A stretch of 59,973 nucleotides of DNA, taken from Patescibacteria group bacterium (GTDB taxonomy: Bacteria; Patescibacteriota; Saccharimonadia; Saccharimonadales; JAZKJC01). The stretch lies in assembly GCA_040384565.1 (NCBI GenBank), contig JAZKJC010000011.1, positions 1 to 59,973 of the forward strand, read 5' to 3'. The notes beneath the pieces are model-generated. The model made no database searches. It had not been told where the DNA came from and saw only the letters and a list, made by a program, of their open reading frames with translations. Each line of letters opens with the position of its first letter. Within the stretch, counting starts at the first letter, position 1. Shown here piece after piece: positions 1 through 59,973 of the stretch. Position numbers and translations under genes: made by a program.

Positions 1-9
1 GTTTCTTCT

Positions 10-711
10 CTAGAACAACAGATTAGAGGAGCAGTCCAAATTTGTTCTTAAGCCGATTTTGTTAGCTCCTGTTTTAACTACTACGGACCGAAAAGTTTTG
101 CGTAACTTTATGAACACCAGCAACAGAGAAAAAATAAAGCTGCTCAATCCAACTGTGCCATATACAATTTGCCACGGCACATCCGCGACATTCTGATTGA
201 CAATATAAAAGGCTAAACCCCATATTGCAGCTGCTAAAAGCGCGTATATCGTGTCCTTGTGCAGTTCTTTTAGGGGTATCTTGCTGGTATTTTTTTGATA
301 AGTCAGCGCGAGCACACCGCTAATGATTACAAGTATAGACATTATTTGATTTCCGCTAAGCACACTTCCCCCAAGTATTATCGCAAGAGCAAGCGTAAAC
401 AAAGGATTGGTGCTAATAACGGGAACAATAACCCCTACGCTACCATCAGTCAGAGCTTTGATCATCAATACAAATGCCACGGCAAATAAAAGTCCTACAG
501 CTATAAACGGGATAAGCTGGCTAAAACTTTCGATATTTTGGTAATTGAATGCAAGCAAAAGTATAGAAGTTACTAAACCTGCGATTTTGGTAGCTAAGTT
601 AACCTCGTAGGCGTTATATTTTTTACTGTTTTTGGAAACCAGCCAGTCACTCATGCCCCAAAATACAAATGCCAGCAAACCACCCACGGTGGAAACTAAT
701 ACCTCATTCAT
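10..711 (-). CDS. EamA/DMT family transporter (3' end possibly truncated or aberrant at window edge)
   Basis: Multi-TM protein with DMT-type motifs (FWGMSD, GSVGVIVPVISTNPLFT, AAIWG); second EamA repeat looks incomplete. Confidence 0.75.
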   Translation of the reverse strand: MNEVLVSTVGGLLAFVFWGMSDWLVSKNSKKYNAYEVNLATKIAGLVTSILLLAFNYQNIESFSQLIPFIAVGLLFAVAFVLMIKALTDGSVGVIVPVISTNPLFTLALAIILGGSVLSGNQIMSILVIISGVLALTYQKNTSKIPLKELHKDTIYALLAAAIWGLAFYIVNQNVADVPWQIVYGTVGLSSFIFSLLLVFIKLRKTFRSVVVKTGANKIGLRTNLDCSSNLLF

Positions 712-813
712 GGATTAATGATAGCACCTTAAACACCTGTTGGGTGCCTTTGCAGAGCTCTTACTCTCTCATTATGTTATTATTTATAGATCAAGTGAGA
801 GTTTTAAATACAA

Positions 814-1269
814 ATGACTGAGCAAATACTTTTCCCCTTAATAGTAGCTCAAGGCGCGAACCATGACCCAAACGGTTCTCTCCATGCCACTCTTGCAAAT
901 GCGGGTGTACCTGATGTTGAAGCCGATTTAGAACAAGGTTTAACTCCTGATATTCTTGTGTCGAGAGAGCTCGATGACCACCTAGAATCAGTATCAGCCC
1001 AAGATCTTGCGACAGCGTTGGTTTTAGAACTGCGTACGGAGAGAGCGCGAATAGACACACGCAATAGGCGTATGGAAAAGCTGGCTGGAGGGCTGGGTAT
1101 AATTGGCATAGGCCTTGGTATTAAGGTTGGGCTTAACTTATTTAGTATTGGTACCGTTTTAACAACCTGGTCAGTAGCGGCCTATGGAATCAGAAAAGTT
1201 GAACCGCCACATCAAAGCAAACGCAAAGTTCTTGAAGACAGTATAATGCACGCAAATGGCTTGGAGTAA
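814..1269 (+). CDS. hypothetical membrane protein
   Basis: 151-aa ORF with C-terminal hydrophobic hairpin; no family recognised. Confidence 0.55.
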   Translation: MTEQILFPLIVAQGANHDPNGSLHATLANAGVPDVEADLEQGLTPDILVSRELDDHLESVSAQDLATALVLELRTERARIDTRNRRMEKLAGGLGIIGIGLGIKVGLNLFSIGTVLTTWSVAAYGIRKVEPPHQSKRKVLEDSIMHANGLE

Positions 1270-1316
1270 GCGGGTCTCGTTCCTATCGAGTAGTACTATT
1301 TTCATGCGGGACCAAA

Positions 1317-1565
1317 CTACAGGCTTTCCAGGGGAATGCCAGTTTTTTTAGAAACTTTTCTGGCCCAAACAAGTAATCGCTGAAACTGTGCGTCCCGAGC
1401 GGCTAATTCTGTTTCGTATTTATCAATTCTGCCTATGAAACCGTCGATTGTATTTGTAAGCTTGTCCATACTTGAACGAGAAGCAGTTTGCTCAAACTTT
1501 TGATTCATTTCGCTTCGAAATGCCTCGACATACTTAAATAGCTTGGTAAATTCGTCTTCGCTCAT
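1317..1565 (-). CDS. small coiled-coil protein (FTKLFKY...KKTG family)
   Basis: Heptad pattern; clear paralogue of 52865..53107; 4 nt downstream of glyQS. Confidence 0.75.
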   Translation of the reverse strand: MSEDEFTKLFKYVEAFRSEMNQKFEQTASRSSMDKLTNTIDGFIGRIDKYETELAARDAQFQRLLVWARKVSKKTGIPLESL

Positions 1566-1569
1566 TGTT

Positions 1570-2937
1570 TTATTTTAACACCTTATTTAACTCATCAATT
1601 TTCACACGTTGTTGTTCGGTAGTGTCGCGGTTGCGGACGGTTACGGTGTCTTGGGTGGTACCTTCCAAGGTGTCAAAATCTACTGTTATGCAGTTTGGGA
1701 CACCGATTTCGTCCATTTTGCGATAGTTTTTGCCTATATTGCCGGTGTCTACCCACATGACGTTGCCAAATTCTTTTTTCAGCATGGTGTAGACTGCCCT
1801 AGCCTTTGCTACCAGTTCTGGCTTATTTTTGGCAAGTGGTAGAACTGCTACTTTTACTGGCGCAAGGTGGGTTGGTAGTTTTAGGAATACGCGTTTTTCA
1901 CCGTTTATTTCATCTTCGGTATAGGCTTGGCTTAATACGGCCAATACGTTACGGTCAACACCATACGTAGGCTCAATTACATGTGGCACAAATGCTTCCC
2001 CGCCATCTTTAGGAATGAATTTTAGGTTTTTGCCAGAATGCTTTTCATGGTTGGTCAGATCAAAATCTGTGCGGTAGGCTAGGCCTCCAATTTCATCTGA
2101 TTTTTTAAACGGAAAGTCGTAGTAGAAATCTATGGTGCGCTTACTATAATGAGCTCGGTCTTCGGCAGCCAGTTCAGGCTCGTGAATCTTTTCTTTAGGT
2201 AGTCCCAGCGCGGCAAACCATTCACGGCTTACATTTAGCCATTTATCAAATTCCGCTTCCCAATTATTTGGGTTAATAAAGTATTCCAGCTCCATGATTT
2301 CCAGCTCTCGGACACGGAAAATAAAGTCCCGGGGACTGATTTCGTTCCTAAAATTCCGTCCAATCTGGGCAATACCAAAAGGTAAATCAGGCGAAAAGCT
2401 ATCCAGTACGTTTTTGAAGTTCACAAACATGCCTTGGGCTGTTTCTGGGCGCATGTAAACCACCGACGATTCATCGTCAGTCGGCCCGGCATGGGTTTTG
2501 AACATCATGTTAAATAACGCGCCGGCACCTAGCTGGTTGCCGTCCGGACTTTTAATACCCTTTTCTCTTACAAGATCAATCATCTGCTCAAGCGTCATGC
2601 CTTCGGGATTCACATCGTTATCTTCCAGCAAATGATCAAGCCGATAGCGTTTTTTAGTCTTAACATCCTCTATAAGTGGGTCATTGAAAGTCGCCACGTG
2701 CCCACTAGCTTCCCAAACCTTAGGGTTCATAAGTATTGTGGTGTCAATCCCATACATGTCATCACGGTCTTCTACGAATATCTTCCACCACAAGTTTGTG
2801 ATATTACGCTTTAGAGCTACGCCTAATGGGCCGTAATCCCAAGTCCCTGCCAAGCCGCCATAAATCTCAGAGCCCTGGAATATAAAACCACGGCGTTTGC
2901 ACAAGCTGACAATATCTTCTAGTTTCACATCACTCAT
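1570..2937 (-). CDS. glyQS: glycine--tRNA ligase (homodimeric type)
   Basis: CKRRGF, IYGG, RPETAQG, FRNEISPR..FRVRE, IEPTYGVDR motifs plus anticodon-binding domain. Confidence 0.97.
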   Translation of the reverse strand: MSDVKLEDIVSLCKRRGFIFQGSEIYGGLAGTWDYGPLGVALKRNITNLWWKIFVEDRDDMYGIDTTILMNPKVWEASGHVATFNDPLIEDVKTKKRYRLDHLLEDNDVNPEGMTLEQMIDLVREKGIKSPDGNQLGAGALFNMMFKTHAGPTDDESSVVYMRPETAQGMFVNFKNVLDSFSPDLPFGIAQIGRNFRNEISPRDFIFRVRELEIMELEYFINPNNWEAEFDKWLNVSREWFAALGLPKEKIHEPELAAEDRAHYSKRTIDFYYDFPFKKSDEIGGLAYRTDFDLTNHEKHSGKNLKFIPKDGGEAFVPHVIEPTYGVDRNVLAVLSQAYTEDEINGEKRVFLKLPTHLAPVKVAVLPLAKNKPELVAKARAVYTMLKKEFGNVMWVDTGNIGKNYRKMDEIGVPNCITVDFDTLEGTTQDTVTVRNRDTTEQQRVKIDELNKVLK

Positions 2938-3188
2938 TTTTTGGCTGCTTCCGTTGCTGTAACTTTGTCTTTATAGAACCACTCATATATGCCGTATGCC
3001 CAGGTAAAAGTGTAAATAACAGATACAAATAATACGCCCCACTGTTTGTTAACGTATGAAGTAATCAGCCAAAACGGCTGTGAAGCCAGTCCAAACACAA
3101 AACCCCATTTGTTTTTTTTGGCCACCAAAATAATGGCGGTAATCCCAAAAACCGCAATCCCAACCTGCGCAATATTATCAGCAGTCAT
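2934..3188 (-). CDS. small PnuC-like 3-TM membrane protein
   Basis: KKNKWGFVFGLASQPFW..YGIYEW pattern; ATG at 3188 preferred; overlaps glyQS start. Confidence 0.6.
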   Translation of the reverse strand: MTADNIAQVGIAVFGITAIILVAKKNKWGFVFGLASQPFWLITSYVNKQWGVLFVSVIYTFTWAYGIYEWFYKDKVTATEAAKK

Positions 3189-3229
3189 CTTGATACAGAT
3201 TATAAGGTATAACCGTCCGGGCAAGAAAT

Positions 3230-3823
3230 CTAGTTGGCAGCGCCAACCAGCATTTGTTCAGCATTTGTAGAATTTGCCGCTTCTAACTCATGCTTTATGG
3301 AATTGCTGCAAGCCTCAACGCATACGCTTGCAAATTTTTCAGGATCCGGAGATAGCCAACGCGACGAACGTGTTTGCAAGGTATTTAGTTCCTCGGTTTT
3401 AGCGCCATTAATGCCATACATAACACACGCCTCTGGATCGTCAGGATCAATCTCTACTGCAAAACCATTAAATTGATCGCAAGTTTCGTCCCTGCTTATG
3501 CCAAAATCGCTTTGTGAGGCTAGTGGCAAACCAAATGTGCCCTCATTGTTGGCCATGACCATAAAAATTTTACATCCATTAAGGCCGGTCATTAACACTA
3601 GCGTAGCACTGACTTTTAGCTCTGGTGGATTTCCCTCAAGCTTGCCTATTTTTATCCTTTCACGGACTGTTGGTACTGAAATGGGGAGGACAAAATGCGA
3701 AGGATTGCCATTCGCCGCATAAAGATCATTTAAAGCAGACAAAATAGTATTTTGCCTATACTGCCTTGACCCAGGCTTGATCTCCGGAGTTTTTTGCGGG
3801 CTTTCTAGTGTTGCTGTTGTCAT
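3230..3823 (-). CDS. hypothetical protein
   Basis: 197-aa ORF filling the intergenic space; no family recognised. Confidence 0.55.
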   Translation of the reverse strand: MTTATLESPQKTPEIKPGSRQYRQNTILSALNDLYAANGNPSHFVLPISVPTVRERIKIGKLEGNPPELKVSATLVLMTGLNGCKIFMVMANNEGTFGLPLASQSDFGISRDETCDQFNGFAVEIDPDDPEACVMYGINGAKTEELNTLQTRSSRWLSPDPEKFASVCVEACSNSIKHELEAANSTNAEQMLVGAAN

Positions 3824-3900
3824 AATAAGTATTACATTACCTATACTTATTATATATTATTTTTGATATGCTGTAAACTATTTATGCTTGTGCTCTCTAC

Positions 3901-4593
3901 CTACGTGCGAATATGATTGGGCAATATATTCTGGGTGAGGTCTAAGCAAGAACGTATGATATTTTCAGCCCCTTGCACCTTATGTAATGAAGCTGGTTTA
4001 TGATTACCAAAGGCCAGACGCAAAATTTTTATATGGCTTGAGCCAAACTTACCATCGGCATTTTCAGAAAACGCCATATCATCATAAGAAAATGCATAGG
4101 TTTCGTTTCTCTCCAGGGGCTTTCTGGCAATATTTGTATACAACTCTGGCGTATGGCCCGCTAATTTGAGTAGCTGTGCCAAAAACCAAAGCTTTATTAG
4201 CTCAACCTCTATTTCTGCTTGGTCCAATGATTCTAGTGTGATTCGTAAGAGCTCAAAGTAGTCTTCTCCCGGTTCGTCCTCTGTCACTTTGTTGAGCAGT
4301 TTTATAAGCTCATAGCCTAGCATAGTCCGGTTGATGTCTTGGACTATGGTGCCGTAGTGTTTGATAAGACGGGATGAAACCATGGTGGCAAGATCGCCCC
4401 TACCACGCATAAACCCAATTTCTGAAACGCTAAAAAGCTCTACACCACCCGCCATTTTGGATTTACTTTTACGAACCCCCTTAGCAAGTACACTTAACTT
4501 GCCATAATCTGTGGTTAAAATGGTTAGTATCCGGTCAGCCTCCTGGTAATTTGTCCTGGCTAGGACTATACCCTTTGTAAGTAACTGCTTCAT
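3901..4593 (-). CDS. recO: DNA repair protein RecO
   Basis: GIVL..TNYQEADRILTILT..GKLSVLAKGVRK N-terminal OB-fold signature. Confidence 0.95.
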   Translation of the reverse strand: MKQLLTKGIVLARTNYQEADRILTILTTDYGKLSVLAKGVRKSKSKMAGGVELFSVSEIGFMRGRGDLATMVSSRLIKHYGTIVQDINRTMLGYELIKLLNKVTEDEPGEDYFELLRITLESLDQAEIEVELIKLWFLAQLLKLAGHTPELYTNIARKPLERNETYAFSYDDMAFSENADGKFGSSHIKILRLAFGNHKPASLHKVQGAENIIRSCLDLTQNILPNHIRT

Positions 4594-4967
4594 AAAACAG
4601 GTGTAAATTGCTTAACCATACTGACTAATTGTTTTGTTGTGGTTCTGGGCTTGTACAGTACTGCTTGGACACCTAAGGTCTCCAGTGATACGCCGAAAAT
4701 TTGATCCTGCGCCTTTGCGTTAATTGTATGTACGATTATGGGGATACCCTGCCATTCCTGGTAGGAATTCATTTCATACAAAAACTCTATACCATTATGT
4801 ACACCGAGCTGCAGCTCCAGTATGACAAGATCGGGCAAAGACTCGTCCAAAGCATCAAGCGCGCTTTGAGCACTGCGACTCCAGGATACTTTATAGCCAA
4901 ATGATTCTAGAGCACTCTTTATAACTTCCCCCAAGATTTTATCCGGCTCCACAAGTAAGATATTCAC
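4590..4967 (-). CDS. single-domain response regulator, atypical (phosphoacceptor Asp replaced by Glu)
   Basis: Receiver fold MNILLVEPD...PDLVILELQL..NGIEFL...LYKP; GTG start. Confidence 0.85.
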   Translation of the reverse strand: MNILLVEPDKILGEVIKSALESFGYKVSWSRSAQSALDALDESLPDLVILELQLGVHNGIEFLYEMNSYQEWQGIPIIVHTINAKAQDQIFGVSLETLGVQAVLYKPRTTTKQLVSMVKQFTPVL

Positions 4968-5020
4968 TGCTTGCAGTTTAGCAGAATTCCCGTTAGAGGT
5001 GATGGGTTAAGATCTTAAAC

Positions 5021-5142
5021 GGACTTTCGTAAAATGGTGCAGTTTCGGTTAAAACTGAGTACTAGAGCGGAGGCGTAATACCGTTACGCTAAGGCATCGG
5101 AACGGAAGTTTTGGCCGGAAATGTGTGGTTTTACGAAAGTTC
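5021..5142. repeat. ~120-bp long palindromic element, copy A
   Basis: Outer stem ACTTTCGTAAAA/TTTTACGAAAGT; core shared with 13157-13278 and 16928-17048. Confidence 0.9.
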
Positions 5143-5145
5143 TAC

Positions 5146-5829
5146 TTAAATTAGTTGTAGTTGATGGCTGGGTAACAGCATGCTGCCTATGCCTGAGAGT
5201 GAGCGGTGGCGATAGGCTTTGAGTGGGGCGGACATTTGTTCGCTCAGGCGATCGGCGATAGCCAGCCCTGCGCCACCGGCCAACCCAAGTGTCGGTGCTA
5301 CCTGAGTTGCCCGTCCATGTAGTTCACGGACCAGTTGAAGCGCCCGTTGCGATAGTTCTACATGGCTGCTAAACGCCCCTATAACCGTTCCTTGGGATGA
5401 CCTATGCGTGCCAAGTATCAGGCGCTTCGAGGTATTATCTTGCTCGGTGGCTGCTTCTATCAAGCTAGCGCCTAACAAAGTTAGCATTGTGCGCAGTGAC
5501 TCCCGGTGGGCCATAACTGGCACGCCCCTGCCTTGTTGGTCTATATCGATTATAAAATCTGATTGCTTAGCAAAAGGCTGTAGCATGGTTGCTACATCAT
5601 ACAAAATGGCGCTGCTAGTGGTAGGTTCCAGGATTAGCTTGGTTTGGTTTTGAGAGTTAGATTGGACATAGGCGTCAACCAGCCGCAAGGCATGGGCACT
5701 AATGGTTGATATTTGGGGTAATCTGTTTACAGATGACACCTCAGCCAGCCTTGCAATCTGCAGCAACGGTGTTTTCAGTTGCTCTGCTAGCGCGTTAAAT
5801 AACTGTTCGGAATGATCATCACGTCCCAA
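5146..5829 (-). CDS. degenerate histidine-kinase-like protein (HisKA lacking His, eroded HATPase)
   Basis: LAEQLKTPL in place of (S/A)HELKTPL; GGAGLAIA G2-like box; start uncertain (SD-preceded ATG at 5836 is out of frame by one base). Confidence 0.7.
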   Translation of the reverse strand: MGRDDHSEQLFNALAEQLKTPLLQIARLAEVSSVNRLPQISTISAHALRLVDAYVQSNSQNQTKLILEPTTSSAILYDVATMLQPFAKQSDFIIDIDQQGRGVPVMAHRESLRTMLTLLGASLIEAATEQDNTSKRLILGTHRSSQGTVIGAFSSHVELSQRALQLVRELHGRATQVAPTLGLAGGAGLAIADRLSEQMSAPLKAYRHRSLSGIGSMLLPSHQLQLI

Positions 5830-5872
5830 GGTTCATTACCCTCACCTTCTTGAATGCAATTATAACACCAAA

Positions 5873-5919
5873 ACTGTTTACTGTGCGTTTTCTGTTTTCT
5901 ATGGAAAATTGTAAATAGT
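5873..5919. repeat. short heptamer-period hairpin (CTGTTTA/CGTTTTC family)
   Basis: CTGTTTACTG..CGTTTTCTGTTTTCTATGGAAAATTGTAAATAG; resembles 6716-6825 and 17553-17660. Confidence 0.55.
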
Positions 5920-5923
5920 GTAG

Positions 5924-6658
5924 TTATGGTATAAACTTCAGGTTTTCCAAAATTATCGTATCGAAATCTCCGACAAACTGTTGTGATTCTGTAGATATTT
6001 TTAAGGTTTTATCTCTTAAGGGCAGCAATACCATGCTATTTTTCTGACCAAGATTTATCTCGCCGTCCAGCCTGGAACCAGCAACACTGGGAACGTTTTT
6101 TGGCACATATGGCTTGACTGATACTTTGCCACTGGTAACTTTTGATTCATGTTGTTTAAGCTCTTGGTCGTATGGCTGGTTTACAATTTGTACCCGCAAA
6201 GCAAACGCTAACCCTGTTTGTTGGATACCTGGCACAAAATTCGGGTGAAAGTATATGTCTAGTGGCAGCGCACTGCGATCTGTTTGGACCACATAGGCAC
6301 TCCAAATTTTGGAATAACTTATATTTAAGCTACCGTACGCCTCTGGCCCAAAGTATGTCTTGAGCGGGCTCTTTTCTTTTTCTAAAAACTCGTTGTCTTT
6401 CCTGGTGGATTCTTGCTGTTTGGCAATCTCTACGGCCTTGGCGGCCTTTATGTCAGAATTGAATTTATAGTCTTGCCTCTCCGCAAAGGCCCAGATGCCA
6501 AACACGCTAGCAGCTATAAAAAGTATCACAAAGATAACCAATGCAATGATTAGCCCCCACCGGCGAGGTTTTTTGGAGTTAGCGGACTGTGAGTTTGGCA
6601 TAGATGGCGGCATACCCACTGGCACCGGATACGGCTGAAATGGTTGATTGGGTGGCAT
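5924..6658 (-). CDS. membrane-anchored hypothetical protein
   Basis: Pro-rich N-terminus, single TM helix, extracellular domain; ATG at 6658 preferred. Confidence 0.75.
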   Translation of the reverse strand: MPPNQPFQPYPVPVGMPPSMPNSQSANSKKPRRWGLIIALVIFVILFIAASVFGIWAFAERQDYKFNSDIKAAKAVEIAKQQESTRKDNEFLEKEKSPLKTYFGPEAYGSLNISYSKIWSAYVVQTDRSALPLDIYFHPNFVPGIQQTGLAFALRVQIVNQPYDQELKQHESKVTSGKVSVKPYVPKNVPSVAGSRLDGEINLGQKNSMVLLPLRDKTLKISTESQQFVGDFDTIILENLKFIP

Positions 6659-6715
6659 ATTGTTCTTATGGTAACTCAAGAAACCCGATTTTAGCAACCT
6701 CAAACAGCCCTCGCT

Positions 6716-6825
6716 GAACGTTTACCATTTACCACTCACCGTTTTCAATGCGTTTACCTTGATCCGTTTTCCATGGTAAAAAGAAAACGGGAAACGTGTG
6801 GTGAACGGAAAACAGTAAACAGCTA
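6716..6825. repeat. ORF-less heptamer hairpin element (four-helix-cassette family)
   Basis: Contains GTGAACGGAAAACAGTAAA, identical to 17636-17654 and to the reverse complement of 26388-26406. Confidence 0.85.
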
Positions 6826-7326
6826 ACGGCTCCGGGGTTTATACTCGTAAAGCATCAGACCGTTGAGTTCTTTAACCGGCTTTTTGCCAGGGATTGCAAA
6901 TGCAAAACTAACTAGTTTGACAGGTTTGGTTATTTCTTGTTCAATTTTATTGTTCAGCTTTTCCATATATTGATTTAATAAAAATACATATATTCCATCT
7001 GTTACGGGCAACTTGTGGCGCCAGTAGTTACCCCAGTGAACAGTAATTAATTTGTGGTATTTCCAGTGTCTACCCTTGCTCCATATCACCAGCAAAGGGT
7101 TTAGCTCGTATCCGATTGACTTAATACCGCGCTCGGCCGCCGCCCGCAAAATGCGTCCATCACCGCTACCAAGCTCCAGCAACGTCTGCCCAGGCTTAAG
7201 ATCAAGCAAATCTAGTGCTTCTGGTGTCCTAGCACGTAATGTGGGTAGATATGGCGCCCCAAAAGCAATAACAAAGCTGAAAATCAGGATTGCTGATATG
7301 ACTATTATCCATAGGACTGCTGGCAT
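6823..7326 (-). CDS. membrane-anchored class I SAM-dependent methyltransferase (FAM173-like)
   Basis: N-terminal TM, GAPYLPT, LELGSGDGR, GYELNP. Confidence 0.85.
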   Translation of the reverse strand: MPAVLWIIVISAILIFSFVIAFGAPYLPTLRARTPEALDLLDLKPGQTLLELGSGDGRILRAAAERGIKSIGYELNPLLVIWSKGRHWKYHKLITVHWGNYWRHKLPVTDGIYVFLLNQYMEKLNNKIEQEITKPVKLVSFAFAIPGKKPVKELNGLMLYEYKPRSR

Positions 7327-7389
7327 TATGAGAATCCTTTTTATTCGTAGTAAGTATAACGGTTAGCTGCACCAACTGCTTGTCTTACC

Positions 7390-7420
7390 CGTTATACGTA
7401 ATACGTTCTACGTTCTACGT
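7390..7420. repeat. heptamer tandem repeat (CGTTCTA-type) over the xseB stop
   Basis: CGTTATA CGTAATA CGTTCTA CGTTCTA CGT. Confidence 0.7.
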
Positions 7421-7603
7421 CTTCTTCAGGTGTTCTATCTCGTTTTTAGCATTGTGTAAATAATCTTCTAGCTGAGCAATAAGCTTTTGCCCCTTTTTAT
7501 ACAGGTCAAGGGCTTTGTCTATGTCCAGCTCTGCGGATTGCATCTCTTCCAGCACCTCATCCAGCTCGGCCTGTAGTTCCCTATATAATTTTTTTGTAGC
7601 CAT
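7415..7603 (-). CDS. xseB: exodeoxyribonuclease VII small subunit
   Basis: 62 aa, ELD..LDIDKALDLYKKG; follows xseA. Confidence 0.92.
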   Translation of the reverse strand: MATKKLYRELQAELDEVLEEMQSAELDIDKALDLYKKGQKLIAQLEDYLHNAKNEIEHLKKT

Positions 7604-7607
7604 AGTC

Positions 7608-8729
7608 TTATTGTACCTTTTGTACCTTGTTTACTGTAGCTGAAGCTTGGCCATCCTTAATCTGCAAAGTTACCAGATCACCTGTTTTGATTTGCTTAAC
7701 AGACCGCACAACCTTATCGCCGACTCTAATAACCGCATAGCCACGCCTCAGTGCCGCCTCGGGGTTCAAAGCTTCTAACAGGTCATTTTGCCTGCCCAAA
7801 GTCTGCTCTGCCATAAAATATGCCTGTTGTAGCATTTGGCTCATGGCTTGCTTGTGCTCTTTAATTTGCTGACTAGCCGTATGTAGGCTAGTGCTTAAAA
7901 GCTCACCCAAGTTACGGTTTTGGTCTGCAAGCATGGGTAAAACATGCTTTTTGTCTGGAACAAGCATCTGAGCGGCATTTGTGGGAGTACTAGCCCGCTG
8001 GTCTGCCGCCAGCTCTGCCAGGCTTGTGTCAACTTCGTGCCCAATGGCTACTAGGGTTGGTATCCGGCTAGCAGCCACAGCCCGCACAACCTGTTCACTG
8101 CTAAACGCCGCCAGATCATCCGCACTACCACCACCGCGTGTAATCACCAGCACTTCCGGTGGGTTTGGCTGTTGGTTCATGTGTTCTATGGCTTTTACAA
8201 TGTCGTTTACGGCTGGTTCGCCCTGAACCTGGACATCAATGTGGCTAACCAAAACTCCGCCCCACCGCTCATCCAAAATTTTTACAAAATCTGCATATGC
8301 CGCTGATTCCCCGGAAGTAATCAGTCCAATATGGGACGGCGCTATAGGCAATGGCCGTCTGCGTTCTTCATCAAACAAGCCTTCTTTTTGCAGCTTCACC
8401 AGCAGCAAATCAGCCGCGCGCTTCAGGCTGCCCTCTCCCACCGCCACAACTGACTGCAAATTCAGGCTAAAGTTATAAAGCGGATGCATCCGCGGCGATG
8501 CCACAATCCGCACCATCATCCCCTCCTCAACAGGCCCAGGCAACACATATACAGTCCCAAAACACTTAACGCTTGCCAGCTCGTCCTTTATATCAAAATA
8601 AACCCACTTACCCCGGCTAACCCGCACATTAGCCAGCTCCCCCTCAATACTAACCAACGGATAAGCAAACTCCAGCGTCTGATTCAACATCGCCACAAAA
8701 TCCGAAGGCGAAAATATGAGTTCCTGCAT
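7608..8729 (-). CDS. xseA: exodeoxyribonuclease VII large subunit
   Basis: VQVQGE, RGGGS..DL, AIGHEVD, STPT motifs; true start MQELIFS at 8729. Confidence 0.95.
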   Translation of the reverse strand: MQELIFSPSDFVAMLNQTLEFAYPLVSIEGELANVRVSRGKWVYFDIKDELASVKCFGTVYVLPGPVEEGMMVRIVASPRMHPLYNFSLNLQSVVAVGEGSLKRAADLLLVKLQKEGLFDEERRRPLPIAPSHIGLITSGESAAYADFVKILDERWGGVLVSHIDVQVQGEPAVNDIVKAIEHMNQQPNPPEVLVITRGGGSADDLAAFSSEQVVRAVAASRIPTLVAIGHEVDTSLAELAADQRASTPTNAAQMLVPDKKHVLPMLADQNRNLGELLSTSLHTASQQIKEHKQAMSQMLQQAYFMAEQTLGRQNDLLEALNPEAALRRGYAVIRVGDKVVRSVKQIKTGDLVTLQIKDGQASATVNKVQKVQ

Positions 8730-8783
8730 ATTATTAACTTTAACACCCAAGCCAGATTCTGCGCACGCTTCGCTTGCTCTCGA

Positions 8784-8972
8784 CTTACTTTTGGCCACCC
8801 AAAAGTAAGCAAAAGCTGCTGGGCGGCTGAACTGTCTTGATACAACCATTAGATTAAAGCCAACAATGCTCACAGAACTCACCCGGCTTCCTTGCAGGAG
8901 GCCGGGCTTAACAACTCCTCGCTTTTAATTGTTGTTTTGACATGTTTGTTTCAGGACAGTTCAGATGCCCAG
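8784..8972 (-). repeat. long structured palindromic element (hairpin plus TTACTTTTGG..CCAAAAGTAA end)
   Basis: Terminal hairpin CTTACTTTTGG/CCAAAAGTAAG; long imperfect stem 8819-8972 with central CCCGGCTTCC/GGAGGCCGGG. Confidence 0.75.
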
Positions 8973-9069
8973 ACCCAAAAGACCATGGGGCTTCGCTGTT
9001 TTTGTATTTTGCTCATGGTTGTATTATTTAGTAAGTAGTGGTATATATAATTTACTAAAGGAGTAATTT

Positions 9070-9528
9070 ATGACAAAGATAGTATCAGCTTTTCCCGGGT
9101 GTGGTAAATCATTTTTAACAGAAAATTATGACTCAACGAGTCCAGTTCTTGATTCAGACTCAAGCGGCTACTCTTGGCTTCATCAAGATGACGGAACTAA
9201 AGTGCGGAATCCGGATTTTCCCCGTAATTACCTTGACCACATACAAAGCAATATTGGAGAGGCAGCAATTATACTCGTATCTTCTCATGCTGAAGTCAGA
9301 GAAGCGCTTGCAGAGGAAGGCATCGACTATACATTGGTTTATCCAGAAACTGAACTTAAGCAAGATTATCTGGAAAGGTTTCAAAGACGAGGTAGTCCAG
9401 CTGCTTTTGTGGACTTACTAGACAGGAAGTGGGATGAATTCATAGGTGACCTAGAGTGCGATGCGACTCCCAGAAAAGTAGTTTTGGGCCAAGGGCAATA
9501 CTTAAGCGACGTCGTTGACGAATTATAA
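9070..9528 (+). CDS. P-loop NTPase/kinase-like hypothetical protein (phage-like)
   Basis: N-terminal Walker A SAFPGCGKS; SD AAGGAG; opposite strand to neighbours. Confidence 0.75.
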   Translation: MTKIVSAFPGCGKSFLTENYDSTSPVLDSDSSGYSWLHQDDGTKVRNPDFPRNYLDHIQSNIGEAAIILVSSHAEVREALAEEGIDYTLVYPETELKQDYLERFQRRGSPAAFVDLLDRKWDEFIGDLECDATPRKVVLGQGQYLSDVVDEL

Positions 9529-9692
9529 TTTTAACCCCGGATTAAGCACGCAAAAAATAGTAGCTATAGGTGATTAACAAAGGTAAAAAAGGAAATTCCT
9601 CGAAAGTCATTATTTTGTGTAAGTTTGTTGTAATATAAAAATACTTTAGACCATGGTCTTATGCAGGCTTTGAAAAACTGATTGGCAGCTTT

Positions 9693-9882
9693 CAGGGGCA
9701 GACCGAATAGCTAACCCAAAGTCAGTCCTGGCCGGTTCCAAGATAAAGGCCAGGGCCGACCGAAGGGAGTTCTTTGGGTTACGGTCTGGTCCTGGTTAGG
9801 TGGCAGTAAGGTTTTTTGTCGCCTGTCGGCTTTTTCGGTTCATTTTTGCCGACCAAAAAGGAACTCGCCTGTCCGGCGAGTC
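9693..9882 (+). repeat. long structured palindromic element (hairpin plus TTCATTTTTG..CAAAAAGGAA end)
   Basis: Stem CAGGGGCAGACCG..TAACCCAAAG / CTTTGGGTTACGGTCTGGTCCTG, then terminal hairpins GTTCATTTTTG/CAAAAAGGAAC and CTCGCC/GGCGAG. Confidence 0.75.
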
Positions 9883-9898
9883 GGACCCCTAGAATAGT

Positions 9899-10972
9899 TT
9901 AGGAATCTTCATGTTTTATAGCCTCGACAACATCCTCCAACTTAGGCTCCGCATGCAGCGCTTTCTGATAAAAGTAATAGCCCACCGGCAGCTGCACCGC
10001 CATACTGACAATACGGAACATAACAGTTACAGGCAAACTCACGCTTATTGGCACACCGCCAGCCGTCATAACACCGGTCATAAGCGCTTCATAAATACCA
10101 ATTCCACCCGGCAGCACTGACACCAAGCCAGCAAAGTTGGCAATGGCATAAGCCAGCACAACCGCGCCAGGATTTACCAAGTGCCCAAACGCGATATAAA
10201 CCACATAAATAGCCGCGATCTCCGTCACATTTGCCAGCAGCGAAAACATTAGCGGCTTTTTGAGAGCACCGAGGTTACGCCTAATATGCATATAGTTTTC
10301 ATGCAGCTCGGTAAAAGTTTCCCTGGCCTTAGTTATATTGATTGTTTCTGGGTGGTTACGCCGAAAAACATAAATGATACGGTTAAGCAATCTGGTAACC
10401 AAGGTAAAAAAGCTGTTAATACGTGATTTGCTGCCAATTACAAAGGCAATTCCAACCGTTCCCACAAAAAGTAGCGTCGATAATGAGCCGGCCACCAAAA
10501 GTATCAAGCTGTTAGCTTTGTCACCAATTGCCAACATAATCAGTCCAATAAATAGCAGTATCTGGAACGATACAAACACCATAATGAACTTCATCATCTG
10601 CACCAGCGTGGCCTTGGCCGTAGACACTTTTTCCTCACGCATTCTATAACTCAAATACGAGAAGCCGCTTACGCCGCCAGATGGAAAAATATTGTTGACT
10701 AAGTTTAGCTCTAGTGCCAATCGGTAAAGCGATTTTGTACGAAACCGGTCACCTAAAATAGCAAATAACCCCTGATATAACTTAGCTTGGCCGTAATAGT
10801 TAAAAGCCTCAAGCGGAACTACCAAAAGCAATGCCCAAGTATTGACCTTGCCAAAGTTCTGAATGGTTTCAGCAATCTGGCCACGAACGGCATAAGCCGT
10901 TCCGGCAAGCGCCGCCAGCGTCACTAAAGTTAAGGCTATTTTCCAGCGTTTACGCCGCTGTTTGTCACTCAT
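9899..10972 (-). CDS. lysylphosphatidylglycerol synthase TM / flippase-like (UPF0104) protein
   Basis: NNIFPSGGVSG, PGGIGIYE, FRIVS..LPVG motifs; multi-TM. Confidence 0.88.
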   Translation of the reverse strand: MSDKQRRKRWKIALTLVTLAALAGTAYAVRGQIAETIQNFGKVNTWALLLVVPLEAFNYYGQAKLYQGLFAILGDRFRTKSLYRLALELNLVNNIFPSGGVSGFSYLSYRMREEKVSTAKATLVQMMKFIMVFVSFQILLFIGLIMLAIGDKANSLILLVAGSLSTLLFVGTVGIAFVIGSKSRINSFFTLVTRLLNRIIYVFRRNHPETINITKARETFTELHENYMHIRRNLGALKKPLMFSLLANVTEIAAIYVVYIAFGHLVNPGAVVLAYAIANFAGLVSVLPGGIGIYEALMTGVMTAGGVPISVSLPVTVMFRIVSMAVQLPVGYYFYQKALHAEPKLEDVVEAIKHEDS

Positions 10973-11062
10973 TGACTACATTATACTTAAAAACTATATA
11001 ACCTAAGCGAAAATTAGTTACACCCTTAAGAAAGCTGCAGAATAACTAATCAGATGTGCTCG

Positions 11063-11497
11063 CTATTTGTGGAGTGGCACTGGCGGGCAGATTTTTTTTA
11101 CGTCCACTACCATCGAGTCATCCTCCCTAGAATAGTCTAGGGCAATTGATAGCTTGCTCCCAGCATCGAGATTAAGCTCTGTATAGCCTTGATCCCACAG
11201 TTTCATGCTTACGAGTGCGTCTTCGGCACTGTCGCTTTCGCCAATTAGCAGTTCATTATCCTGCCTGTGAAGTAATAGATGGGGTACATTACCGCCTTTA
11301 TATTCGCGCAGGTTAGTTATGTTAACTTCTAATTCTTGGGTATTTTCAAGTCCGATTTTTTTTGATACAGATTTGCAACCATCTGAGCTCTCTTGACTAC
11401 ATGCAGCGGCAATTAACCCTATTGCAATTATTACAGCTCTTAATCCTCCTAGTGGTCTACGGCCCTCAATGGTCTGTCTTTTGCATGGTTCGGACAT
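11063..11497 (-). CDS. hypothetical (possible lipoprotein)
   Basis: Hydrophobic stretch ending IAAAC; SD AGGAG. Confidence 0.55.
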   Translation of the reverse strand: MSEPCKRQTIEGRRPLGGLRAVIIAIGLIAAACSQESSDGCKSVSKKIGLENTQELEVNITNLREYKGGNVPHLLLHRQDNELLIGESDSAEDALVSMKLWDQGYTELNLDAGSKLSIALDYSREDDSMVVDVKKICPPVPLHK

Positions 11498-11589
11498 TTT
11501 CTACTCCTATAGCTAATTTATTTTTATTTTAGTAACTATTTATGTTTCTGTCAATATTATTTCACATAATCTGTGGTACTCTAGAGCTT

Positions 11590-12840
11590 ATGACACAATC
11601 AATTGCCGTTTTGGGACGACAGCCCGCTCTAGGTATAGCCGAGCTGGAAAGCCTGTATGGAGCGGAAAAACTACACCCACTTGGCGATCAGGCCGCCCTA
11701 ATAGATATTGACCCAGCAGAAATATCTTTTAGCAGATTAGGCGGCACAATCAAACTTGCCCGGCTGGTAACCATAATTGACAGCACCGATTGGAAGCAAG
11801 TCGAGCAGCATCTGTCTGAAAGCGCAGCCAAACACAGCACTTTTTTGCCAGATGGCAAAATGAGCTTTGGGCTAAGTGTGTATGGGCTGGATGTGAGCCC
11901 TGCCCGCATTAATGCCACCGCTTTAAGCGTCAAAAAACTCATCAAAGCCACCGGACGTCCGGTGCGGGTAGTGCCCAACAAAACGCCAGACTTATCAAGC
12001 GCGCAAGTGCTGCATAATGGCCTGAATGGCGAGAGAGCCTGGGAATTATTATTTATCCGGCACGGTCAGCAAACATATATGGCCCAAACTACAAACGTAC
12101 AGGATATAACCGCCTACGCCGCCCGCGATCAAGCTCGCCCAAAGCGTGATGCCCGGGTCGGCATGCTGCCACCTAAGCTGGCACAAATCATTATCAACTT
12201 GGCTGTCGGCCAGGTTGAGGAGAACGAAGAACGGAGAACGGAGAATGGAGAAGTCGGAACTGTAGCTGTTCGTCATTCCTCATTCCTCGTTCCTCGTTCG
12301 TTGACAGTGCTTGATCCGTTTTGTGGGACGGGGGTTGTGCTGCAGGAGGCGCTGTTGATGGGGTACAAAACTTATGGTACTGACCTAGAACCCAGGATGG
12401 TCGAATACTCCAAGACAAATCTTGACTGGCTTTCTACCGTCTACCGTCTACCGTCTACCGTCTACAACCTTGAAGCCGCCGATGCAACCAATCACAAATG
12501 GGATCGTTTTGATACAATTGCCGCAGAAGCTTACCTGGGCCGTGCCTTTTCCGCCCTGCCCCGCCCTGAAATTCTGCGGGAAGTTATGAGTGATGTTAAT
12601 GCGATTATCAAAATGTTCCTGCAAAATGTCACCCGCCAAACCAGCCCGGGCTTTAGGATGTGCATTGCCGTTCCTGCCTGGAAGACTGCTCACAGCTTTG
12701 CACATCTGAAACTACTTGATAATCTGACAGATTTGGGGTATACTCGGGCGGTATTTACTCATGTGGCTAGTGCGGAGCTGATCTATCACAGACCAGAACA
12801 AATCGTCGCCCGTGAATTAGTAGTGCTGGTTCGAAAATGA
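11590..12840 (+). CDS. TRM11/TrmG10-like RNA methyltransferase carrying two heptamer-repeat segments
   Basis: RDQARPKRDARVGMLPPKLAQI, LDPFCGTGVVLQEA; start MTQSIA. Confidence 0.85.
   Translation: MTQSIAVLGRQPALGIAELESLYGAEKLHPLGDQAALIDIDPAEISFSRLGGTIKLARLVTIIDSTDWKQVEQHLSESAAKHSTFLPDGKMSFGLSVYGLDVSPARINATALSVKKLIKATGRPVRVVPNKTPDLSSAQVLHNGLNGERAWELLFIRHGQQTYMAQTTNVQDITAYAARDQARPKRDARVGMLPPKLAQIIINLAVGQVEENEERRTENGEVGTVAVRHSSFLVPRSLTVLDPFCGTGVVLQEALLMGYKTYGTDLEPRMVEYSKTNLDWLSTVYRLPSTVYNLEAADATNHKWDRFDTIAAEAYLGRAFSALPRPEILREVMSDVNAIIKMFLQNVTRQTSPGFRMCIAVPAWKTAHSFAHLKLLDNLTDLGYTRAVFTHVASAELIYHRPEQIVARELVVLVRK
12220..12300. repeat. in-frame inverted heptamer element
   Basis: (GAGAACG)-type x5 then (TTCCTCG)-type x4.5; encodes ENEERRTENGE...RHSSFLVPRS. 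Confidence 0.9.
12433..12465. repeat. in-frame heptamer tandem repeat (TCTACCG)x4+
   Basis: Four perfect units plus TCTAC; encodes STVYRLPSTVY. Confidence 0.95.
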
Positions 12841-12870
12841 TAAATGGTAAATGTAAATTAGGTAAATGAT
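12834..12870. repeat. degenerate heptamer repeat (TAAATGG-type) before rpmA
   Basis: AAATGA TAAATGG TAAATG TAAATTAGG TAAATGA. Confidence 0.6.
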
Positions 12871-12872
12871 CC

Positions 12873-13145
12873 ATGTCACACGTCAAAGCAGGTGGAACTA
12901 GTAAAAACAACAAAGATAGTCCTGGGCAAAGGCTTGGCGTCAAACTTTTTGGTGGCCAGCCAGTCAAAACTGGCCAAATTATCGTCCGCCAGACAGGTTC
13001 CACCAAGCGCGCCGGCAACGGTACATTCCTAAGCCGTAACTACACAATCCACGCAGCCAAAGACGGCATAGTCAAATTCGGTGAGCGCCGAGTCAGACTA
13101 TTCAGTGGCAGATCAGTCCGCCGCACCGAAGTCACCGTCGAATAA
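12873..13145 (+). CDS. rpmA: 50S ribosomal protein L27
   Basis: SHVKAGGTSKN.KDS.GQRLGVK...GQIIVRQ.G. Confidence 0.97.
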   Translation: MSHVKAGGTSKNNKDSPGQRLGVKLFGGQPVKTGQIIVRQTGSTKRAGNGTFLSRNYTIHAAKDGIVKFGERRVRLFSGRSVRRTEVTVE

Positions 13146-13156
13146 CAATAAAATTC

Positions 13157-13278
13157 CTCTCTTTCGACAAATGGTGCAGTCTGGTTGAAAAATGAGCACT
13201 GAAGCGCAGCGTATTTTAAGGTACGTGAGCATCGGAGCGCAAGTTTTCGGCCGGAATGTGCCGTTTGTCGAAAGAGAG
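13157..13278. repeat. ~120-bp long palindromic element, copy B
   Basis: Outer stem CTCTCTTTCGACAAA/TTTGTCGAAAGAGAG; shared ATGGTGCAGT..GGCCGGAA core. Confidence 0.88.
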
Positions 13279-13280
13279 TT

Positions 13281-15065
13281 TCAGTTTCCGAAGTAATTTT
13301 CTAATTGAGTGGTTACGCTCGATATTCCCGTCCAGTAACCACCAGTGCTCATAAGTACCAACGCATATGTTTTGCTTTTGCCATACACTATACCAGCATC
13401 ATTGAAGTAACCCGGAACATAGCCGACTTTGTTGGCCACAGCTGAACGGGCGCCCTTGGGGATACCACTCCGATATGACTGGCGTTTCATTGCGCTAATG
13501 AGCCTATCACTCAGGTCACTTTGCACCAACGTTTTATTGTTTAATTGCTTCAGTAGCTTCATCAAATCTTGGACACTGGTTTTTTTGTCGCCGTTAAATG
13601 TTCCGTTAGGATTATAATTATTTAGGCGCGTGTTGCTATACCCAAGCGCTTGCAGACGTTCGTCAATAGTTGCCCATCCCATAGTCTGGGCTAGCGAAAT
13701 CGCACAGCGGTCTTGGCTGTGTACGATCATCTGCTCAAAGCAATGATCGACAGTTTGACCAGTTGACAGAACTGTTTCCCACTGCATTCTTCCGTCACTC
13801 AAATACTCAAACAGCACATTTGCCACAAATAATTTATAAAGGCTGGCGGAAACGGTTGGTACATCACCACCTATAGAGGCTGCGCGTCCATCGTCACTAG
13901 AAAGCACTTCAACACTGCCGTAATAACGGCCGGAGACACCTTGCAAGGCATTTGTCAGCAAGGCCTGCAGGCCTTTGCTTGTCTGTGAATACTGATATTG
14001 ATTAACCTGACCGGGCTGGATGGTAGCAATGGTGACGGTAATGGTTTCCTCAACAGCATCAGAAAGTAAGGCTTTTTTGAGCTCTTGCAAAGTTTGGTCG
14101 GCAACAATGGCCTGCCCTTGCCTGCCTTCGGCTACTAACTGGATTTCATTGTCCAGGTAGCTGGCTTGGGCGGGAATACCCCCCGCTTCGACATGCTTTT
14201 TAAGTGAATCTATGTACTCACTTGCTGTCGCATCCTCAATAGCTACTGCTGGTACTTCGTCAACTCCGCCGGTTATTGACACCCAGTTTTGCAGGTCAGC
14301 ACTCGTTAAGGTCTGAGTAAAATTTCCAGCCGTAATAGTAAGTTTTTTGTTTAAAATTTTGGTGGCGGTTTTTTGGGGTTCATTTAGATGCCCACTGACG
14401 ACTTTTGGAATCAACTTCTTTATGGGTAGAACAATGTCAGCACTACCATGGCTAGCGGTTTGTTCCACCTGGCCCGGTAAAGCCAAAGTATCAATTTGCA
14501 CACCGTATTTTTCAGGTACAATTATTGCTTGCTCTTTGTCTATTACAAGCACGGCATTAACCGGTTGTTCAGAAAATAGCTCCTGCAGTTGAGGCGTAAT
14601 TGTCGCTAGTTGTTTAGCGTCCAAATTTTTGATACTGTTACTGAGTTTTTTTGTACGAAATATAGAAAACGGAACAAAGCGCTGCTTTAACGGATAATCA
14701 GTTAAGGCTTTGGCAGTTTTGTCACCATCTATAGTCAAGCCCATTTTTTCTAGCAGATACGGTGTCTTGCTGCCATCTGCTGCTAGTAAATCAATTTGCT
14801 TAGGACCGTTTTGGGCTGCAGTGCTGATGCGGGCAGCCGTGGCAAAGCCCAGCTTGTTTTGGCCAAGGGATGTCCTTGGTGTACTGATGCCAGTCGGATA
14901 CAGCAATTGGGTGACAACCACAAGGCCTAAAAAAGCGGTGACATATCCCGCTGCATACAGCAGCCAAACTCCACGAAACCGTAAATAAAGCCTATCAGCA
15001 GCGTTCAAACCAGCCTGAAAAGCCATAAATGAAAAGTTGCGATGTGACTTACTATTATGTGCCAT
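13281..15065 (-). CDS. membrane-anchored serine hydrolase (class A beta-lactamase-like) with N-terminal putative peptidoglycan-binding region
   Basis: SxxK (ASLYK), SQD, KVG, NDAGIVY motifs; N-terminal TM and VanW/YoaR-like repeats. Confidence 0.8.
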   Translation of the reverse strand: MAHNSKSHRNFSFMAFQAGLNAADRLYLRFRGVWLLYAAGYVTAFLGLVVVTQLLYPTGISTPRTSLGQNKLGFATAARISTAAQNGPKQIDLLAADGSKTPYLLEKMGLTIDGDKTAKALTDYPLKQRFVPFSIFRTKKLSNSIKNLDAKQLATITPQLQELFSEQPVNAVLVIDKEQAIIVPEKYGVQIDTLALPGQVEQTASHGSADIVLPIKKLIPKVVSGHLNEPQKTATKILNKKLTITAGNFTQTLTSADLQNWVSITGGVDEVPAVAIEDATASEYIDSLKKHVEAGGIPAQASYLDNEIQLVAEGRQGQAIVADQTLQELKKALLSDAVEETITVTIATIQPGQVNQYQYSQTSKGLQALLTNALQGVSGRYYGSVEVLSSDDGRAASIGGDVPTVSASLYKLFVANVLFEYLSDGRMQWETVLSTGQTVDHCFEQMIVHSQDRCAISLAQTMGWATIDERLQALGYSNTRLNNYNPNGTFNGDKKTSVQDLMKLLKQLNNKTLVQSDLSDRLISAMKRQSYRSGIPKGARSAVANKVGYVPGYFNDAGIVYGKSKTYALVLMSTGGYWTGISSVTTQLENYFGN

Positions 15066-15088
15066 TTTTATATTTATTTAACCTTTTA

Positions 15089-15117
15089 ATTATAGCACAA
15101 GCTTTGTAATAAGTCAA
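15089..15117 (-). promoter_or_regulatory. sigma70 promoter with shared AAAGCTTGTG box
   Basis: TTGACT-17-TATAAT; same spacer motif at 15639-15667 and 16865-16893. Confidence 0.75.
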
Positions 15118-15157
15118 TTATATTTGCATACTCTTTTCTATTGCATTGAAAGGTTAC

Positions 15158-15218
15158 CAATGGCACATTCTTAAGTCGCAATTACACCCTCCACGCAGCC
15201 AAAGACGGCGTCGAATAG
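15158..15218 (+). pseudogene. rpmA: rpmA 3' fragment relic
   Basis: Encodes NGTFLSRNYTLHAAKDG then VE-stop; 44/52 nt identical to 13016-13067. Confidence 0.85.
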
Positions 15219-15237
15219 TATAAGTTTGGTGCGATGC

Positions 15238-15603
15238 CTATGTCAGGTTGTGGACTCTGGGTGGTAAGCCAGCTCTTTCACGATTAATTCGGTCTGCCCT
15301 AGCTATACCAATCTGCCTTTCTGCTTCTCTCCTAGCGTCAAAACCAGTGTTATAGCGTGGTACGGGTGGTTGCGGTATCTCAGCTTTACTGAAATCATAA
15401 GGCTGCTTGGCAGGTTCGGAAGCTTCTAAGGATTTATCAGCAGGTTGCTCTTCTGTAGACAAAGCTAAGCCAGCAACTATTCGCCTAACCTCTGCCCTAG
15501 GTATACGATGTTGGCTCACGCCCATATCTAACTCAGCAGCATTAGGTACATGGGTAATAATATTCGGATCCGTTGGTTGTGGTGGTTGATTTGGATTGCT
15601 CAT
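15238..15603 (-). CDS. hypothetical protein
   Basis: 121-aa Pro-rich ORF with its own promoter. Confidence 0.6.
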   Translation of the reverse strand: MSNPNQPPQPTDPNIITHVPNAAELDMGVSQHRIPRAEVRRIVAGLALSTEEQPADKSLEASEPAKQPYDFSKAEIPQPPVPRYNTGFDARREAERQIGIARADRINRERAGLPPRVHNLT

Positions 15604-15638
15604 TTTTAATTCTTTTTTCTTTTAAATGATACAGTCTT

Positions 15639-15667
15639 ATATTAGCACAAGCTTTGTAAAAAGTCAA
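15639..15667 (-). promoter_or_regulatory. sigma70 promoter with shared AAAGCTTGTG box
   Basis: TTGACT-17-TAATAT. Confidence 0.7.
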
Positions 15668-15711
15668 CTTAGTTATAATTTTAAATTTTAAACTGACGCA
15701 TATTCTAGCTC

Positions 15712-16842
15712 TCACCCGTTAACGGGCACGCTGAAACGACCGGCGTCATACATGGCTGTCAAAACCAGTGCTCTCTTGGCAATTGCCTGGCTGAGTTCTG
15801 GTAGTTCTGCTTGCATAAGTGGGGTATCAGGAGCAAGGATTTCTGTTACCGTTTCGGGTGTTAGGCTACGTATGACATCAAAATAGCCATTAAAGTCAGA
15901 ATCTTGTGCCGGAGTACTTGACCAACCCGTTCGATCATAAAATGAAGCTTCACCAGGCTCACTAAAGTAGCTATCTAATGCTTCACTCCAGGTACCAAAT
16001 CGAGTCCTGCCATCCTTATAGATCAGCTTTGACCCAACTCCAAGATCCTGCGCATAATACCTGCCCGTCTCTTGATCAACAATACCCTGGTTGGCGCCAT
16101 CACCAAAACTACCAATTAAAGCATTGAAAATACCCCTAAACGCAACATCGTTAGGGTTCGTTATATCTGCCCGGTCCGGGAACATATCTAATCTACTGCT
16201 ACTAGTGTAATATGAGTGGTCTAACGCGTTTGGGATAAAGCGGTAGCCTAGGTGTGGCTTGGATCTGCCGCCCCAATCTTCATCTTCCATGTCGGGCTGA
16301 ATAAGCTTTGTTTCTGGTACCGAGTACCCCAAGGCACAGGCCATTCGATACGCCAGTACTTCCGACTCAGCAACTTGCATATTAAGTACATTATGCATCA
16401 CCTGCGGATCATTTGTTTGAGGTCCGCCATAGTCTGCAGCTTTCAACAACCAGGTTTGTTGATCCTCGTCGGTTACAACTCGAAAGTCACGTTCACTAAC
16501 ACCGCGTAAGAAAGGATCATTTTCCTTTAGAAATCTTTTATTGCTTGGGCTTGTTTTTAATTTTATTCTTTTATACCCCAGCTGTTCAGCTAGGTTATCG
16601 CCAGCACCATCAAGCAAGGCGGCTGCATCGGCAACTTCTTTATCTGTTGTTGGCCGGTTTTGTCCATACCAGCTAATGTAGCTTTTTATATTTGCAGCTA
16701 CCGTTTTGACAGTGGCTTTTTGTTCTCCTACATTTCCTCTTCGCTGCCTGGAAAAAATGTGTCTTAAACCATGCGCAACCTTAGGCCGTTTTGTCGTATG
16801 TACTGGCTGCTCGCTGTTACTGGGGGTACGTTTTTCTGTCAT
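15712..16842 (-). CDS. hypothetical protein with HipA/PI3K-like kinase-fold features
   Basis: WLLK...SEVLAYRMACALGYSVPET...FNALIG..D..N...QDLG. Confidence 0.55.
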   Translation of the reverse strand: MTEKRTPSNSEQPVHTTKRPKVAHGLRHIFSRQRRGNVGEQKATVKTVAANIKSYISWYGQNRPTTDKEVADAAALLDGAGDNLAEQLGYKRIKLKTSPSNKRFLKENDPFLRGVSERDFRVVTDEDQQTWLLKAADYGGPQTNDPQVMHNVLNMQVAESEVLAYRMACALGYSVPETKLIQPDMEDEDWGGRSKPHLGYRFIPNALDHSYYTSSSRLDMFPDRADITNPNDVAFRGIFNALIGSFGDGANQGIVDQETGRYYAQDLGVGSKLIYKDGRTRFGTWSEALDSYFSEPGEASFYDRTGWSSTPAQDSDFNGYFDVIRSLTPETVTEILAPDTPLMQAELPELSQAIAKRALVLTAMYDAGRFSVPVNG

Positions 16843-16864
16843 TTTTTTTCACTTAACAGATACA

Positions 16865-16893
16865 ATAATAACACAAGCTTTATTAAATGTCAA
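16865..16893 (-). promoter_or_regulatory. sigma70 promoter with shared AAAGCTTGTG box
   Basis: TTGACA-17-TATTAT. Confidence 0.65.
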
Positions 16894-16927
16894 CTGTAGT
16901 TATTGATACACTTACTATACGGACCAA

Positions 16928-17048
16928 GGGCTTGCGTAAAATGGTGCAGTTTCGGTTAAAACTGAGTACCGAAGCGGAGGCGCACTTCTGGTGCGTTGAG
17001 CATTGGAACGGAAGTTTTGGCCGGAAATGTGCGGTTTTACGCAAGCCC
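16928..17048. repeat. ~120-bp long palindromic element, copy C (overlaps response regulator stop)
   Basis: Outer stem GGGCTTGCGTAAAA/TTTTACGCAAGCCC; near-identical core to copy A. Confidence 0.9.
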
Positions 17049-17444
17049 AAGGTGGGATTTGATGCGGTCTACTACGTCGGCTATCACCACTTGCGATTTG
17101 ACTAGATAATCGTCCACTCCAAGAGATTCGGCACGTTCTTTATCACTATCTTGGCTGAGGGCGGTTAGCATGACGATTTTTACTTTGGCGGTTTCTGGCG
17201 TGTTGCGCAAAATATCCAGGACATCAAAGCCGCTGACTTTGGGCATCATAACATCTAGCAATATCAGGTCTGGCTTATATTCTAAGGCTGAAGCTAAAGC
17301 ATCCTCGCCATTTGGAACACGGCGTACGGTAAAGCCTTCGGCCTGTAGACGTGTTTCGTAGACGCTAGCGAGCGAGTCGTCGTCCTCAACTAATAAAATT
17401 TTCTTATTACCAGCAGTGGTTGGGGGTGTTTGTTGATTATCCAT
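17037..17444 (-). CDS. single-domain response regulator (canonical)
   Basis: ILLVEDD, LILLDVMMP, LTA, YLVK. Confidence 0.93.
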   Translation of the reverse strand: MDNQQTPPTTAGNKKILLVEDDDSLASVYETRLQAEGFTVRRVPNGEDALASALEYKPDLILLDVMMPKVSGFDVLDILRNTPETAKVKIVMLTALSQDSDKERAESLGVDDYLVKSQVVIADVVDRIKSHLGLA

Positions 17445-17552
17445 AAGTGTTATGGTACAGGAAAATTTAACAATTTACCAATTCTCATTTTCCAATTGTT
17501 TTTCATTTGCCATTTACCAGTGAAGCTAGAATAGCAGATGGCAAGAACTAGT

Positions 17553-17660
17553 CTGTTTACGGTTTACAATTTACCGTTCACTGTAGGTTTACCTTGAGCT
17601 GTTTACCATGGAAAACCGAAAAAGGAAAACGCAAAGTGAACGGAAAACAGTAAATAGCTA
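17553..17660. repeat. ORF-less heptamer hairpin element (four-helix-cassette family) at the pyrG stop
   Basis: 17625-17654 is an exact 30-nt reverse complement of 26388-26417. Confidence 0.88.
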
Positions 17661-19268
17661 ATGAGATTTGAGGGCGGCTGCAATAAAGCCACGGAACATA
17701 GGGTGTGGGCGGTTTGGGCGGGACTTGAATTCCGGATGGAACTGGCTGGCCAGGAAGAATGGATGATTGGTGCCTTCGATAATTTCTACAAGATTATTTT
17801 TGGTATTGATACCGCTGGCCCGTATTCCCCACTGCGCATACTGGTCACGGTAAGCATTGTTGCATTCGCCGCGGTGCCGATGACGCTCAATTGTCCGGGT
17901 ACTACCGTACACTTTGGCAGCCAGGCTGCCCTTTTCCAGCGCACAGTCGTAATCACCAAGTCTCATTGTGCCACCGGTCATATGCTTGTCAGCCTGGTCA
18001 GCCATTGTAGTGATAACTAAGTTTTTGCTGTCGGTTTGAAGTTCAAAGGTATTGGCGTCGGCTAGCCCGGCATTCCTGGCAGCTGCAATGACACCCATTT
18101 GCAAACCAAGACACAAGCCAAGATATGTAACGTTTTGCGTCAGAGCGTACTGTGCGGCCTTAATCTTGCCCTCTAGGCCACGCTGGCCAAATCCACCCGG
18201 CACAACGATACCGTCAAAAGCCCGTAATGTTGGGGCTATATCCTTGTCAGGAGCATCAAATTCGCTGGCATCAATCCAAGTAATATTTAAGACACATTCG
18301 CTGTGCCAAGCGGCAGCTTTGAGGGCTTCAAACACCGACATATAGGTGTCCGTATTGTCCATGTATTTGGCCACGAAAGCTATATTGAGCTTCCGCTCAT
18401 GTTTAGTGATGGCCAGCTTCACGACTTCACGCCAGGCTTTTAGGTCCGGTTTCTTGGCCTTCAAACCAAGGCGCTCTACCAGTACGTCAGCAATGCCGGT
18501 ATCCTCTAGTGTCAGGGGCACCTCATAGATAGTCTTGGCATTCGGGAGAGAGGCGATATGTGTACCGGGTACGCCGCTAAATAAACTAAGTTTGTTAATG
18601 GCGGCAGCGCTGGCCGGGTTTTCACTACGGGCAACTAGAATATCGGGCGCAATGCCAAGCCCGCGTAGCTCCCGGACAGAATTCTGGGCTGGTTTGGTTT
18701 TAGTCTCGTTGCTCGCACTGATATGTGGCAAATAAACGACGTGCACATAGGCGCAGTTGTCCAAGCCAACCTTAATGCCCATTTCGCGGATGGCTTCGAC
18801 AAAACTGAGGGATTCGTAATCGCCTACTGTGCCGCCGATTTCGACGATATGTACGTCAAAACCTTCACCGGCTTTCACAATCCAGTCCTGGATGGCTCCG
18901 GTAAGGTGCGGAATGATCTGCACGTCGTCACCGTCAAACTTGCCTGCCCGCTCATCCTGAATGAGCTTGAGCAATACCCGTCCTGCCATCAGACTACTTC
19001 GACTAGTCATTTCCTCATCAACAAAGCGTTCGTAGTGTCCGAGGTCGAGGTCAGTTTCGGCGCCGTCACGTGTGACAAAACATTCGCCGTGCTCACGCGG
19101 ATTTAGTAGCCCGGCATCAACATTAAGATAGGGATCGCACTTCTGCAGATTTACTTTAAGACCACGAGCTTTTAAGAGGTTGCCAATAGAAGCGGCAGTA
19201 ATGCCCTTGCCCAGTCCGGAAAGCACGCCACCTGTAACAAAAATATACTTAGTTTGGCGCTTCGCCAT
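17658..19268 (-). CDS. pyrG: CTP synthase
   Basis: TGGVLSGLGKG, DPYLNVD, GLCLG, ERHRHR, QFHPEF. Confidence 0.98.
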   Translation of the reverse strand: MAKRQTKYIFVTGGVLSGLGKGITAASIGNLLKARGLKVNLQKCDPYLNVDAGLLNPREHGECFVTRDGAETDLDLGHYERFVDEEMTSRSSLMAGRVLLKLIQDERAGKFDGDDVQIIPHLTGAIQDWIVKAGEGFDVHIVEIGGTVGDYESLSFVEAIREMGIKVGLDNCAYVHVVYLPHISASNETKTKPAQNSVRELRGLGIAPDILVARSENPASAAAINKLSLFSGVPGTHIASLPNAKTIYEVPLTLEDTGIADVLVERLGLKAKKPDLKAWREVVKLAITKHERKLNIAFVAKYMDNTDTYMSVFEALKAAAWHSECVLNITWIDASEFDAPDKDIAPTLRAFDGIVVPGGFGQRGLEGKIKAAQYALTQNVTYLGLCLGLQMGVIAAARNAGLADANTFELQTDSKNLVITTMADQADKHMTGGTMRLGDYDCALEKGSLAAKVYGSTRTIERHRHRGECNNAYRDQYAQWGIRASGINTKNNLVEIIEGTNHPFFLASQFHPEFKSRPNRPHPMFRGFIAAALKSH

Positions 19269-19354
19269 AATTTTGGTTCCGCCCTCTTATATTACCTGTA
19301 GATACTACTCTACAACTTCGCTCAAAACAAGGTTAAATTTACAGTTTAAAGTTT

Positions 19355-19954
19355 TTAGTTGGCATCAAATCTTCTGACTTTGAGAAGTTTGGCAGTGTAC
19401 TTTTCTGCCTCTGTGCGGCGAATAAGCTGCGTGCGGCTAGAGTAGCGTATTAGAGCTAAGCTAGGTTGGTGTTCAAAACCTATATGCACCATGTCTCTTT
19501 TGTAGCTTTTAGCTTTCATTATGGCTGGAATTAGATCGGTGTCTGATGAAATCACGAAAGCCACGTCATATTTTTTATCAAAAGCTCCAGACACAATATC
19601 TACCGCCAATCGCACATCAACGCCCTTTTCAAAAAATTTGCCATCACGCTCTAGCAAATAACCTTTAACAATTTCTATATTTTGACGACGCAATTGTTCA
19701 AACACACGTTGTTGATTCTTAACTAACTCGAGCGCCTTAACATGATTTTTAGTCTTTTTGGTATCCCTGACAACACCAATGTAATAACCCGTATAAACAA
19801 TAGATTCGTCTGTATTTAACATACTTCTTATTAGGTCTTTGTAGCGATAATGCACAAAGTCCATCTTGTTTGGAATCAGTGTCTTGAGTTTGAAATAGAA
19901 GTTGCTCCCGTCTATAAATACCGCAACTCTCTTTTGTTTCCTACGTTCAGCCAT
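19355..19954 (-). CDS. NYN domain (LabA/DUF88) protein
   Basis: VFIDGSNFY, EKGVDVRLAVD, SSDTDLIPA. Confidence 0.92.
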   Translation of the reverse strand: MAERRKQKRVAVFIDGSNFYFKLKTLIPNKMDFVHYRYKDLIRSMLNTDESIVYTGYYIGVVRDTKKTKNHVKALELVKNQQRVFEQLRRQNIEIVKGYLLERDGKFFEKGVDVRLAVDIVSGAFDKKYDVAFVISSDTDLIPAIMKAKSYKRDMVHIGFEHQPSLALIRYSSRTQLIRRTEAEKYTAKLLKVRRFDAN

Positions 19955-19981
19955 ATCTGTAAGTATGCGCCGTAAATGGGC

Positions 19982-20060
19982 AAAATAAAAGCCCCGGCTT
20001 GCAGTGCAGTCCGAGGCGATTTAGCCATCTAAATGTAGCAAATCACACGCCTCCTGTCAA
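19982..20060 (-). promoter_or_regulatory. promoter followed by short leader with intrinsic terminator upstream of NYN gene
   Basis: TTGACA-17-TACATT, then GCCTCGG...CCGGGGC hairpin and TTTTATTTT. Confidence 0.65.
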
Positions 20061-20079
20061 TACTGACTTAACAACCTGC

Positions 20080-21297
20080 TTATCTATTGAGTTCGGCTAT
20101 GGCGGCATCCAGTTGGGGGTCACGCTGGGCTTTAGCGTCCTCTTCTGACAATTTTACTTCCTGGTCTGGTTTGATGCCTTCTTTGTTTATGTTAATACCG
20201 GCTGGGGTGTACCATTTGGCAATCGTGACTTTTAGGACACCGCCATCAAGGAGTTTCTCAAGCTGCTGTACGCTACCCTTCCCAAAGCTTTTAACACCTA
20301 TGAGTTTGGCGGCATTATTGTCATGCAAGGCGCCGGCGGTAATTTCGCTGGCACTGGCGCTTCCTTCGTTTATGAGCACCACCGTGGGAATGCCTTTTAG
20401 GGCTGGGCTGCCCTTGGCATTATAAGTACGTATGACTACACCATCACGTTTTTCTTGTAATACTGTTTTGCCAGGTTCAAGCCATAAGCTGCTAAGGTTC
20501 ACTGAAGCATCAAGCAAGCCACCAGGGTTGTTTCGAACATCCAAGATAACTCCCTTGACTTTACGCTGTTGAAAATCTTGGGCCGCTTTTGTAGCCAGCG
20601 CAACTGTATCATCGCCATATCTTGAAATCTTCAGGTATCCTATATTGTTTTCTAGTATTTTGCTTTCCACGCTAGGTATATTGATTTGTTCACGCGTAAT
20701 CTCGAAGCTTAAATCCTGGGCAGAATTTCGAATAATCCTTAGTTTGACTTTGGTACCGACCGGGCCGCGTATTTTGCTTACAGCGTCGCTCACTGTAATA
20801 CCGGCCGTTGGGTTACCGTCAATTTCTAAAATTGAATCTTTGGACTTTAGGCCGGCTTTTTCGGCTGGAAAGCCGGATATGGGCGCAATTATTATCAAAT
20901 TACCCTTGTCATCCTTGCTAAGTTCCGCCCCGATACCGCTGAAGGTACCATTTAGCTGCTCATCAAACTCTTTAGCTGCGTCTTTATTTAGATACTCTGT
21001 GTAGGGATCCCCTGCCGCGCTTGCCAGGCCAGCCTTGATACCATCAAGCAATTTTTGAGAATCCAAGTCCCCGTCATAGTCGCGGCGAAGCGTGTCATAA
21101 ACTTCTTCTACGGAAGTGTACTCCAGATTGTTTGGCAGACCTTTCTGAATGCTTTTTCGGAAGAGTTGGTCACTGTTCAAGATAACCCTGCCACTGCCTG
21201 TCGCCCAGCCACTTAAAAATATGACACTTGCAGCCAAACCGTAGCCCAATCCACGCATAATATTCCGCTGCTTAGACACTTTCTTTTTGTGTACCAT
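20080..21297 (-). CDS. ctpA: S41 carboxyl-terminal processing protease
   Basis: GDPYT, GIGAE, PDZ, DVRNNPGG, SASASEI, FGKGSVQ. Confidence 0.93.
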   Translation of the reverse strand: MVHKKKVSKQRNIMRGLGYGLAASVIFLSGWATGSGRVILNSDQLFRKSIQKGLPNNLEYTSVEEVYDTLRRDYDGDLDSQKLLDGIKAGLASAAGDPYTEYLNKDAAKEFDEQLNGTFSGIGAELSKDDKGNLIIIAPISGFPAEKAGLKSKDSILEIDGNPTAGITVSDAVSKIRGPVGTKVKLRIIRNSAQDLSFEITREQINIPSVESKILENNIGYLKISRYGDDTVALATKAAQDFQQRKVKGVILDVRNNPGGLLDASVNLSSLWLEPGKTVLQEKRDGVVIRTYNAKGSPALKGIPTVVLINEGSASASEITAGALHDNNAAKLIGVKSFGKGSVQQLEKLLDGGVLKVTIAKWYTPAGININKEGIKPDQEVKLSEEDAKAQRDPQLDAAIAELNR

Positions 21298-21413
21298 AAT
21301 TACCCTTCACATATTTGTTGAAATAGACCAGTCTATTATGTCACACGATAGCAATTAGTAATGATAAACTAAGCTCTGGATATTTTGGTTAAAATCATGC
21401 TGGATAGATTATT

Positions 21414-21635
21414 CTAGGTAATTTTATAGCCTAGCTGGCGAAAATATTTATCAGAGAGGTTACGCCAATAATTCTCTGCTCTGGTCAATTCTTCATATAA
21501 TTCATTCTCTTTTTCTTGGATGTAATGAGTGGCTGCTAGCGGCTTTACGCATTGCTGTTCGTCAAAATCTCGTAGACTCTTATGGACCATATTGAGTTGA
21601 GTAATAGATGCTTCGTATTCTTGGTGGGTAATCAT
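21414..21635 (-). CDS. small hypothetical protein
   Basis: 73 aa; strong SD AAGGAG. Confidence 0.5.
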   Translation of the reverse strand: MITHQEYEASITQLNMVHKSLRDFDEQQCVKPLAATHYIQEKENELYEELTRAENYWRNLSDKYFRQLGYKIT

Positions 21636-21717
21636 GTTTTATATCTCCTTGATATACTCCTATTATGAATTAGTTAGTGTACTTAAACAAGGCATAACTG
21701 GGTACTGACTAACTTCA

Positions 21718-22890
21718 CTAGAAGTGTATGAATAGGAGACCGGATGCTGAGATCCGTCTTTCGCTGTAGCGTCCGTCAAGACCTGCGTTATACTGGCTTA
21801 TAAAGATCGTGCCATCACCGTAGACATGCTCAACGTACATAACGTGACCGTAGGTACCGCCATTAGAAACTGCTACGTCTCCTTCGCGTGGATTACTGTC
21901 CACTGGTATACCCGCATTCTGAGCATTTCTACCTGGGACTCCACCTGGACCATCTCTATCGTATGCCCATTGATACGCATTGCCATGGCCGCCCCAGTAA
22001 GGCATATGCCGTCCGGAAGCGGCAACCTTGAACGCCGTATAGCTTACGCACTCACGGTTCCACATACCCCAGGTGTCTAGGACACTATCTTGGGGAACCT
22101 CACACCACCGGGCAGGATAGCCACCACCACACGCGGGACCGGATCCAGGCGCCCCACCGATAAAGCGGGCATTCGCGATGAGTTGTTGGCGTCGAAGTTC
22201 AGCAATATTTGCCTTATTAGTCCGGATTGCGGCTATGTAACTATTCTTTTGGTCTTGGGTATATGCAAGCAAGCGGCTTTGTTCCGCTTGGGCGGCGTTT
22301 AGTTTTTCGTTCATAGCCTGTTGGTCAGCCAGTAGTTTTTCTACCAGGGTCTTCTGTTCTTTTAGTTGAGCTTTAAGTGCGTTAATAGTATCCAGAATAC
22401 TCTTAATTTTATCTTGGATAGCCTCGCGGTACTGTTGTTGATCCAGGAACTCACTAAGGTCCCTGCTAGACGCCAGCATCTCGAATGTACTAATCTGGCC
22501 TTCTACGTAGACTGCTTTTATATTCTCTGAAAGTAAGATTTTTTTCTTGCCCAGTTCTTCTTCTGCAGCAGTAATCTGCTTCTGTAAGTCATCACGCTTG
22601 GCTTCATTTTCACGTATTAAGGCCCTGACACCATCAATTTCACCTTGTAAACGGTTGATTTCACCTTCATAACTATCTGCTTGGACTTGAAGTTGGTTAG
22701 CACTCTGTTGTTTAACATTACTATCTGCTTGAAGTTGCTTAATTTGTTCATCAAACTGATCAGCACGTGCTAGGGGTGATACGACAAAACCAAATACCAC
22801 CAAACCTATGGCGGCGATTAAAAATAACTTCTGTTTGGCTTCTTCTGTTCTACTTTTCATTTTTTGTTTGGTTTTAACCATAAACATCAT
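21718..22890 (-). CDS. coiled-coil + CHAP peptidoglycan hydrolase (PcsB/CwlO-like)
   Basis: Signal peptide, long coiled coil, RECVSY..GNAYQW..YGHVMYVE; directly after ftsEX. Confidence 0.9.
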   Translation of the reverse strand: MMFMVKTKQKMKSRTEEAKQKLFLIAAIGLVVFGFVVSPLARADQFDEQIKQLQADSNVKQQSANQLQVQADSYEGEINRLQGEIDGVRALIRENEAKRDDLQKQITAAEEELGKKKILLSENIKAVYVEGQISTFEMLASSRDLSEFLDQQQYREAIQDKIKSILDTINALKAQLKEQKTLVEKLLADQQAMNEKLNAAQAEQSRLLAYTQDQKNSYIAAIRTNKANIAELRRQQLIANARFIGGAPGSGPACGGGYPARWCEVPQDSVLDTWGMWNRECVSYTAFKVAASGRHMPYWGGHGNAYQWAYDRDGPGGVPGRNAQNAGIPVDSNPREGDVAVSNGGTYGHVMYVEHVYGDGTIFISQYNAGLDGRYSERRISASGLLFIHF

Positions 22891-22927
22891 ACCACACACC
22901 TCCCAAAACAGCAATAGGATGTTTTGG

Positions 22928-22958
22928 AATTACCAATTTACAATTTACAATTTTCAAA
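22928..22958. repeat. heptamer tandem repeat (CAATTTA-type)
   Basis: AATTACC AATTTAC AATTTAC AATTTTC AAA. Confidence 0.7.
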
Positions 22959-23029
22959 TATAAAAAGTTTAAACAATTACTAATAGTATACCCTCGCTTA
23001 TTGTTAGTGATTTAACTTATAGAAATTGT

Positions 23030-23974
23030 TTATTTGCTGGTTTTGAATTTAAGATACCGTCTGGTCGCAATAGTAGAAGAAACGGCACCAATTAGTATAC
23101 CAATTCCCAGCTGGCTTGCCAAAATTAGCCAAAAATGTTTTCTGAAATAGTCTGTTGCAAAGTCAATGTCCAGCAACCCAAAATTACTGGCCGCGAACGC
23201 TGAAGATGAGACTATAAAAAGTGAATTTACCACAGTAATAGATATAAATGCTGACACGATGCCGTACAGAATAGTTTCTACCACAAACGGCCCTCTAATA
23301 TAGGATGTACTGGCACCTAATAAGCGCATTATTTGCAACTCGTCCCGGCGGTTGAATATTGTCATCCTAATTGTGTTAAATATAATTAGCATAGAGACAA
23401 ATGCGAATACGATTACGCCCACAAAACCAGCTTGACGCAAAAAACTAGTGCTACGAGTTATGTTGTCCAGAGCTTCTTTCTTTTTGCCGGAATACGTTGT
23501 TTTGTCTGATTGTAGCTCGCGGACTTCCGGCTTTTCCAGGAACCCCTGAATGGACTGCAGTTTATTAGGATCATATGGTTTGACGTGGATGGTGGCTGGA
23601 TAAGGATTATCGATCTGGGCCAATGCCAGTTGCTGATCTAGGTTTTCATCGGTTGGCTTTTGCTGCTCTTTTAATACGTCCTCTTTACTTTTGTATTCCA
23701 CGCTTTTGACGTCTGGGATAGTTTTTAGGTCACTGATTAGCTTGTCCTTTTCTTCAGGCTTAACTGTGTCTTTAAGGAAAACGGAAACATCAATCTTATC
23801 ATTTATTTGTTGGATGGTATTGCCAAATGTCGCATTAGCTATCAGAGAGGAAAGCACAATAGTAAGCGTAATTACCATTACTGCTATGGCTGCTATTGCG
23901 AGTGTAGCGTTACGAACAAAGTTCTGGGCACCAGCTTTTATGATACGGTTTAAGACAATTATTTTAGCTTTCAT
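23030..23974 (-). CDS. ftsX: cell division permease FtsX
   Basis: 4 TM, NTIRMTIFNRRDELQIMRLLGAS..IRGPF. Confidence 0.95.
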   Translation of the reverse strand: MKAKIIVLNRIIKAGAQNFVRNATLAIAAIAVMVITLTIVLSSLIANATFGNTIQQINDKIDVSVFLKDTVKPEEKDKLISDLKTIPDVKSVEYKSKEDVLKEQQKPTDENLDQQLALAQIDNPYPATIHVKPYDPNKLQSIQGFLEKPEVRELQSDKTTYSGKKKEALDNITRSTSFLRQAGFVGVIVFAFVSMLIIFNTIRMTIFNRRDELQIMRLLGASTSYIRGPFVVETILYGIVSAFISITVVNSLFIVSSSAFAASNFGLLDIDFATDYFRKHFWLILASQLGIGILIGAVSSTIATRRYLKFKTSK

Positions 23975-23980
23975 CTGGCG

Positions 23981-24685
23981 CTATCTCACCTCCCCGTTCG
24001 GCTTGGACGAACTATAAGAGGCATTGGCGCGGTCACTCACAATCCTGCCGTCACTTAGAGTTATAACCCGGCGCTTGAGTTTATTTACAATGTCCTGGTT
24101 GTGGGTAGTTAGTAGTACTGTTGTGCCATAACGATTAATTTTTTCCAGTATCTTAATAATATCCCAGGCATATTTGGGATCGAGATTACCAGTGGGCTCG
24201 TCGGCAATAAGAATTTTAGGTTGGCGGACAATCGCGCGCGCGATGGCTACACGTTGGCGTTCACCTCCCGATAGCTCCTGTGGCATGCGTTTTTCTTTGC
24301 CTTTTAGCCCTACTATATCTAAAACCCGCGGGACTGTGTGTTTGATCTCGTTGTGACCATAACCGACTATTTCTAATGCAAAGGCAACATTTTCAAACAC
24401 GCTTTTATTTGGAAGCAGCTTAAAATCCTGGAACACCACGCCAATTTTGCGGCGAAGCAATGGAATATTTTTGTCCTTTAGTTTGTCGTAGTCTATGCCG
24501 CCAATCACAATTTTGCCGCTGGTTTGGCGCTCCTCACGGGTAAGCAGTTTTAACAGGGTGCTCTTGCCGGCACCGCTGGCACCGATAATAATAACGAACT
24601 CCTTTGGCTCGACATGCAAACTGACACGGTCAAGCGCCGTGGAATTGCGATTATAGACTTTAGTTACCCTGTCAAGAAGAATCAC
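23981..24685 (-). CDS. ftsE: cell division ATP-binding protein FtsE
   Basis: [34 protein letters not shown]. Confidence 0.96.
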
Positions 24686-24705
24686 TTAAGCTATTATAGC
24701 AAAAC

Positions 24706-24966
24706 TTACTTATATAGTTGGGAATGAGTGCCGATGGCTACCACAGTGATGGCATCCATGCCTCTTTCTTTGAAGTGAATTCTAAGATCTCCTCCAACAC
24801 TAATTGACCTGTACCCAAGCCATTCTGCTTTTAAAGCATGGTTCCTCAGCTCTGGAGCAAATTGATTGACTACAAATAGCTGAAGACGCCGGATCGCCAG
24901 CTTTTTTTGAGCCGGTTTTAGCCTGGAAAATTGTTTATCAAAACTTTTTTCATAATAGACTGTCAT
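24706..24966 (-). CDS. RelE/YafQ-family mRNA interferase toxin
   Basis: LRNHALK...RSISVGGDLRI...IGTHSQLY. Confidence 0.9.
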   Translation of the reverse strand: MTVYYEKSFDKQFSRLKPAQKKLAIRRLQLFVVNQFAPELRNHALKAEWLGYRSISVGGDLRIHFKERGMDAITVVAIGTHSQLYK

Positions 24967-25238
24967 AGAGTTTTCAGGTGGTCTATAAACTCATCAGCGC
25001 TTAGAGGACCGACGATGTTTTTGCCGGTTTTGAGGTCCTTTTCGGCTTGGCGCATAATCTTTTCAAGATAAGGTGTGGGTTCTAGTACTTCTTCAAAAAC
25101 CACACGACGGTCACGAACTACCTCACGTAGTTTATTTTCAATTATGGCGCTCAGGGACAGGCCAAGTTTTTTGGCCAAAGCCTGGCTTTCTTTCTTTAGC
25201 TCATCATCTATTTTTATGGTCATGGGTACTTGAATCAT
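24963..25238 (-). CDS. RelB/DinJ-like antitoxin (RHH)
   Basis: IKIDDELKKES..LAKKLGLSLS; overlaps toxin start by 4 nt. Confidence 0.85.
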   Translation of the reverse strand: MIQVPMTIKIDDELKKESQALAKKLGLSLSAIIENKLREVVRDRRVVFEEVLEPTPYLEKIMRQAEKDLKTGKNIVGPLSADEFIDHLKTL

Positions 25239-25244
25239 ACGTAC

Positions 25245-25273
25245 ATTGTATTCCTTTATACGTATAAAGTCAA
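25245..25273 (-). promoter_or_regulatory. TA promoter with perfect 16-bp palindromic operator
   Basis: TTGACT-17-TACAAT; CTTTATACGTATAAAG at 25254-25269. Confidence 0.8.
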
Positions 25274-25290
25274 TACTTTCACTTTCTTAT

Positions 25291-26370
25291 CTAAATATTT
25301 TGTTCCAGGAAAGCGATGATGAACGGGTCTAGGTTGCCGTCTAGAACGGCGTCGGGGTCGGAGGATTCGTGGCGCGTGCGGAGGTCTTTGACTTGTTTAT
25401 AGGGGTGCAGGACGTAGCTACGGATTTGATTGCCCCAGGCAGCTTGCTCGTTGGCGCCTTTTAGTTCGCGTAAATCCTCTGCGTGTTGCTCCAGCTTTAA
25501 TGCTGCCAATTTGGAACGGAGTATGGTCATGGCAGTTTCCCGGTTTTGCAACTGCGAACGCTCGTTTTGAATAGCTACGACAATCCCGGTTGGAATATGC
25601 GTAATGCGCACGGCTGAGTCAGTTGTATTGACGCTTTGACCACCATGCCCGCCGCTTCTGTAGACATCAATTTTTAAATCTTTTTCGTCAACTTCTACGT
25701 CTTCTGGCTTATCTATTTTGGGCATAATTTCTACTTTGGCAAAGCTTGTTTGGCGTAAGTTATCTGAGTTGAAAGGACTAAGACGCACCAAACGATGAAC
25801 ACCATGCTCGCCTTTTAGCTTGGCATATGCAAAAGTGCCGTTTATCTCTAACGTTACGCTTTTGAGTCCTGCTTCTTCGCCTGCCGACTGTTCAATGGTT
25901 GCAACTGTAAAGTTAGATTGTTCCGCATAACGGACATACATACGCAGGAGCATTTGCGCCCAATCCTGCGCATCAGTCCCGCCTGCACCGGCATGAATAC
26001 TAAGAATGGCATCGTGGTCATCATAAGGACCATTGAAAAGCAGCTCGGCTTTGCGCGTATCAAACTCTTTTTGGGCCGCGCTTAGCTGTTCGCTCAGATC
26101 ACTTTCTATGCTTGTATCATCCATTTGTAATAGTTCTTGGATATCTTTGACCTGCTGCTCAAGCTGCCGCCATGGCTTAATGCGCAGCTCTAGGGCTGAT
26201 TGTTGTTTCATCAAACTTTGAGCCCGGCTTTGGTCTGACCACAGGGCCGGATCGGCTGTTTGCTTCTGTAGCTCGGCTAAATTGGATTCAAGCTCGTCAA
26301 TACGCAAGTTGGTTAACGCAGCCCGCACCGCACTCGCCAGTTCGTTTGCCTGTTTTTGCATTTCTTGCAT
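25291..26370 (-). CDS. prfB: peptide chain release factor 2 (no programmed frameshift)
   Basis: SPF and GGQ motifs; continuous ORF; ATG at 26370 one nt after upstream stop. Confidence 0.96.
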   Translation of the reverse strand: MQEMQKQANELASAVRAALTNLRIDELESNLAELQKQTADPALWSDQSRAQSLMKQQSALELRIKPWRQLEQQVKDIQELLQMDDTSIESDLSEQLSAAQKEFDTRKAELLFNGPYDDHDAILSIHAGAGGTDAQDWAQMLLRMYVRYAEQSNFTVATIEQSAGEEAGLKSVTLEINGTFAYAKLKGEHGVHRLVRLSPFNSDNLRQTSFAKVEIMPKIDKPEDVEVDEKDLKIDVYRSGGHGGQSVNTTDSAVRITHIPTGIVVAIQNERSQLQNRETAMTILRSKLAALKLEQHAEDLRELKGANEQAAWGNQIRSYVLHPYKQVKDLRTRHESSDPDAVLDGNLDPFIIAFLEQNI

Positions 26371-26371
26371 A

Positions 26372-26785
26372 CTAATGTCGTTCACCGTTTACTGTTTTCC
26401 GTTCACTTTGCGTTTTCTGTTTTCCGTTTTCAGTGTTGTCACGCAGCGTATTAATAATTTTTTGTAGGGTCATCAAAATGTAATGGCATTCTTGCTTAAG
26501 CTCAATACAGTCTGCCTTGTTAGGTGCAAAGTCTTCTAGCAATATCAGCCAGTACTCAGATTCTGCTGCTTCTTTTTTGGCAATGAATATTTTGTTTCTG
26601 AAGTCTGTTTTTGATGCCGCATTATTAGCTTCAGCATAGTTCGCGCCAACACTATTAGCAGAACGTATCAGCTGATCAATAATTGGCCTTGTTACTATTG
26701 TGGCCTGAACGCTACCGCAAAACAATAATACTTTTTTAGAGAATGCAGCGGTTCTATCGCTGAGACTGTAAGGTAAATGGTTCAT
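26372..26785 (-). CDS. four-helix bundle protein (23S rRNA IVP / bAvd-like family)
   Basis: DQLIRSANSVGANYAEA...DFRNKIFIAKKEAAESEYWL signature. Confidence 0.92.
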   Translation of the reverse strand: MNHLPYSLSDRTAAFSKKVLLFCGSVQATIVTRPIIDQLIRSANSVGANYAEANNAASKTDFRNKIFIAKKEAAESEYWLILLEDFAPNKADCIELKQECHYILMTLQKIINTLRDNTENGKQKTQSERKTVNGERH

Positions 26786-26825
26786 AGTAAACGTATTGTA
26801 AACGGAAAACAGTGAACGGTAAACG
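26379..26825. mobile_element. putative cassette: four-helix-bundle ORF enclosed by 28-bp heptamer-built inverted repeats
   Basis: 26379-26406 and reverse complement of 26798-26825 match 25/28; mobility is inferred only. Confidence 0.6.
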
Positions 26826-26827
26826 AG

Positions 26828-28117
26828 TCAGCGTGTCCACAGAGTGCTGAGTATACCGGTCAGTTGCTGGCGCAGCTCTGGCGAGGCTGTGCCTAGAAAT
26901 CCCATACCCCAAGTAGGTGTGCTGAAGAATTCTTTTGTAATATCGGTCAGCTGCTCTTTGGTAATAGCTTTGATCCGTTCTGGAACAGCGTAGTAATCGT
27001 CAATGTAATCATCAAAGAAATAACGTCCACTATAGCCTGCCGCAGTACCAGAAACCGTCTGGCCACTGCGCTGAAACCGTCCCAGCAAATATTGTTGAGC
27101 CGCGGCAATATCCATATTTGTAACTTCCCCATTGCAGACAGCCTGAATTTCTTTGGCAATAATAGCAAACAATGCCGGTGCGTTGACTGGTGTAACTTGC
27201 GTACCAAACCACCAGTTTGTGGCAGATTTGGTTTGCAGGTAGTTTGAGCTCATGCCGTATACCAAGCCCTTTTCACGGGCTTCCCCCAAAATGCGTGAGT
27301 GTAATGTCTCCGTCAGCATGGTGTTTACTAAGCCCAAGGCATCGGCTTCGTCCTCGTTTAGACGGCGATTTATGAACGTGTCCAAATAAAAGTGCATATT
27401 CTCCACTGTACGGTTATGGATATACATAGGTTCTTTTAAGCCCTTGGGCCGTTCCACGGGCAGCGCAATCCGCGCACGGCCAGTTGGCAGCCCTATATTT
27501 TCTAAAAGTTCCACTATATGATCACGCCTGGGCTGGGTAATCTTGCCAGCAATTACAAAACGCATATTTTTGGTGAAGTGGGTTTTTTCGTAATGCGCGC
27601 GGATATCCTCTAGTTTGACGTTTATCATCCGTTTTATGCGCTCTTGGTCTGTCAAAACTTTGTAGCCGTAGGCTTGTCTTAGGGCTAAGCTTAAGTGACG
27701 AAAGTGATTGTTGGAGCGTCCGATCATTTCCTCTTTGACGTTGCCGTATTCTGCTTTATATTCGTCTTCCAAAAACAGCGGTTTACTTATAGCCGTGAGC
27801 AACAAACTAGCAATACGCTCCCATTCAAAATCCGCACACTCGGCTTCGTATGTTATATCGTAACTGCCAGTGCTGGCGTTGCAGTAAGCACCGTTTTTTT
27901 CAAATTCTGCTTGGAACGCCCGTGCCCTTGGTATCTGCTCGTTTGCTCCCAGCAGTAAGTGTTCCATAAGATGAGCCACTTCCCATTTATCTGGTGGAGT
28001 CAAAAAATCGCCTGCCCGAAAGTTAATTTCCAAACCCATAACACTGGCACCCGGTACATGTATAAATAAACCTTTGGCACCATTGTTTAAAGTAACCTCT
28101 TCTACGGCATGCTTCAT
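26828..28117 (-). CDS. M16 family zinc peptidase
   Basis: HLMEH (HxxEH), NAST, REKGLVY. Confidence 0.92.
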   Translation of the reverse strand: MKHAVEEVTLNNGAKGLFIHVPGASVMGLEINFRAGDFLTPPDKWEVAHLMEHLLLGANEQIPRARAFQAEFEKNGAYCNASTGSYDITYEAECADFEWERIASLLLTAISKPLFLEDEYKAEYGNVKEEMIGRSNNHFRHLSLALRQAYGYKVLTDQERIKRMINVKLEDIRAHYEKTHFTKNMRFVIAGKITQPRRDHIVELLENIGLPTGRARIALPVERPKGLKEPMYIHNRTVENMHFYLDTFINRRLNEDEADALGLVNTMLTETLHSRILGEAREKGLVYGMSSNYLQTKSATNWWFGTQVTPVNAPALFAIIAKEIQAVCNGEVTNMDIAAAQQYLLGRFQRSGQTVSGTAAGYSGRYFFDDYIDDYYAVPERIKAITKEQLTDITKEFFSTPTWGMGFLGTASPELRQQLTGILSTLWTR

Positions 28118-28121
28118 AAAG

Positions 28122-28253
28122 CTAAATCCGAAATTAGAAACTTGAAACTAGAAACAAATCCGAAATTAGAAACTTGAAAACCGGAATGTTTTGAGCTTTG
28201 AGTTTCAGGTTTCGAGTTTGTTTCTGATTTCGTGTTTCTGATTTCGTGCTTGG
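28122..28253. repeat. heptamer-period inverted-repeat hairpin (GAAATTA/TTTCGTG family)
   Basis: GAAATTA GAAACTT GAAACTA... mirrored by ...TTTCTGA TTTCGTG TTTCTGA TTTCGTG. Confidence 0.9.
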
Positions 28254-28259
28254 TGTACA

Positions 28260-30848
28260 TTATTTGTGTTTCTTCTTTTTGTTTTGGCGCTGTTTTTTTC
28301 GGGCTTTTTTGATTTTTTCATGGCTTTTAGCCTTTTCGGCCGTGGCTACTTTTGCTGGCACAAAATCGGTTTCTTCAAATTCATCGGCTTCTATAATTTT
28401 ATCGGCGTTATCTACGGAATGGCGGGCGGCACGGGTTAGTTCTGTCTCCACTGGCTGATCGCCGGCGACTGGTTCGGCGCTAAATAGTGCTTTTACAACC
28501 TCATGGCGCAAGGTAGTCTGCATTTCCTCAAACATGCGCTGGGCTTGGCGGCGGTATTCTACCAACGGGTCGCGCTGACCAACGCTAATCCAGTGAATAC
28601 CTTCACGCATATGGTCCATGTTTTCAAGATGTTGCATCCATAAATTATCCAGTATTTGTAAATATATATCGCGCTCTACTTTACGCATAATTTCTGGGGT
28701 AAAGGCGGCTTCGCGGGCTTCGTATAGTTCGTGAGCTTCGGCTAGCAAGACTTTACCAAACTGGGTGGCTTCACTATCAAATAGTCTGTCTAATGTTTCG
28801 TCATTAAACGGAAAGCTTTCGGTAACTATTGCTTCATATTGGTCAGATAGCAGTTCTGGTGAGTTGGCCAGAACTTTTGCTTCGTCTTCTATGAAAGCCT
28901 TTACCCGTTTCTGGATGTCTGCTTGGAGCAAAATCTCACGGCGCATTGTGTAAGTGGCGCGGCGGTGTCGGTTCATAACGTCATCGTATTGGACAACGTT
29001 TTTGCGCATATCAAAGTTGTAACCTTCAACCTTTTTCTGGGCGCCCTCCAGGCTTTTGCTAATTACCCTGTTTTCAATCGGTGTTTCGTCATCAACGCCC
29101 AAACGATCCATAATAGAGCCAATTCTCTCGCCGCCAAAAATACGCATCAAATCATCGTCTGTGCTTACAAAAAATTGCGTTACACCCGGGTCACCCTGAC
29201 GGCCTGATCGTCCACGTAACTGATTATCAATACGCCGGGATTCGTGACGTTCGCTTCCGAGTACAAAAAGTCCGCCAAGTTCTTTAGTTTCTTCGTCCAG
29301 CACAATGTCTGTTCCACGGCCTGCTATGTTAGTCGCTAGTGTTACCGCCCCTTTTTGGCCAGCCTTAGCCACAATTGCGGCTTCGCGTTCGTTGTTTTTG
29401 GCGTTTAAAATCTGGTGTGGAATTTTAGCCTTGGTTAGGAGCGCGCTCAAGGCTTCATTCTTTTCAATCGATACGGTTCCAAGTAGCACTGGTTGGCCTT
29501 TATGGTGCAAGCTGGCGATCTCCCGGGCGATTGCCTTAAACTTACCCCCCTCGGTGCGATAAATGCGGTCAGCCCGGTCCTTGCGTACCAACTTTCGGTT
29601 TGAGGGCACTTGAACGACATCGAGCTTATAGACCTGATGGAACTCTTCGCTCTCAGTCTCCGCGGTTCCAGTCATCCCCGATAGCTTGTCATACAGACGG
29701 AAATAATTTTGGAATGAAATAGTTGCCAGTGTCATTGATTCTTCCTGGACTTCAACGCCCTCTTTGGCTTCGATGGCTTGATGCAAGCCTTCATTGTAAC
29801 GACGTCCCTTTAGCAAACGGCCCGTAAAATCATCCACAATCACGACCTCACCGTCACTGGTTACCACATAGTCCTTATCACGGTGAAATAAAGCTTGGGC
29901 CTTGAGAGCCTGCTCTAAGTGATAAATTGTTCGGATATTATCTGTGCCGTACAGACTGTCTATGCCCAGAATTTTTTGGACATGCTCAATACCATCTTCA
30001 GTTAGTACTACGGCTTTGCGCTTTTCATCTGTTTCATAGTCGGCTTCTTTTTTGAGTTGGCGGGTAACTTTGGCAAACTGTGCATAGGCCGTACCACTGG
30101 TAACCGACGGCGCACTGATAATTAGCGGGGTACGAGCTTCGTCAATCAAGATAGAATCGACCTCGTCAACAATCGCGTAGTGCAAATCACGCTGCCTAAG
30201 TTGATCGGTTTCCCGGACCATGTTGTCGCGCAAATAATCAAAGCCGAATTCATTGTTGGTTCCATAGGTAATATCCGCTTTATAAACTTCTTGGCGGGTG
30301 GCGGGCTTTAAATGCTTAAACCGAGTGTCATCATGGTTGTTGTTTTCGAACTTGGTGTCATAGATATACGACTCGTCAGCAATTATGACACCCACGCTCA
30401 AACCTAAAAACGTATAAATTTGCCCCATCCAGCCGGCGTCTCGTTGTGCCAGATAATCGTTAACCGTAACTACATGCACACCTTTGCCGGTAATCGCATT
30501 CAAGTAAACTGGCAAAGTAGCTACCAGAGTCTTACCCTCACCAGTTTTCATTTCGGCCACTTTGCCCTCGTGCAAAACCATGCCACCGATTAACTGGACA
30601 TCAAAATGTCTCTGGCCTAGCACACGCCGAGCCGCTTCGCGCACAACCGCAAAAGCATCTGGCATGATTTTGTCCAAAGTCTCTTTTTCTAGGCGTTTTT
30701 TGAGTTTATCGGTTTGTTCCTTGAGCTGCTTGTCAGTCAATTTTTTGTATTTTGGTTCAAGCGCGTTTACGTCTTTCACCCTTCGGCGCATGCGCCGGAT
30801 AGTTTTGGCCTGGGGATCCCCAAGTAATTTCTTAAATACTTTGTTCAT
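28260..30848 (-). CDS. secA: preprotein translocase SecA
   Basis: MKTGEGKT, DEVDSILIDEARTPLIIS, QLRGRSGRQGDPG; lacks C-terminal Zn motif. Confidence 0.98.
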   Translation of the reverse strand: MNKVFKKLLGDPQAKTIRRMRRRVKDVNALEPKYKKLTDKQLKEQTDKLKKRLEKETLDKIMPDAFAVVREAARRVLGQRHFDVQLIGGMVLHEGKVAEMKTGEGKTLVATLPVYLNAITGKGVHVVTVNDYLAQRDAGWMGQIYTFLGLSVGVIIADESYIYDTKFENNNHDDTRFKHLKPATRQEVYKADITYGTNNEFGFDYLRDNMVRETDQLRQRDLHYAIVDEVDSILIDEARTPLIISAPSVTSGTAYAQFAKVTRQLKKEADYETDEKRKAVVLTEDGIEHVQKILGIDSLYGTDNIRTIYHLEQALKAQALFHRDKDYVVTSDGEVVIVDDFTGRLLKGRRYNEGLHQAIEAKEGVEVQEESMTLATISFQNYFRLYDKLSGMTGTAETESEEFHQVYKLDVVQVPSNRKLVRKDRADRIYRTEGGKFKAIAREIASLHHKGQPVLLGTVSIEKNEALSALLTKAKIPHQILNAKNNEREAAIVAKAGQKGAVTLATNIAGRGTDIVLDEETKELGGLFVLGSERHESRRIDNQLRGRSGRQGDPGVTQFFVSTDDDLMRIFGGERIGSIMDRLGVDDETPIENRVISKSLEGAQKKVEGYNFDMRKNVVQYDDVMNRHRRATYTMRREILLQADIQKRVKAFIEDEAKVLANSPELLSDQYEAIVTESFPFNDETLDRLFDSEATQFGKVLLAEAHELYEAREAAFTPEIMRKVERDIYLQILDNLWMQHLENMDHMREGIHWISVGQRDPLVEYRRQAQRMFEEMQTTLRHEVVKALFSAEPVAGDQPVETELTRAARHSVDNADKIIEADEFEETDFVPAKVATAEKAKSHEKIKKARKKQRQNKKKKHK

Positions 30849-30945
30849 TTAATGTAACTTCCTCTCTGTCATAATCAGATGTTTCCGCGATACAAGACAT
30901 TGTACCTCACCAGAGGTAGTTTCTCCAGGTAATTTTACCAACACC

Positions 30946-31372
30946 CTACTTGGTCGTTGCGCGGACGTATATAATTATACTGAAGCCTACGCCCAGAAAA
31001 ATTAATCCGATTAGCTGAAACTGGCTGACTTTTTCTTTAAATATAAAATAGCTTAGGATGGTTGACAGGAAAATTGCGCTGCCAAAGACAATTGGCGCGA
31101 CTATGCCGACCTTGATTTCGGAATAACTTTTTAACCATTGCCCAGACAAATAATCCTATGACCAGACCGCTAAGCACTGCCATAGCTATACCAAAGCGGT
31201 CGTTAACCAGTGGCTTTTTGCCAACAGTGGCAACCACCATTACTGCTGGCATAATCACCGAAAATGCGGCTTGGATAACGGCAACCAAACGGCTATCGGC
31301 ATGGCGCGAAGCCGCCGTCCCCATTAATATAATCCCCGTATACAAAAACAGCGCCAAAATAATATAAACCAT
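30946..31372 (-). pseudogene. EamA family transporter, frameshifted (or assembly indel)
   Basis: Two overlapping hydrophobic ORFs join into one EamA unit if one base of the T5 run at 31128-31132 is removed. Confidence 0.7.
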
Positions 31373-31391
31373 ACCTTGATTGTAGCAGAAG

Positions 31392-31955
31392 TTAGCTGGC
31401 TAACTGTTCGGCCAGCCAGTTTTCACGAACTTGTCGCGCATCCTTACGAGTTCTGGCTACGTCTCCAGGCCGCCAAGGTGCCGGATGCTGAAGTTTAGAG
31501 CTGGCCGGGAATGCGTGCTGAGGACTACGCAATCCTTCTGTAACCACAGTTAATTTGGATCCGTCTTTTCGCACTGCCTCAACTTCTATTTCCTGATACC
31601 ATCCAAGTGGTGCAAGCCTCCAGCCATCACGAATCAGCCGGTGTACTTCAGGAGAGATAAATACAAGTAAACCAGTGACTGCTTCACCTCTATGGCGCCT
31701 GATTGTGGGAGCCGCAAAATCCCAGTCGGCGCCACCTGCCTCAAGAATATGCCTAGGCGATCCGCCTAAAGATTGTCCAGTAGCAGTTCTGTAAGGAATA
31801 GTCCGCATCGTCTGAAAACATAGCTGAACGTCCGACATGACAATCTCTGTCAGCGGGTGTTCACCAACATTTAGCCCTGTTAAATTTTCAAGGACTGTCG
31901 GGTCAGTAAGTTCGCCATAAACACCATACGGGATTAATGAATCTGGGTTTGTCAT
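31392..31955 (-). CDS. hypothetical protein, possibly gamma-glutamylcyclotransferase-like fold
   Basis: YGVYGEL N-terminus and ..V.GLLV.....WY pattern; weak. Confidence 0.5.
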   Translation of the reverse strand: MTNPDSLIPYGVYGELTDPTVLENLTGLNVGEHPLTEIVMSDVQLCFQTMRTIPYRTATGQSLGGSPRHILEAGGADWDFAAPTIRRHRGEAVTGLLVFISPEVHRLIRDGWRLAPLGWYQEIEVEAVRKDGSKLTVVTEGLRSPQHAFPASSKLQHPAPWRPGDVARTRKDARQVRENWLAEQLAS

Positions 31956-32026
31956 AGATTTCCTTTACAAAAGTATTTTATATCAAATTTTATTTCTAAA
32001 TGCAAGTCCGGTCCGGTCCGGGAAGT

Positions 32027-32395
32027 TTAAGCTTCGTGTTTGATGCTACGCAAACGGGCTACTAAACGGCGGTGAAAGCGTGGTTGGCCGTGTAATTCTT
32101 TGTACTTTTTGAGCTGGTTTTTTAGCTTGGCTTCCACTATATCAATTGCGGCATACATGTTGATGGTTGCTTCTTTGGTAGTGATTGTGTCATTTGGTAA
32201 ATGCATGACTACCTCGCAGATGCAGCTTTTTTTGGTTTTAAGCAATTCTTCTTTAAGGGTAACCTCGGCATGCATACTGTCACGAACGTGCCTGGACGCA
32301 TAATGATCCAGCTTACCAATTTTTTTAGTGGCATAGGCTTTAAGCTTTGGATCAACTTTCATGTGTATGCCAGATATTTTTAGTTTCTTTATCAT
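32027..32395 (-). CDS. hpf: ribosome hibernation factor HPF/RaiA
   Basis: ISGIHMKV..LKAYATKKIGKL, NMYAAIDIVEAKL..QLKKYK. Confidence 0.92.
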   Translation of the reverse strand: MIKKLKISGIHMKVDPKLKAYATKKIGKLDHYASRHVRDSMHAEVTLKEELLKTKKSCICEVVMHLPNDTITTKEATINMYAAIDIVEAKLKNQLKKYKELHGQPRFHRRLVARLRSIKHEA

Positions 32396-33690
32396 TACAT
32401 TACTTCCTTCCCGCTTAAGAATTGTCTTAACACTTCTGGTACACGCACATGTCCATCGGCCGTTTGGTTATTTTCCAGAATTGCAATCAAAGGGCGCTCG
32501 GAAAATGCGGTTGCATCATTAGTATGCACTAGCTGGACTTCCCCGTTGCCACGGCGAACTCGTGTCTGCATGCGCCTGGCTTGATAATCGGTAATGTAAT
32601 CGGCGGTGTGGGTTTCCCGGTATTGGTTTTGGGACGGCAGCCATACGTCAATATCAACACCGCGCGCATTTGGTCCGCCAATATCGGCTGTGCATTTCAT
32701 CACAACCCTGTATGGCAGCCCAAGGCTCTGCATCAGATATTCCTGAATGGCAATCATGAAAAGATGCTCGTTTAATGAATCCTCCGGCAGATTGAAGCTT
32801 TCCATTTCCAGCTTGTTGAACTGGTGCAAGCGCATGATGCCGTCTGAGTCTTTACCATAGGTTCCGGCTTCGCGGCGAAACGCAGTGGTATAGCCAACGT
32901 AACGGATTGGAAAATCGCTTTCATTTAGAATTTCGCCCATATACATTGGCGCCATGGTGTGTTCAGCGCTGGCATTAAGCCACAGGTCATCATCTGCCAG
33001 TTTGTAAGTTTGCTCTTCTTTATTGAGCCGACCGGTGGCATCATACACCTCTGTTTTTGCGACTGCGGGGGGTATTACTGGCGTAAATGGCTTGTCGCTA
33101 ACTTGTAGATTATTGTTGCTGATTATTTTACGTATAACATCTTGGCTGGTTAGTTGACTTAGCGCAAACTGCCAGAGAGCAAACTCCAGCAACACCAAAT
33201 CACCCTTAAGGTAGGCAAAGCGTGAGCCAGCTACTTTGGCAGCACGTTCTTTATCTATCCAGCCCCTTTCTTCACCTAACACCGCATGGCTTTTGGGTTC
33301 AAAATCAAACTGTGGTTTTTGGCCCCATTCACGGACTATGACGTTGTCGTTCTCACTGACGCCAACAGGTACATCTTCTGTTGGCATGTTTGGGACAGTC
33401 TTTAAAAGTGTCACGAATTCCTGTTCAATTGAACTAAGCTGGTGTTCAAGCGTACCCAGCTGGTCTTTAATTTCCCGGCCTTGAGCAACTTGTTCATCAG
33501 AAGGGCGTTGGCCTTTTGTGGCATCTGATATTTCGTTTTTTCGGCGGCGTAAGTCTTCTACCTGCAGCTGCAGTTCCCGCCGTTTACCATCAAAACCAAG
33601 CAACTGATCAATATCAACGCCGTACCCCTTCTGTTTTGATTTTTCCTTAACAAGTTCTGGATTGTTCCGTATAAATTGAATATCTAGCAT
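32395..33690 (-). CDS. serS: serine--tRNA ligase
   Basis: MLDI, coiled-coil arm, FRREAG, RLHQFNKLE. Confidence 0.97.
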   Translation of the reverse strand: MLDIQFIRNNPELVKEKSKQKGYGVDIDQLLGFDGKRRELQLQVEDLRRRKNEISDATKGQRPSDEQVAQGREIKDQLGTLEHQLSSIEQEFVTLLKTVPNMPTEDVPVGVSENDNVIVREWGQKPQFDFEPKSHAVLGEERGWIDKERAAKVAGSRFAYLKGDLVLLEFALWQFALSQLTSQDVIRKIISNNNLQVSDKPFTPVIPPAVAKTEVYDATGRLNKEEQTYKLADDDLWLNASAEHTMAPMYMGEILNESDFPIRYVGYTTAFRREAGTYGKDSDGIMRLHQFNKLEMESFNLPEDSLNEHLFMIAIQEYLMQSLGLPYRVVMKCTADIGGPNARGVDIDVWLPSQNQYRETHTADYITDYQARRMQTRVRRGNGEVQLVHTNDATAFSERPLIAILENNQTADGHVRVPEVLRQFLSGKEVM

Positions 33691-33702
33691 ATCTACAGTA
33701 TA

Positions 33703-33728
33703 CAGCTGACAGCTGACAGTTTACAGCT
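33703..33728. repeat. heptamer repeat (CAGCTGA-type) between nuclease stop and serS promoter
   Basis: CAGCTGA CAGCTGA CAGTTTA CAGCT. Confidence 0.75.
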
Positions 33729-34518
33729 TCGAGACTGTTTTTTTGTTTTGGATTGATGCAATGGTCAGTTCGGTGCGGGAGCGGGCATACATGCAATAGT
33801 CGCAGTCGCCACCCATGGCGGCTGTGCCTACTGCTGGTATATCGCCTTCCAGGCAGGATTTCATTTTGGCCAAGGTTGGCTCTACCCAATTGGCATCACC
33901 GGTATATGGAATAACTTTGGTTACAAATTCAACGCGGTCGTGGAAACCATCCAGGTCTACGCGGGCGTTGGTGTAGACAAAATAGGCGGTGTCGCTGACC
34001 TTAAAACCATTGGCACGCAGCAGCCACTGATAAATTTCCATCTGGCGTTTGTAGCTCATCTGCCAGTCTGAATCTATATTTATTTCTGAGGCTTTGGAGG
34101 TGGCTTTGTAATCCACCACAATTAATTCTTCATTATCATTTATCCAAATATCATCAACCGCGCCAAATACATGGAGGTTGGTTGGTTCATGCAGCGTGGA
34201 AACACCGGTAAAATTGGCCCGCCAGGTGTCTAAATCCGCGTGGGCATACGGTATAGCATTGATCTGGTTGTCGGTCATCATGGGATGCGGTTTGCCTTGG
34301 GTGCGGTAGACATCAAACTCTTTTTTAAACAGTTCATCTATGGTTTTGTTGATGTTAAAGGGTGGCCCGCTGGGGCGTTTTATTTTGAGCCGGGCGTCCA
34401 GCCAAAAGCAACGCGGACACTGCGTAAACAGCTCGATCTTGCTGCGGCTAACCTTAAAAACGTCTTTTTGTCCCGGAACATACGCTTTATTCCGAGATTT
34501 CCAATAATTTTCTGCCAT
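33721..34518 (-). CDS. PD-(D/E)XK nuclease family protein (Cas4/RecB-like, 4 Cys)
   Basis: CPRCFW, GAVDD, VVDYKAT, QMEIY, CDYC. Confidence 0.88.
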   Translation of the reverse strand: MAENYWKSRNKAYVPGQKDVFKVSRSKIELFTQCPRCFWLDARLKIKRPSGPPFNINKTIDELFKKEFDVYRTQGKPHPMMTDNQINAIPYAHADLDTWRANFTGVSTLHEPTNLHVFGAVDDIWINDNEELIVVDYKATSKASEINIDSDWQMSYKRQMEIYQWLLRANGFKVSDTAYFVYTNARVDLDGFHDRVEFVTKVIPYTGDANWVEPTLAKMKSCLEGDIPAVGTAAMGGDCDYCMYARSRTELTIASIQNKKTVSKL

Positions 34519-34591
34519 ATCCACCTATTGTAGCAGGCGAACTAATGCTTGTTCTTAGTTATTACAGTGCCGAGGGTCTGCTGTGAGGAAT

Positions 34592-35196
34592 CTAGGCCTG
34601 TGGTAAGGCAGGCTCTGGTTTTATACGGACACTGGTTACGATTACGGATGGGTCGAGATTAATTTCTACACCATCTGCAAAAGCTTCCGCGAGGGCTATT
34701 GCCAAATACGCTTGTCTGTTATTGTTAAGGTGATTACGTGCGTCTGTGATATCTGGGCCGTCAGAAGGTTCTTGCATCTTCAAAATTGCGAGAATTCCCA
34801 GACCTAAGCGTAGTGTATCTGGTCGGTCAGCCCAGACATCCCTATCATCTCCAATTGATGGCTTACGTCTATAGTCGAAGAGGTCCTGCTTAGGCTGTAA
34901 ATCTAAGTTTAGCAGGTTCTCATAAGGTTCTGGCAGTGGCAGTTTATTTTCTTTGATAATTCGTGAATCATCCTGTAATAAACTATTTCTGTTAGGTTTT
35001 TTAGGAAATGTACCAACTGCAAAAGCCCCCATAAGACTGGCTAAACCAAACGCAGCATAAAATCTTTAAGGCCTGATGTGAAAGTACGCCCAGGGGCTTC
35101 ATAAGGCAAGTACCCTGGAATAGTGGCACGGGCATGTGCCTGTCTAAGCTCAATAACCCGATCTTCAAAAGCAGCTAAACTACGTTTACTACGCAT
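34592..35196 (-). pseudogene. hypothetical protein, apparently frameshifted near 35065
   Basis: SD-preceded ATG at 35196 opens a frame that stops at about 35041; adding one base near 35065 joins it to ORF 34592..35032. Confidence 0.45.
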
Positions 35197-35281
35197 TGAC
35201 GTTTCCTCTTAATTAACCGTATATTATACCTTTCAAAGTTAAAAGTCAATACTAAACAATGATTTATATGATAGTGCGAAT

Positions 35282-35956
35282 TTACAGGATTTTTTTAACA
35301 CAGGAACTAGCAGCTGAAACGGGATCGCCTATTTCTGTCAGGCGCAGTGGTTGTGCGCCAAGGCTCTTAATCAGGGCCGCTTCCGTTTGGGACCAGCCAT
35401 TGATTGGAACAATCAGTATGCCTATGTGATCTTGCGTGGGATTTATTTCCGATTCTTCGCCTTGCTCACACACAAAGAACTCTGCTTTACCCGTGAGCTC
35501 TTGTAACGCTTTAGTCAGATGCATGGGTTCCCGCACGGTGGGTACAACGCTCCATTCCCCTTTTTCTGCAGATTTAGTCACTAAAGTTTTTGCAGAATCA
35601 GTGTCAAAATCCGTTTGTTCACCGTTATCTGCCAGAAGAGGCATAAAATGGCTCACGCCAAGCGCTGTACACTTTTGAAGCAATTGATTGTTTTGGTCCG
35701 ATGGAAGTAGCGGCCACAACAGGTAGACTTTTCTTGCAGGTAATTTTAATTCAAAGTCAGTAACAAGCTGAAGGTGGGCTTCGTTATCCTTTAATTCCAC
35801 AAGTTTGTACAAACGATCCTGCTTATTGCCATCGAAAAGTACAACTTCATTACCGACTTGTAAGCTTGCGCTGTGAATTTGTGCAATTAAATCTGCATCG
35901 TGCAGCCAAAAGTCATGACTCAGGTCTATGTTTACATAAAAACGGTTTGGGACCAT
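35282..35956 (-). CDS. rsmE: RsmE-like 16S rRNA m3U1498 methyltransferase (divergent)
   Basis: RFY, VLFDG, LQKCTALGV..F.P; SAM-binding IGPEGG motif eroded to IVPINGW. Confidence 0.75.
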   Translation of the reverse strand: MVPNRFYVNIDLSHDFWLHDADLIAQIHSASLQVGNEVVLFDGNKQDRLYKLVELKDNEAHLQLVTDFELKLPARKVYLLWPLLPSDQNNQLLQKCTALGVSHFMPLLADNGEQTDFDTDSAKTLVTKSAEKGEWSVVPTVREPMHLTKALQELTGKAEFFVCEQGEESEINPTQDHIGILIVPINGWSQTEAALIKSLGAQPLRLTEIGDPVSAASSCVKKIL

Positions 35957-35982
35957 ATTGATGGCTAGTATATCGATTTAGA

Positions 35983-36879
35983 TTATTTTTGCAGGCCAAC
36001 AATCAAGATAACTGCAAAGGCTACTTTTACGAATAGGCTAATTTGTAAGTAGTTTCGTTCGGTTTTTTCGTAATCGGCAGCTGTATTTTGAAGGAAGCGC
36101 TTGTTGTTTAGGCAATAAGCCGTAAAACCGAGCAGCGTTGTGGCATAAAGCGCGTAGACGTACCAAGGGCTACGGACAAACCCATATATAGGTGTAGCAG
36201 CGGCATATGAGGCAATTAATAGCCATGGCAATGCGCCAGTAATAAGGCTAAGAACAAATACGCCCCTGCCAGTTGAGGCTTGCCTGGCATGATGCTTTTC
36301 TGATAACCAGCCAAGCAGACATGTTACGGCTACCAATCCACCTATTAATTTAAGCGTCATAATATCATTAACGCCGCTCAGTAACGCGACAGTTTCTAGG
36401 ATAAGAGCACCTACAACAGCCGTATCAATCCAGCGAAGTAAGTTTACTTTGCCTTTAAGGCTAGCCTGGTAATAATTGCTGAGTCTTGTGAGCAGAAGTA
36501 GCGGCAAAATTGCTGCTAAAATCATAATTACCACTACGATCCAACGTAATTCTACATTTGCGACGACGTGTACCGCGGGTACAAATACTGTAGTTGCATT
36601 GCTAGCTAGCTCATCCTTAGTTAGTAGTCCGGTGACAAACTGGTATGCAGTGTTATTCATCAACAATCCTGCTGCTACCGCGCCCACAAGGGACAACAAT
36701 GCCGTCAAGACGGTAAGCATTCTTAATTGGCTTTCCATTGACCGCCTGATAGTTATTTTACTTTTGGGAACACTGCTAACTGACTTAGTCTGGGTTACTT
36801 TTTTAGTTGCTTTAGCTGACTTAGTAATTTTTGCGGACGTTTGGGTTTTTGCTCTGGATGATTTTTTAGTAGTTGCCAT
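35983..36879 (-). CDS. heliorhodopsin-like protein (divergent)
   Basis: 7 TM; NLLRWID, GWLSE, PWYVY, DYEKTERNY..SLFVK (SxxxK retinal Lys); basic N-terminal tail. Confidence 0.8.
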   Translation of the reverse strand: MATTKKSSRAKTQTSAKITKSAKATKKVTQTKSVSSVPKSKITIRRSMESQLRMLTVLTALLSLVGAVAAGLLMNNTAYQFVTGLLTKDELASNATTVFVPAVHVVANVELRWIVVVIMILAAILPLLLLTRLSNYYQASLKGKVNLLRWIDTAVVGALILETVALLSGVNDIMTLKLIGGLVAVTCLLGWLSEKHHARQASTGRGVFVLSLITGALPWLLIASYAAATPIYGFVRSPWYVYALYATTLLGFTAYCLNNKRFLQNTAADYEKTERNYLQISLFVKVAFAVILIVGLQK

Positions 36880-36894
36880 AGCCCAATAATATCA

Positions 36895-37383
36895 TCAAAT
36901 TGCTTTATAGGGTATATGACACATGCCTTGACCTGTTTTTTCAGAAAATTTTTGATGATAATCTTCGGCTTCATAGAATGGTCCCGCGGGATTAATTTGG
37001 GTCACTATAGGTTTTTGGAAATCGGGCTGTAACTGATCACGAATTGCTTCCGCGATAGTTTGTTGACTATTATCAAAATAGAATATGGCTGAACGATAGC
37101 TATCACCTATGTCTGGCCCCTGCCTGTTTAGCTGTGTAGGATCATGCATTCGGAAGAAATGTTTTACAAGTGTCTCATAACTTACCAACTGTGGATCAAA
37201 TTCAATCATAACAACTTCAGCATGGCCTGTGGTATGCGTGCAGACATCTTCATAGCTAGGGTTAGCTTTGTTACCTCCGCTATAGCCAACGGAAGATTTT
37301 ATAACTCCCGGTATCTGATCAAAATAGTACTGCACTCCCCAGAAACAACCTGCACCAAACATAGCTTTTTGTAAGGCCATCAT
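36895..37383 (-). CDS. msrA: peptide-methionine (S)-S-oxide reductase
   Basis: GAGCFWG, GHAEVV, HDPTQLNRQGPD, AEDYHQ; start overlaps lysS stop. Confidence 0.96.
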   Translation of the reverse strand: MMALQKAMFGAGCFWGVQYYFDQIPGVIKSSVGYSGGNKANPSYEDVCTHTTGHAEVVMIEFDPQLVSYETLVKHFFRMHDPTQLNRQGPDIGDSYRSAIFYFDNSQQTIAEAIRDQLQPDFQKPIVTQINPAGPFYEAEDYHQKFSEKTGQGMCHIPYKAI

Positions 37384-38912
37384 TCTTTCATCCTTAGACG
37401 TTTTATTAGCCAATCGCGAGGGAGGAGACTTAGGAACCAGCCGGCGCGGGGGCCGGAGTCTTTGCCAATTATGACTTGGTATAAGGTAGTAAATAATTCC
37501 TTGGGGGCTAACTCTATGTAGTCTTTGAATTCGTAAATAGCTTTGTGGAACCATTCCCCATCCGCGTCTTCCGGTGCCCCAGCTATTTTGTCCGCCAGTT
37601 GAGATAAATATTGCTTCTGCACATCACTAAGCATACTTGCATCCAGCTTTTCCAGTAGCTCGAATTTAACGTCTTCTGGTGCCCAATTTTTGAGCCATTC
37701 ATCTATAAACTTTAGCTCGTTTTTAATAATCTCAGCGTCTTCGCCCACTATGACCGCATGTTCGGTACGCTTGGCGATTTGGATAGTATTATCAGCATCT
37801 TTCAGCGCCGCTTGATAGCTGGTTACAAGGTGCGAAAACGGTACCCGGCTAACAGTTTTATGGTCAAGCCCGCGAGTACATAGGTATATAAGCAGGTTTT
37901 CTGCCTCTGTTTTATCTGGCTTGGCTGCCAGTTCTGCGAATTCGTCTACAAGCTGGATTGTGCCCTGTACTTGGTCAAAATAAAGCCTTTTGTTAGGTGG
38001 GTAGCGCAGTATGAAAAAACGCACGACTTCTGCCGGCAGTACTTTTATAACTTCGGCAGCCTCAATGCCTGTGCCACGGCTGGCACTCATTTTTTTATTA
38101 TCCCCTGCCAGGTTTATAAAGTCATACGGCACTGGGATAGGTCCAGGAATTTCAAAAATATCCCGGTCAATCGCCGCACCAGTATCGTATGATCCCCCCT
38201 TGGTGGCATGATCACGGCCAAACGGTTCAACGTCGACATCCAAGAGCCACCATCTGGCCGCCCAGTCTACCCGCCAATCCAGTTTAACTTCCCCAGCCGC
38301 GTAGCTTGTCTCGTGCTCGTTACCGTCCCGGTCTTTATAGGTAAGTGTTTTTTGGGCTTTGTCGATATTTACAAACGTCCGGCTTTTTAGGTAGCCATCT
38401 TCCATAACCTGAATCGGTGACCAAAACTCATCCAGCTGACGCCCGCCAACTGTTTCCAAAACATTCCGAACTTTATCAACATTGTCTAAAGTTTTCTCAA
38501 TAGCGGGTATAAAAAAGCCACTGCGGTATTTCTGATGGCTATAAATGATTTCTACTTCTATGCCGAGTCCTTGCGCGCTATCCAAAAGTCCTTGCAGAAA
38601 ATAATCAGCATACGAACGGTCTGAGCCATCCGGTGCCGGTGTATCACAAAGCGGCTTGCCTAAGTATTTTTCAAATTCAGCCGGAATATTTGCCGGAATT
38701 TTACGCAGAGCGTCCAGATTATCCACAAAATGGATGTGTCTTGCTTCACGCCCACGCTGTCTAAGCGCCAAAACAATGGCGTCACAGGTAACAATTTCCC
38801 GCAAATGCCCAAAATGATACGTCCCCGAGGGTGACGCCCCAGACTCAACCAGAATCTCACCCTCCGGCTTCCGCGCCACAATTTCATCAACAAGCTTATT
38901 CAACCACTGCAT
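37380..38912 (-). CDS. lysS: lysine--tRNA ligase, class I
   Basis: SPSGTYHFGHLRE, KLDWRVDW, EPFGRDH, KMSAS. Confidence 0.95.
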   Translation of the reverse strand: MQWLNKLVDEIVARKPEGEILVESGASPSGTYHFGHLREIVTCDAIVLALRQRGREARHIHFVDNLDALRKIPANIPAEFEKYLGKPLCDTPAPDGSDRSYADYFLQGLLDSAQGLGIEVEIIYSHQKYRSGFFIPAIEKTLDNVDKVRNVLETVGGRQLDEFWSPIQVMEDGYLKSRTFVNIDKAQKTLTYKDRDGNEHETSYAAGEVKLDWRVDWAARWWLLDVDVEPFGRDHATKGGSYDTGAAIDRDIFEIPGPIPVPYDFINLAGDNKKMSASRGTGIEAAEVIKVLPAEVVRFFILRYPPNKRLYFDQVQGTIQLVDEFAELAAKPDKTEAENLLIYLCTRGLDHKTVSRVPFSHLVTSYQAALKDADNTIQIAKRTEHAVIVGEDAEIIKNELKFIDEWLKNWAPEDVKFELLEKLDASMLSDVQKQYLSQLADKIAGAPEDADGEWFHKAIYEFKDYIELAPKELFTTLYQVIIGKDSGPRAGWFLSLLPRDWLIKRLRMKE

Positions 38913-39065
38913 ACGGATAGATTATAGATGATAGGCTACAGAATTCAGAATAATAAATGTACGGTCACATTTTTCGGCATCTAACGAATAATGTGACTGC
39001 TCACAGTTATTAACCGTCGTCAACTGTCCGCAAAGAATGAATCTCAATACTTATGTGCTTACTTA

Positions 39066-42000
39066 CTAGTTAACTTCGCCTTTTACGAGGTCGAGGACAA
39101 CTTTGTCGCCGGTTTTTAAGGTTTTAGTGGCGTGTTTGGTACCGATTATGCAAGGTAAACCTAGTTCACGTGCAACTATAGCAGCGTGAGACATCATGCC
39201 ACCATGGTCAGTGATTAATGCCCGGGCTTTGCGCATCAACGGCACATAGCTGGGGCTAGTAGATGGTACGACCATTATGTGATCATTTGGCAAAATATCC
39301 ATCGGACTGCTAATCAAACAAACCGTGCCGTTGACATAATGTTTACCTCCGTTGCTGGCTACAAGGCCAGCAACGACTGAGCTGGAGGCCTTGAAGTCAA
39401 TGTATCGTTCCCAAAGTCCTTCAGCATCGGTCTGATTCACTAGTTGAGATTGACCATTGTCAAAAAACCAGCCATATTCGACAGGCATAAATGGGTGCTT
39501 TATGGAACGGCGGGACTGCATCATCCACGCTTTGCGCTCGTCCATGAATTCAGCGAGACGTCTTGTCAGGTGCAAAGCCTTAACTTCACTAGGTTTCAGT
39601 TTAAATTCTTTTATCAGTTTATTGCGCTCTTCCGGGAGAACCTTTTTTGGCTTGCTGGTAGCAAGTATCTCCAACCGCTCCTTAAAGTACTCATTAGCTG
39701 TGGTGAAAACACCTTCGTATCCATTTTGGATCCACGGATATTTTTTTGCCACTGCATGAGGGTCCTTTGTGGCTATAAGTTCATCATCGATCCGTCCCAT
39801 AAAAGTCGCATTTTCCGGTACTGTAAATACCGCCCAGATTTTTTGACGAGTTTTTTCTTCGTATCGCTCCAACAAATTCGATACAACGCTTTCGGCACCA
39901 TACAGAGCAAATTCAGCGAACATGGCATATTCCCAGCTTTTTAATAATGCTTCGTTGCTATGGGTGCTATTTTGCCAGTTGACTATGTCTTGTTCCACTT
40001 TGTTACGCTTCTGATAGGACATAAACAGTTTTTGAGTAAAGTTAGCGAAGTCTTTGGCGTTAATAAGCCAAACTACTTTGTCTTTATGAAATAGCGCCAC
40101 AGTTTTCATGGGTGCTGGCATGGCATCGTTTTTGCTTAAACCAATAAAAAACTTTTCTATTGCCGCCACATAATCACTCATGTAAAGCGCTTTAGCCCTA
40201 GACGGACCCCAATAAAATAGATCCTCCGGTTTGCCTAAATTATACTTTTTGTCATCATGCCATACGGTAACTAAACTTTCGTTAGCATTTAGCACAATCA
40301 TATCGTCTTCTCGCAGGACATCCATGCAATTATCTGACCCAACGATGCACGGTTTTTTGAGTTCCCGCGCAATTATGGCCGCATGAGAGGTTATGCCACC
40401 TTCAGCGGTAATAAATCCAGCCGCTTTTTTCATAACTGCTGTGTAGTCTGGCATGGTTACTCGGGCAACCATTATATCGCCACTTTTAACTTTTTTCAGA
40501 TCAGATAGCTTATTTATCTTGACTACTCTACCGCTAACTACGCCCTTAAAAGCCGTGGTGCCTGGGCTAATGAGCGAGTCACCACCTGACTGCTCAGGCT
40601 TAATGAGTAGTTGCTTGGCTTTTTCAATAACTGCTTCGTCAGCATTTACCACGGCTTTGCCATTTGAAAAGTAATAAAGATAGTTCTGGCTTATGCGATC
40701 AGATACCATATCGAAAGGAGGAACTTTGCCCGACACTATAAAATCATTGATTTCCTCATTGAGTAAATTGGCAATGTGCTTGACCTGCCATGAATGGCCA
40801 TCAATTTTTATTAAGGTTTGCGCCAAAGCCATAAACACCTCTCGCATGGCTACTTGTACCAGCTTGAGCTGATCTATTCGACCAGTCCGTATAAGTACAT
40901 AAGACTTAGTGAGTAAGGCTTGGTTTAATTGAGCTTTTTTAGGCAGAAGTTTGGCCAGAGTTCTTTCATAATTTTTGTTTTGCTCAATCGCACCTTGTAT
41001 ATCATGAAGCTCAGATTTGGCCTGGGTCAGACTTAGCTTTTTGACTTCGTTTTTAACGTCTGCTTCATTTTGCAAGGATTCTACAAAAGCATATTCGTTT
41101 ACATGACGATACTTTTCAACAATAATTTTGAGCCCCTGGGCAAATGCTTTAGGTGACAATTTGCTATCAATCGCTAGCTGGCAAATAGCCAGCCGCTGTT
41201 TTTGATAATCATGGTACCCGAGCGGCGTGGTTATAAGTTCTAAAATCTTGTCAGCTTGTTCTGGATATTGTAACTCGACTTCTTTCTTAAGATTGGGATA
41301 CACAATTTTATCAACTGCCAGGCCGACGTAAAGAAATGGGCTCAGATTATCCAAAAATTTAAACCATCTATCAAAAATCGCCTGATAATTGCTGGGAGAC
41401 TTCTGGATAAATTCTTTGAGATTATTGGCTTCGGTCTTGAGCCTGTCATACGCCTCAAGGTGACTAGTCAGTTTTGCCTGGGTATTTACAAGTTGAAAGC
41501 TTTCAGATAGAAGTTTTTTAGCAACGCTCTGTTCTAGATAATACGCTCGCGTTGAGCTTTCTAGAGGTATTGTGGCGAGTTGTATGGGCAAAATTTGGCT
41601 AGAGGTATATCGGACAATTTCATCGCGTTGCAACGTTGATGGTCTGGCTAAAATCTTGACGCAGGAGTTAAAGAAATCAGGCAATAAACTTTCTTCCGGC
41701 TGAAGAGTAGTTATGGGGCGAGATTGTACAATGTAGAGTTTATTGTCGTTGATTGCCCATTCTATGTCTTGGGGGGATTTGTAATGGTGCTCTATGTTGT
41801 CAGCAGCTGAAAGCAGTTGGGCAATTTGTTCATTGGTGAGTATTGGCTTTTTAGATTTCGAAACTGAAACTTGCTGGTTTTTACCATCTCTATACACAAG
41901 TTTTTTGGTTTGGCGATGCGGTTGGCGCTCTAGCACTAAGGCGGACTTTTTATCTATTATCAGACTTTCTGGCGTTACAGTACCCTGAACCAAGAGTTCC

Positions 42001-42506
42001 CCAAGACCATAAACTGTTTCGATCACGGTTTGGCCAACGTTATTATTCACTGGGTTGGCTGTAAACATAACGCCGGCAATTTCACTGTCCACCATTGCCT
42101 GGACTACGACCGCCACGGCCCGTTGGTCTTTGCTGACCTTATTCTCATCGGCGTAGGCTTTGGCGTGCGTGGAGTTGATGGATTGCCAGCATTTTTGAAT
42201 CGCTTCAATTAGCCCTCCCCGCCCAACATTCAAGTACGTTTCTAGCTGCCCTGCCCACGACGCACTGGAAGAATCTTCAGCAACCGCCGAAGATCGCACT
42301 GCTACCCGCTGCACTCCAAAATGATCAAACGCTTTTAAAGCAGTCTGCTCAAGCTCCTTGGTCATTCCACTTCGGAACCCATCTGTAGTTACAACAAACC
42401 CTGGTGGCACCTGGATACCCGCCTGAATCATCTCGCCCAGACCCGCCGCCTTGCCGCCCACCAACGCTATGTCGGCTTTGGATACATCAGAAAGCCCAAA
42501 AATCAT
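39066..42506 (-). CDS. PEP/pyruvate-binding (PPDK_N) protein with two PEP-utilizer His domains
   Basis: VGGKA, VRSSAVAED, PQDIEW, QSRPIT; GGITSHAAI and GGMMSHAAI. Confidence 0.88.
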   Translation of the reverse strand: MIFGLSDVSKADIALVGGKAAGLGEMIQAGIQVPPGFVVTTDGFRSGMTKELEQTALKAFDHFGVQRVAVRSSAVAEDSSSASWAGQLETYLNVGRGGLIEAIQKCWQSINSTHAKAYADENKVSKDQRAVAVVVQAMVDSEIAGVMFTANPVNNNVGQTVIETVYGLGELLVQGTVTPESLIIDKKSALVLERQPHRQTKKLVYRDGKNQQVSVSKSKKPILTNEQIAQLLSAADNIEHHYKSPQDIEWAINDNKLYIVQSRPITTLQPEESLLPDFFNSCVKILARPSTLQRDEIVRYTSSQILPIQLATIPLESSTRAYYLEQSVAKKLLSESFQLVNTQAKLTSHLEAYDRLKTEANNLKEFIQKSPSNYQAIFDRWFKFLDNLSPFLYVGLAVDKIVYPNLKKEVELQYPEQADKILELITTPLGYHDYQKQRLAICQLAIDSKLSPKAFAQGLKIIVEKYRHVNEYAFVESLQNEADVKNEVKKLSLTQAKSELHDIQGAIEQNKNYERTLAKLLPKKAQLNQALLTKSYVLIRTGRIDQLKLVQVAMREVFMALAQTLIKIDGHSWQVKHIANLLNEEINDFIVSGKVPPFDMVSDRISQNYLYYFSNGKAVVNADEAVIEKAKQLLIKPEQSGGDSLISPGTTAFKGVVSGRVVKINKLSDLKKVKSGDIMVARVTMPDYTAVMKKAAGFITAEGGITSHAAIIARELKKPCIVGSDNCMDVLREDDMIVLNANESLVTVWHDDKKYNLGKPEDLFYWGPSRAKALYMSDYVAAIEKFFIGLSKNDAMPAPMKTVALFHKDKVVWLINAKDFANFTQKLFMSYQKRNKVEQDIVNWQNSTHSNEALLKSWEYAMFAEFALYGAESVVSNLLERYEEKTRQKIWAVFTVPENATFMGRIDDELIATKDPHAVAKKYPWIQNGYEGVFTTANEYFKERLEILATSKPKKVLPEERNKLIKEFKLKPSEVKALHLTRRLAEFMDERKAWMMQSRRSIKHPFMPVEYGWFFDNGQSQLVNQTDAEGLWERYIDFKASSSVVAGLVASNGGKHYVNGTVCLISSPMDILPNDHIMVVPSTSPSYVPLMRKARALITDHGGMMSHAAIVARELGLPCIIGTKHATKTLKTGDKVVLDLVKGEVN

Positions 42507-42507
42507 G

Positions 42508-42855
42508 TTATTTAAACTTTATACCGGTTTTTTTAGAAATAAGGATGGCGAGTGTTTCTACTGCTGATACACGCCTCTCAAGCTCTATCCAGTGTAATTT
42601 GTTTTCGTTAATATCTTTCCTCAGACTTGCGATCATTTTGTAGAGTTCCTTAATATCTGCTTGAATCGCTTCAAGCTTGCCTTCGATATTGTCGAGACGT
42701 GTATTGGTTTCAGCCTGGCCTTTCTCTACTGCGTACAGCCGTGTGTTGGTTTCAGCCTGACTTTTCTCTATTTTGTCAAAGCCCTCACTCACTATTGTGG
42801 TTAAATCGCTGACGACTTCTAAAACGTCATCGATGTCGCTGGTTTTTTGCTCCAT
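42508..42855 (-). CDS. small coiled-coil protein (..KKTG family)
   Basis: Internal QAETNTRL duplication; C-terminal ISKKTGIKF. Confidence 0.75.
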   Translation of the reverse strand: MEQKTSDIDDVLEVVSDLTTIVSEGFDKIEKSQAETNTRLYAVEKGQAETNTRLDNIEGKLEAIQADIKELYKMIASLRKDINENKLHWIELERRVSAVETLAILISKKTGIKFK

Positions 42856-42875
42856 ATTCTTATTGTAGCAGTCGT

Positions 42876-43331
42876 TTAGGTGATCTGGGTGATTTTGTAG
42901 GTGGAGGTTTCAGCTGGTGTGACAATCTCTACTTTATCGCCAACTTTTTTTCCTAACAAGGCTTGGCCAATGGGTGATTCGTCAGAGATTTTGCCACTTA
43001 ATGGGTCAGCTTCTACAGTACCGACAACTTGAAAAGTTTTGGTTGCACCGTTTTTGAGTGTAACCGTACTACCAATCTGAACTTTGCTGTCGCCACGCGG
43101 TTTTGCAATTACTTGAACATTTTGCAGAATGTGGTCAATTTCTGTTACACGGGCTTCCAGCTTTTCCTGTTCTTGGCGTGCTGATTGGTATTCAGCGTTT
43201 TCTGCAAGATCACCGAACTCACGGGCAGTTTTGATGGCGTCGGCAACTATACTGCGTCCAGCAACAAGTAGATCGCGCTCTTTACTAAGCTCCGATACAC
43301 CGTCTTTGGTGAGTAAAAATGCTTTATTCAT
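42876..43331 (-). CDS. greA: transcription elongation factor GreA
   Basis: AREFGDLAENAEY, EADP..GKISDESPIGQALLG. Confidence 0.96.
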   Translation of the reverse strand: MNKAFLLTKDGVSELSKERDLLVAGRSIVADAIKTAREFGDLAENAEYQSARQEQEKLEARVTEIDHILQNVQVIAKPRGDSKVQIGSTVTLKNGATKTFQVVGTVEADPLSGKISDESPIGQALLGKKVGDKVEIVTPAETSTYKITQIT

Positions 43332-43411
43332 ATCTATTATTCTCCGATTCTTTTCCCTAGTAACTGACGCTAATTAGTCTGATGTTGGAGGTGATTATAC
43401 AGCTCTAACTA

Positions 43412-44662
43412 CTAAGCGCCTAGTACTTTTATGAGATTTTCTTTGTCTAATAATTTTGGTGAATCTTCTATCCGTTTTTTGAGCTCATACTGGCCGCTAG
43501 AGATTGTTTTTTCACTAACGACTAGCCGGTATGGGATCCCCATGAGGTCGGCATCGGCGAACTTTTCACCTGGGCGGACATCACGGTCATCATATAATAC
43601 GCTTATGCCTTTACCCGTCAACTGGTCATATAATTCGTCTGCTGCGCTTGCGACAGCAGGTATATCGCCTATTCGCGCCAAATAAACCAAGGCTGGAGCA
43701 ATATTGTCTGGCCAAACCATACCTTTGTCATCCGCAAAGCACTCAACAATTACCCCCATAAGCCGCGTAACACCTAAGCCGTAAGAACCAAGAATGACTG
43801 GCTTACGTGTGCCATCCTCATCCACAAAATACAGGTCGAGCTGTTCTGATTTAGTAGCGCCAAAGCTAAAAATATTGCCAACTTCAGCTGTTTTTACTTC
43901 TTCTAGCTCATCACGAGATATATCAAGATGAGCGAGAACCTCATCGCTTAACACTTCTTCATTTATAGCTAACTTTTTCTTCCGACTTAGGTACACCGTA
44001 TCTTCACCCGCCGCTGTGATAGTCTGAAATTCATGGCTGAATTGAGTAAAGGCGCCTCCCGAAGCAAAGGTTAAGAATGTTATATCGCCTAAGCCAACAC
44101 GTTCAAAAACCCGCAAATATGCTACAGTTGCTTTATCATAGAAAGCCTTGTGGGCTTCCTCGCTAACGGAATATGAATACATATCATTCATGACAAATTC
44201 ACGGCCGCGCATAATGCCACTCTTAGAGCGCAGTTCGTTACGTAACTTTGTCTGGAACTGGTGCACATATGCGGGTAAATCCCTATAACTGCTCAAGTAA
44301 TTTCGCATCATATCTGTAATTGGCTCTTCGTGTGACCACCCAAAACCAATATCTGTACCATTTTTTAGCGTAGACTTAAACCAAACATCAACTTTAGCAT
44401 CATCCCAACGATCCGTTTTTTCCCATAGTTCTTTGCGCTGTATGGCGGTCATAATAAGCTCATGACCGCCAACGGCACTCATCTCTTCACGTACAATTTG
44501 TTTGATATTTTCAAGAACCTTAAAACCTAAGGGCAAATATGCATACACCCCAGCCATTTCTTTGTGAATGAATCCAGCTTTAATAAGTAGCTGTGCGTTT
44601 TTGGCCGTCTCGTCCGTAGGTGCGTCTTTGCGGGTTTTGGTAAATAGTTTCGATAGTCTCAT
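43412..44662 (-). CDS. proS: proline--tRNA ligase (short form, no editing domain)
   Basis: MRLSKLF, SHEE, RNELRSKSGIMRGREF, GSYGLGVTR. Confidence 0.95.
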   Translation of the reverse strand: MRLSKLFTKTRKDAPTDETAKNAQLLIKAGFIHKEMAGVYAYLPLGFKVLENIKQIVREEMSAVGGHELIMTAIQRKELWEKTDRWDDAKVDVWFKSTLKNGTDIGFGWSHEEPITDMMRNYLSSYRDLPAYVHQFQTKLRNELRSKSGIMRGREFVMNDMYSYSVSEEAHKAFYDKATVAYLRVFERVGLGDITFLTFASGGAFTQFSHEFQTITAAGEDTVYLSRKKKLAINEEVLSDEVLAHLDISRDELEEVKTAEVGNIFSFGATKSEQLDLYFVDEDGTRKPVILGSYGLGVTRLMGVIVECFADDKGMVWPDNIAPALVYLARIGDIPAVASAADELYDQLTGKGISVLYDDRDVRPGEKFADADLMGIPYRLVVSEKTISSGQYELKKRIEDSPKLLDKENLIKVLGA

Positions 44663-45463
44663 CGTTGTTTCCTTTCATGTATTCTACCTGCTAAATCAAA
44701 AGCCACAAAATGCGTACCCTCAATCCCTTGCAATACATCTAAAAGTGATGCATCTGCCCGTGCCCAATAGGCATCGATACCGGCATTAGCTGCCTCTATA
44801 GATGCCGCTAGCTTAGTGCGTCCACCACCCTTTTTATTCCCTGAGTTGGCAGCCTGCACATAATTATGAGCGCGACTGCGGTCAGCATCGCTAGTACCTA
44901 TCTCTCTCACGAATCGGGTGCCATCTAGTAAGCCAATCTTATCGGTCATTAGCAGTAAAGCCGACGCGCCGATGGTAATTGCCAGATGTTTGGCAAGACC
45001 ATCGTTGTCTTCACCATAGGCTAGTTTCTTCAGTTCGGCAATAGACAAGGCATCATTTTCGTTAGCGATTGTAATGACATGGTGGGCGATATTTTCTTCT
45101 AAGGCCTGCAGTAAGCTGGGACCTTCGTACTGATCGTCTATTTCTCTATGTGTGATCAGTAGCTGACCTCCCAACAGACCGTAGGTATCCAGGGCTTGCT
45201 GCCCAGGCGGTTACTGCCCTAGCACTTCCCATCATTGCCGCTGATCTATCCGAGAGCATATGCTCTCGTCGGTCGCTTTCACCCCACATTGCTTGACCAA
45301 CAGCTACCGATCCAGAGGTAACGACTACAAGATTATACTGCTGGCTAACCTCGGCCAAATGAGCAGCATACAAACCAAGCCGCTCCATATCCATACCCTG
45401 TTGATTTGCCACACTTGAAGAACCGAATTTAACTACCAGCGTTTCCCGTTCAAAATCTTTCAT
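44659..45463 (-). pseudogene. proB: glutamate 5-kinase-like (no PUA domain), split by a one-base insertion
   Basis: VVKFGSSS, VVVTSGSV, QLLIT, NENDAL, DNDGLA, GGGRTKL; removing one C at 45202-45204 fuses the two ORFs. Confidence 0.8.
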
Positions 45464-45473
45464 TTCATATCCT

Positions 45474-45527
45474 TAAGAGTCAGCGCAAGAAAAAGACGGC
45501 CCGGAGGCCGCCTTGCGCTGATTCTTG
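45474..45527 (-). terminator. terminator / SD-occluding hairpin upstream of proB
   Basis: Minus strand GGCGGCCTCCGGGCCGTC-TTTTT nested in outer stem AAGAATCAGCGCAAG/CTTGCGCTGACTCTT that abuts SD AAGGA. Confidence 0.7.
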
Positions 45528-45544
45528 AAATTATTAGTTAAAAC

Positions 45545-45613
45545 CTAGCAAAGCCCCCGGTATCGGATTGGGGCTGGCGGTACAATAAAAATTGATTGTA
45601 TGATATTAATCAT
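45545..45613 (-). CDS. putative attenuator leader peptide MINIIQSIFIVPPAPIRYRGLC
   Basis: 22 codons with SD GGAG; CCG CCA GCC CCA cluster overlapping hairpin AGCCCC/GGGGCT. Confidence 0.6.
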   Translation of the reverse strand: MINIIQSIFIVPPAPIRYRGLC

Positions 45614-45744
45614 ATCTATATTCTCCATTAATACAAAAAATAGTCAAATATTTCAACCGTCACGAATTTCGGCAGGTGACGTATTTTGTGGCTACTAGTA
45701 TATGAAGACTGCTGGATCTGGGGGATATGGGGAGTCTGGCGTAG

Positions 45745-46512
45745 CTAGTGTAAAAAGATAAAGAGAACGCTGAATGCCAGGGTGTTTTTAATCATATGGA
45801 GGAATATTGGGGGCCAAAGGCTATTTGTCTTTTCGCGCAAGTAGCACATTACCAGTGACAAAATAAAGGTGTCTACGGCTACTAACCAGAGCAAACTTTC
45901 TTTGCCGCCGCCTAGGTGGGCAGCACCAAATATTAGGCTGGTAATAATTGTAGCGACTGGAAAAGTAAGTCTAGTACGCAGTCCCCCGTACAAGAACCCA
46001 CGCATTACTATTTCTTCCGCTAGGGGTGGGAAAATTGCTAATGACGCAAAGACAAGAATTAGTGACGCCCCTTGGGTACCACTCTGGAACCCGATATCTT
46101 GATCTTGAACAACATCTATGGCAGGAATTAATAGCCCAATCAGTGCCCGCCCAATCAGATATAAAACAAAGTAGACTACGAAGCCATTGAATGCATAGGC
46201 GATATATTTAAGCTGGGGTCGGTTTAAGCCAATATTTTTGAATGTTGCGCCACGCGATTTTAGCAGCAGGCTTATGGTCCATACTGTTGTTGCTGTTACA
46301 AATGCCAGGTATAAAGTTGTGGCCCAAATGCTGTTTTTAAGCCAGTCGTTTGTCTTTGCTTCATCCCAACCTTGGATAAACGGTATAAGGGACAAGAGCA
46401 GCCCGGCCACAACTTGCGATAAAAAGTATATGCCTATGGTAAAAAGTATTGCCGCTACTGGCTCATATAGTTTGGGTTCTTCGTGTTCTGGTTTGAGTTT
46501 TTCCGCTAACAT
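45745..46512 (-). CDS. CPBP (CAAX/Abi) intramembrane metalloprotease
   Basis: EEIVMRG, FGAAH, HMIKN. Confidence 0.92.
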   Translation of the reverse strand: MLAEKLKPEHEEPKLYEPVAAILFTIGIYFLSQVVAGLLLSLIPFIQGWDEAKTNDWLKNSIWATTLYLAFVTATTVWTISLLLKSRGATFKNIGLNRPQLKYIAYAFNGFVVYFVLYLIGRALIGLLIPAIDVVQDQDIGFQSGTQGASLILVFASLAIFPPLAEEIVMRGFLYGGLRTRLTFPVATIITSLIFGAAHLGGGKESLLWLVAVDTFILSLVMCYLREKTNSLWPPIFLHMIKNTLAFSVLFIFLH

Positions 46513-46537
46513 ACGTTTTTAGGGCTTTATCTGCTTA

Positions 46538-47719
46538 TTAAAAAAATCGTCTAACATCGACAATGGTTATGAGCACAAAAAGTATCATCAGGATAGCGAA
46601 ACCAGAACCGTGAATTAATTCCTCGGTTTTTTGGTGCAGTGGTTTTCGGGCGGCTCGGAATAACAATGTCACAAATAATCTGCCGCCATCTAAGGCAGGT
46701 ATAGGCAGTACGTTCATAATTGCCAATGTTAGAGATATGAGAGCAATTATAAACAGCACGAATGCAATGCCTAGTTCGCTTCCATCTCTTAAGACAAAGA
46801 ATATTGCCAATGGACCGCCGATGTCTTTGGTGGCTCGTTCGTGGCCGTCTTGCCTGGCGGCTTGATTGCCGGTAAACAAACCTGCGAAAATTGATCCTAG
46901 CCCCTTAAGAGCTTTGCCTAAGCCTTTAAATGTCACTTCGGTGAGTTGCTTTGTGGTACCCACTGCAACTATTGGCGCAGCCCACGTATAACGGACAAAC
47001 TTCATGCCCGACTGGCCGGAGCGTGTTTGTACCCCAAGATAGCCTTGAGTTTTGGCAAGCTCAGTCGAGTTCAATTTTACTTCTTTTGTTAATAGCTGAT
47101 CGTTCCGTTTTATAACTACAGAAACGTTACTGGCCGGCTTAGACCTTGTAAGGCTAGCCAGGTCCTCATGCGAATCTATTGGCTGGCCGTCTATTGATAT
47201 TATTTCGTCGTCGTTTTTCAAATCTGCCCTGGAAGCTGGGGTGTCTTTTATGACCTGGCCCACCAACAACACCCCCTTGTTGTCTACGTCTTTAACAACA
47301 TGCTCATTACCTTTTACTGTAAATTGATTCGGCAATAATTCTTTTGGCAGCTGAGGCATGCCAATAAGACCTACAATCATAAAAAGAACTAAAGCCGTTA
47401 ACAAGTTCATTACTACGCCTGCCAACATTATTTTTACTTTAGTGCCTAGCGGCGCGGCTCCAAAGCTACCGGGCCGTTTATCTTCATCATTTTCACCTTT
47501 TAGTTTTACAAAGCCACCAAGCGGTAGCCAGTTTAGGGTAAAGTTAAAGTGGCCCTTGGGACTTTTGATACGTTTTTTCCAAGCACGAGGTGGAAAGCCA
47601 ATTCCAAATTCCTCTACCTCTACACCTCCCCGGCGAGCCTCAACAAAGTGGCCAAATTCGTGAACCACCACCAGGCCTATAAACAAGATGAGCCCAAGAA
47701 TTAAAAGTATGACTGCCAT
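46538..47719 (-). CDS. rseP: RIP metalloprotease RseP (M50, PDZ)
   Basis: HEFGH, LPLGGFVKL, NVLPIPALDGG. Confidence 0.93.
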   Translation of the reverse strand: MAVILLILGLILFIGLVVVHEFGHFVEARRGGVEVEEFGIGFPPRAWKKRIKSPKGHFNFTLNWLPLGGFVKLKGENDEDKRPGSFGAAPLGTKVKIMLAGVVMNLLTALVLFMIVGLIGMPQLPKELLPNQFTVKGNEHVVKDVDNKGVLLVGQVIKDTPASRADLKNDDEIISIDGQPIDSHEDLASLTRSKPASNVSVVIKRNDQLLTKEVKLNSTELAKTQGYLGVQTRSGQSGMKFVRYTWAAPIVAVGTTKQLTEVTFKGLGKALKGLGSIFAGLFTGNQAARQDGHERATKDIGGPLAIFFVLRDGSELGIAFVLFIIALISLTLAIMNVLPIPALDGGRLFVTLLFRAARKPLHQKTEELIHGSGFAILMILFVLITIVDVRRFF

Positions 47720-47740
47720 ATTGTCCTATTATAGAGTTTA

Positions 47741-47794
47741 TAGTGGTTAGTGAATAGTGGTTAGTGAATAGTGGTTAGTGAATAGTGGTTAGTG
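47741..47794. repeat. 14-bp (2x7) tandem repeat TAGTGGT-TAGTGAA
   Basis: Nearly four perfect 14-mers between uppS and rseP. Confidence 0.93.
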
Positions 47795-47808
47795 AGATTT
47801 TAGAAGAA

Positions 47809-48504
47809 TCAGGCGCCAAAACGACGTCGCCGTTTAGCAAATTCTACTAAGGCGTCGTCTAGATCTTTAGTTGTAAAATCTGGCCAATGCTTGTCTGTAA
47901 AATACAGCTCCGAATAGGCAGCCCGCCAAAGCATAAAATTACTAATCCTCTGCTCTCCAGAGGTGCGTATTATAAAATCGACAGGTGGAATTTCTGGGGC
48001 GTACAACATAGAGGCGAATTTTTCTAACGTAATCTCAGTAGATGATTTTGCTTGCTTTAGTAACTTGTTGGTGGCATCAACTATTTCCTGCTGACCGCCA
48101 TAGTTAAAACAAAGAGCCAGTGTACCTTTAGAATTATTCTTGGTAAGTTCTTCGGCTTTTTGTATAACTTTGACTAGCTTATCCGATAAACCATCGCGAC
48201 GTCCCAGGAAACGCACCCTAATACCATCTTTGTTTACTTCATTGAGTTCATGTGTGGTGAGCCAGAGCGCCAGATCCATCAAATATTTGACTTCATCCTT
48301 GCTTCTGTTCCAGTTTTCAGCGGAAAATATGTAGGCCGATATATATGGAACGCCTCTTTTCACCGCATGCCTACCAATATCTTTTAGATTACTGTAGCCA
48401 ATCCGGTGGCCCTCCAGATTAGGAAGTCCCTGGGCTTTAGCCCAACGTCTATTTCCGTCAAGGATCAAACCAATATGATTAGGTATAACTACAGTTTTAG
48501 CCAT
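47809..48504 (-). CDS. uppS: polyprenyl (undecaprenyl) diphosphate synthase
   Basis: ILDGNRRWA, FSAENW, RTSGEQRISNF, RRRFG; start MAKTVV. Confidence 0.96.
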   Translation of the reverse strand: MAKTVVIPNHIGLILDGNRRWAKAQGLPNLEGHRIGYSNLKDIGRHAVKRGVPYISAYIFSAENWNRSKDEVKYLMDLALWLTTHELNEVNKDGIRVRFLGRRDGLSDKLVKVIQKAEELTKNNSKGTLALCFNYGGQQEIVDATNKLLKQAKSSTEITLEKFASMLYAPEIPPVDFIIRTSGEQRISNFMLWRAAYSELYFTDKHWPDFTTKDLDDALVEFAKRRRRFGA

Positions 48505-48516
48505 AGAGCAATATTG

Positions 48517-48680
48517 TATACCCAAACAACCCAGCTTTCCGAATTTATAACCCGTCTTTTCCGGCTACAACTGACTAAAAATCTCAAGATGTAGGGTCAG
48601 CTACCTCTTAAGATTTTTAGTCAGTTTCGCTCAAAAAATCCTGGGTTCTAATTTTCGGAAAGCTACGCCATTTGGGTATA
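48517..48680. repeat. 164-bp long imperfect palindrome between frr and uppS
   Basis: TATACCCAAA/TTTGGGTATA, AGCTTTCCGAA/TTCGGAAAGCT, AACTGACTAAAAATCT/AGATTTTTAGTCAGTT. Confidence 0.92.
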
Positions 48681-48682
48681 AC

Positions 48683-49246
48683 TCAAATTTTCAGGATTTC
48701 CTGCTCTTTTGCACTTGCTGCAGATTCTACTTCGCCCTTTGCTTGGTTCATGGCGTTATCTACTTGTTTTTCTAGACGTTTGGCCTCGTCCTCGCCAATA
48801 TCTTTGTCTTTTTTGGCTTCATCGACTGTTTTAATTGCTTCGTGGCGGCTATTACGCAGGCTGACCATGGCGTCTTCTGCCTTGGTGTTCAGAATTTTGA
48901 CGAATTCCCGGCGGCGCTCTTCATTGAGTGGTGGGATCTGCACGCGTACCACCCGCCCATCGTCCATTGGATTAAGCCCAAGGTTCGGGTTGTCACGAAT
49001 AGCGGTACTTATAGCAGCTAGATTTGAGGCGTCAAATGGGGTAATTTGCAGCAGTTGGCCTTCTGGCGCAGTTACGGTAGCAACCTGTATCAGTGGCATT
49101 GGGGTTCCATAGGCCTCAACCGTGATTCCATCCAGCATACTAGGGTGCGCCCGACCGGTCCGCACAGTTTTAATATCTTCCAGAAAATGCGCCACCGCTT
49201 GGGTAAATTTAGTCTTAGCCTGTTCAACAACTTGGTTTGGTGTCAT
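48683..49246 (-). CDS. frr: ribosome recycling factor
   Basis: RTGRA, YG..MPL.QVA, PPLNEERR. Confidence 0.96.
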   Translation of the reverse strand: MTPNQVVEQAKTKFTQAVAHFLEDIKTVRTGRAHPSMLDGITVEAYGTPMPLIQVATVTAPEGQLLQITPFDASNLAAISTAIRDNPNLGLNPMDDGRVVRVQIPPLNEERRREFVKILNTKAEDAMVSLRNSRHEAIKTVDEAKKDKDIGEDEAKRLEKQVDNAMNQAKGEVESAASAKEQEILKI

Positions 49247-49293
49247 AGATTCCGCTTACATTACAGACAATAGTATAGCAGTCAGAGATTATT

Positions 49294-49563
49294 TTATTTT
49301 TCATCAACCATACTGCCCAGAACCATATATAAAGCTGCCGTAAGAGTTAGACTGTCATGTTGTCTTGCATTCTGAAAATGCTGTAAATAAATATCAACGC
49401 TGGTGGCCGCATCATGCATTTCTTTTTCGCATTCAGCCTCAAAGAGAGCGATTGCACGGACAGACGCAGCACTTTTTAACGCAAAGCTTGTCATGGATTG
49501 TAACGCCCAATTTTGGCCTAATTCAGTAAATGTAGCGGATGCTAAAGACGCTTCGTATGTCAT
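49294..49563 (-). CDS. hypothetical protein
   Basis: 89-aa ORF in the position usually held by pyrH. Confidence 0.4.
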   Translation of the reverse strand: MTYEASLASATFTELGQNWALQSMTSFALKSAASVRAIALFEAECEKEMHDAATSVDIYLQHFQNARQHDSLTLTAALYMVLGSMVDEK

Positions 49564-49598
49564 AAGTAAATAATGCAGCCTATCTTCTATAATGTCAA

Positions 49599-50198
49599 TT
49601 ATGTAATTTCACCGAGCTGAAGGCGGGAGAAGCGGCGGACTACTATGTTTTCGCCTAGTTTAGCTATTGCTTCTTTAACATAGGCATCTACGGTTTGGTC
49701 GGGATTTTTGACGAAAGGCTGGTTCAACAGGCACTTTTCTGCAAAATGCTTTTTGAGCATACCCTCAACAATTTGGTCAATCATCTTATCTGGCTTGCCT
49801 TCTGCCTTGGCCTTTTCGGTAAATTCGGCCTTAGCTTTTTGACTGTCATCCTCAGAAATATTTTCACTACTGACGTACTCTGGATTACTGGCGGCAATGT
49901 GCATAGCCAGATCTTTAACCAAACTGGTAAATATTTCATTACGGGCTACAAAATCGGTTTCACAGTTTACTTCTACCAGCACGCCAATGCGGCCGTCGTG
50001 GTCGTAGGTGCCGATTACTCCAGCACGAGCTTCACGTTCACCACGCTTTTCTGCTTTGGTGAGGCCTTTTTTGCGCATTGCGGCTAGGGCCGTGTCAAAA
50101 TCGCCCTTTGCTTCTATTAGAGCGGCTTTGGCATCGGTAATGCCTACGCCGGTTAGTTCTCTTAATCGTTTAATTTCTTCGATACTTATTTCTGGCAT
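49599..50198 (-). CDS. tsf: elongation factor Ts (short form)
   Basis: LRELTG, EVNCETDFVA, LGENIVVRRF. Confidence 0.97.
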   Translation of the reverse strand: MPEISIEEIKRLRELTGVGITDAKAALIEAKGDFDTALAAMRKKGLTKAEKRGEREARAGVIGTYDHDGRIGVLVEVNCETDFVARNEIFTSLVKDLAMHIAASNPEYVSSENISEDDSQKAKAEFTEKAKAEGKPDKMIDQIVEGMLKKHFAEKCLLNQPFVKNPDQTVDAYVKEAIAKLGENIVVRRFSRLQLGEIT

Positions 50199-50220
50199 TT
50201 ATCATCTCCTTTCAGTCGAG

Positions 50221-50323
50221 AATTTTCAATTTACAATTATCAATCAATGCCCTAATTTTCAATGTTTCAAACATTTGGGATTTGTAAATTGAATGAAAAT
50301 TGAAAATTGGAGGTTTGAAAATT
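50221..50323. repeat. heptamer-period hairpin (AATTTTC/GAAAATT family) between rpsB and tsf
   Basis: AATTTTC AATTTAC AATTATC... mirrored by ...GTAAATT GAAT GAAAATT GAAAATT. Confidence 0.85.
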
Positions 50324-51180
50324 TAAGCTGGCTCGGCTTCTGGTTTGATTTTTGACGCAGCGGCGGTTTTAGGCTCAGGCTTATCGGCTGCTGGCTGTTT
50401 TTTGGCATGCGCCGCTTTGCCTGATTCTATTGCTGCCTGGACATAATCCGCGACTAGCTGGATGGTTTTGATGGCGTCGTCATTGGCCGGGATGGGGTAA
50501 TCAATGAGGGTTGGGTCTGCGTTGGTGTCCACAATTGCTACCACGGGTACGCCAAGTTTAACGGCTTCCCGGACGGCATTCAGGTTGTGGTTGACGTCTG
50601 TAACAAACATTGCTCCAGGTTTGATAGCCAGGTCTTTGATGCCGCCATACAGGTGGTTCATTTCGTCAATTTCTTCCTGGAAACGCTGGACTTCCAGCTT
50701 GCTGTATTTGGCCGCCAGCGCACCATTGGCCATTTTTTCTTCCAGATCTTTGAGGTGCTTGATGCGCCCACCAATGGTATTACGGTTGGTTAGCATACCG
50801 CCAAGCCAACGCTCGGTCACAAACGGCATGGACGTTTCATCGGCCAGCTTACGAACAATGTCTTGCGCTTGTCGTTTGGTCCCAACTACCAGTATTTGTT
50901 TACCTGTCCCAGCTGTTTCTTCCAGAAATGCCAAAGCCCTTTCCAGTTGTTCCACGGTTTTAACAAGATCGATAATGTGAGTACCGCCCCTTTTGCTGTG
51001 AATGTATGGCGCCATTTTAGGATGCCACCTACTGGTTTTGTGCCCAAAGTGCGCGCCGGCCTCTAGTAGTTTTTTAATATCTACCCCCTTAGAAACACGT
51101 TTAGTCTCCGGGGTAGATTTGGTTTTGTCTGCGAGTTCCTCGTTTGTAATGTTTTTAACGGGGTCTACATCTGTAGCCAT
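50323..51180 (-). CDS. rpsB: 30S ribosomal protein S2 with N-terminal palindromic insertion
   Basis: LLEAGAHFGH, WHPKM, RWLGGMLTN, PANDDA. Confidence 0.97.
   Translation of the reverse strand: MATDVDPVKNITNEELADKTKSTPETKRVSKGVDIKKLLEAGAHFGHKTSRWHPKMAPYIHSKRGGTHIIDLVKTVEQLERALAFLEETAGTGKQILVVGTKRQAQDIVRKLADETSMPFVTERWLGGMLTNRNTIGGRIKHLKDLEEKMANGALAAKYSKLEVQRFQEEIDEMNHLYGGIKDLAIKPGAMFVTDVNHNLNAVREAVKLGVPVVAIVDTNADPTLIDYPIPANDDAIKTIQLVADYVQAAIESGKAAHAKKQPAADKPEPKTAAASKIKPEAEPA
51080..51168. repeat. 84-bp in-frame inverted-repeat insertion in rpsB
   Basis: ACCCCCTTAGAAAC / GTTTTTAACGGGGT (12/14) bounded by direct repeat TCTAC 84 nt apart. Confidence 0.7.
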
Positions 51181-51316
51181 ATAGCCAATAGATCCTTTCC
51201 TGGTTCTTGATCTTCGTTTGGGAGCCTAAGTTGATCCGCTCAAGGTGTCAACAAGGAGAACCTGTCCCCAAACTGCTTAATTTAATACTCAGTAATCTTA
51301 ACAGATGGGTTACAGA

Positions 51317-51345
51317 TTGACAAGTCTTAGGATTTTCTGTACACT
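51317..51345 (+). promoter_or_regulatory. sigma70 promoter of rpmE-prfA
   Basis: TTGACA-17-TACACT, 9 nt before ATG. Confidence 0.75.
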
Positions 51346-51354
51346 ACAGCGAAT

Positions 51355-51705
51355 ATGAAACAAGGTATTCACCCAGCTAGCTATCGCCCGGTTGTGTTTC
51401 AGGATCTTAATGACAACACGACTTTTTTGACGCAGTCTACTGTGGCTACTGATGACACTATCAAGCTTGACGGCAAAGAATACCCTTTGGTTAAGGTCCA
51501 TATCTCCAGCGCATCTCATCCTTTCTTTACCGGCCAGGAGAAATTGATGGACATTGAAGGCCGGGTTGATAAGTTCAAAGCCCGCCAAGAAGCTGCCAAA
51601 AACCGCGCCGAAGCCATGAAAAAGGCAGCCACCAAAACTCGCACCAAAGCCCCTAAGGCCGAAGAAGCGCAGAAAATTGGTAGCCTTAAACCAGGCAGAA
51701 AATAG
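51355..51705 (+). CDS. rpmE: 50S ribosomal protein L31 type B (Zn-independent) with basic C-terminal tail
   Basis: MKQGIHP..YRPVVFQD, ISSASHPFFTG, GRVDKF; no CxxC. Confidence 0.95.
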   Translation: MKQGIHPASYRPVVFQDLNDNTTFLTQSTVATDDTIKLDGKEYPLVKVHISSASHPFFTGQEKLMDIEGRVDKFKARQEAAKNRAEAMKKAATKTRTKAPKAEEAQKIGSLKPGRK

Positions 51706-51778
51706 TCAACAGTCTACACCTGACAGTAAACTGACAAACAAAAGCTCACTGTTAACTGTCGACTGTTAACTGTAAACT
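51704..51778. repeat. heptamer-period hairpin (AGTCAAC/CTGTTAA family) between rpmE and prfA
   Basis: AGTCAAC AGTCTAC... mirrored by CTGTTAA CTGTCGA CTGTTAA CTGTAAA. Confidence 0.8.
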
Positions 51779-52840
51779 ATGCATATGGATCAGAAAGAAC
51801 AAGCACTACGAGCTGAATACGAGGAACTGCAAGCTAAACTGCAGAACCCCAGTATTTTTAGTGATCCGGGATATCCTAAACTCGCCAAGCGTCAGAAGGA
51901 GCTTGAAGAAACGCTTAGATTGTTTGGCGATGTTAGGCTATTAAATAAAGAGCTTAGTGAAGCCTCAGAACTGGCTCATGGCAATGATGAAATGGCTGAA
52001 CTAGCCAAAACTGAAGTTACTGACCTTGCAGCCAAGCTATCAGCTATCAGCTATCAGCTATCAGCACTTCTTACGCCAAAAGATCCCAATGATGAGCGGG
52101 ACGTTATCGTCGAGATCCGGGCTGGGGCCGGTGGCGATGAGGCCAGTTTGTTTGCGGGAGAGTTATACCGCATGTATGTACGCTGGACGGAAACTCATAG
52201 CTACAAAACCGAACTTATTAGCGAAAGCCCCTCGGAATCTGGCGGTTTTAAAGAAATTATTTTTGCCATCCGTGGCATTGACGCATATCGTAATTTGAAG
52301 TTTGAAGCCGGCGTCCACCGCGTCCAACGTGTCCCTGTTACCGAAAGCCAAGGACGAATACATACCAGCACAGTTACTGTAGCCGCCATGCCGGAAGCCG
52401 AGGAAACTGATATTGAAATTAAAGATTCAGATTTGCGCATAGATGTATTCCGCTCTGGCGGGCACGGTGGCCAATCTGTTAACACTACTGATTCTGCAGT
52501 CCGGATTACTCACCTGCCCTCTGGCCTGGTTGTAGCTAATCAGGATGAAAAGTCGCAGATCAAGAATAAAGCCAAAGCTATGAGCGTCTTGAGATCGCGT
52601 TTGCTACAAGTCAAACTGGACCAAGAAGCCAGCCGCTTAAGTGACGCACGCAAAAAACTGATCGGCACAGGTGACCGCTCAGAAAAAATCCGCACCTATA
52701 ACTTCCCCCAGGACCGCATTACCGACCACCGCATCGGCTACAGCCGCAGCAACATCCCCGCCGCCTTGAACGGCGAAATAGACGACTTAATAGAACAACT
52801 ACACACTGCCGAACACGAACTGATCAGTCAAGACAGCTGA
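51779..52840 (+). CDS. prfA: peptide chain release factor 1
   Basis: [33 protein letters not shown]. Confidence 0.97.
52035..52065. repeat. in-frame heptamer tandem repeat (AGCTATC)x4+ in prfA
   Basis: Four perfect units plus AGC; encodes LSAISYQLS. Confidence 0.95.
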
Positions 52841-52864
52841 TTTTTGTGCTATGATTTACGTACT

Positions 52865-53107
52865 ATGGCTCAGGACGGATTTACAAAATTGTTCAAATAC
52901 ATCGAGGACCGATTTGATAAGGTTGATGTAAAGTTTGATAAACAAAACAAAAAAATCGATGATCTGTCGGCAGCTGTTGGGGAGTTAGGAGCTCAACTAC
53001 GAGAATACCATCAGGAAATGGTTTTCCTGACACACAAAGTCGACCGTATGGAGCGCTGGATCCATGAAATTGCCAAACAAACTGGCGTAAAATTATCTGA
53101 AGCATAA
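52865..53107 (+). CDS. small coiled-coil protein (FTKLFKY...KQTG family)
   Basis: Paralogue of 1317..1565; start MAQDGFTKLFKY. Confidence 0.75.
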   Translation: MAQDGFTKLFKYIEDRFDKVDVKFDKQNKKIDDLSAAVGELGAQLREYHQEMVFLTHKVDRMERWIHEIAKQTGVKLSEA

Positions 53108-53116
53108 GTTAATACT

Positions 53117-53992
53117 TTGAGAGTTCAAGAATTCTTAAAATCATCAGAGCAGCGGTTGGCAGCGGCTGGGATTGCCACCGCGCGCTTAGATTGCCTGGTT
53201 CTACTTGAAGACGCCACAGGTAAAGATCGCTCCTGGCTGATTGCCCATCCAGAATACCTGTTACAAGGCCCGGCCTTGAACATATTGAATGCACAAGTTC
53301 AACGACGCGAGAAGCATGAGCCGCTGGCTTACGTCCGCGGCAAAAGCGAGTTCTACGGCCGTGAGTTTAAAGTCAGCAAAGACACCCTGGAACCACGCCC
53401 CGAAACCGAGACAATGATAGACCTTTTAAAAGAGTTAATTCACAAATCACAAAAACCCTCCCTGTTAAAGGACAGACCTTTAACAGATGGAGGAAATGTG
53501 AATTGGCATATTGTGGATGTGGGGTCGGGGTCGGGGTGTTTGGGGATTACGGCTAAGTTGGAGCTTCCAGGTGCAACAGTCCTCGCTACTGACATCAGCT
53601 CTAGTTGCATAAAAATTGCTAAGCAAAATGCAAAAACACTTGGAGCAGATGTTAATTTTTACCAAGGCGACCTTTTGCAGCCCCTACCGTCTACCGTCTA
53701 CCGTCTACCTACTACCCTGCTCGCCAACCTGCCCTACGTTCCAGACAGTCACACCATCAACCAGGCCGCCATGTTTGAGCCCAAAATCGCAATTTTTGGA
53801 GGCGAAGATGGCCTGGATTTATACCGACAGCTCTTTCGACAAATTGCAAAAATTTCGCAAAAGCCAGCGTATATATTTACTGAGTCCCTGCCATTTCAGC
53901 ATGAAGCTTTGGCCCAGATTGCGAAAAACGTTGGTTATAAGCAGATCTTAGCTGAAGATTTTATTCTGTGCTTTCAAAATTCTGGTAGCTAG
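53117..53992 (+). CDS. prmC: release factor glutamine methyltransferase
   Basis: HEPLAY, PRPETE, DVGSGSG, ANLPY, GGEDGL; TTG start. Confidence 0.93.
   Translation: MRVQEFLKSSEQRLAAAGIATARLDCLVLLEDATGKDRSWLIAHPEYLLQGPALNILNAQVQRREKHEPLAYVRGKSEFYGREFKVSKDTLEPRPETETMIDLLKELIHKSQKPSLLKDRPLTDGGNVNWHIVDVGSGSGCLGITAKLELPGATVLATDISSSCIKIAKQNAKTLGADVNFYQGDLLQPLPSTVYRLPTTLLANLPYVPDSHTINQAAMFEPKIAIFGGEDGLDLYRQLFRQIAKISQKPAYIFTESLPFQHEALAQIAKNVGYKQILAEDFILCFQNSGS
53457..53493. repeat. in-frame AAGG-N5-CCTT palindrome in prmC
   Basis: Perfect 10-bp stem CTGTTAAAGG-ACAGA-CCTTTAACAG; related CAAGG-CCCGG-CCTTG at 53264-53278. Confidence 0.75.
53684..53716. repeat. in-frame heptamer tandem repeat (CTACCGT)x3+ in prmC
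   Basis: Same unit as 12433-12465; encodes LPSTVYRLPTT. Confidence 0.93.
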
Positions 53993-54059
53993 ATCATTGT
54001 GCCTAATAGGCTTAAGGCTTTGCTTTGGGTTGTCCTACTCTAAACTAGTTGTGAACGGT

Positions 54060-54500
54060 TTACTGAACTACAACTGTGCCGTTTGTAGTAGGATTCAGGT
54101 GGTCATGGTAGGTGTACTCGCCTGGCGTGTTGAAAGTGTAGCTATAGGTGCCACTTTCTATGCCTATGACGTCTTGACTGTCCAGCCCTTGCAGCCCGGT
54201 ATGCTCCGGATGAGGATTGCTTGCGACGCGGTGGACGCTGCTGTCTTTGTTAGTCCAGGTGACTGTGGTGCCTTTTGTAATAGATAGAGTCGCTGGCACG
54301 AAGCCATCCTTGGTAATTTCTACTTGAGCCGATGCTTGCTGTACTTGACTTTGAGGATCTTGTTTTTTAGTTTTTGTATTGTTTAGGTTGAGCGCTATGC
54401 CTATCACTAAAATTACTAGCAGTGCCATGGCAATAGCAAATACTTTTACAGTTTTGCGCGGATCATGGCTGGGGATGGGGCTTTCGTTTTCTGGTTCCAT
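54060..54500 (-). CDS. membrane-anchored cupredoxin-domain protein
   Basis: GFVPATLSI..GTTVTWTN, HRVASNPHPEH, YTYHDHL. Confidence 0.85.
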   Translation of the reverse strand: MEPENESPIPSHDPRKTVKVFAIAMALLVILVIGIALNLNNTKTKKQDPQSQVQQASAQVEITKDGFVPATLSITKGTTVTWTNKDSSVHRVASNPHPEHTGLQGLDSQDVIGIESGTYSYTFNTPGEYTYHDHLNPTTNGTVVVQ

Positions 54501-54529
54501 AGTTGTTCCTTTAATTCCTTTTACTTAAA

Positions 54530-57500
54530 TTACTTCTTATTGGTAGCACTGATGCTGGCCGCAGCGCTGGCCGGGCCAATGTTACCGCTGCTGTCTACGG
54601 CTTTAACGGTGTAGCTATAGGCTGTGTTGGGCCTGGCCGTGGCGTCACCGTAGGTAGTGCTGGTGCTGCCTGGCGTAGTGGAGCCAATCTTAGTACCGTT
54701 ACGGTAAATGTCGTAATGGTCGACCCGGACATTGTCTGTGGCAGCCGTCCAGCGCAGGTTGACTTGGTTGGAGTTAATAATCGTAGGTATTAGGTTGATG
54801 GGGGCAGTTGGTGGGGTGGTGTCGCCGCCAGTAGTAGATGCAGCTGGGGTGATAACGCTAAGGATATTGCTGGTAGTAGTACTGATGTTGCCGGTGGTGT
54901 CTTTGGCTTTGAGGTAGTAGCTGTAAGTGCTGCTGTGGGATACGAAAGTGTCAGTGTAGGTAGTGGTGGAAGCTGGTAGGTCAGCAATAACGCTATTGCC
55001 TTTGTATAGCAAGTACCTGGCGGTGTCGGTGCTGGTGCTGGCAGTCCAGGCCAGGTCTACCTTGTTGTATGTAGGTGTGGTAGCTGTTTTGAGATCGTAG
55101 GGGGGAGCCGGCGGTGTGGTGTCTGGTGAGGCTGGCACCGGCACGTTGAGGGCATTACTGGCGGCACTGGCGTTATTGGCAGCATCGTAAGCTTTAACAG
55201 TATAGCTGTAGGTTGTGCCGGCGGCAAGGCCGGTGGTTGGCGTGTCGCTGAAGGTTGTGCCGGTCGGGTTGCCAATGGCGGTGTTATTTCTTAGGACTTG
55301 GTATTTGGTTACCCCTACATTATCGGTACTGACATCCCAAGCTAGGTCAACTTTGTTGTAGGTCGGTGTAGTAGTGGTGCGCGGGTTGGTGGGGGCAGCT
55401 GGTGGTGTGGTGTCAGCGGGGGGTGGCGTGGTAGTTGTTCCCTCGCCCAGGAACAGGCCGGCTAGGACGGCGTTCATGTTGGTTGTGGTGGAGGTGTTGG
55501 CGACACTAATGGTAATTGACCCGCCGGCAGATACCGTAACGGGAGCATTAATCCAGACACCGTTATTGAAGCTGCTGAGAATAACATTGCGTGAACCGCT
55601 GCCGTCAGTAACAGTAACAGTCTGGCGACGAAGGCCAGTGTCCCAGTCCACAGCGTAGAGGTGCAGGTTACCGCTGTAGGCTGAGCTGAAGTTCAGTTTG
55701 ACGTCGAACTGGGTATTGGTGTAGATCGCGGTAGCCCGACGAATGGTCTTGTCTGGGCTTTGCAGGGCCTGGGTGTCAGTCATGTTCATGTTCCATTGGT
55801 AACGTTCAGCGCCGTTAACGGTCATAGTTACGCCAGTAGGTAATGCTGTCAGGTCGGTGTGGCCTGCGTTCCAGTCGAACAAGACGTAGCCATCTTTACC
55901 ATAGGTACCGACCCAGTTGCCTTGGGGGGATTGGCTGGTGGTTAGGGCAGCAGCCGGTAGTGGGGTGGTACTTGGCGCCGGGTTGGACGGATCGGAGTTA
56001 TTACCTGCCCCGTCATAAGCTGTGACGGTATAGGTGTGGCTGCCTTGCAAGGGGGTACCGTCACCGTAACCTGTAGCCAAGGTGGTAGTGGTGTAAATGA
56101 CTTGTCCATCCCGCAGGATCTTGTAGCCCTTCAGGCCGGAACCGCCAGTGTCAGTGCTGGCTGTCCAGGACAGATTGATCTGGGTGGAGCTGACAGCTGT
56201 GGCGCTGAGGTTAGTAGGAGCGGTTGGCTTGATGGTGTCTGGAGCGACTAGGGTGGCAATGGTTTTGGAAGCAGCGCTGGAGTAGTTATTGGCCGCGTCT
56301 TTAGCCTTTACATAGTAGGTATAGCTCGTATTGGCTGCTAGTGAGGTATCGTTATATGACAAGTTTTGCGTACTAGGAATAAGAACACTCTCGGAGCCAG
56401 CGGGGCTGCTAGTAAGACGACGGCTTACTTGGTAGCCGGTGACACCAAAGTTGTCTGTGCTGGCCGTCCAGCTTAGGTTGACTTGGGTGGCGCTAGGAGT
56501 GGTGGCGTTTAGTGTACCTGGGGCAGTTGGCGGCGTGGTGTCAGGTGCGGCTAGTGTGGTGACGCTCAGCCCAGGAGACGCGGGAATACGGGCGGACTCT
56601 AGGCCTTCAGCATCAACTGCGGAAACCTGATAGGTATATGGAGTTTGTGGAGATAAACCAGTGCCCGAACCGGTATCGGTATAGGTTAGTTGGGTTGTAG
56701 TAGCGTAGAAGCTGCCATTGCGGTAGACGCGATATTGGGCTACGCCTTTGTCGTCAGTGGCGGCGTTCCAGGCTAGAGCAATGGAGTTAGATGTCACACT
56801 GGTGGCGCGCAGACTACTTGGAACTGTGGGCGGCGTATTGGGAGCAACGATGTTGAGTGACTTGGTTAGCGTGTTGTTATTTTCATTTAATTCATTTGGA
56901 AAAGCGTTTGAAGGGTCAACCACGGCCAGTACAGTATGCGACCCGGCGGTTGCCGTCCAGGTGCTAACACCACCCGGGCCGTCTACGCTGGTCAAGGTAC
57001 GGCTTTCGCCTGGAGCTAATGGCCAGCCGGCGCTACCATTCCAGCCTGCCGATGCCCCATCGACACTGAACGCAATAACGAGGCCTTCAGGCGTAGAAGC
57101 CGTGCCAACATTTTTAACGGTGGCACTGACGGTTACCAGGTTGCCGGACTGTGGTGAAGCAGGTGTCCAGGTGATGGAGTCCGGGACCACGATTAGGTCA
57201 GGCTGATCAGCAGAAGCCGGCGGCGGGACGTACCAGCATAGATAATTATCACCCCAAGAATGGGGGTCATACCCTTCGTTCACTAAGACACAGTCTGTTT
57301 CGGCGTCGTCAAGACTGCCGTTAAAACTCCAGCGTAAGGCTATATATGTATTTGTACACAAGACATTATCAGTCCAGGAATATGGATCGGCTGGCTCTTC
57401 AATACGCACACATTTAGATGGAACGACCAGATCTGCTGAGTAGTTAGTATTAAAGCTAAGCCCGACTTCCGGGCTGGCACACAGCACATTATCATTCCAC

Positions 57501-59839
57501 CCATGCGGATCAGCTGATTCATTTATATAGATGCATCCGGGGTTGAGAGGCTTAATTGAGGGTAAGTACTTGTTCCAGCATAAGAAATTATCTTCCCAGC
57601 CGTAGCCGCCACCGTCCCAATCGGACGGTTCTTCGATCTTTACACAGCCGGTGTCAGCGTCTTCATATATATTACCTCTCCAGCTCCAATCGAAGTGGAC
57701 GTTGGGATTAGAGGTACAGATAACGTTATCTCCCCAGGTGTCCGGGTCATCAGGTTCGTAGATACGGACACAGTTAGCTGGCAAATTGGTTGGGTCGGGG
57801 TGAGCGGTACTCCAAGTCAAACCAAGGTCGGGTGACATGCACAGGACATTGTCGTACCAGGGGGCAGTTTCAGATGTTTCGTTCATATTGATACAGCCGG
57901 CTGGCAGGGGCGCGCTTACCGAGCCAGGTTTATAGGTGTCCCAACACAAGAAGTTATCAGTCCAATAGTGGGGGTCTTCGGCTTCGTTCATTGATACGCA
58001 AGTTGTGTTGGTGTCAGAAATGTTGCCCCAGTAACTCCAGCGCAGATTTACATCTATTAGGGTACACAGTACGTTATCCCCCCAGGTATCCGGATCGCCT
58101 GGTTCGTACAACCCTACGCATTTGGGGGCAAGCGGATACTCGGGCGGCCAGGCACTGGTATAGCTCCAACCAAGGTCCTGGTTCGAACAAAGATGATTGT
58201 CCCCCCAGGCGTGTTCAGGCGGCTCGGATGATTCGTGAATTTGTACACAAGATCCGGGCAAACCATTACCATCGGAGGCGGTGTACCAGTTCATCTGGAG
58301 ATCACGCGGAATACGTTCTTGGGGCCAGGCGGTAGTCCAGGAGGCGGTTATGTTGGTGGGAGTGTAGTCTTTTGGCCAGGAGTCTGTGTATGTCATGCTG
58401 GTCTTGAAAGTGGGTAGTGGGGGTGGTGCGTTAGGATTATTTTCTATAACAACCCCTTTTAAGGCAGCACTGCCAAAGGGGTGTTTTGTGCCGTTGCCTT
58501 CAATTATAAAGTATCCGGCGTTATCTGCGGCAACTACAAATCCTATTGCAGGAGTGGTAACTCCAGTATTACCGGTTGAACCGTAAAAAACCGCATTACC
58601 GTAGCTGAATATTCCACCATCTTTGGCTAACATCCAATAGCCCTTACCATCCGCGGTAGATGTCATGGTTATTATGGGAGCGTTAAGTTTTATGTCGCCA
58701 GTTGACCCATAGAATGGAGCGTCGCCGTAAGCGAATATACCGCCATCCCCCGCTACCAACCAATACCCACTACCACTCGCGCTAGAAGAAATACCGACAA
58801 TTGGTAAATTTAGCTTTTTACCAGCCATAGACCCCCACGATTTCACGAACGCCGGGTCACCGAACGGGTAGACCGCACCATCGGCTCCCGCTAACCAGTA
58901 TCCCCGTCCACTAGGATGAGCGGCTATACCAACTATTTTGGCATTAATTGATTGACCGCCGGTTGAACCATAGAATGGAGCGTCGCCGTAAGCGAATATA
59001 CCGCCATCCTCAGCAAGCAACCAATATCCTCTACCAGTCGCACTGGCAACCATACCCTTCATATTGCTCACTTTACCTGCCATATCACCGTAATGCTGAG
59101 CGTTGGGACCATATGCCCGTACTTTTCCTGTAGATTCTACTACCCACCAGTTTTTGCGGTCTGGCGTCATGGCCGAACCCACCCCAGTAGCAACTGGAGC
59201 TGGCGGTGGTATGTCAGGCGGCGGTGTAATCGCAGCCCCACCCCAACAATCATTACAAAGCGCATACACCTGAACCACCCACAATGCACCAGCGCCATCA
59301 GTGTACGCACCAACACCAATAATGTTAAATTGGTCAGATACCATATTCTTATAGTGACCGGAGCTGGCTACAAAAGCATCAAATAAGGTCGCACTCCCTG
59401 TATAGCTCAAGCCCACGTTCTCAGCGAGTCTTGACCAAGAACGTGGCACTGTTCCACAATACTTTTCACTTAAACTGGCAAGGTTCGGATTATGGGATAT
59501 CGCTCCATTTGCTGCCATTTGCTGTGCCCATACCCGGGCCGCGGTGGTCAGACAACTCGAAGTTTTTAATGTTGCTACACCTTTTGAGGTACGTAACTTA
59601 TTTATACGGCTAACTTGGTCCTGTTCATCAGAAGGTGTAACCCCAGCGGCAAAAATCAGATACAGGACTGCCGCGCCAGATATAGCGAAAATCATAACAA
59701 ACAACATACCGCGTCGGGATCTCAATGGCGGCAGCTTAAAACGCTTGGGGTCACCGCCCACAATAGCAGCTATCCCCTGCTTATTATTTGGTAATTTTTT
59801 ACGTTTTAGCCGATTTTTGACTTTTTTAATCAAATTCAT
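54530..59839 (-). CDS. large surface protein: TM anchor, CAP domain, GYWL repeats, 9 Cys/Trp repeats, CARDB, multiple Fn3
   Basis: CAP (AENVG, SSGHYKNM), GYWLxAxDGGIFAYGDAPFYGS repeats, CxxxxExxDPxxWxDNxLC x9, ELNENNN, DTTPPTAP Fn3 units; start MNLIKK at 59839 preferred. Confidence 0.88.
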   Translation of the reverse strand: MNLIKKVKNRLKRKKLPNNKQGIAAIVGGDPKRFKLPPLRSRRGMLFVMIFAISGAAVLYLIFAAGVTPSDEQDQVSRINKLRTSKGVATLKTSSCLTTAARVWAQQMAANGAISHNPNLASLSEKYCGTVPRSWSRLAENVGLSYTGSATLFDAFVASSGHYKNMVSDQFNIIGVGAYTDGAGALWVVQVYALCNDCWGGAAITPPPDIPPPAPVATGVGSAMTPDRKNWWVVESTGKVRAYGPNAQHYGDMAGKVSNMKGMVASATGRGYWLLAEDGGIFAYGDAPFYGSTGGQSINAKIVGIAAHPSGRGYWLAGADGAVYPFGDPAFVKSWGSMAGKKLNLPIVGISSSASGSGYWLVAGDGGIFAYGDAPFYGSTGDIKLNAPIITMTSTADGKGYWMLAKDGGIFSYGNAVFYGSTGNTGVTTPAIGFVVAADNAGYFIIEGNGTKHPFGSAALKGVVIENNPNAPPPLPTFKTSMTYTDSWPKDYTPTNITASWTTAWPQERIPRDLQMNWYTASDGNGLPGSCVQIHESSEPPEHAWGDNHLCSNQDLGWSYTSAWPPEYPLAPKCVGLYEPGDPDTWGDNVLCTLIDVNLRWSYWGNISDTNTTCVSMNEAEDPHYWTDNFLCWDTYKPGSVSAPLPAGCINMNETSETAPWYDNVLCMSPDLGLTWSTAHPDPTNLPANCVRIYEPDDPDTWGDNVICTSNPNVHFDWSWRGNIYEDADTGCVKIEEPSDWDGGGYGWEDNFLCWNKYLPSIKPLNPGCIYINESADPHGWNDNVLCASPEVGLSFNTNYSADLVVPSKCVRIEEPADPYSWTDNVLCTNTYIALRWSFNGSLDDAETDCVLVNEGYDPHSWGDNYLCWYVPPPASADQPDLIVVPDSITWTPASPQSGNLVTVSATVKNVGTASTPEGLVIAFSVDGASAGWNGSAGWPLAPGESRTLTSVDGPGGVSTWTATAGSHTVLAVVDPSNAFPNELNENNNTLTKSLNIVAPNTPPTVPSSLRATSVTSNSIALAWNAATDDKGVAQYRVYRNGSFYATTTQLTYTDTGSGTGLSPQTPYTYQVSAVDAEGLESARIPASPGLSVTTLAAPDTTPPTAPGTLNATTPSATQVNLSWTASTDNFGVTGYQVSRRLTSSPAGSESVLIPSTQNLSYNDTSLAANTSYTYYVKAKDAANNYSSAASKTIATLVAPDTIKPTAPTNLSATAVSSTQINLSWTASTDTGGSGLKGYKILRDGQVIYTTTTLATGYGDGTPLQGSHTYTVTAYDGAGNNSDPSNPAPSTTPLPAAALTTSQSPQGNWVGTYGKDGYVLFDWNAGHTDLTALPTGVTMTVNGAERYQWNMNMTDTQALQSPDKTIRRATAIYTNTQFDVKLNFSSAYSGNLHLYAVDWDTGLRRQTVTVTDGSGSRNVILSSFNNGVWINAPVTVSAGGSITISVANTSTTTNMNAVLAGLFLGEGTTTTPPPADTTPPAAPTNPRTTTTPTYNKVDLAWDVSTDNVGVTKYQVLRNNTAIGNPTGTTFSDTPTTGLAAGTTYSYTVKAYDAANNASAASNALNVPVPASPDTTPPAPPYDLKTATTPTYNKVDLAWTASTSTDTARYLLYKGNSVIADLPASTTTYTDTFVSHSSTYSYYLKAKDTTGNISTTTSNILSVITPAASTTGGDTTPPTAPINLIPTIINSNQVNLRWTAATDNVRVDHYDIYRNGTKIGSTTPGSTSTTYGDATARPNTAYSYTVKAVDSSGNIGPASAAASISATNKK

Positions 59840-59973
59840 GTTTCTCACACTAATAATTATGTTTATGGTAACACCTCGAAAATCATTGTCAATGATTACC
59901 TCTAAGGTCAAAAAATTTACCTGAATCTCGAAACCTACCACCCCATCTGTAACAACTGGTATCCAAGCAGTAT

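Follow-up and report, generated by a model that had tools for sequence, protein, structure and literature searches.

A four-helix-bundle gene of the S23p/IVP family between inverted heptamer arms: a probable IVS-type cassette at protein-operon junctions of Patescibacteria

A gene for a 137-aa four-helix-bundle protein of the S23p/23S_rRNA_IVP family (PF05635), enclosed by two inverted arms of degenerate heptamers, lies between an M16-family peptidase gene and prfB in a Patescibacteria genome, and comparison with relatives indicates that, in the source genome's lineage, this unit was inserted into a short spacer between the two. The same packaging was recovered by comparison of loci around members of the gene family in Patescibacteria, Cyanobacteriota, Bacteroidota and Gemmatimonadota as well as in a 23S rRNA intervening sequence (IVS). 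We consider it probable that the unit, i.e., the PF05635 gene with its two heptamer arms, is a selfish cassette of the IVS type residing at protein-operon junctions, and that ORF-less hairpins of the same heptamer family are its MITE-like derivatives. We infer that the cassette is mobile, that its RNA is processed, and that its protein engages in binding.

Results

Layout of the cassette

The features of the window (i.e., the whole stretch of 59,973 nt that was analysed) are listed in Table 1. The prfB ORF was originally listed as 25291-26385, and the ATG at 26368-26370 was taken as its start because tblastn alignments to prfB of relatives begin at that residue. Compared on opposite strands, 26798-26825 and 26379-26406 differ at 3 of 28 positions, a pair for which no match was obtained in 100 dinucleotide shuffles, and Tandem Repeats Finder reported period 7 at 26407-26431 and 26798-26825. 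The inverted repeats of 7-nt units (25 of 28 positions) that the first-pass annotation had described around the ORF were thereby confirmed; in their extended form (26378-26429 and 26775-26826, 52 nt each), the arms are 77% complementary. The same annotation had placed the edges of the element at the M16 stop and the prfB start and had assigned the C-terminal tail of the ORF to one arm, and both statements were found to be correct. The 5' arm starts 1–2 nt past the M16 stop codon (26828-26830), and the four-helix-bundle ORF has its ATG (26783-26785) within this arm. The 3' arm falls within the last 19 codons of the ORF, whose stop codon TAG (26372-26374) leaves 1 nt before the prfB ATG. The tail ENGKQKTQSERKTVNGERH (residues 119–137), which is read from the 3' arm, was predicted to be disordered (pLDDT <50).

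In the predicted fold of the transcript, a terminal stem closes the ORF (z = -5.08; 0 of 100 shuffles folded as well), in agreement, as a prediction, with the IVS-like mRNA stem that had been proposed. A gene for RNase III is present in the genome. PF05635 was the only Pfam match of the ORF, and the cassette was found to contain no domain that would catalyse the breaking or joining of DNA. The arms are directly bordered by CT and AC, and no target-site duplication is visible, the relatives being too diverged to fix the exact boundaries. An intrinsic (rho-independent) terminator was considered as an identity of the arms and was rejected, as they consist of A+T-rich heptamers without a T run. 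No Rfam family, rRNA included, reached the gathering score in the window, where a single match at chance level (E 0.81) was returned.

Table 1. Coordinates of the cassette, its neighbouring genes and the ORF-less hairpins in the window
Feature	Position	Strand	Remarks
M16-family peptidase gene (upstream host gene)	26828-28117	-	Pfam Peptidase_M16 and M16_C
Four-helix-bundle ORF, 137 aa, S23p / 23S_rRNA_IVP family	26372-26785	-	PF05635, TIGR02436
prfB, peptide chain release factor (downstream host gene)	25291-26370	-	Pfam PCRF and RF-1
5' arm (gene sense)	26775-26826	-	Degenerate heptamers CGTTTAC, CGTTCAC, TGTTTTC ...; pairs with 26378-26429 in predicted RNA fold
3' arm	26378-26432	-	Heptamers GAAAACG, GTAAACG, GTGAACG ...; ends 7 nt before prfB ATG
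ORF-less sibling hairpin, heptamer family of the cassette	17560-17655	.	Centre CCATGG; just past pyrG stop (17658); z -4.2 / -3.3
Second ORF-less sibling hairpin, heptamer family of the cassette	6720-6830	.	Centre CCATGG; at stop of 167-aa ORF; z -3.3 / -2.0
ORF-less hairpin, other family (GAAATYY / GAAACTN)	28122-28248	.	secA|M16 junction; z -6.7 / -8.0
pyrG	17658-19268		CTP_synth_N, E 2.9e-106
167-aa ORF	6823-7326		CMAS 22.8 bits, below cut-off 27; methyltransferase-like match sub-threshold

The encoded protein

Structures of S23p/IVP proteins have been solved since 2006–2007 (2GSC, 2RLD). The 137-aa ORF matched PF05635 (E 1.2e-14, 54.8 bits, cut-off 33.8) and TIGR02436 (E 1.1e-21, 77.1 bits, cut-off 24), and its AlphaFold2 model (pLDDT 86.9) comprises helices at residues 8–25, 32–54, 59–86 and 90–119, with residues 8–119 as the core. 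The best Foldseek matches were 2RLD (31% identity, TM 0.84 to the target) and 2GSC, followed by Avd, and the profile matched 2RLD at E 4.2e-20. Both entries are pentameric with five chains each, which, together with Lin 2006 as cited in PMC4990558, suggests by homology that the protein is a homopentameric ring. Homologues numbered 513 at E<=1e-5, and 22 columns were invariant in 42 homologues. The distribution of the family is patchy, with members in 17 of 41 genomes at the level of the order and in 158 of 301 at that of the phylum, and with up to 15 copies in genomes of about 1 Mb. Nostoc/Anabaena PCC 7120 and Bacteroides thetaiotaomicron also have members of the family. It is termed "functionally uncharacterized" in a passage of a 2024 preprint (10.1101/2024.02.27.582315).

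Empty sites in relatives

M16 is next to prfB in 23 of the 29 loci of relatives, and in 19 of these 23 syntenic relatives the gap measures 0–100 nt and is thus empty, versus 457 nt here; in the two closest relatives it is 17 and 36 nt long. Since the junction is empty in most syntenic relatives, the cassette is interpreted as an insertion, in line with the first-pass annotation, which had proposed an element that inserts at gene junctions. A cassette fixed and syntenic across the clade, which would have spoken against that proposal, was not what was found, and none of the 80 closest homologues in representative genomes is located near M16 or prfB. Two DNA read runs with the locus contained no joint skipping the cassette; they yielded only the source contig and identical low-depth pieces and have no bearing on polymorphism or expression, the public runs listed for the locus being DNA throughout.

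In the protein tree, the source protein is placed in a clade of 8 rows (SH-aLRT 96), of which the 7 labelled ones represent at least 5 junction types, and cassettes of different lineages occupy unrelated junctions. Across the tree, the junction types nevertheless agree nearly completely with the clades (51 changes for 48 states), so that most cassettes appear to be old, vertically inherited residents with rare jumps. Co-orientation with both neighbouring genes was observed for 51 of 72 cassettes, and CRISPR-linked junctions such as cas6|cas4 and cas10|cmr3 are also occupied by PF05635 cassettes.

Heptamer brackets around the gene family

For each locus, the score of the cognate arms was compared with the 95th percentile of mismatched arm pairs. 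This value was exceeded at 6 of the 9 PF05635 loci of the source genome (and at a seventh if an IS insertion is taken into account), in 23 of 34 cassettes of the order, in 23 of 29 of the phylum, and in 9 of 10 on non-CPR plasmids, one of these ten being inside a 23S rRNA gene. Four-helix-bundle genes are thus strongly enriched for heptamer inverted-repeat flanks, on which the earlier reading of the window had depended. Period 7 ranked top in 55 of 68 flanks (order), 44 of 58 with 3 further ties (phylum), 16 of 20 (non-CPR plasmids), and 119 of 150 flanks of 75 subfamily-B loci. An Azospirillum locus inside 23S rRNA, whose flanks we take to be 23S rRNA from inspection by eye, carries a similar heptamer stem. 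Arms consist of about 4–8 degenerate heptamers (median 4.5, mode 5); the arrays of the cyanobacterial Pseudanabaena cassette are direct instead of inverted, and two dnaN|recF cassettes have period 8.

By these comparisons, arm sequence tracks protein lineage: at a score of at least 12, likeness was detected in 109 of 500 B-B pairs, 17 of 500 A-A pairs and 6 of 500 A-B pairs of cassette subfamilies A and B. Among stem mismatches, G.U pairs were not in significant excess over A.C pairs (102 vs 85, p = 0.24), and structure at the RNA level is therefore not favoured over structure at the DNA level. Stops in all three frames were also considered as a rationale for period 7 and retained as no more than an idea, as they largely follow from the periodicity itself; they were present in 18 of 42 subfamily-A 5' arms versus 14% of shuffles, and the subfamily-B 5' arms showed no effect (14 of 63 vs 20%).

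ORF-less hairpins and dispersed arrays

An exact reverse complement of 26388-26417 in the 3' arm is found at 17625-17654 (30 nt), and one of 26387-26405 at 6802-6820 (19 nt), just as first reported. As we read the sequence, both sibling hairpins are colinear with the cassette across its 5' arm, ATG and 3' arm, with the tail still in frame, and at this level the proposed pair of ORF-bearing and ORF-less elements holds; the two siblings are related to each other, so that the kept ATG and frame count as one event. Of the two values given for each sibling in Table 1, the first refers to the strand of the flanking genes. Regarding their sites, the assignment of one sibling to the pyrG stop was well supported by the domain match, whereas the methyltransferase identity given to the gene beside the other stayed below the cut-off. 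The hairpin of the other family (arms 28129-28165 and 28210-28246, loop of 44) occupies the neighbouring junction of the cassette's own operon.

Heptamer arrays proved not to be special to the cassette, contrary to what the first-pass annotation had implied, as the source genome (G000) contains 107 period-7 arrays versus 0–9 for any other period in the range 4–12. Naive ORFs cover 38% of the array bases versus 87% of the genome, and the 97 intergenic arrays are distributed over 78 co-directional, 17 divergent and 2 convergent junctions, while 150 of all 1030 junctions of the genome are convergent. Several PF05635 paralogues are present, each with its own heptamer family. A one-to-one map of array families to resident cassettes was tried and found to be only partly true: of 122 arrays outside the nine cassette regions, 72 match a decoy better and 10 tie. 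At a score of at least 16, 21 arrays match the nine own cassettes and 10 match 54 decoys. The cassette's own family includes at least 6 dispersed arrays; REPIN-like dispersal is thus true here, but not for every array family.

The link between gene and arrays was assessed in 11 non-independent genomes (200–374 kb each), which had been picked for having one or few contigs. Per 200 kb, no period-7 arrays were found in any of the PF05635-negative genomes G003, G103, G171 and G301, versus 16, 161, 26, 58 and 2 in the PF05635-positive genomes G043, G099, G063, G091 and G256, respectively, and 15 in G000; the 161 arrays of G099 compare with 7 PF05635 genes. In G001, which has no detectable PF05635 gene, 5 ORF-less hairpins of a single family were found in 374 kb. 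By this comparison, genomes without a PF05635 gene are largely without heptamer arrays.

Discussion

Proposed mechanism

As an IVS-type selfish element, the cassette would be transcribed by read-through of the host operon, and its arms would pair in the transcript to a stem of about 45 bp, looping out the ORF and bringing the M16 stop beside the prfB start. By analogy with rRNA IVSs, which are cut there experimentally, this stem would be a substrate of the host RNase III, and harm to host genes would therefore be limited. As the ORF runs through the 3' arm almost to the prfB ATG, translating ribosomes would open the stem, and ribosomes on the four-helix-bundle ORF could hand over to prfB. The protein, a putative pentameric ring, would bind the heptamer arrays in its own arms, and perhaps also those in ORF-less copies, which would serve spread, maintenance or autoregulation, while the catalytic step of insertion would be provided by the host or another source outside the cassette. 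The ORF-less hairpins would be derivatives formed by internal deletion, in the manner of MITEs.

A wider proposal, which we put forward tentatively and regard as somewhat doubtful, is that PF05635 proteins are the missing partners of bacterial tandem heptamers (STRR-like repeats, TAACTGA repeats, IVS stems) in a transposase-free system resembling REPIN/RAYT. On single-stranded RNA or DNA, each pentamer ring would then read some five heptamers belonging to its family. The protein would form a self-propagating unit with the repeats and seed hairpins at gene starts, and landing in rRNA would give rise to the classical intervening sequences.

Alternative explanations

The placement of nearly all intergenic arrays upstream of gene starts, at co-directional or divergent junctions and with convergent ones depleted relative to the genome, would also be expected of a host post-transcriptional regulon, in which the paralogues recognise the sequence of tandem heptamers in 5' UTRs or intercistronic spacers as operators, each controlling the genes downstream of its own arrays along with itself. 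The conserved protein, the paralogues with their own heptamer families, and the up to 15 copies kept in such small genomes would fit, and for the TAACTGA repeats located just upstream of start codons an unknown binder was proposed by MacGregor 2015 (in the text of PMC4679880 consulted). We nevertheless consider a regulon unlikely in view of the patchy distribution of the gene, the empty sites in close relatives, the unrelated junctions occupied in different lineages, copies within rRNA genes (in Azospirillum here, and as described in passages of PMC4990558), the hairpins of G001 without a gene, and the decay of 2 of the 9 source-genome copies (a frameshift in one, an IS in the other). The G001 hairpins also fit an origin in which REP-like or STRR-like heptamer palindromes are independent entities, and four-helix-bundle genes landed in their loops later or were kept there. 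ORF-less arrays far outnumber genes in both G000 (122 vs 9 cassettes) and G099, most match no own cassette best, and some flank ordinary genes (rplQ and rpsM-rpsK). Such a hairpins-first order is quite unlikely, however, given that four gene-less genomes lack arrays in the 200 kb covered in each, that arm family follows protein subfamily across different junctions, that the ORF-less siblings retain ATG and tail frame like a deletion derivative (as a single event), and that the bracket recurs in other phyla and at rRNA sites, as judged there from the cassette loci.

Slippage or other chance events, with simple-sequence repeats or intrinsic terminators happening to flank a small gene, could in principle yield tandem repeats, and heptamer copy number varies among Coxiella strains (reported in PMC4990558). 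The arm pair unmatched in shuffles, the excess of period 7 over other periods, and the superiority of cognate over mismatched arms in three independent sets render this very improbable; likewise, convergent junctions, where terminators would be expected, harbour just two intergenic arrays, and no Rfam family was matched. Avd is the pentameric nucleic-acid-binding partner in the ribonucleoprotein of diversity-generating retroelements (DGRs), and the gene could thus be an Avd accessory gene with retroelement-related repeats. The resemblance to Avd noted in the first-pass annotation stands at the level of the fold, i.e., a four-helix bundle of similar size (Foldseek 8UB7, 8UBE, 4DWL; TM 0.76–0.79 normalised to the target), with an identity of 11–12%, and does not extend further, since the DGR of this genome has its own bAvd-like gene. 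The suggested search for a reverse transcriptase (RT) partner did return an RT, but this sole RT is located on contig C10, beside the bAvd-like gene and VR/TR-like repeats and away from the PF05635 loci, 0 of 9 of which adjoin an RT. The cassette has no linked RT, template repeat or variable repeat, and the heptamer-rich complete genomes G099, G091 and G043 yielded no RT, so that an Avd role is exceedingly improbable.

Relation to known systems

IVSs of 23S rRNA with an S23p ORF (Leptospira, Coxiella, Brucella, Xanthomonas and others) share with the cassette the PF05635 family and the layout, in which terminal inverted repeats form a long stem around the ORF, predicted in the present case. That stem is cut by RNase III in IVSs according to the passages available from PMC4990558, while here the host has an RNase III gene and cutting is putative. 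Unlike IVSs, which occupy helix 25 or 45 of 23S rRNA, the cassette is situated between two protein-coding operon genes (M16 and prfB); moreover, the cassette's conserved ORF extends across the 3' arm as far as the start of the next gene, and sibling hairpins without an ORF occupy other junctions. Earlier work had already described IVSs that carry an S23p ORF and a terminal stem and are excised by RNase III, and the Coxiella IVS possesses GACAGAT repeats that adjoin the start codon as well as a 28-bp stem excised by RNase III (same passages of PMC4990558). The earlier description as an undescribed system consequently does not hold for these traits, and may apply to the generalisation beyond rRNA: in the literature outside subscription journals and supplements, no paper was found that ties S23p/four-helix-bundle genes outside rRNA to heptamer inverted repeats. 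Heptamers were known from one rRNA IVS, and it is the family-wide packaging that is added here.

In REPIN/RAYT systems, a single gene is flanked by inverted hairpin repeats that are also dispersed without an ORF between genes, and the repeat family goes with the gene lineage, which is mostly inherited vertically with occasional new sites. The cassettes resemble them in the gene flanked by an inverted, dispersed repeat, in the tracking of arm and lineage, and in vertical inheritance with rare new sites. Unlike RAYTs, the gene encodes a four-helix bundle of ~120 aa without an HUH/Y1 nuclease motif, and in place of a fixed REP sequence the repeats are tandem heptamers, with most dispersed arrays matching no resident cassette best. 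MITEs are similar in their terminal inverted repeats, intergenic sites and ORF-less copies colinear with the ends of an ORF-bearing copy; in contrast to MITE partners, the long copy lacks a transposase, arms vary from cassette to cassette, and no target-site duplication is definable.

The STRR repeats of cyanobacteria are short tandemly repeated heptamers, like those of the TAACTGA type. Tandem 7-nt units, intergenic location and many copies per genome (107 here) are shared with the present arrays, which differ from the direct repeats of those reports in forming inverted pairs around a gene and co-occurring with it from genome to genome. The TAACTGA repeats, which are direct repeats found in Beggiatoaceae, Cyanobacteria and Bacteroidetes, are described as nearly always intergenic, in many cases immediately before a start codon, and patchy across distant phyla, without a known binding protein or origin (PMC4679880). 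The words "intervening", "helix bundle" and "S23" are absent from the main text of that article, which hence names no link to S23p.

Implications

Intervening sequences in rRNA and heptamer repeats in cyanobacteria are both old puzzles. If the packaging is general, IVSs would represent a single landing site for cassettes whose class is much wider and which live mostly between operon genes, and reported links of the family to other systems would need to be read anew. For instance, "23S rRNA IVP" is listed among CRISPR-linked domains (PMC10910872, in the portion consulted), and this link may reflect insertion at junctions such as those within cas operons noted above. Should PF05635 proteins indeed be the partners of tandem heptamers, this would explain both the purpose of IVS proteins and the origin of heptamer arrays. 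For the annotation of Patescibacteria, it is relevant that the housekeeping operons of these small genomes are interrupted by as many as 15 cassettes and as many as 161 arrays per 200 kb. Provided that the packaging is general, heptamer binding by the protein combined with cutting of the stem by RNase III would constitute a cheap, testable hypothesis for both puzzles.

Locus structure and encoded protein

The 137-aa ORF between the M16 peptidase gene and prfB matches PF05635 (23S_rRNA_IVP; E 1.2e-14) and TIGR02436 ("four helix bundle protein"; E 1.1e-21). The AlphaFold2 model, with 42 homologues as input, was confident (pLDDT 86.9) and placed four helices across residues 8-119, followed by a disordered tail (119-137). 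The closest solved structures in Foldseek were BT_0352 (2RLD, 31% identity) and Xcc0516 (2GSC), followed by the DGR accessory protein Avd (8UB7, 4DWL), which is only 11-12% identical; the profile of the homologue alignment also matches 2RLD (E 4.2e-20). By homology, the protein would form a pentameric ring. Its subfamily is mostly basic (median pI 9.2; pI >8 in 75/85 proteins).

Positions 26798-26825 and 26379-26406 are inverted complements that differ at 3 of 28 positions, a match that occurred in none of 100 shuffles, and period 7 was found in both arms; the first-pass annotation had described these repeats and their 7-nt units correctly. The arms reach 52 nt at 77% complementarity. In gene sense, the 5' arm opens 1-2 nt past the M16 stop and includes the ATG of the ORF, while the 3' arm encodes its last 19 codons, with the TAG 1 nt ahead of the prfB ATG. 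C-terminal tails of homologues are heptamer-coded too (e.g., TVNGER, TVNSKR, TENGKR). In the predicted fold of the 471-nt RNA (MFE -128.8 kcal/mol, z = -5.08, equalled by 0/100 shuffles), the arms pair as a ~45-bp terminal stem around the entire ORF. Mismatches in the cassettes' stems, counted as a test for RNA-level selection, were 102 G.U vs 85 A.C (p = 0.24).

Features in the window and, with contig prefix, elsewhere in the source genome G000
Feature	Position	Strand	Basis or description
M16-family peptidase gene	26828-28117	-	ORF list
137-aa four-helix-bundle ORF	26372-26785	-	PF05635, TIGR02436
prfB	ATG 26368-26370	-	start backed by tblastn to relatives
ORF-less sibling, pyrG stop	17560-17655
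ORF-less sibling, 167-aa ORF stop	6720-6830
Hairpin between secA and M16 gene	28122-28248		136 nt; other-family period-7 array; z -6.7 / -8.0
Other-family period-7 arrays	7390-7420, 12219-12299, 12433-12465, 22934-22957, 33702-33728, 51748-51778, 52035-52065, 53684-53716
Other-family period-7 array	47740-47795		exact, 14 nt x 4
Arrays flanking rplQ	C2:1110-1583		one heptamer family
Arrays flanking rpsM-rpsK pair	C2:3271-4420		another heptamer family
dnaN/recF cassette	C23:51599-51955		period-8 arms
Split four-helix-bundle gene (L009)	C23:62086-63614		our subfamily; N-terminal half 62125-62367, C-terminal half 63377-63586
MULE/Mutator-type transposase gene in L009	C23:62322-63155	-
DGR-like locus (L220, L221)	C10:71259-75016

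Insertion at the M16/prfB junction and ORF-less siblings

The M16 protein was searched in 40 relatives (same order, each from a different family) and 29 loci were fetched, in 23 of which prfB follows M16. The empty sites that the first-pass annotation had proposed to look for were found: the spacer measures 0-100 nt in 19 of these 23 (17 and 36 nt in the two closest relatives), and three carry an unrelated insert of 440-851 nt. At this junction, none of the relatives' 29 fetched loci carries a gene for a four-helix-bundle protein. By this comparison, the cassette, i.e., the ORF with its two arms, is identified as an insertion. No enzyme for insertion is evident for it. In the relative G001, the same junction holds a 184-nt ORF-less heptamer hairpin of a different family.

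Two ORF-less siblings of the cassette lie in the window, and the 30-nt and 19-nt matches claimed for them are exact: 17625-17654 and 6802-6820 are the reverse complements of 26388-26417 and 26387-26405, respectively. Both are ~100-nt hairpins with the centre CCATGG. One lies directly past the pyrG stop; the other, previously placed at a methyltransferase stop, indeed lies at a stop codon, that of a 167-aa ORF whose methyltransferase-like match is sub-threshold. Read on the plus strand, the siblings follow the cassette colinearly through 5' arm, ATG, and 3' arm, with the tail frame kept; in our reading, this is the remnant expected from an internal deletion that removes the region coding for the four-helix bundle. 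As the two are related to each other, this deletion-like structure counts as one observation, not two.

Heptamer stems across the gene family

The arm score of a locus was that of the best inverted match, without gaps, of its upstream flank to its downstream flank, and all mismatched pairs (upstream flank of one locus vs downstream flank of another) served as control at the 95th percentile. The order set (Saccharimonadales) comprised 9 own and 25 relatives' loci, and the phylum set (Patescibacteria, CPR) 30 fetched loci, one skipped for length. The plasmid set was drawn by tblastn with one G000 paralogue (Anabaena, Nostoc, Pseudanabaena, Calothrix, Geminocystis, Picosynechococcus, Stanieria, Riemerella, Gemmatirosa, Azospirillum).

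Arm scores and periodicity in the flanks of PF05635 loci
Set	Loci above 95th percentile	Flanks with period 7 top
Order	23/34	55/68
Phylum	23/29	44/58 + 3 ties
Non-CPR plasmid	9/10	16/20

The enrichment for heptamer inverted repeats that had been predicted for PF05635 flanks was borne out in each set; in the order set, 13/34 loci exceeded the 99th percentile too and 11/34 were not above the 95th. The flanks of the nine PF05635 loci in G000 (one frameshifted at a contig end, one split by a MULE/Mutator-type IS) bear inverted repeats made of heptamers, which differ from locus to locus. At the sequence level, the heptamer stem is a hallmark of the whole gene family. The Azospirillum copy, with a stem of GAGGACG/GATGACA units, sits in what we take, by eye, to be 23S rRNA, and hence would represent a classical rRNA intervening sequence (IVS).

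Individual cassettes vary. The Pseudanabaena galeata plasmid (L101) is an exception with direct rather than inverted arrays (>15 tandem AAAAGCT upstream of the gene, ~12 AAAAGCC downstream, same strand). The orthologous dnaN/recF cassettes of G000 and locus L054 have period-8 arms of TAGNNNNN units, not heptamers, and in G000 a separate GC-rich ~150-nt palindrome is nested between 5' arm and gene. In L009, TTTTCAA-family heptamer arms still enclose both gene halves and the transposase gene.

Genomic placement and inheritance

Cassettes occupy housekeeping-operon spacers, mostly co-oriented with their neighbours. Junctions in the order, with neighbours named by eye from translated ends, included dnaN/recF, sugar transferase/glycosyltransferase, rpsR/efp, grpE/dnaK, dnaK/dnaJ, frr/uppS, and pheS/pheT. 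For our subfamily, 80 loci were fetched from representative genomes, giving 55 junction types, a rough number that depends on naive ORF calls; 51/72 loci having two called neighbours were co-oriented with both, and M16 and prfB were absent from the 2.5 kb around each of the 80. In a quick maximum-likelihood tree (85 proteins), the 48 states of junction type take 51 changes and so track the clades closely, hence most cassettes are old residents. The clade that holds the 137-aa protein is supported (SH-aLRT 96) and has 8 rows; 7 of these are labelled, at >=5 junction types, a spread compatible with occasional jumps.

The family has two sequence types, A with a NIAEG motif and B, that of the 137-aa protein, with GANYAEANNA. 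Arm likeness between loci (score >=12) was found in 109/500 sampled B-B pairs, 17/500 A-A pairs, and 6/500 A-B pairs, which indicates that arms are co-inherited with the protein.

Cyanobacterial plasmid cassettes lie between ribonucleotide reductase genes and inside CRISPR-cas operons at cas6/cas4 and cas10/cmr3 (Anabaena, Pseudanabaena, Picosynechococcus; L098, L101, L105). The latter may explain why a large clustering study lists "23S rRNA IVP" among CRISPR-linked domains (PMC10910872).

Heptamer arrays genome-wide

G000 holds 107 period-7 arrays (cut-off >=17 of 21 matches) vs 0-9 for every other period from 4 to 12. Naive ORFs contain 38% of array bases vs 87% of the genome, i.e., arrays are mostly intergenic. 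The 97 intergenic arrays (78 co-directional, 17 divergent, 2 convergent) shun convergent junctions and are, in effect, invariably found ahead of a gene start. Ribosomal-protein operons on contig C2 bear matching arrays in inverted orientation at successive junctions. Array densities were compared in ten further genomes, picked for few contigs.

PF05635 matches and period-7 arrays by genome
Genome	PF05635	Period-7 arrays per 200 kb
G003, G103, G171, G301	0 each	0, 0, 0, 0
G286	0	0 (sample only 13 kb)
G001	0	5 in 374 kb (single family, all ORF-less hairpins)
G256	2	2
G043	5	16
G063	5	26
G091	6	58
G099	7	161
G000	10 (9 loci)	15

For other periods, the sampled genomes yielded 0-5 arrays, and a subfamily-profile search of G001, G003, G103, G171, and G301 found no match. 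Arrays and gene co-occur across genomes; because these are few and related, this is a strong lead rather than statistical evidence. The best match of 122 G000 arrays outside cassettes was among the nine own cassettes for 40 and among 54 other-genome cassettes for 72 (ties 10); at score >=16, own cassettes were matched by 21 arrays and the other-genome decoys by 10 (~12-fold per cassette). The link of dispersed arrays to resident cassettes, judged by this similarity, is real but partial. The unpublished genomes G032 and G193 enter the tallies 38/41, 17/41, and 158/301 and no other claim.

In G001 (loci L201, L207, L188, L193, L025), at 99% completeness, no four-helix-bundle gene is detectable; its >=5 ORF-less ~120-nt hairpins share one family, CATTTNN, and a common loop, in both orientations. 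CATTTNN also flanks the sugar transferase/glycosyltransferase cassette in G000 and G031. The 0.8-Mb genome G099 is extreme in array density (C1:1-200000, L148-L157), with many distinct heptamer families back to back and no reverse transcriptase.

Alternative readings

A terminator function of the arrays was rejected, since only 2/97 lie at convergent junctions, which make up 150 of the 1030 G000 junctions (739 co-directional, 141 divergent). The 137-aa protein was also considered as the Avd of a DGR; the first-pass annotation had suggested searching the genome for a reverse transcriptase, among other partners. The Avd reading was rejected as well: the only reverse transcriptase of G000 (PF00078, E 5e-10, broken by an assembly gap) maps to contig C10, where it has a bAvd-like ORF of its own on the other strand (PF22296; 33.2 bits against a cut-off of 40), and two upstream ORFs have similar Asn-rich ends resembling a variable/template repeat pair. 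A reverse transcriptase search in three heptamer-rich complete genomes found none, and an Rfam search matched no family.

Relation to rRNA intervening sequences

In PMC4990558, the Coxiella IVS is described with heptameric GACAGAT repeats (2-3 copies, strain-variable) adjoining the S23p start and a 28-bp terminal stem with RNase III excision, a combination of heptamers and terminal stem like that around the 137-aa ORF. Already known are S23p-encoding IVSs, heptamer repeats in their own right, and heptamers in one IVS. In the main texts of openly accessible literature, we found no account of the heptamer bracket as a family-wide hallmark, of bracketed genes in mRNA operon junctions, of ORF-less derivatives of PF05635 cassettes, or of a genome-level link between PF05635 and heptamer arrays. 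A 2024 preprint still terms the S23p/IVP domain "functionally uncharacterized" (10.1101/2024.02.27.582315).

By analogy with rRNA IVSs (PMC4990558), read-through of the host operon would transcribe the cassette, its arms would form a stem within the mRNA, and host RNase III, the gene for which is present in G000, would cleave this stem. Arms have a median length of 4.5 heptamer units (mode 5) and, more speculatively, the protein might bind its own heptamers.

Follow-up and report, generated by a model that had tools for sequence, protein, structure and literature searches.

A heptanucleotide array in frame in prfA of a Saccharibacteria-type bacterium: DNA repeats that seem to rewrite part of the release factor 1 helix instead of extending it

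In our study, a helix of peptide chain release factor 1 (RF1) seems to be partly rewritten, and not extended, by short repeats in the DNA. The case was detected in the window, which means here the whole stretch of 59,973 nucleotides that was analysed, from a Saccharibacteria-type genome (G000). The original prediction, made from the letters of this DNA, had described four copies of AGCTATC in frame in prfA. This was confirmed with 4.4 perfect copies, and they are accommodated without net insertion. What is new here is that such an array occurs in a length-neutral in-frame form, that arrays recur at one slot in RF1 and RF2, and that probable peptide fossils are present. The following features of the window were mapped:

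52035-52065, plus strand: (AGCTATC)x4.4, a perfect array of 31 nt in frame in prfA (TRF, 100% matches, score 62)
53684-53709, plus strand: (CTACCGT)x3.7, an in-frame array in prmC (53117-53992) (TRF)
51704-51778, plus strand: the spacer between rpmE and prfA, built of heptamers (TRF and inverted-repeat search)
12433-12465, plus strand: (TCTACCG)x4.7, a perfect in-frame array in an ORF with a methyltransferase domain (11536-12837) (TRF)

The prfA array, with period-7 matches at 24 of 24 positions, encodes the 11-residue peptide at RF1 residues 86-96, and these codons (52034-52066, plus strand) are termed the slot in the following. The array in prmC is of the insertion type, the segment being 24 aa long compared with a mode of 20 aa among 52 sequences. 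Its position is common to the related genomes G130 and G047, and the units found there in G130 are CTGACCG and CTATCCG. The array of the methyltransferase-domain ORF shows no net length change versus genome G009 and an additional 4 aa versus G130. In the spacer between rpmE and prfA, two inverted arms (51704-51732 and 51743-51771, 29 nt, 76% complementary) form a hairpin, and an array of ACTGTTA x4.4 runs up to the ATG of prfA. Unlike such hairpin-forming heptamer inserts, the prfA array has a net length change of zero and no inverted partner, since none of the four inverted pairs within 51650-52350 reaches 52035-52065. The RNA fold at the array was no better than that of shuffled sequences (z = -0.01; 91 of 200 shuffles were as good or better).

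The assignment of the ORF at 51779-52840 (plus strand, 353 aa) to prfA is based on several lines of evidence. Its product contains the Pfam domains PCRF (PF03462, residues 11-201, E 1.5e-67) and RF-1 (PF00472, residues 209-318, E 4e-41), and in comparison with solved chains it matched RF1 with E 1e-106 and RF2 with merely 5e-58. Against solved RF1 chains of 360 residues, residues 6-346 pair with chain positions 8-348, which are equal spans. The translation further contains GGHGGQSVN and RVPVTESQ, which we take to be the GGQ motif and the P-x-T motif (PVT) of the RF1 type. The host genome comprises 1.26 Mb in 27 contigs with 45% G+C, and its nearest proteins carry the source names Saccharibacteria or Patescibacteria. 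It encodes one RF1 and one RF2, prfA being present in a single copy, and TAG serves as the stop codon of 231 of 770 long ORFs. From this copy number and the use of TAG stops we infer that RF1 is needed, and thus essential, in this organism.

In an AlphaFold model of RF1 (35 homologues in the input, mean pLDDT 72.4), DSSP assigned residues 71-98 to one helix of domain 1, and the slot is placed in its C-terminal half. The block means of pLDDT are 87-88 at residues 71-90 and 73 at residues 91-100. Within the slot, L94 is invariant in the 35-sequence alignment. Among 343 windows of RF1 compared over 120 homologues, the slot ranks 14th in variability, L94 has an entropy of 0.07 bits, and variability is highest in two stretches with starts at residues 49-54 and 80-85. 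A 7-nt repeat that is read in three frames yields a 7-residue repeat, which suits an amphipathic helix and would explain why the slot is able to host such an array.

The length of this part of RF1 is constant over a wide range of relatives. The slot aligned without gaps in all 29 order-level relatives, or in 28 of 28 when the unpublished genome G032 is left aside; some tallies of relatives also include the unpublished genomes G262, G280, G307, G340, G342 and G352 in addition to G032, and no claim depends on one of them alone. A stretch of 41 residues that includes the slot was compared in the best 120 homologues from a set of 5.8 billion clustered proteins. It measures 40 (n=5), 41 (n=89) or 42 (n=26) residues, and the difference of one residue lies in a loop upstream of EMAEL, outside the slot. 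No indel was found at the slot in 144 RF1 coding sequences, and no allele that is 7 aa longer or shorter occurred among the 29 relatives, the 120 homologues or the 144 coding sequences. The 32 residues between the landmarks EM and PKD, as given in the original prediction, were recovered by counting in the translation, and the RF1 of Thermus likewise has 32 residues here and aligns without a gap at the slot. With no orthologue shorter by 7 aa or a multiple of it, the earlier statement that there was no net insertion holds. Switching of frame or expression by unit number is not supported either, given the equal slot length in all homologues, the single RF1 and the use of TAG stops. The closest relative available for these comparisons was at 83% protein identity among the 5.8 billion clustered proteins, and the best metagenome locus, among 80 loci kept, was at 74% identity over the whole protein; neither source yielded a sequence of the same species. 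Assembled Logan contigs from two runs of one study that contain the stretch were compared as contigs: in run X1, two successive contigs meet inside the array, the first ending at 52064 and the second beginning at 52036, and in run X2 none spans it.

The slot is also periodic at the level of DNA, beyond what its peptides require. For each lineage, 200,000 random synonymous encodings of its own peptide were drawn with its own codon usage. None of the draws reached the score of 24/24 observed in the host genome (mean 10.1, maximum 23). The number of draws at or above the observed score was 0 for G130, 8 for G082, 52 for the metagenome locus L076 and 556 for G203, where the slot has 16 of 24 matches. 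At four-fold degenerate sites outside the slot, the identity between the host genome and its relatives is 0.29-0.47, with an expectation of about 0.28 at saturation. As these sites are close to saturation, a perfect or near-perfect array cannot be the result of plain inheritance without renewal.

A scan of the full length of RF1 in windows of 31 nt was carried out on 144 coding sequences, obtained from 154 loci of order-level genomes and metagenome contigs. Six windows with at least 19 of 24 period-7 matches were detected and five of them fall exactly on residues 86-96; the sixth, in G082, covers residues 51-61 and consists of an AAATCAG array. The slot is thus 7-periodic in five of the 144 RF1 genes:

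G000 slot: unit AGCTATC, 24/24 matches, 13-residue peptide
G121 slot: unit ACTACAA, 24/24 matches, peptide ELQTTNYKLQTLL
G130 slot: unit AGCTCTC, 22/24 matches, peptide KLSALSSKLSALL
G082 slot: units AGCTATC-AGCTATC-AGCTCCC-AGCTCTC, 21/24 matches, peptide KLSAISSQLSALL
L076 slot (metagenome locus): CAGCTCT-type units, 20/24 matches, peptide QLSALGSQLSALL

With every one of these units, CTN (Leu) falls on residues 87 and 94, and the arrays comprise 4.4-5 units in all array lineages. The variants in the G082 slot run blockwise: one position of the unit reads A,A,C,C in successive copies, and among these changes is a synonymous one (Leu). The original prediction had proposed a local conversion into a 7-periodic array. 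Its length neutrality is borne out, but the conversion is not a one-off of the host genome, as four further lineages are 7-periodic at the same slot.

In most orthologues the slot segment is non-repetitive, with 1-11 of 24 matches, which agrees with what had been expected for overwriting. Many relatives of the host share the peptide K-LSA[IL]S[SY]QLSA-LL. In 31 of the 120 homologues, at least 8 of the 11 slot residues agree with the translation of a heptamer in three frames, compared with only 3 of 1,687 control windows of the same proteins. The same peptide in non-repetitive codons had been named in the original prediction as an observation that would refute overwriting, and precisely this was found in G017. 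Its slot encodes KLSAINTQLSALL with 11/24 matches, a score that was reached by 33,200 of 200,000 draws and is not above the null expectation, and it agrees with the AGCTATC array at about 22 of 31 bases. We read such slot peptides, that of G017 included, as fossils, that is, as probable remains of decayed arrays.

The count of origins was also approached by an RF1 phylogeny, and this was dropped because the topology shifts with the slot columns and many supports are below 0.8. With the slot columns, the host joins the array-bearing clade of G130 and G082; without them, it joins the array-free G047 (support 0.93), the slot of which reads QKIEADQNLNAAI. Since the tree depends on the slot columns, gains cannot be counted against losses. 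Length-neutral rewriting is required under either history, be it a single old array that evolved in concert or more than one origin.

Related arrays were detected in other genes. In the RF2 gene of G121, ATATCAG x3 is followed by ATCTCAG-ATCTC, encoding EKISDIRYQISDL close to where the corresponding helix of domain 1 ends. Here, the net length change is zero versus all four genomes compared (G000, G009, G130 and G017), and the orthologous DNA of these genomes is non-periodic with 5, 5, 5 and 11 matches of 32, respectively. The unit variants are again arranged blockwise (A,A,A,C,C). The gatA gene of the same genome contains one array of net zero and another of +2 to +3 aa, which is common to G082.

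The prfA array belongs to a genome-wide excess of heptamers in the host. Perfect tandem repeats of at least three copies were found 33 times with period 7, twice each with periods 5 and 6 and never with period 8. Of the TRF rows of the whole genome, 201 of 634 have period 7, versus 39 with period 6 and 38 with period 8, and inside the window the proportion is 20 of 43. In the length distribution of perfect runs with period 7, a shoulder is seen at 28-33 nt, with 16 runs versus 13 at 21-27 nt; perfect runs of period 6 never exceed 23 nt and those of period 8 never exceed 19 nt. The units are varied and yet recurring. AGCTATC-type arrays of 19-39 nt occur at four further sites (contigs C3, C7, C9 and C20), one of them in frame in a conserved GTPase-like ORF, where it encodes an 11-residue peptide.

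When in-ORF arrays of the host genome were aligned to G009, 7 of the 20 that could be aligned showed a net change of zero (5 of 19 with a different window), and the other 13 showed +1, +1, +3, +4, +5, +5, +10, +13, +13, +15, +17, +21 and +21 aa. The non-zero changes are never 7 or 14 aa, and apart from one paired insert of 21 aa they are not multiples of 7 aa. The heptamer load, given as period-7 TRF rows per 100 kb, was 30.1 in G121 (246 kb fetched; slot 24/24), 16.0 in G000 (whole genome; 24/24), 11.4 in G130 (394 kb fetched; 22/24), 4.3 in G082 (257 kb fetched; 21/24), 2.2 in G009 (604 kb fetched; 7/24) and 1.7 in G017 (354 kb fetched; 11/24). The periodicity of the slot climbs with this load, an observation on six related genomes that is monotonic at the top and does not amount to a test. 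MutS_V and MutL domains were found in none of the five genomes searched and in 11 of 14 control genomes. Since the heptamer-poor G009 is among the five, lack of mismatch repair cannot tell the array lineages apart. As a side observation, the copy numbers of a Y1-transposase family and a Cas2-like (PaaX_M) family increase with the heptamer load. A post hoc comparison of partial genomes yielded, as a lead, 10 ORFs that occur in the sequence fetched for G121 and G130 and are absent from that of G009 and G017.

With at least three head-to-tail copies of a 7-nt unit and a genome-wide period-7 excess, the prfA array fits the class of heptanucleotide long SSRs. According to one study, heptanucleotide repeats are over-represented in many bacteria, where four units are preferred and coding sequence is under-represented among the sites (PMC4692102). 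The typical size of about four units is shared by the prfA array, and the excess over neighbouring periods and the sporadic phylogenetic distribution described in PMC4679880 and PMC4692102 are common features as well. The examples given there include tandem heptamers of cyanobacteria, GGGNATC of Xanthomonas and Nostoc, and TAACTGA of Beggiatoaceae. The over-representation of these repeats is placed between genes in these sources, and repeats within genes are said to be mostly multiples of three (PMC4679880), whereas the prfA array lies in frame in a translation factor. Further differences to the known heptanucleotide SSRs are the many different units, the lack of a length change and the recurrence at a single slot, both across lineages and in a paralogue. 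A literature search on heptamer, heptanucleotide or tandem-repeat arrays of Saccharibacteria gave no such report among the matches listed.

Other systems resemble the prfA array in part. Template switching is reported to homogenise imperfect inverted repeats without a change in length (PMC8604942, PMC8794818, PMC5453318). Such templated mutagenesis of quasi-palindromes has in common with our proposal that clustered multi-base changes would be copied from a nearby template, in a length-neutral way and with the repeat being perfected. It is documented there for the arms of hairpins, however, whereas the template would here be a direct repeat 7 nt away. For such copying, the lineage-specific uniform units, the hybrid arrays and the periodicity beyond the needs of the peptide are indirect evidence. 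Phase-variable contingency loci, as outlined in part of PMC2651432, also carry a slippage-prone repeat in or beside a gene, but they toggle a non-essential surface gene via the number of units, and the prfA array has a constant length in a single-copy release factor. The tandem repeats of Borgs, as far as described in excerpts of PMC9879509, are likewise recent in-gene repeats creating new peptide segments; they arise independently and create new disordered regions, that is, added sequence. The prfA array, in contrast, adds none. The units of in-gene Borg repeats are reportedly divisible by three.

For the origin of the prfA array, the reading frame sets a limit. Only steps of three units (21 nt) are viable in frame, and these can equate unit 1 with unit 4 but never unit 1 with unit 2, so that ordinary slippage expansion does not predict the array, just as had been argued before. 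The identity of neighbouring units therefore needs either out-of-register transfer or a multi-unit stutter with a second exact event that restores the length. On the sequences compared here, the best reading, in which we have middling confidence, is that units 7 nt out of register are copied onto each other, which maintains or re-forms the array, while changes of length or frame are selected out. A heptamer-repeat process that operates throughout the genome in some Saccharibacteria-type (order-level) lineages would then show itself locally in the prfA array and would act on the least constrained stretch of an RF1 helix. Short templated copying between units paired 7 nt out of register would make or keep the array perfect; possible routes are transient slipped misalignment, template switching with subsequent realignment, or repair of a slipped heteroduplex. 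By this copying, sequence would be carried from a unit to the adjacent one at a constant number of units. Selection would purge frame shifts (gain or loss of one or two units) as well as changes in helix length (gain or loss of three units, which is 7 aa), and the tolerated units would be those with a Leu codon (CTN) at conserved heptad positions and no stop in any frame. The original prediction had suggested templated 7-nt rewriting filtered by selection, and we retain this suggestion in the same conditional sense.

A distinctly possible, though less probable, explanation is stutter with compensation. A seed of 1.4-2 units would gain three units (21 nt, 7 aa) in a single round of replication and a later deletion of 21 nt of adjoining older sequence would restore the helix length, or else a three-unit contraction would be followed by re-expansion; a perfect array would result every time, with the intermediates hidden by selection on length. 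For heptanucleotide repeats, PMC4679880 ascribes to Mrazek et al. 2007 the proposal of polymerase slippage on units of about 7 nt. The size of 4.4-5 units at the slot everywhere equals such a seed plus three units, and the shoulder at 28-33 nt and the many in-ORF arrays that are net insertions of +1 to +21 aa versus G009 fit as well. Perfect arrays could equally be young products of multi-unit stutter. However, this explanation requires two exact in-frame events, or a viable allele of ±7 aa, in a single-copy RF1. Out-of-register copying is preferred because no such allele occurs in any homologue, because two genomes often have net-zero arrays in their conserved genes, because the other arrays alter the length by amounts that are no multiples of 7 aa (save the one paired insert), and because two hybrid arrays, the slot of G082 and the RF2 array of G121, have a variant common to adjacent units. 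Three-unit steps cannot pass a variant to an adjacent unit, and the variants in both arrays are blockwise. Rather unlikely, in our view, is a dedicated length-preserving process in some Saccharibacteria-type lineages that would write 7-periodic patches of about 30 nt over existing sequence, for instance by reiterative, fixed-length gap filling on a 7-nt template or by an activity linked to the Y1-transposase or the Cas2-like (PaaX_M) family.

The remaining explanations carry much less weight. Overwriting of the slot by recombination with another genomic array built of the same unit finds possible donors in the four other AGCTATC-type arrays, including the in-frame one of the GTPase-like ORF, and before this event the slot, like that of present-day G017, would have shared about 22 of 31 bases with the array. 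We consider it improbable, as the flanks of the five AGCTATC-type loci are dissimilar beyond the arrays (compared by eye), as the lineage-specific units of G130, G082 and G121 are left unexplained, and as 31 nt at about 70% identity would be a poor recombination substrate. Selection on the periodic DNA or mRNA itself, for example as the binding site of a heptamer-binding protein or as a translational pause, would account for a periodicity beyond the needs of the protein in several lineages. It is hardly to be expected when the units vary by lineage (AGCTATC, AGCTCTC, ACTACAA), so that no common motif is conserved, when the prfA array has neither an inverted partner nor a notable fold, and when most relatives have no periodicity at the slot. 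Finally, the codons of an ordinary heptad-like peptide may happen to line up. The peptide pattern LSA....LSA is itself 7-aa periodic and lifts the matches to the mean of 10.1 of 24, but with no synonymous draw at 24/24, a genome-wide period-7 excess and periodic slots in four more lineages, coincidence is effectively refuted.

Heptanucleotide repeats have long been noticed in some bacterial genomes, where they are unexplained and regarded as chiefly intergenic. Here, heptamer arrays are found inside the single-copy genes of RF1 and RF2 and inside gatA with the length of the protein unchanged, and the putative fossils extend to a quarter of the nearest RF1 homologues. Out-of-register copying of heptamers may explain why the slot stretch is among the most variable of RF1 in these bacteria, namely because of heptamer-driven turnover. 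If a dedicated patch-writing process did exist, it would supply essential proteins with new helix sequences, each through the translation of one heptamer in three frames. The RF1 slot provides a concrete and testable case of repeat-driven, length-neutral turnover of protein sequence, and these lineages offer a natural system in which to ask if templated copying homogenises direct repeats as it does inverted ones.

Heptamer arrays within coding sequences are not confined to prfA, as the following arrays show, which were found in the source genome (G000) and in one of its order-level relatives (G121).

Contig C7 of G000, 282-318: TATCAGC x5.3 array, in frame in a conserved ORF
Locus L224 of G121, 1973-2008: in-frame (ATATCAG)n array within the RF2 gene (L224:1663-2772)
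Window, 12219-12465: three heptamer arrays (GGAGAAC, TTCCTCA and TCTACCG x4.7) in a single ORF (11536-12837) with a methyltransferase domain
Window, 53684-53709: in-frame (CTACCGT)x3.7 array in prmC (53117-53992), translated PSTVYRLPT

The array on C7 has the same unit as the prfA array and lies in an ORF with 82% identity to its orthologue in the relative G009. Its peptide of 20 residues is aligned there to MNYQ----GYELNLIDTPGH, a net change of +4 aa which corresponds to a non-integer number of units. The RF2 array of G121 is positioned in the domain-1 helix that matches the RF1 slot (residues 86-96 of the prfA product), and it involves no length change relative to the four genomes compared. 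Length neutrality relative to G009 was also observed for the TCTACCG array of the methyltransferase-domain ORF (STVYRLPSTVY vs VEKFRLAPTNY in G009). This array is perfect, and its unit recurs in prmC. In prmC, the array segment comprises 24 aa, the mode among 52 sequences being 20. At the same position, the relative G130 carries CTGACCG/CTATCCG units and G047 the peptide LPSTTYHLP.

Heptamers are also present next to prfA. The spacer between rpmE and prfA (window 51704-51778) forms an imperfect hairpin with heptamer arms of 29 nt, which are 76% complementary, and terminates in an ACTGTTA x4.4 array abutting the prfA start codon. Downstream, an ORF of 87 aa (window 52844-53107) begins 4 nt past the prfA stop and lies between prfA and prmC; its sole match, to DUF1664, is weak and sub-threshold (E 6.6e-4; 20.2 bits vs a cut-off of 34.6).

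MutS_V and MutL (DNA_mis_repair) domains were detected in none of five whole genomes (G000, G009, G130, G121 and G082; completeness 91-100%), while identical searches were positive in 11 of 14 control genomes.

Two gene families, Y1_Tnp (PF01797) and PaaX_M (PF20803, a Cas2-like domain), have matches in 109 and 91 of 401 genomes of the order, respectively. Their genes in G000 are located as follows.

Y1_Tnp: contigs C1, C3, C13, C15, C23 and C24
PaaX_M: C4:55866-56090; C5:78736-78972; C8:25248-25469; C27:17982-18212

Among 53 relatives with an RF1 locus of about 4 kb, three of which had served to choose the Y1 family, a strong period-7 array in this locus was found in 6 of 13 Y1-positive vs 3 of 40 Y1-negative genomes (Fisher p = 0.004, post hoc and with genomes that are kin and non-independent). 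In descending order of heptamer load, counted as period-7 TRF rows per 100 kb (G121, G000, G130, G082, G009, G017), the copies number 3, 9, 1, 1, 0 and 0 for Y1_Tnp and 3, 4, 1, 0, 0 and 0 for PaaX_M. In this post hoc comparison, the copy number of both families rises with heptamer load.
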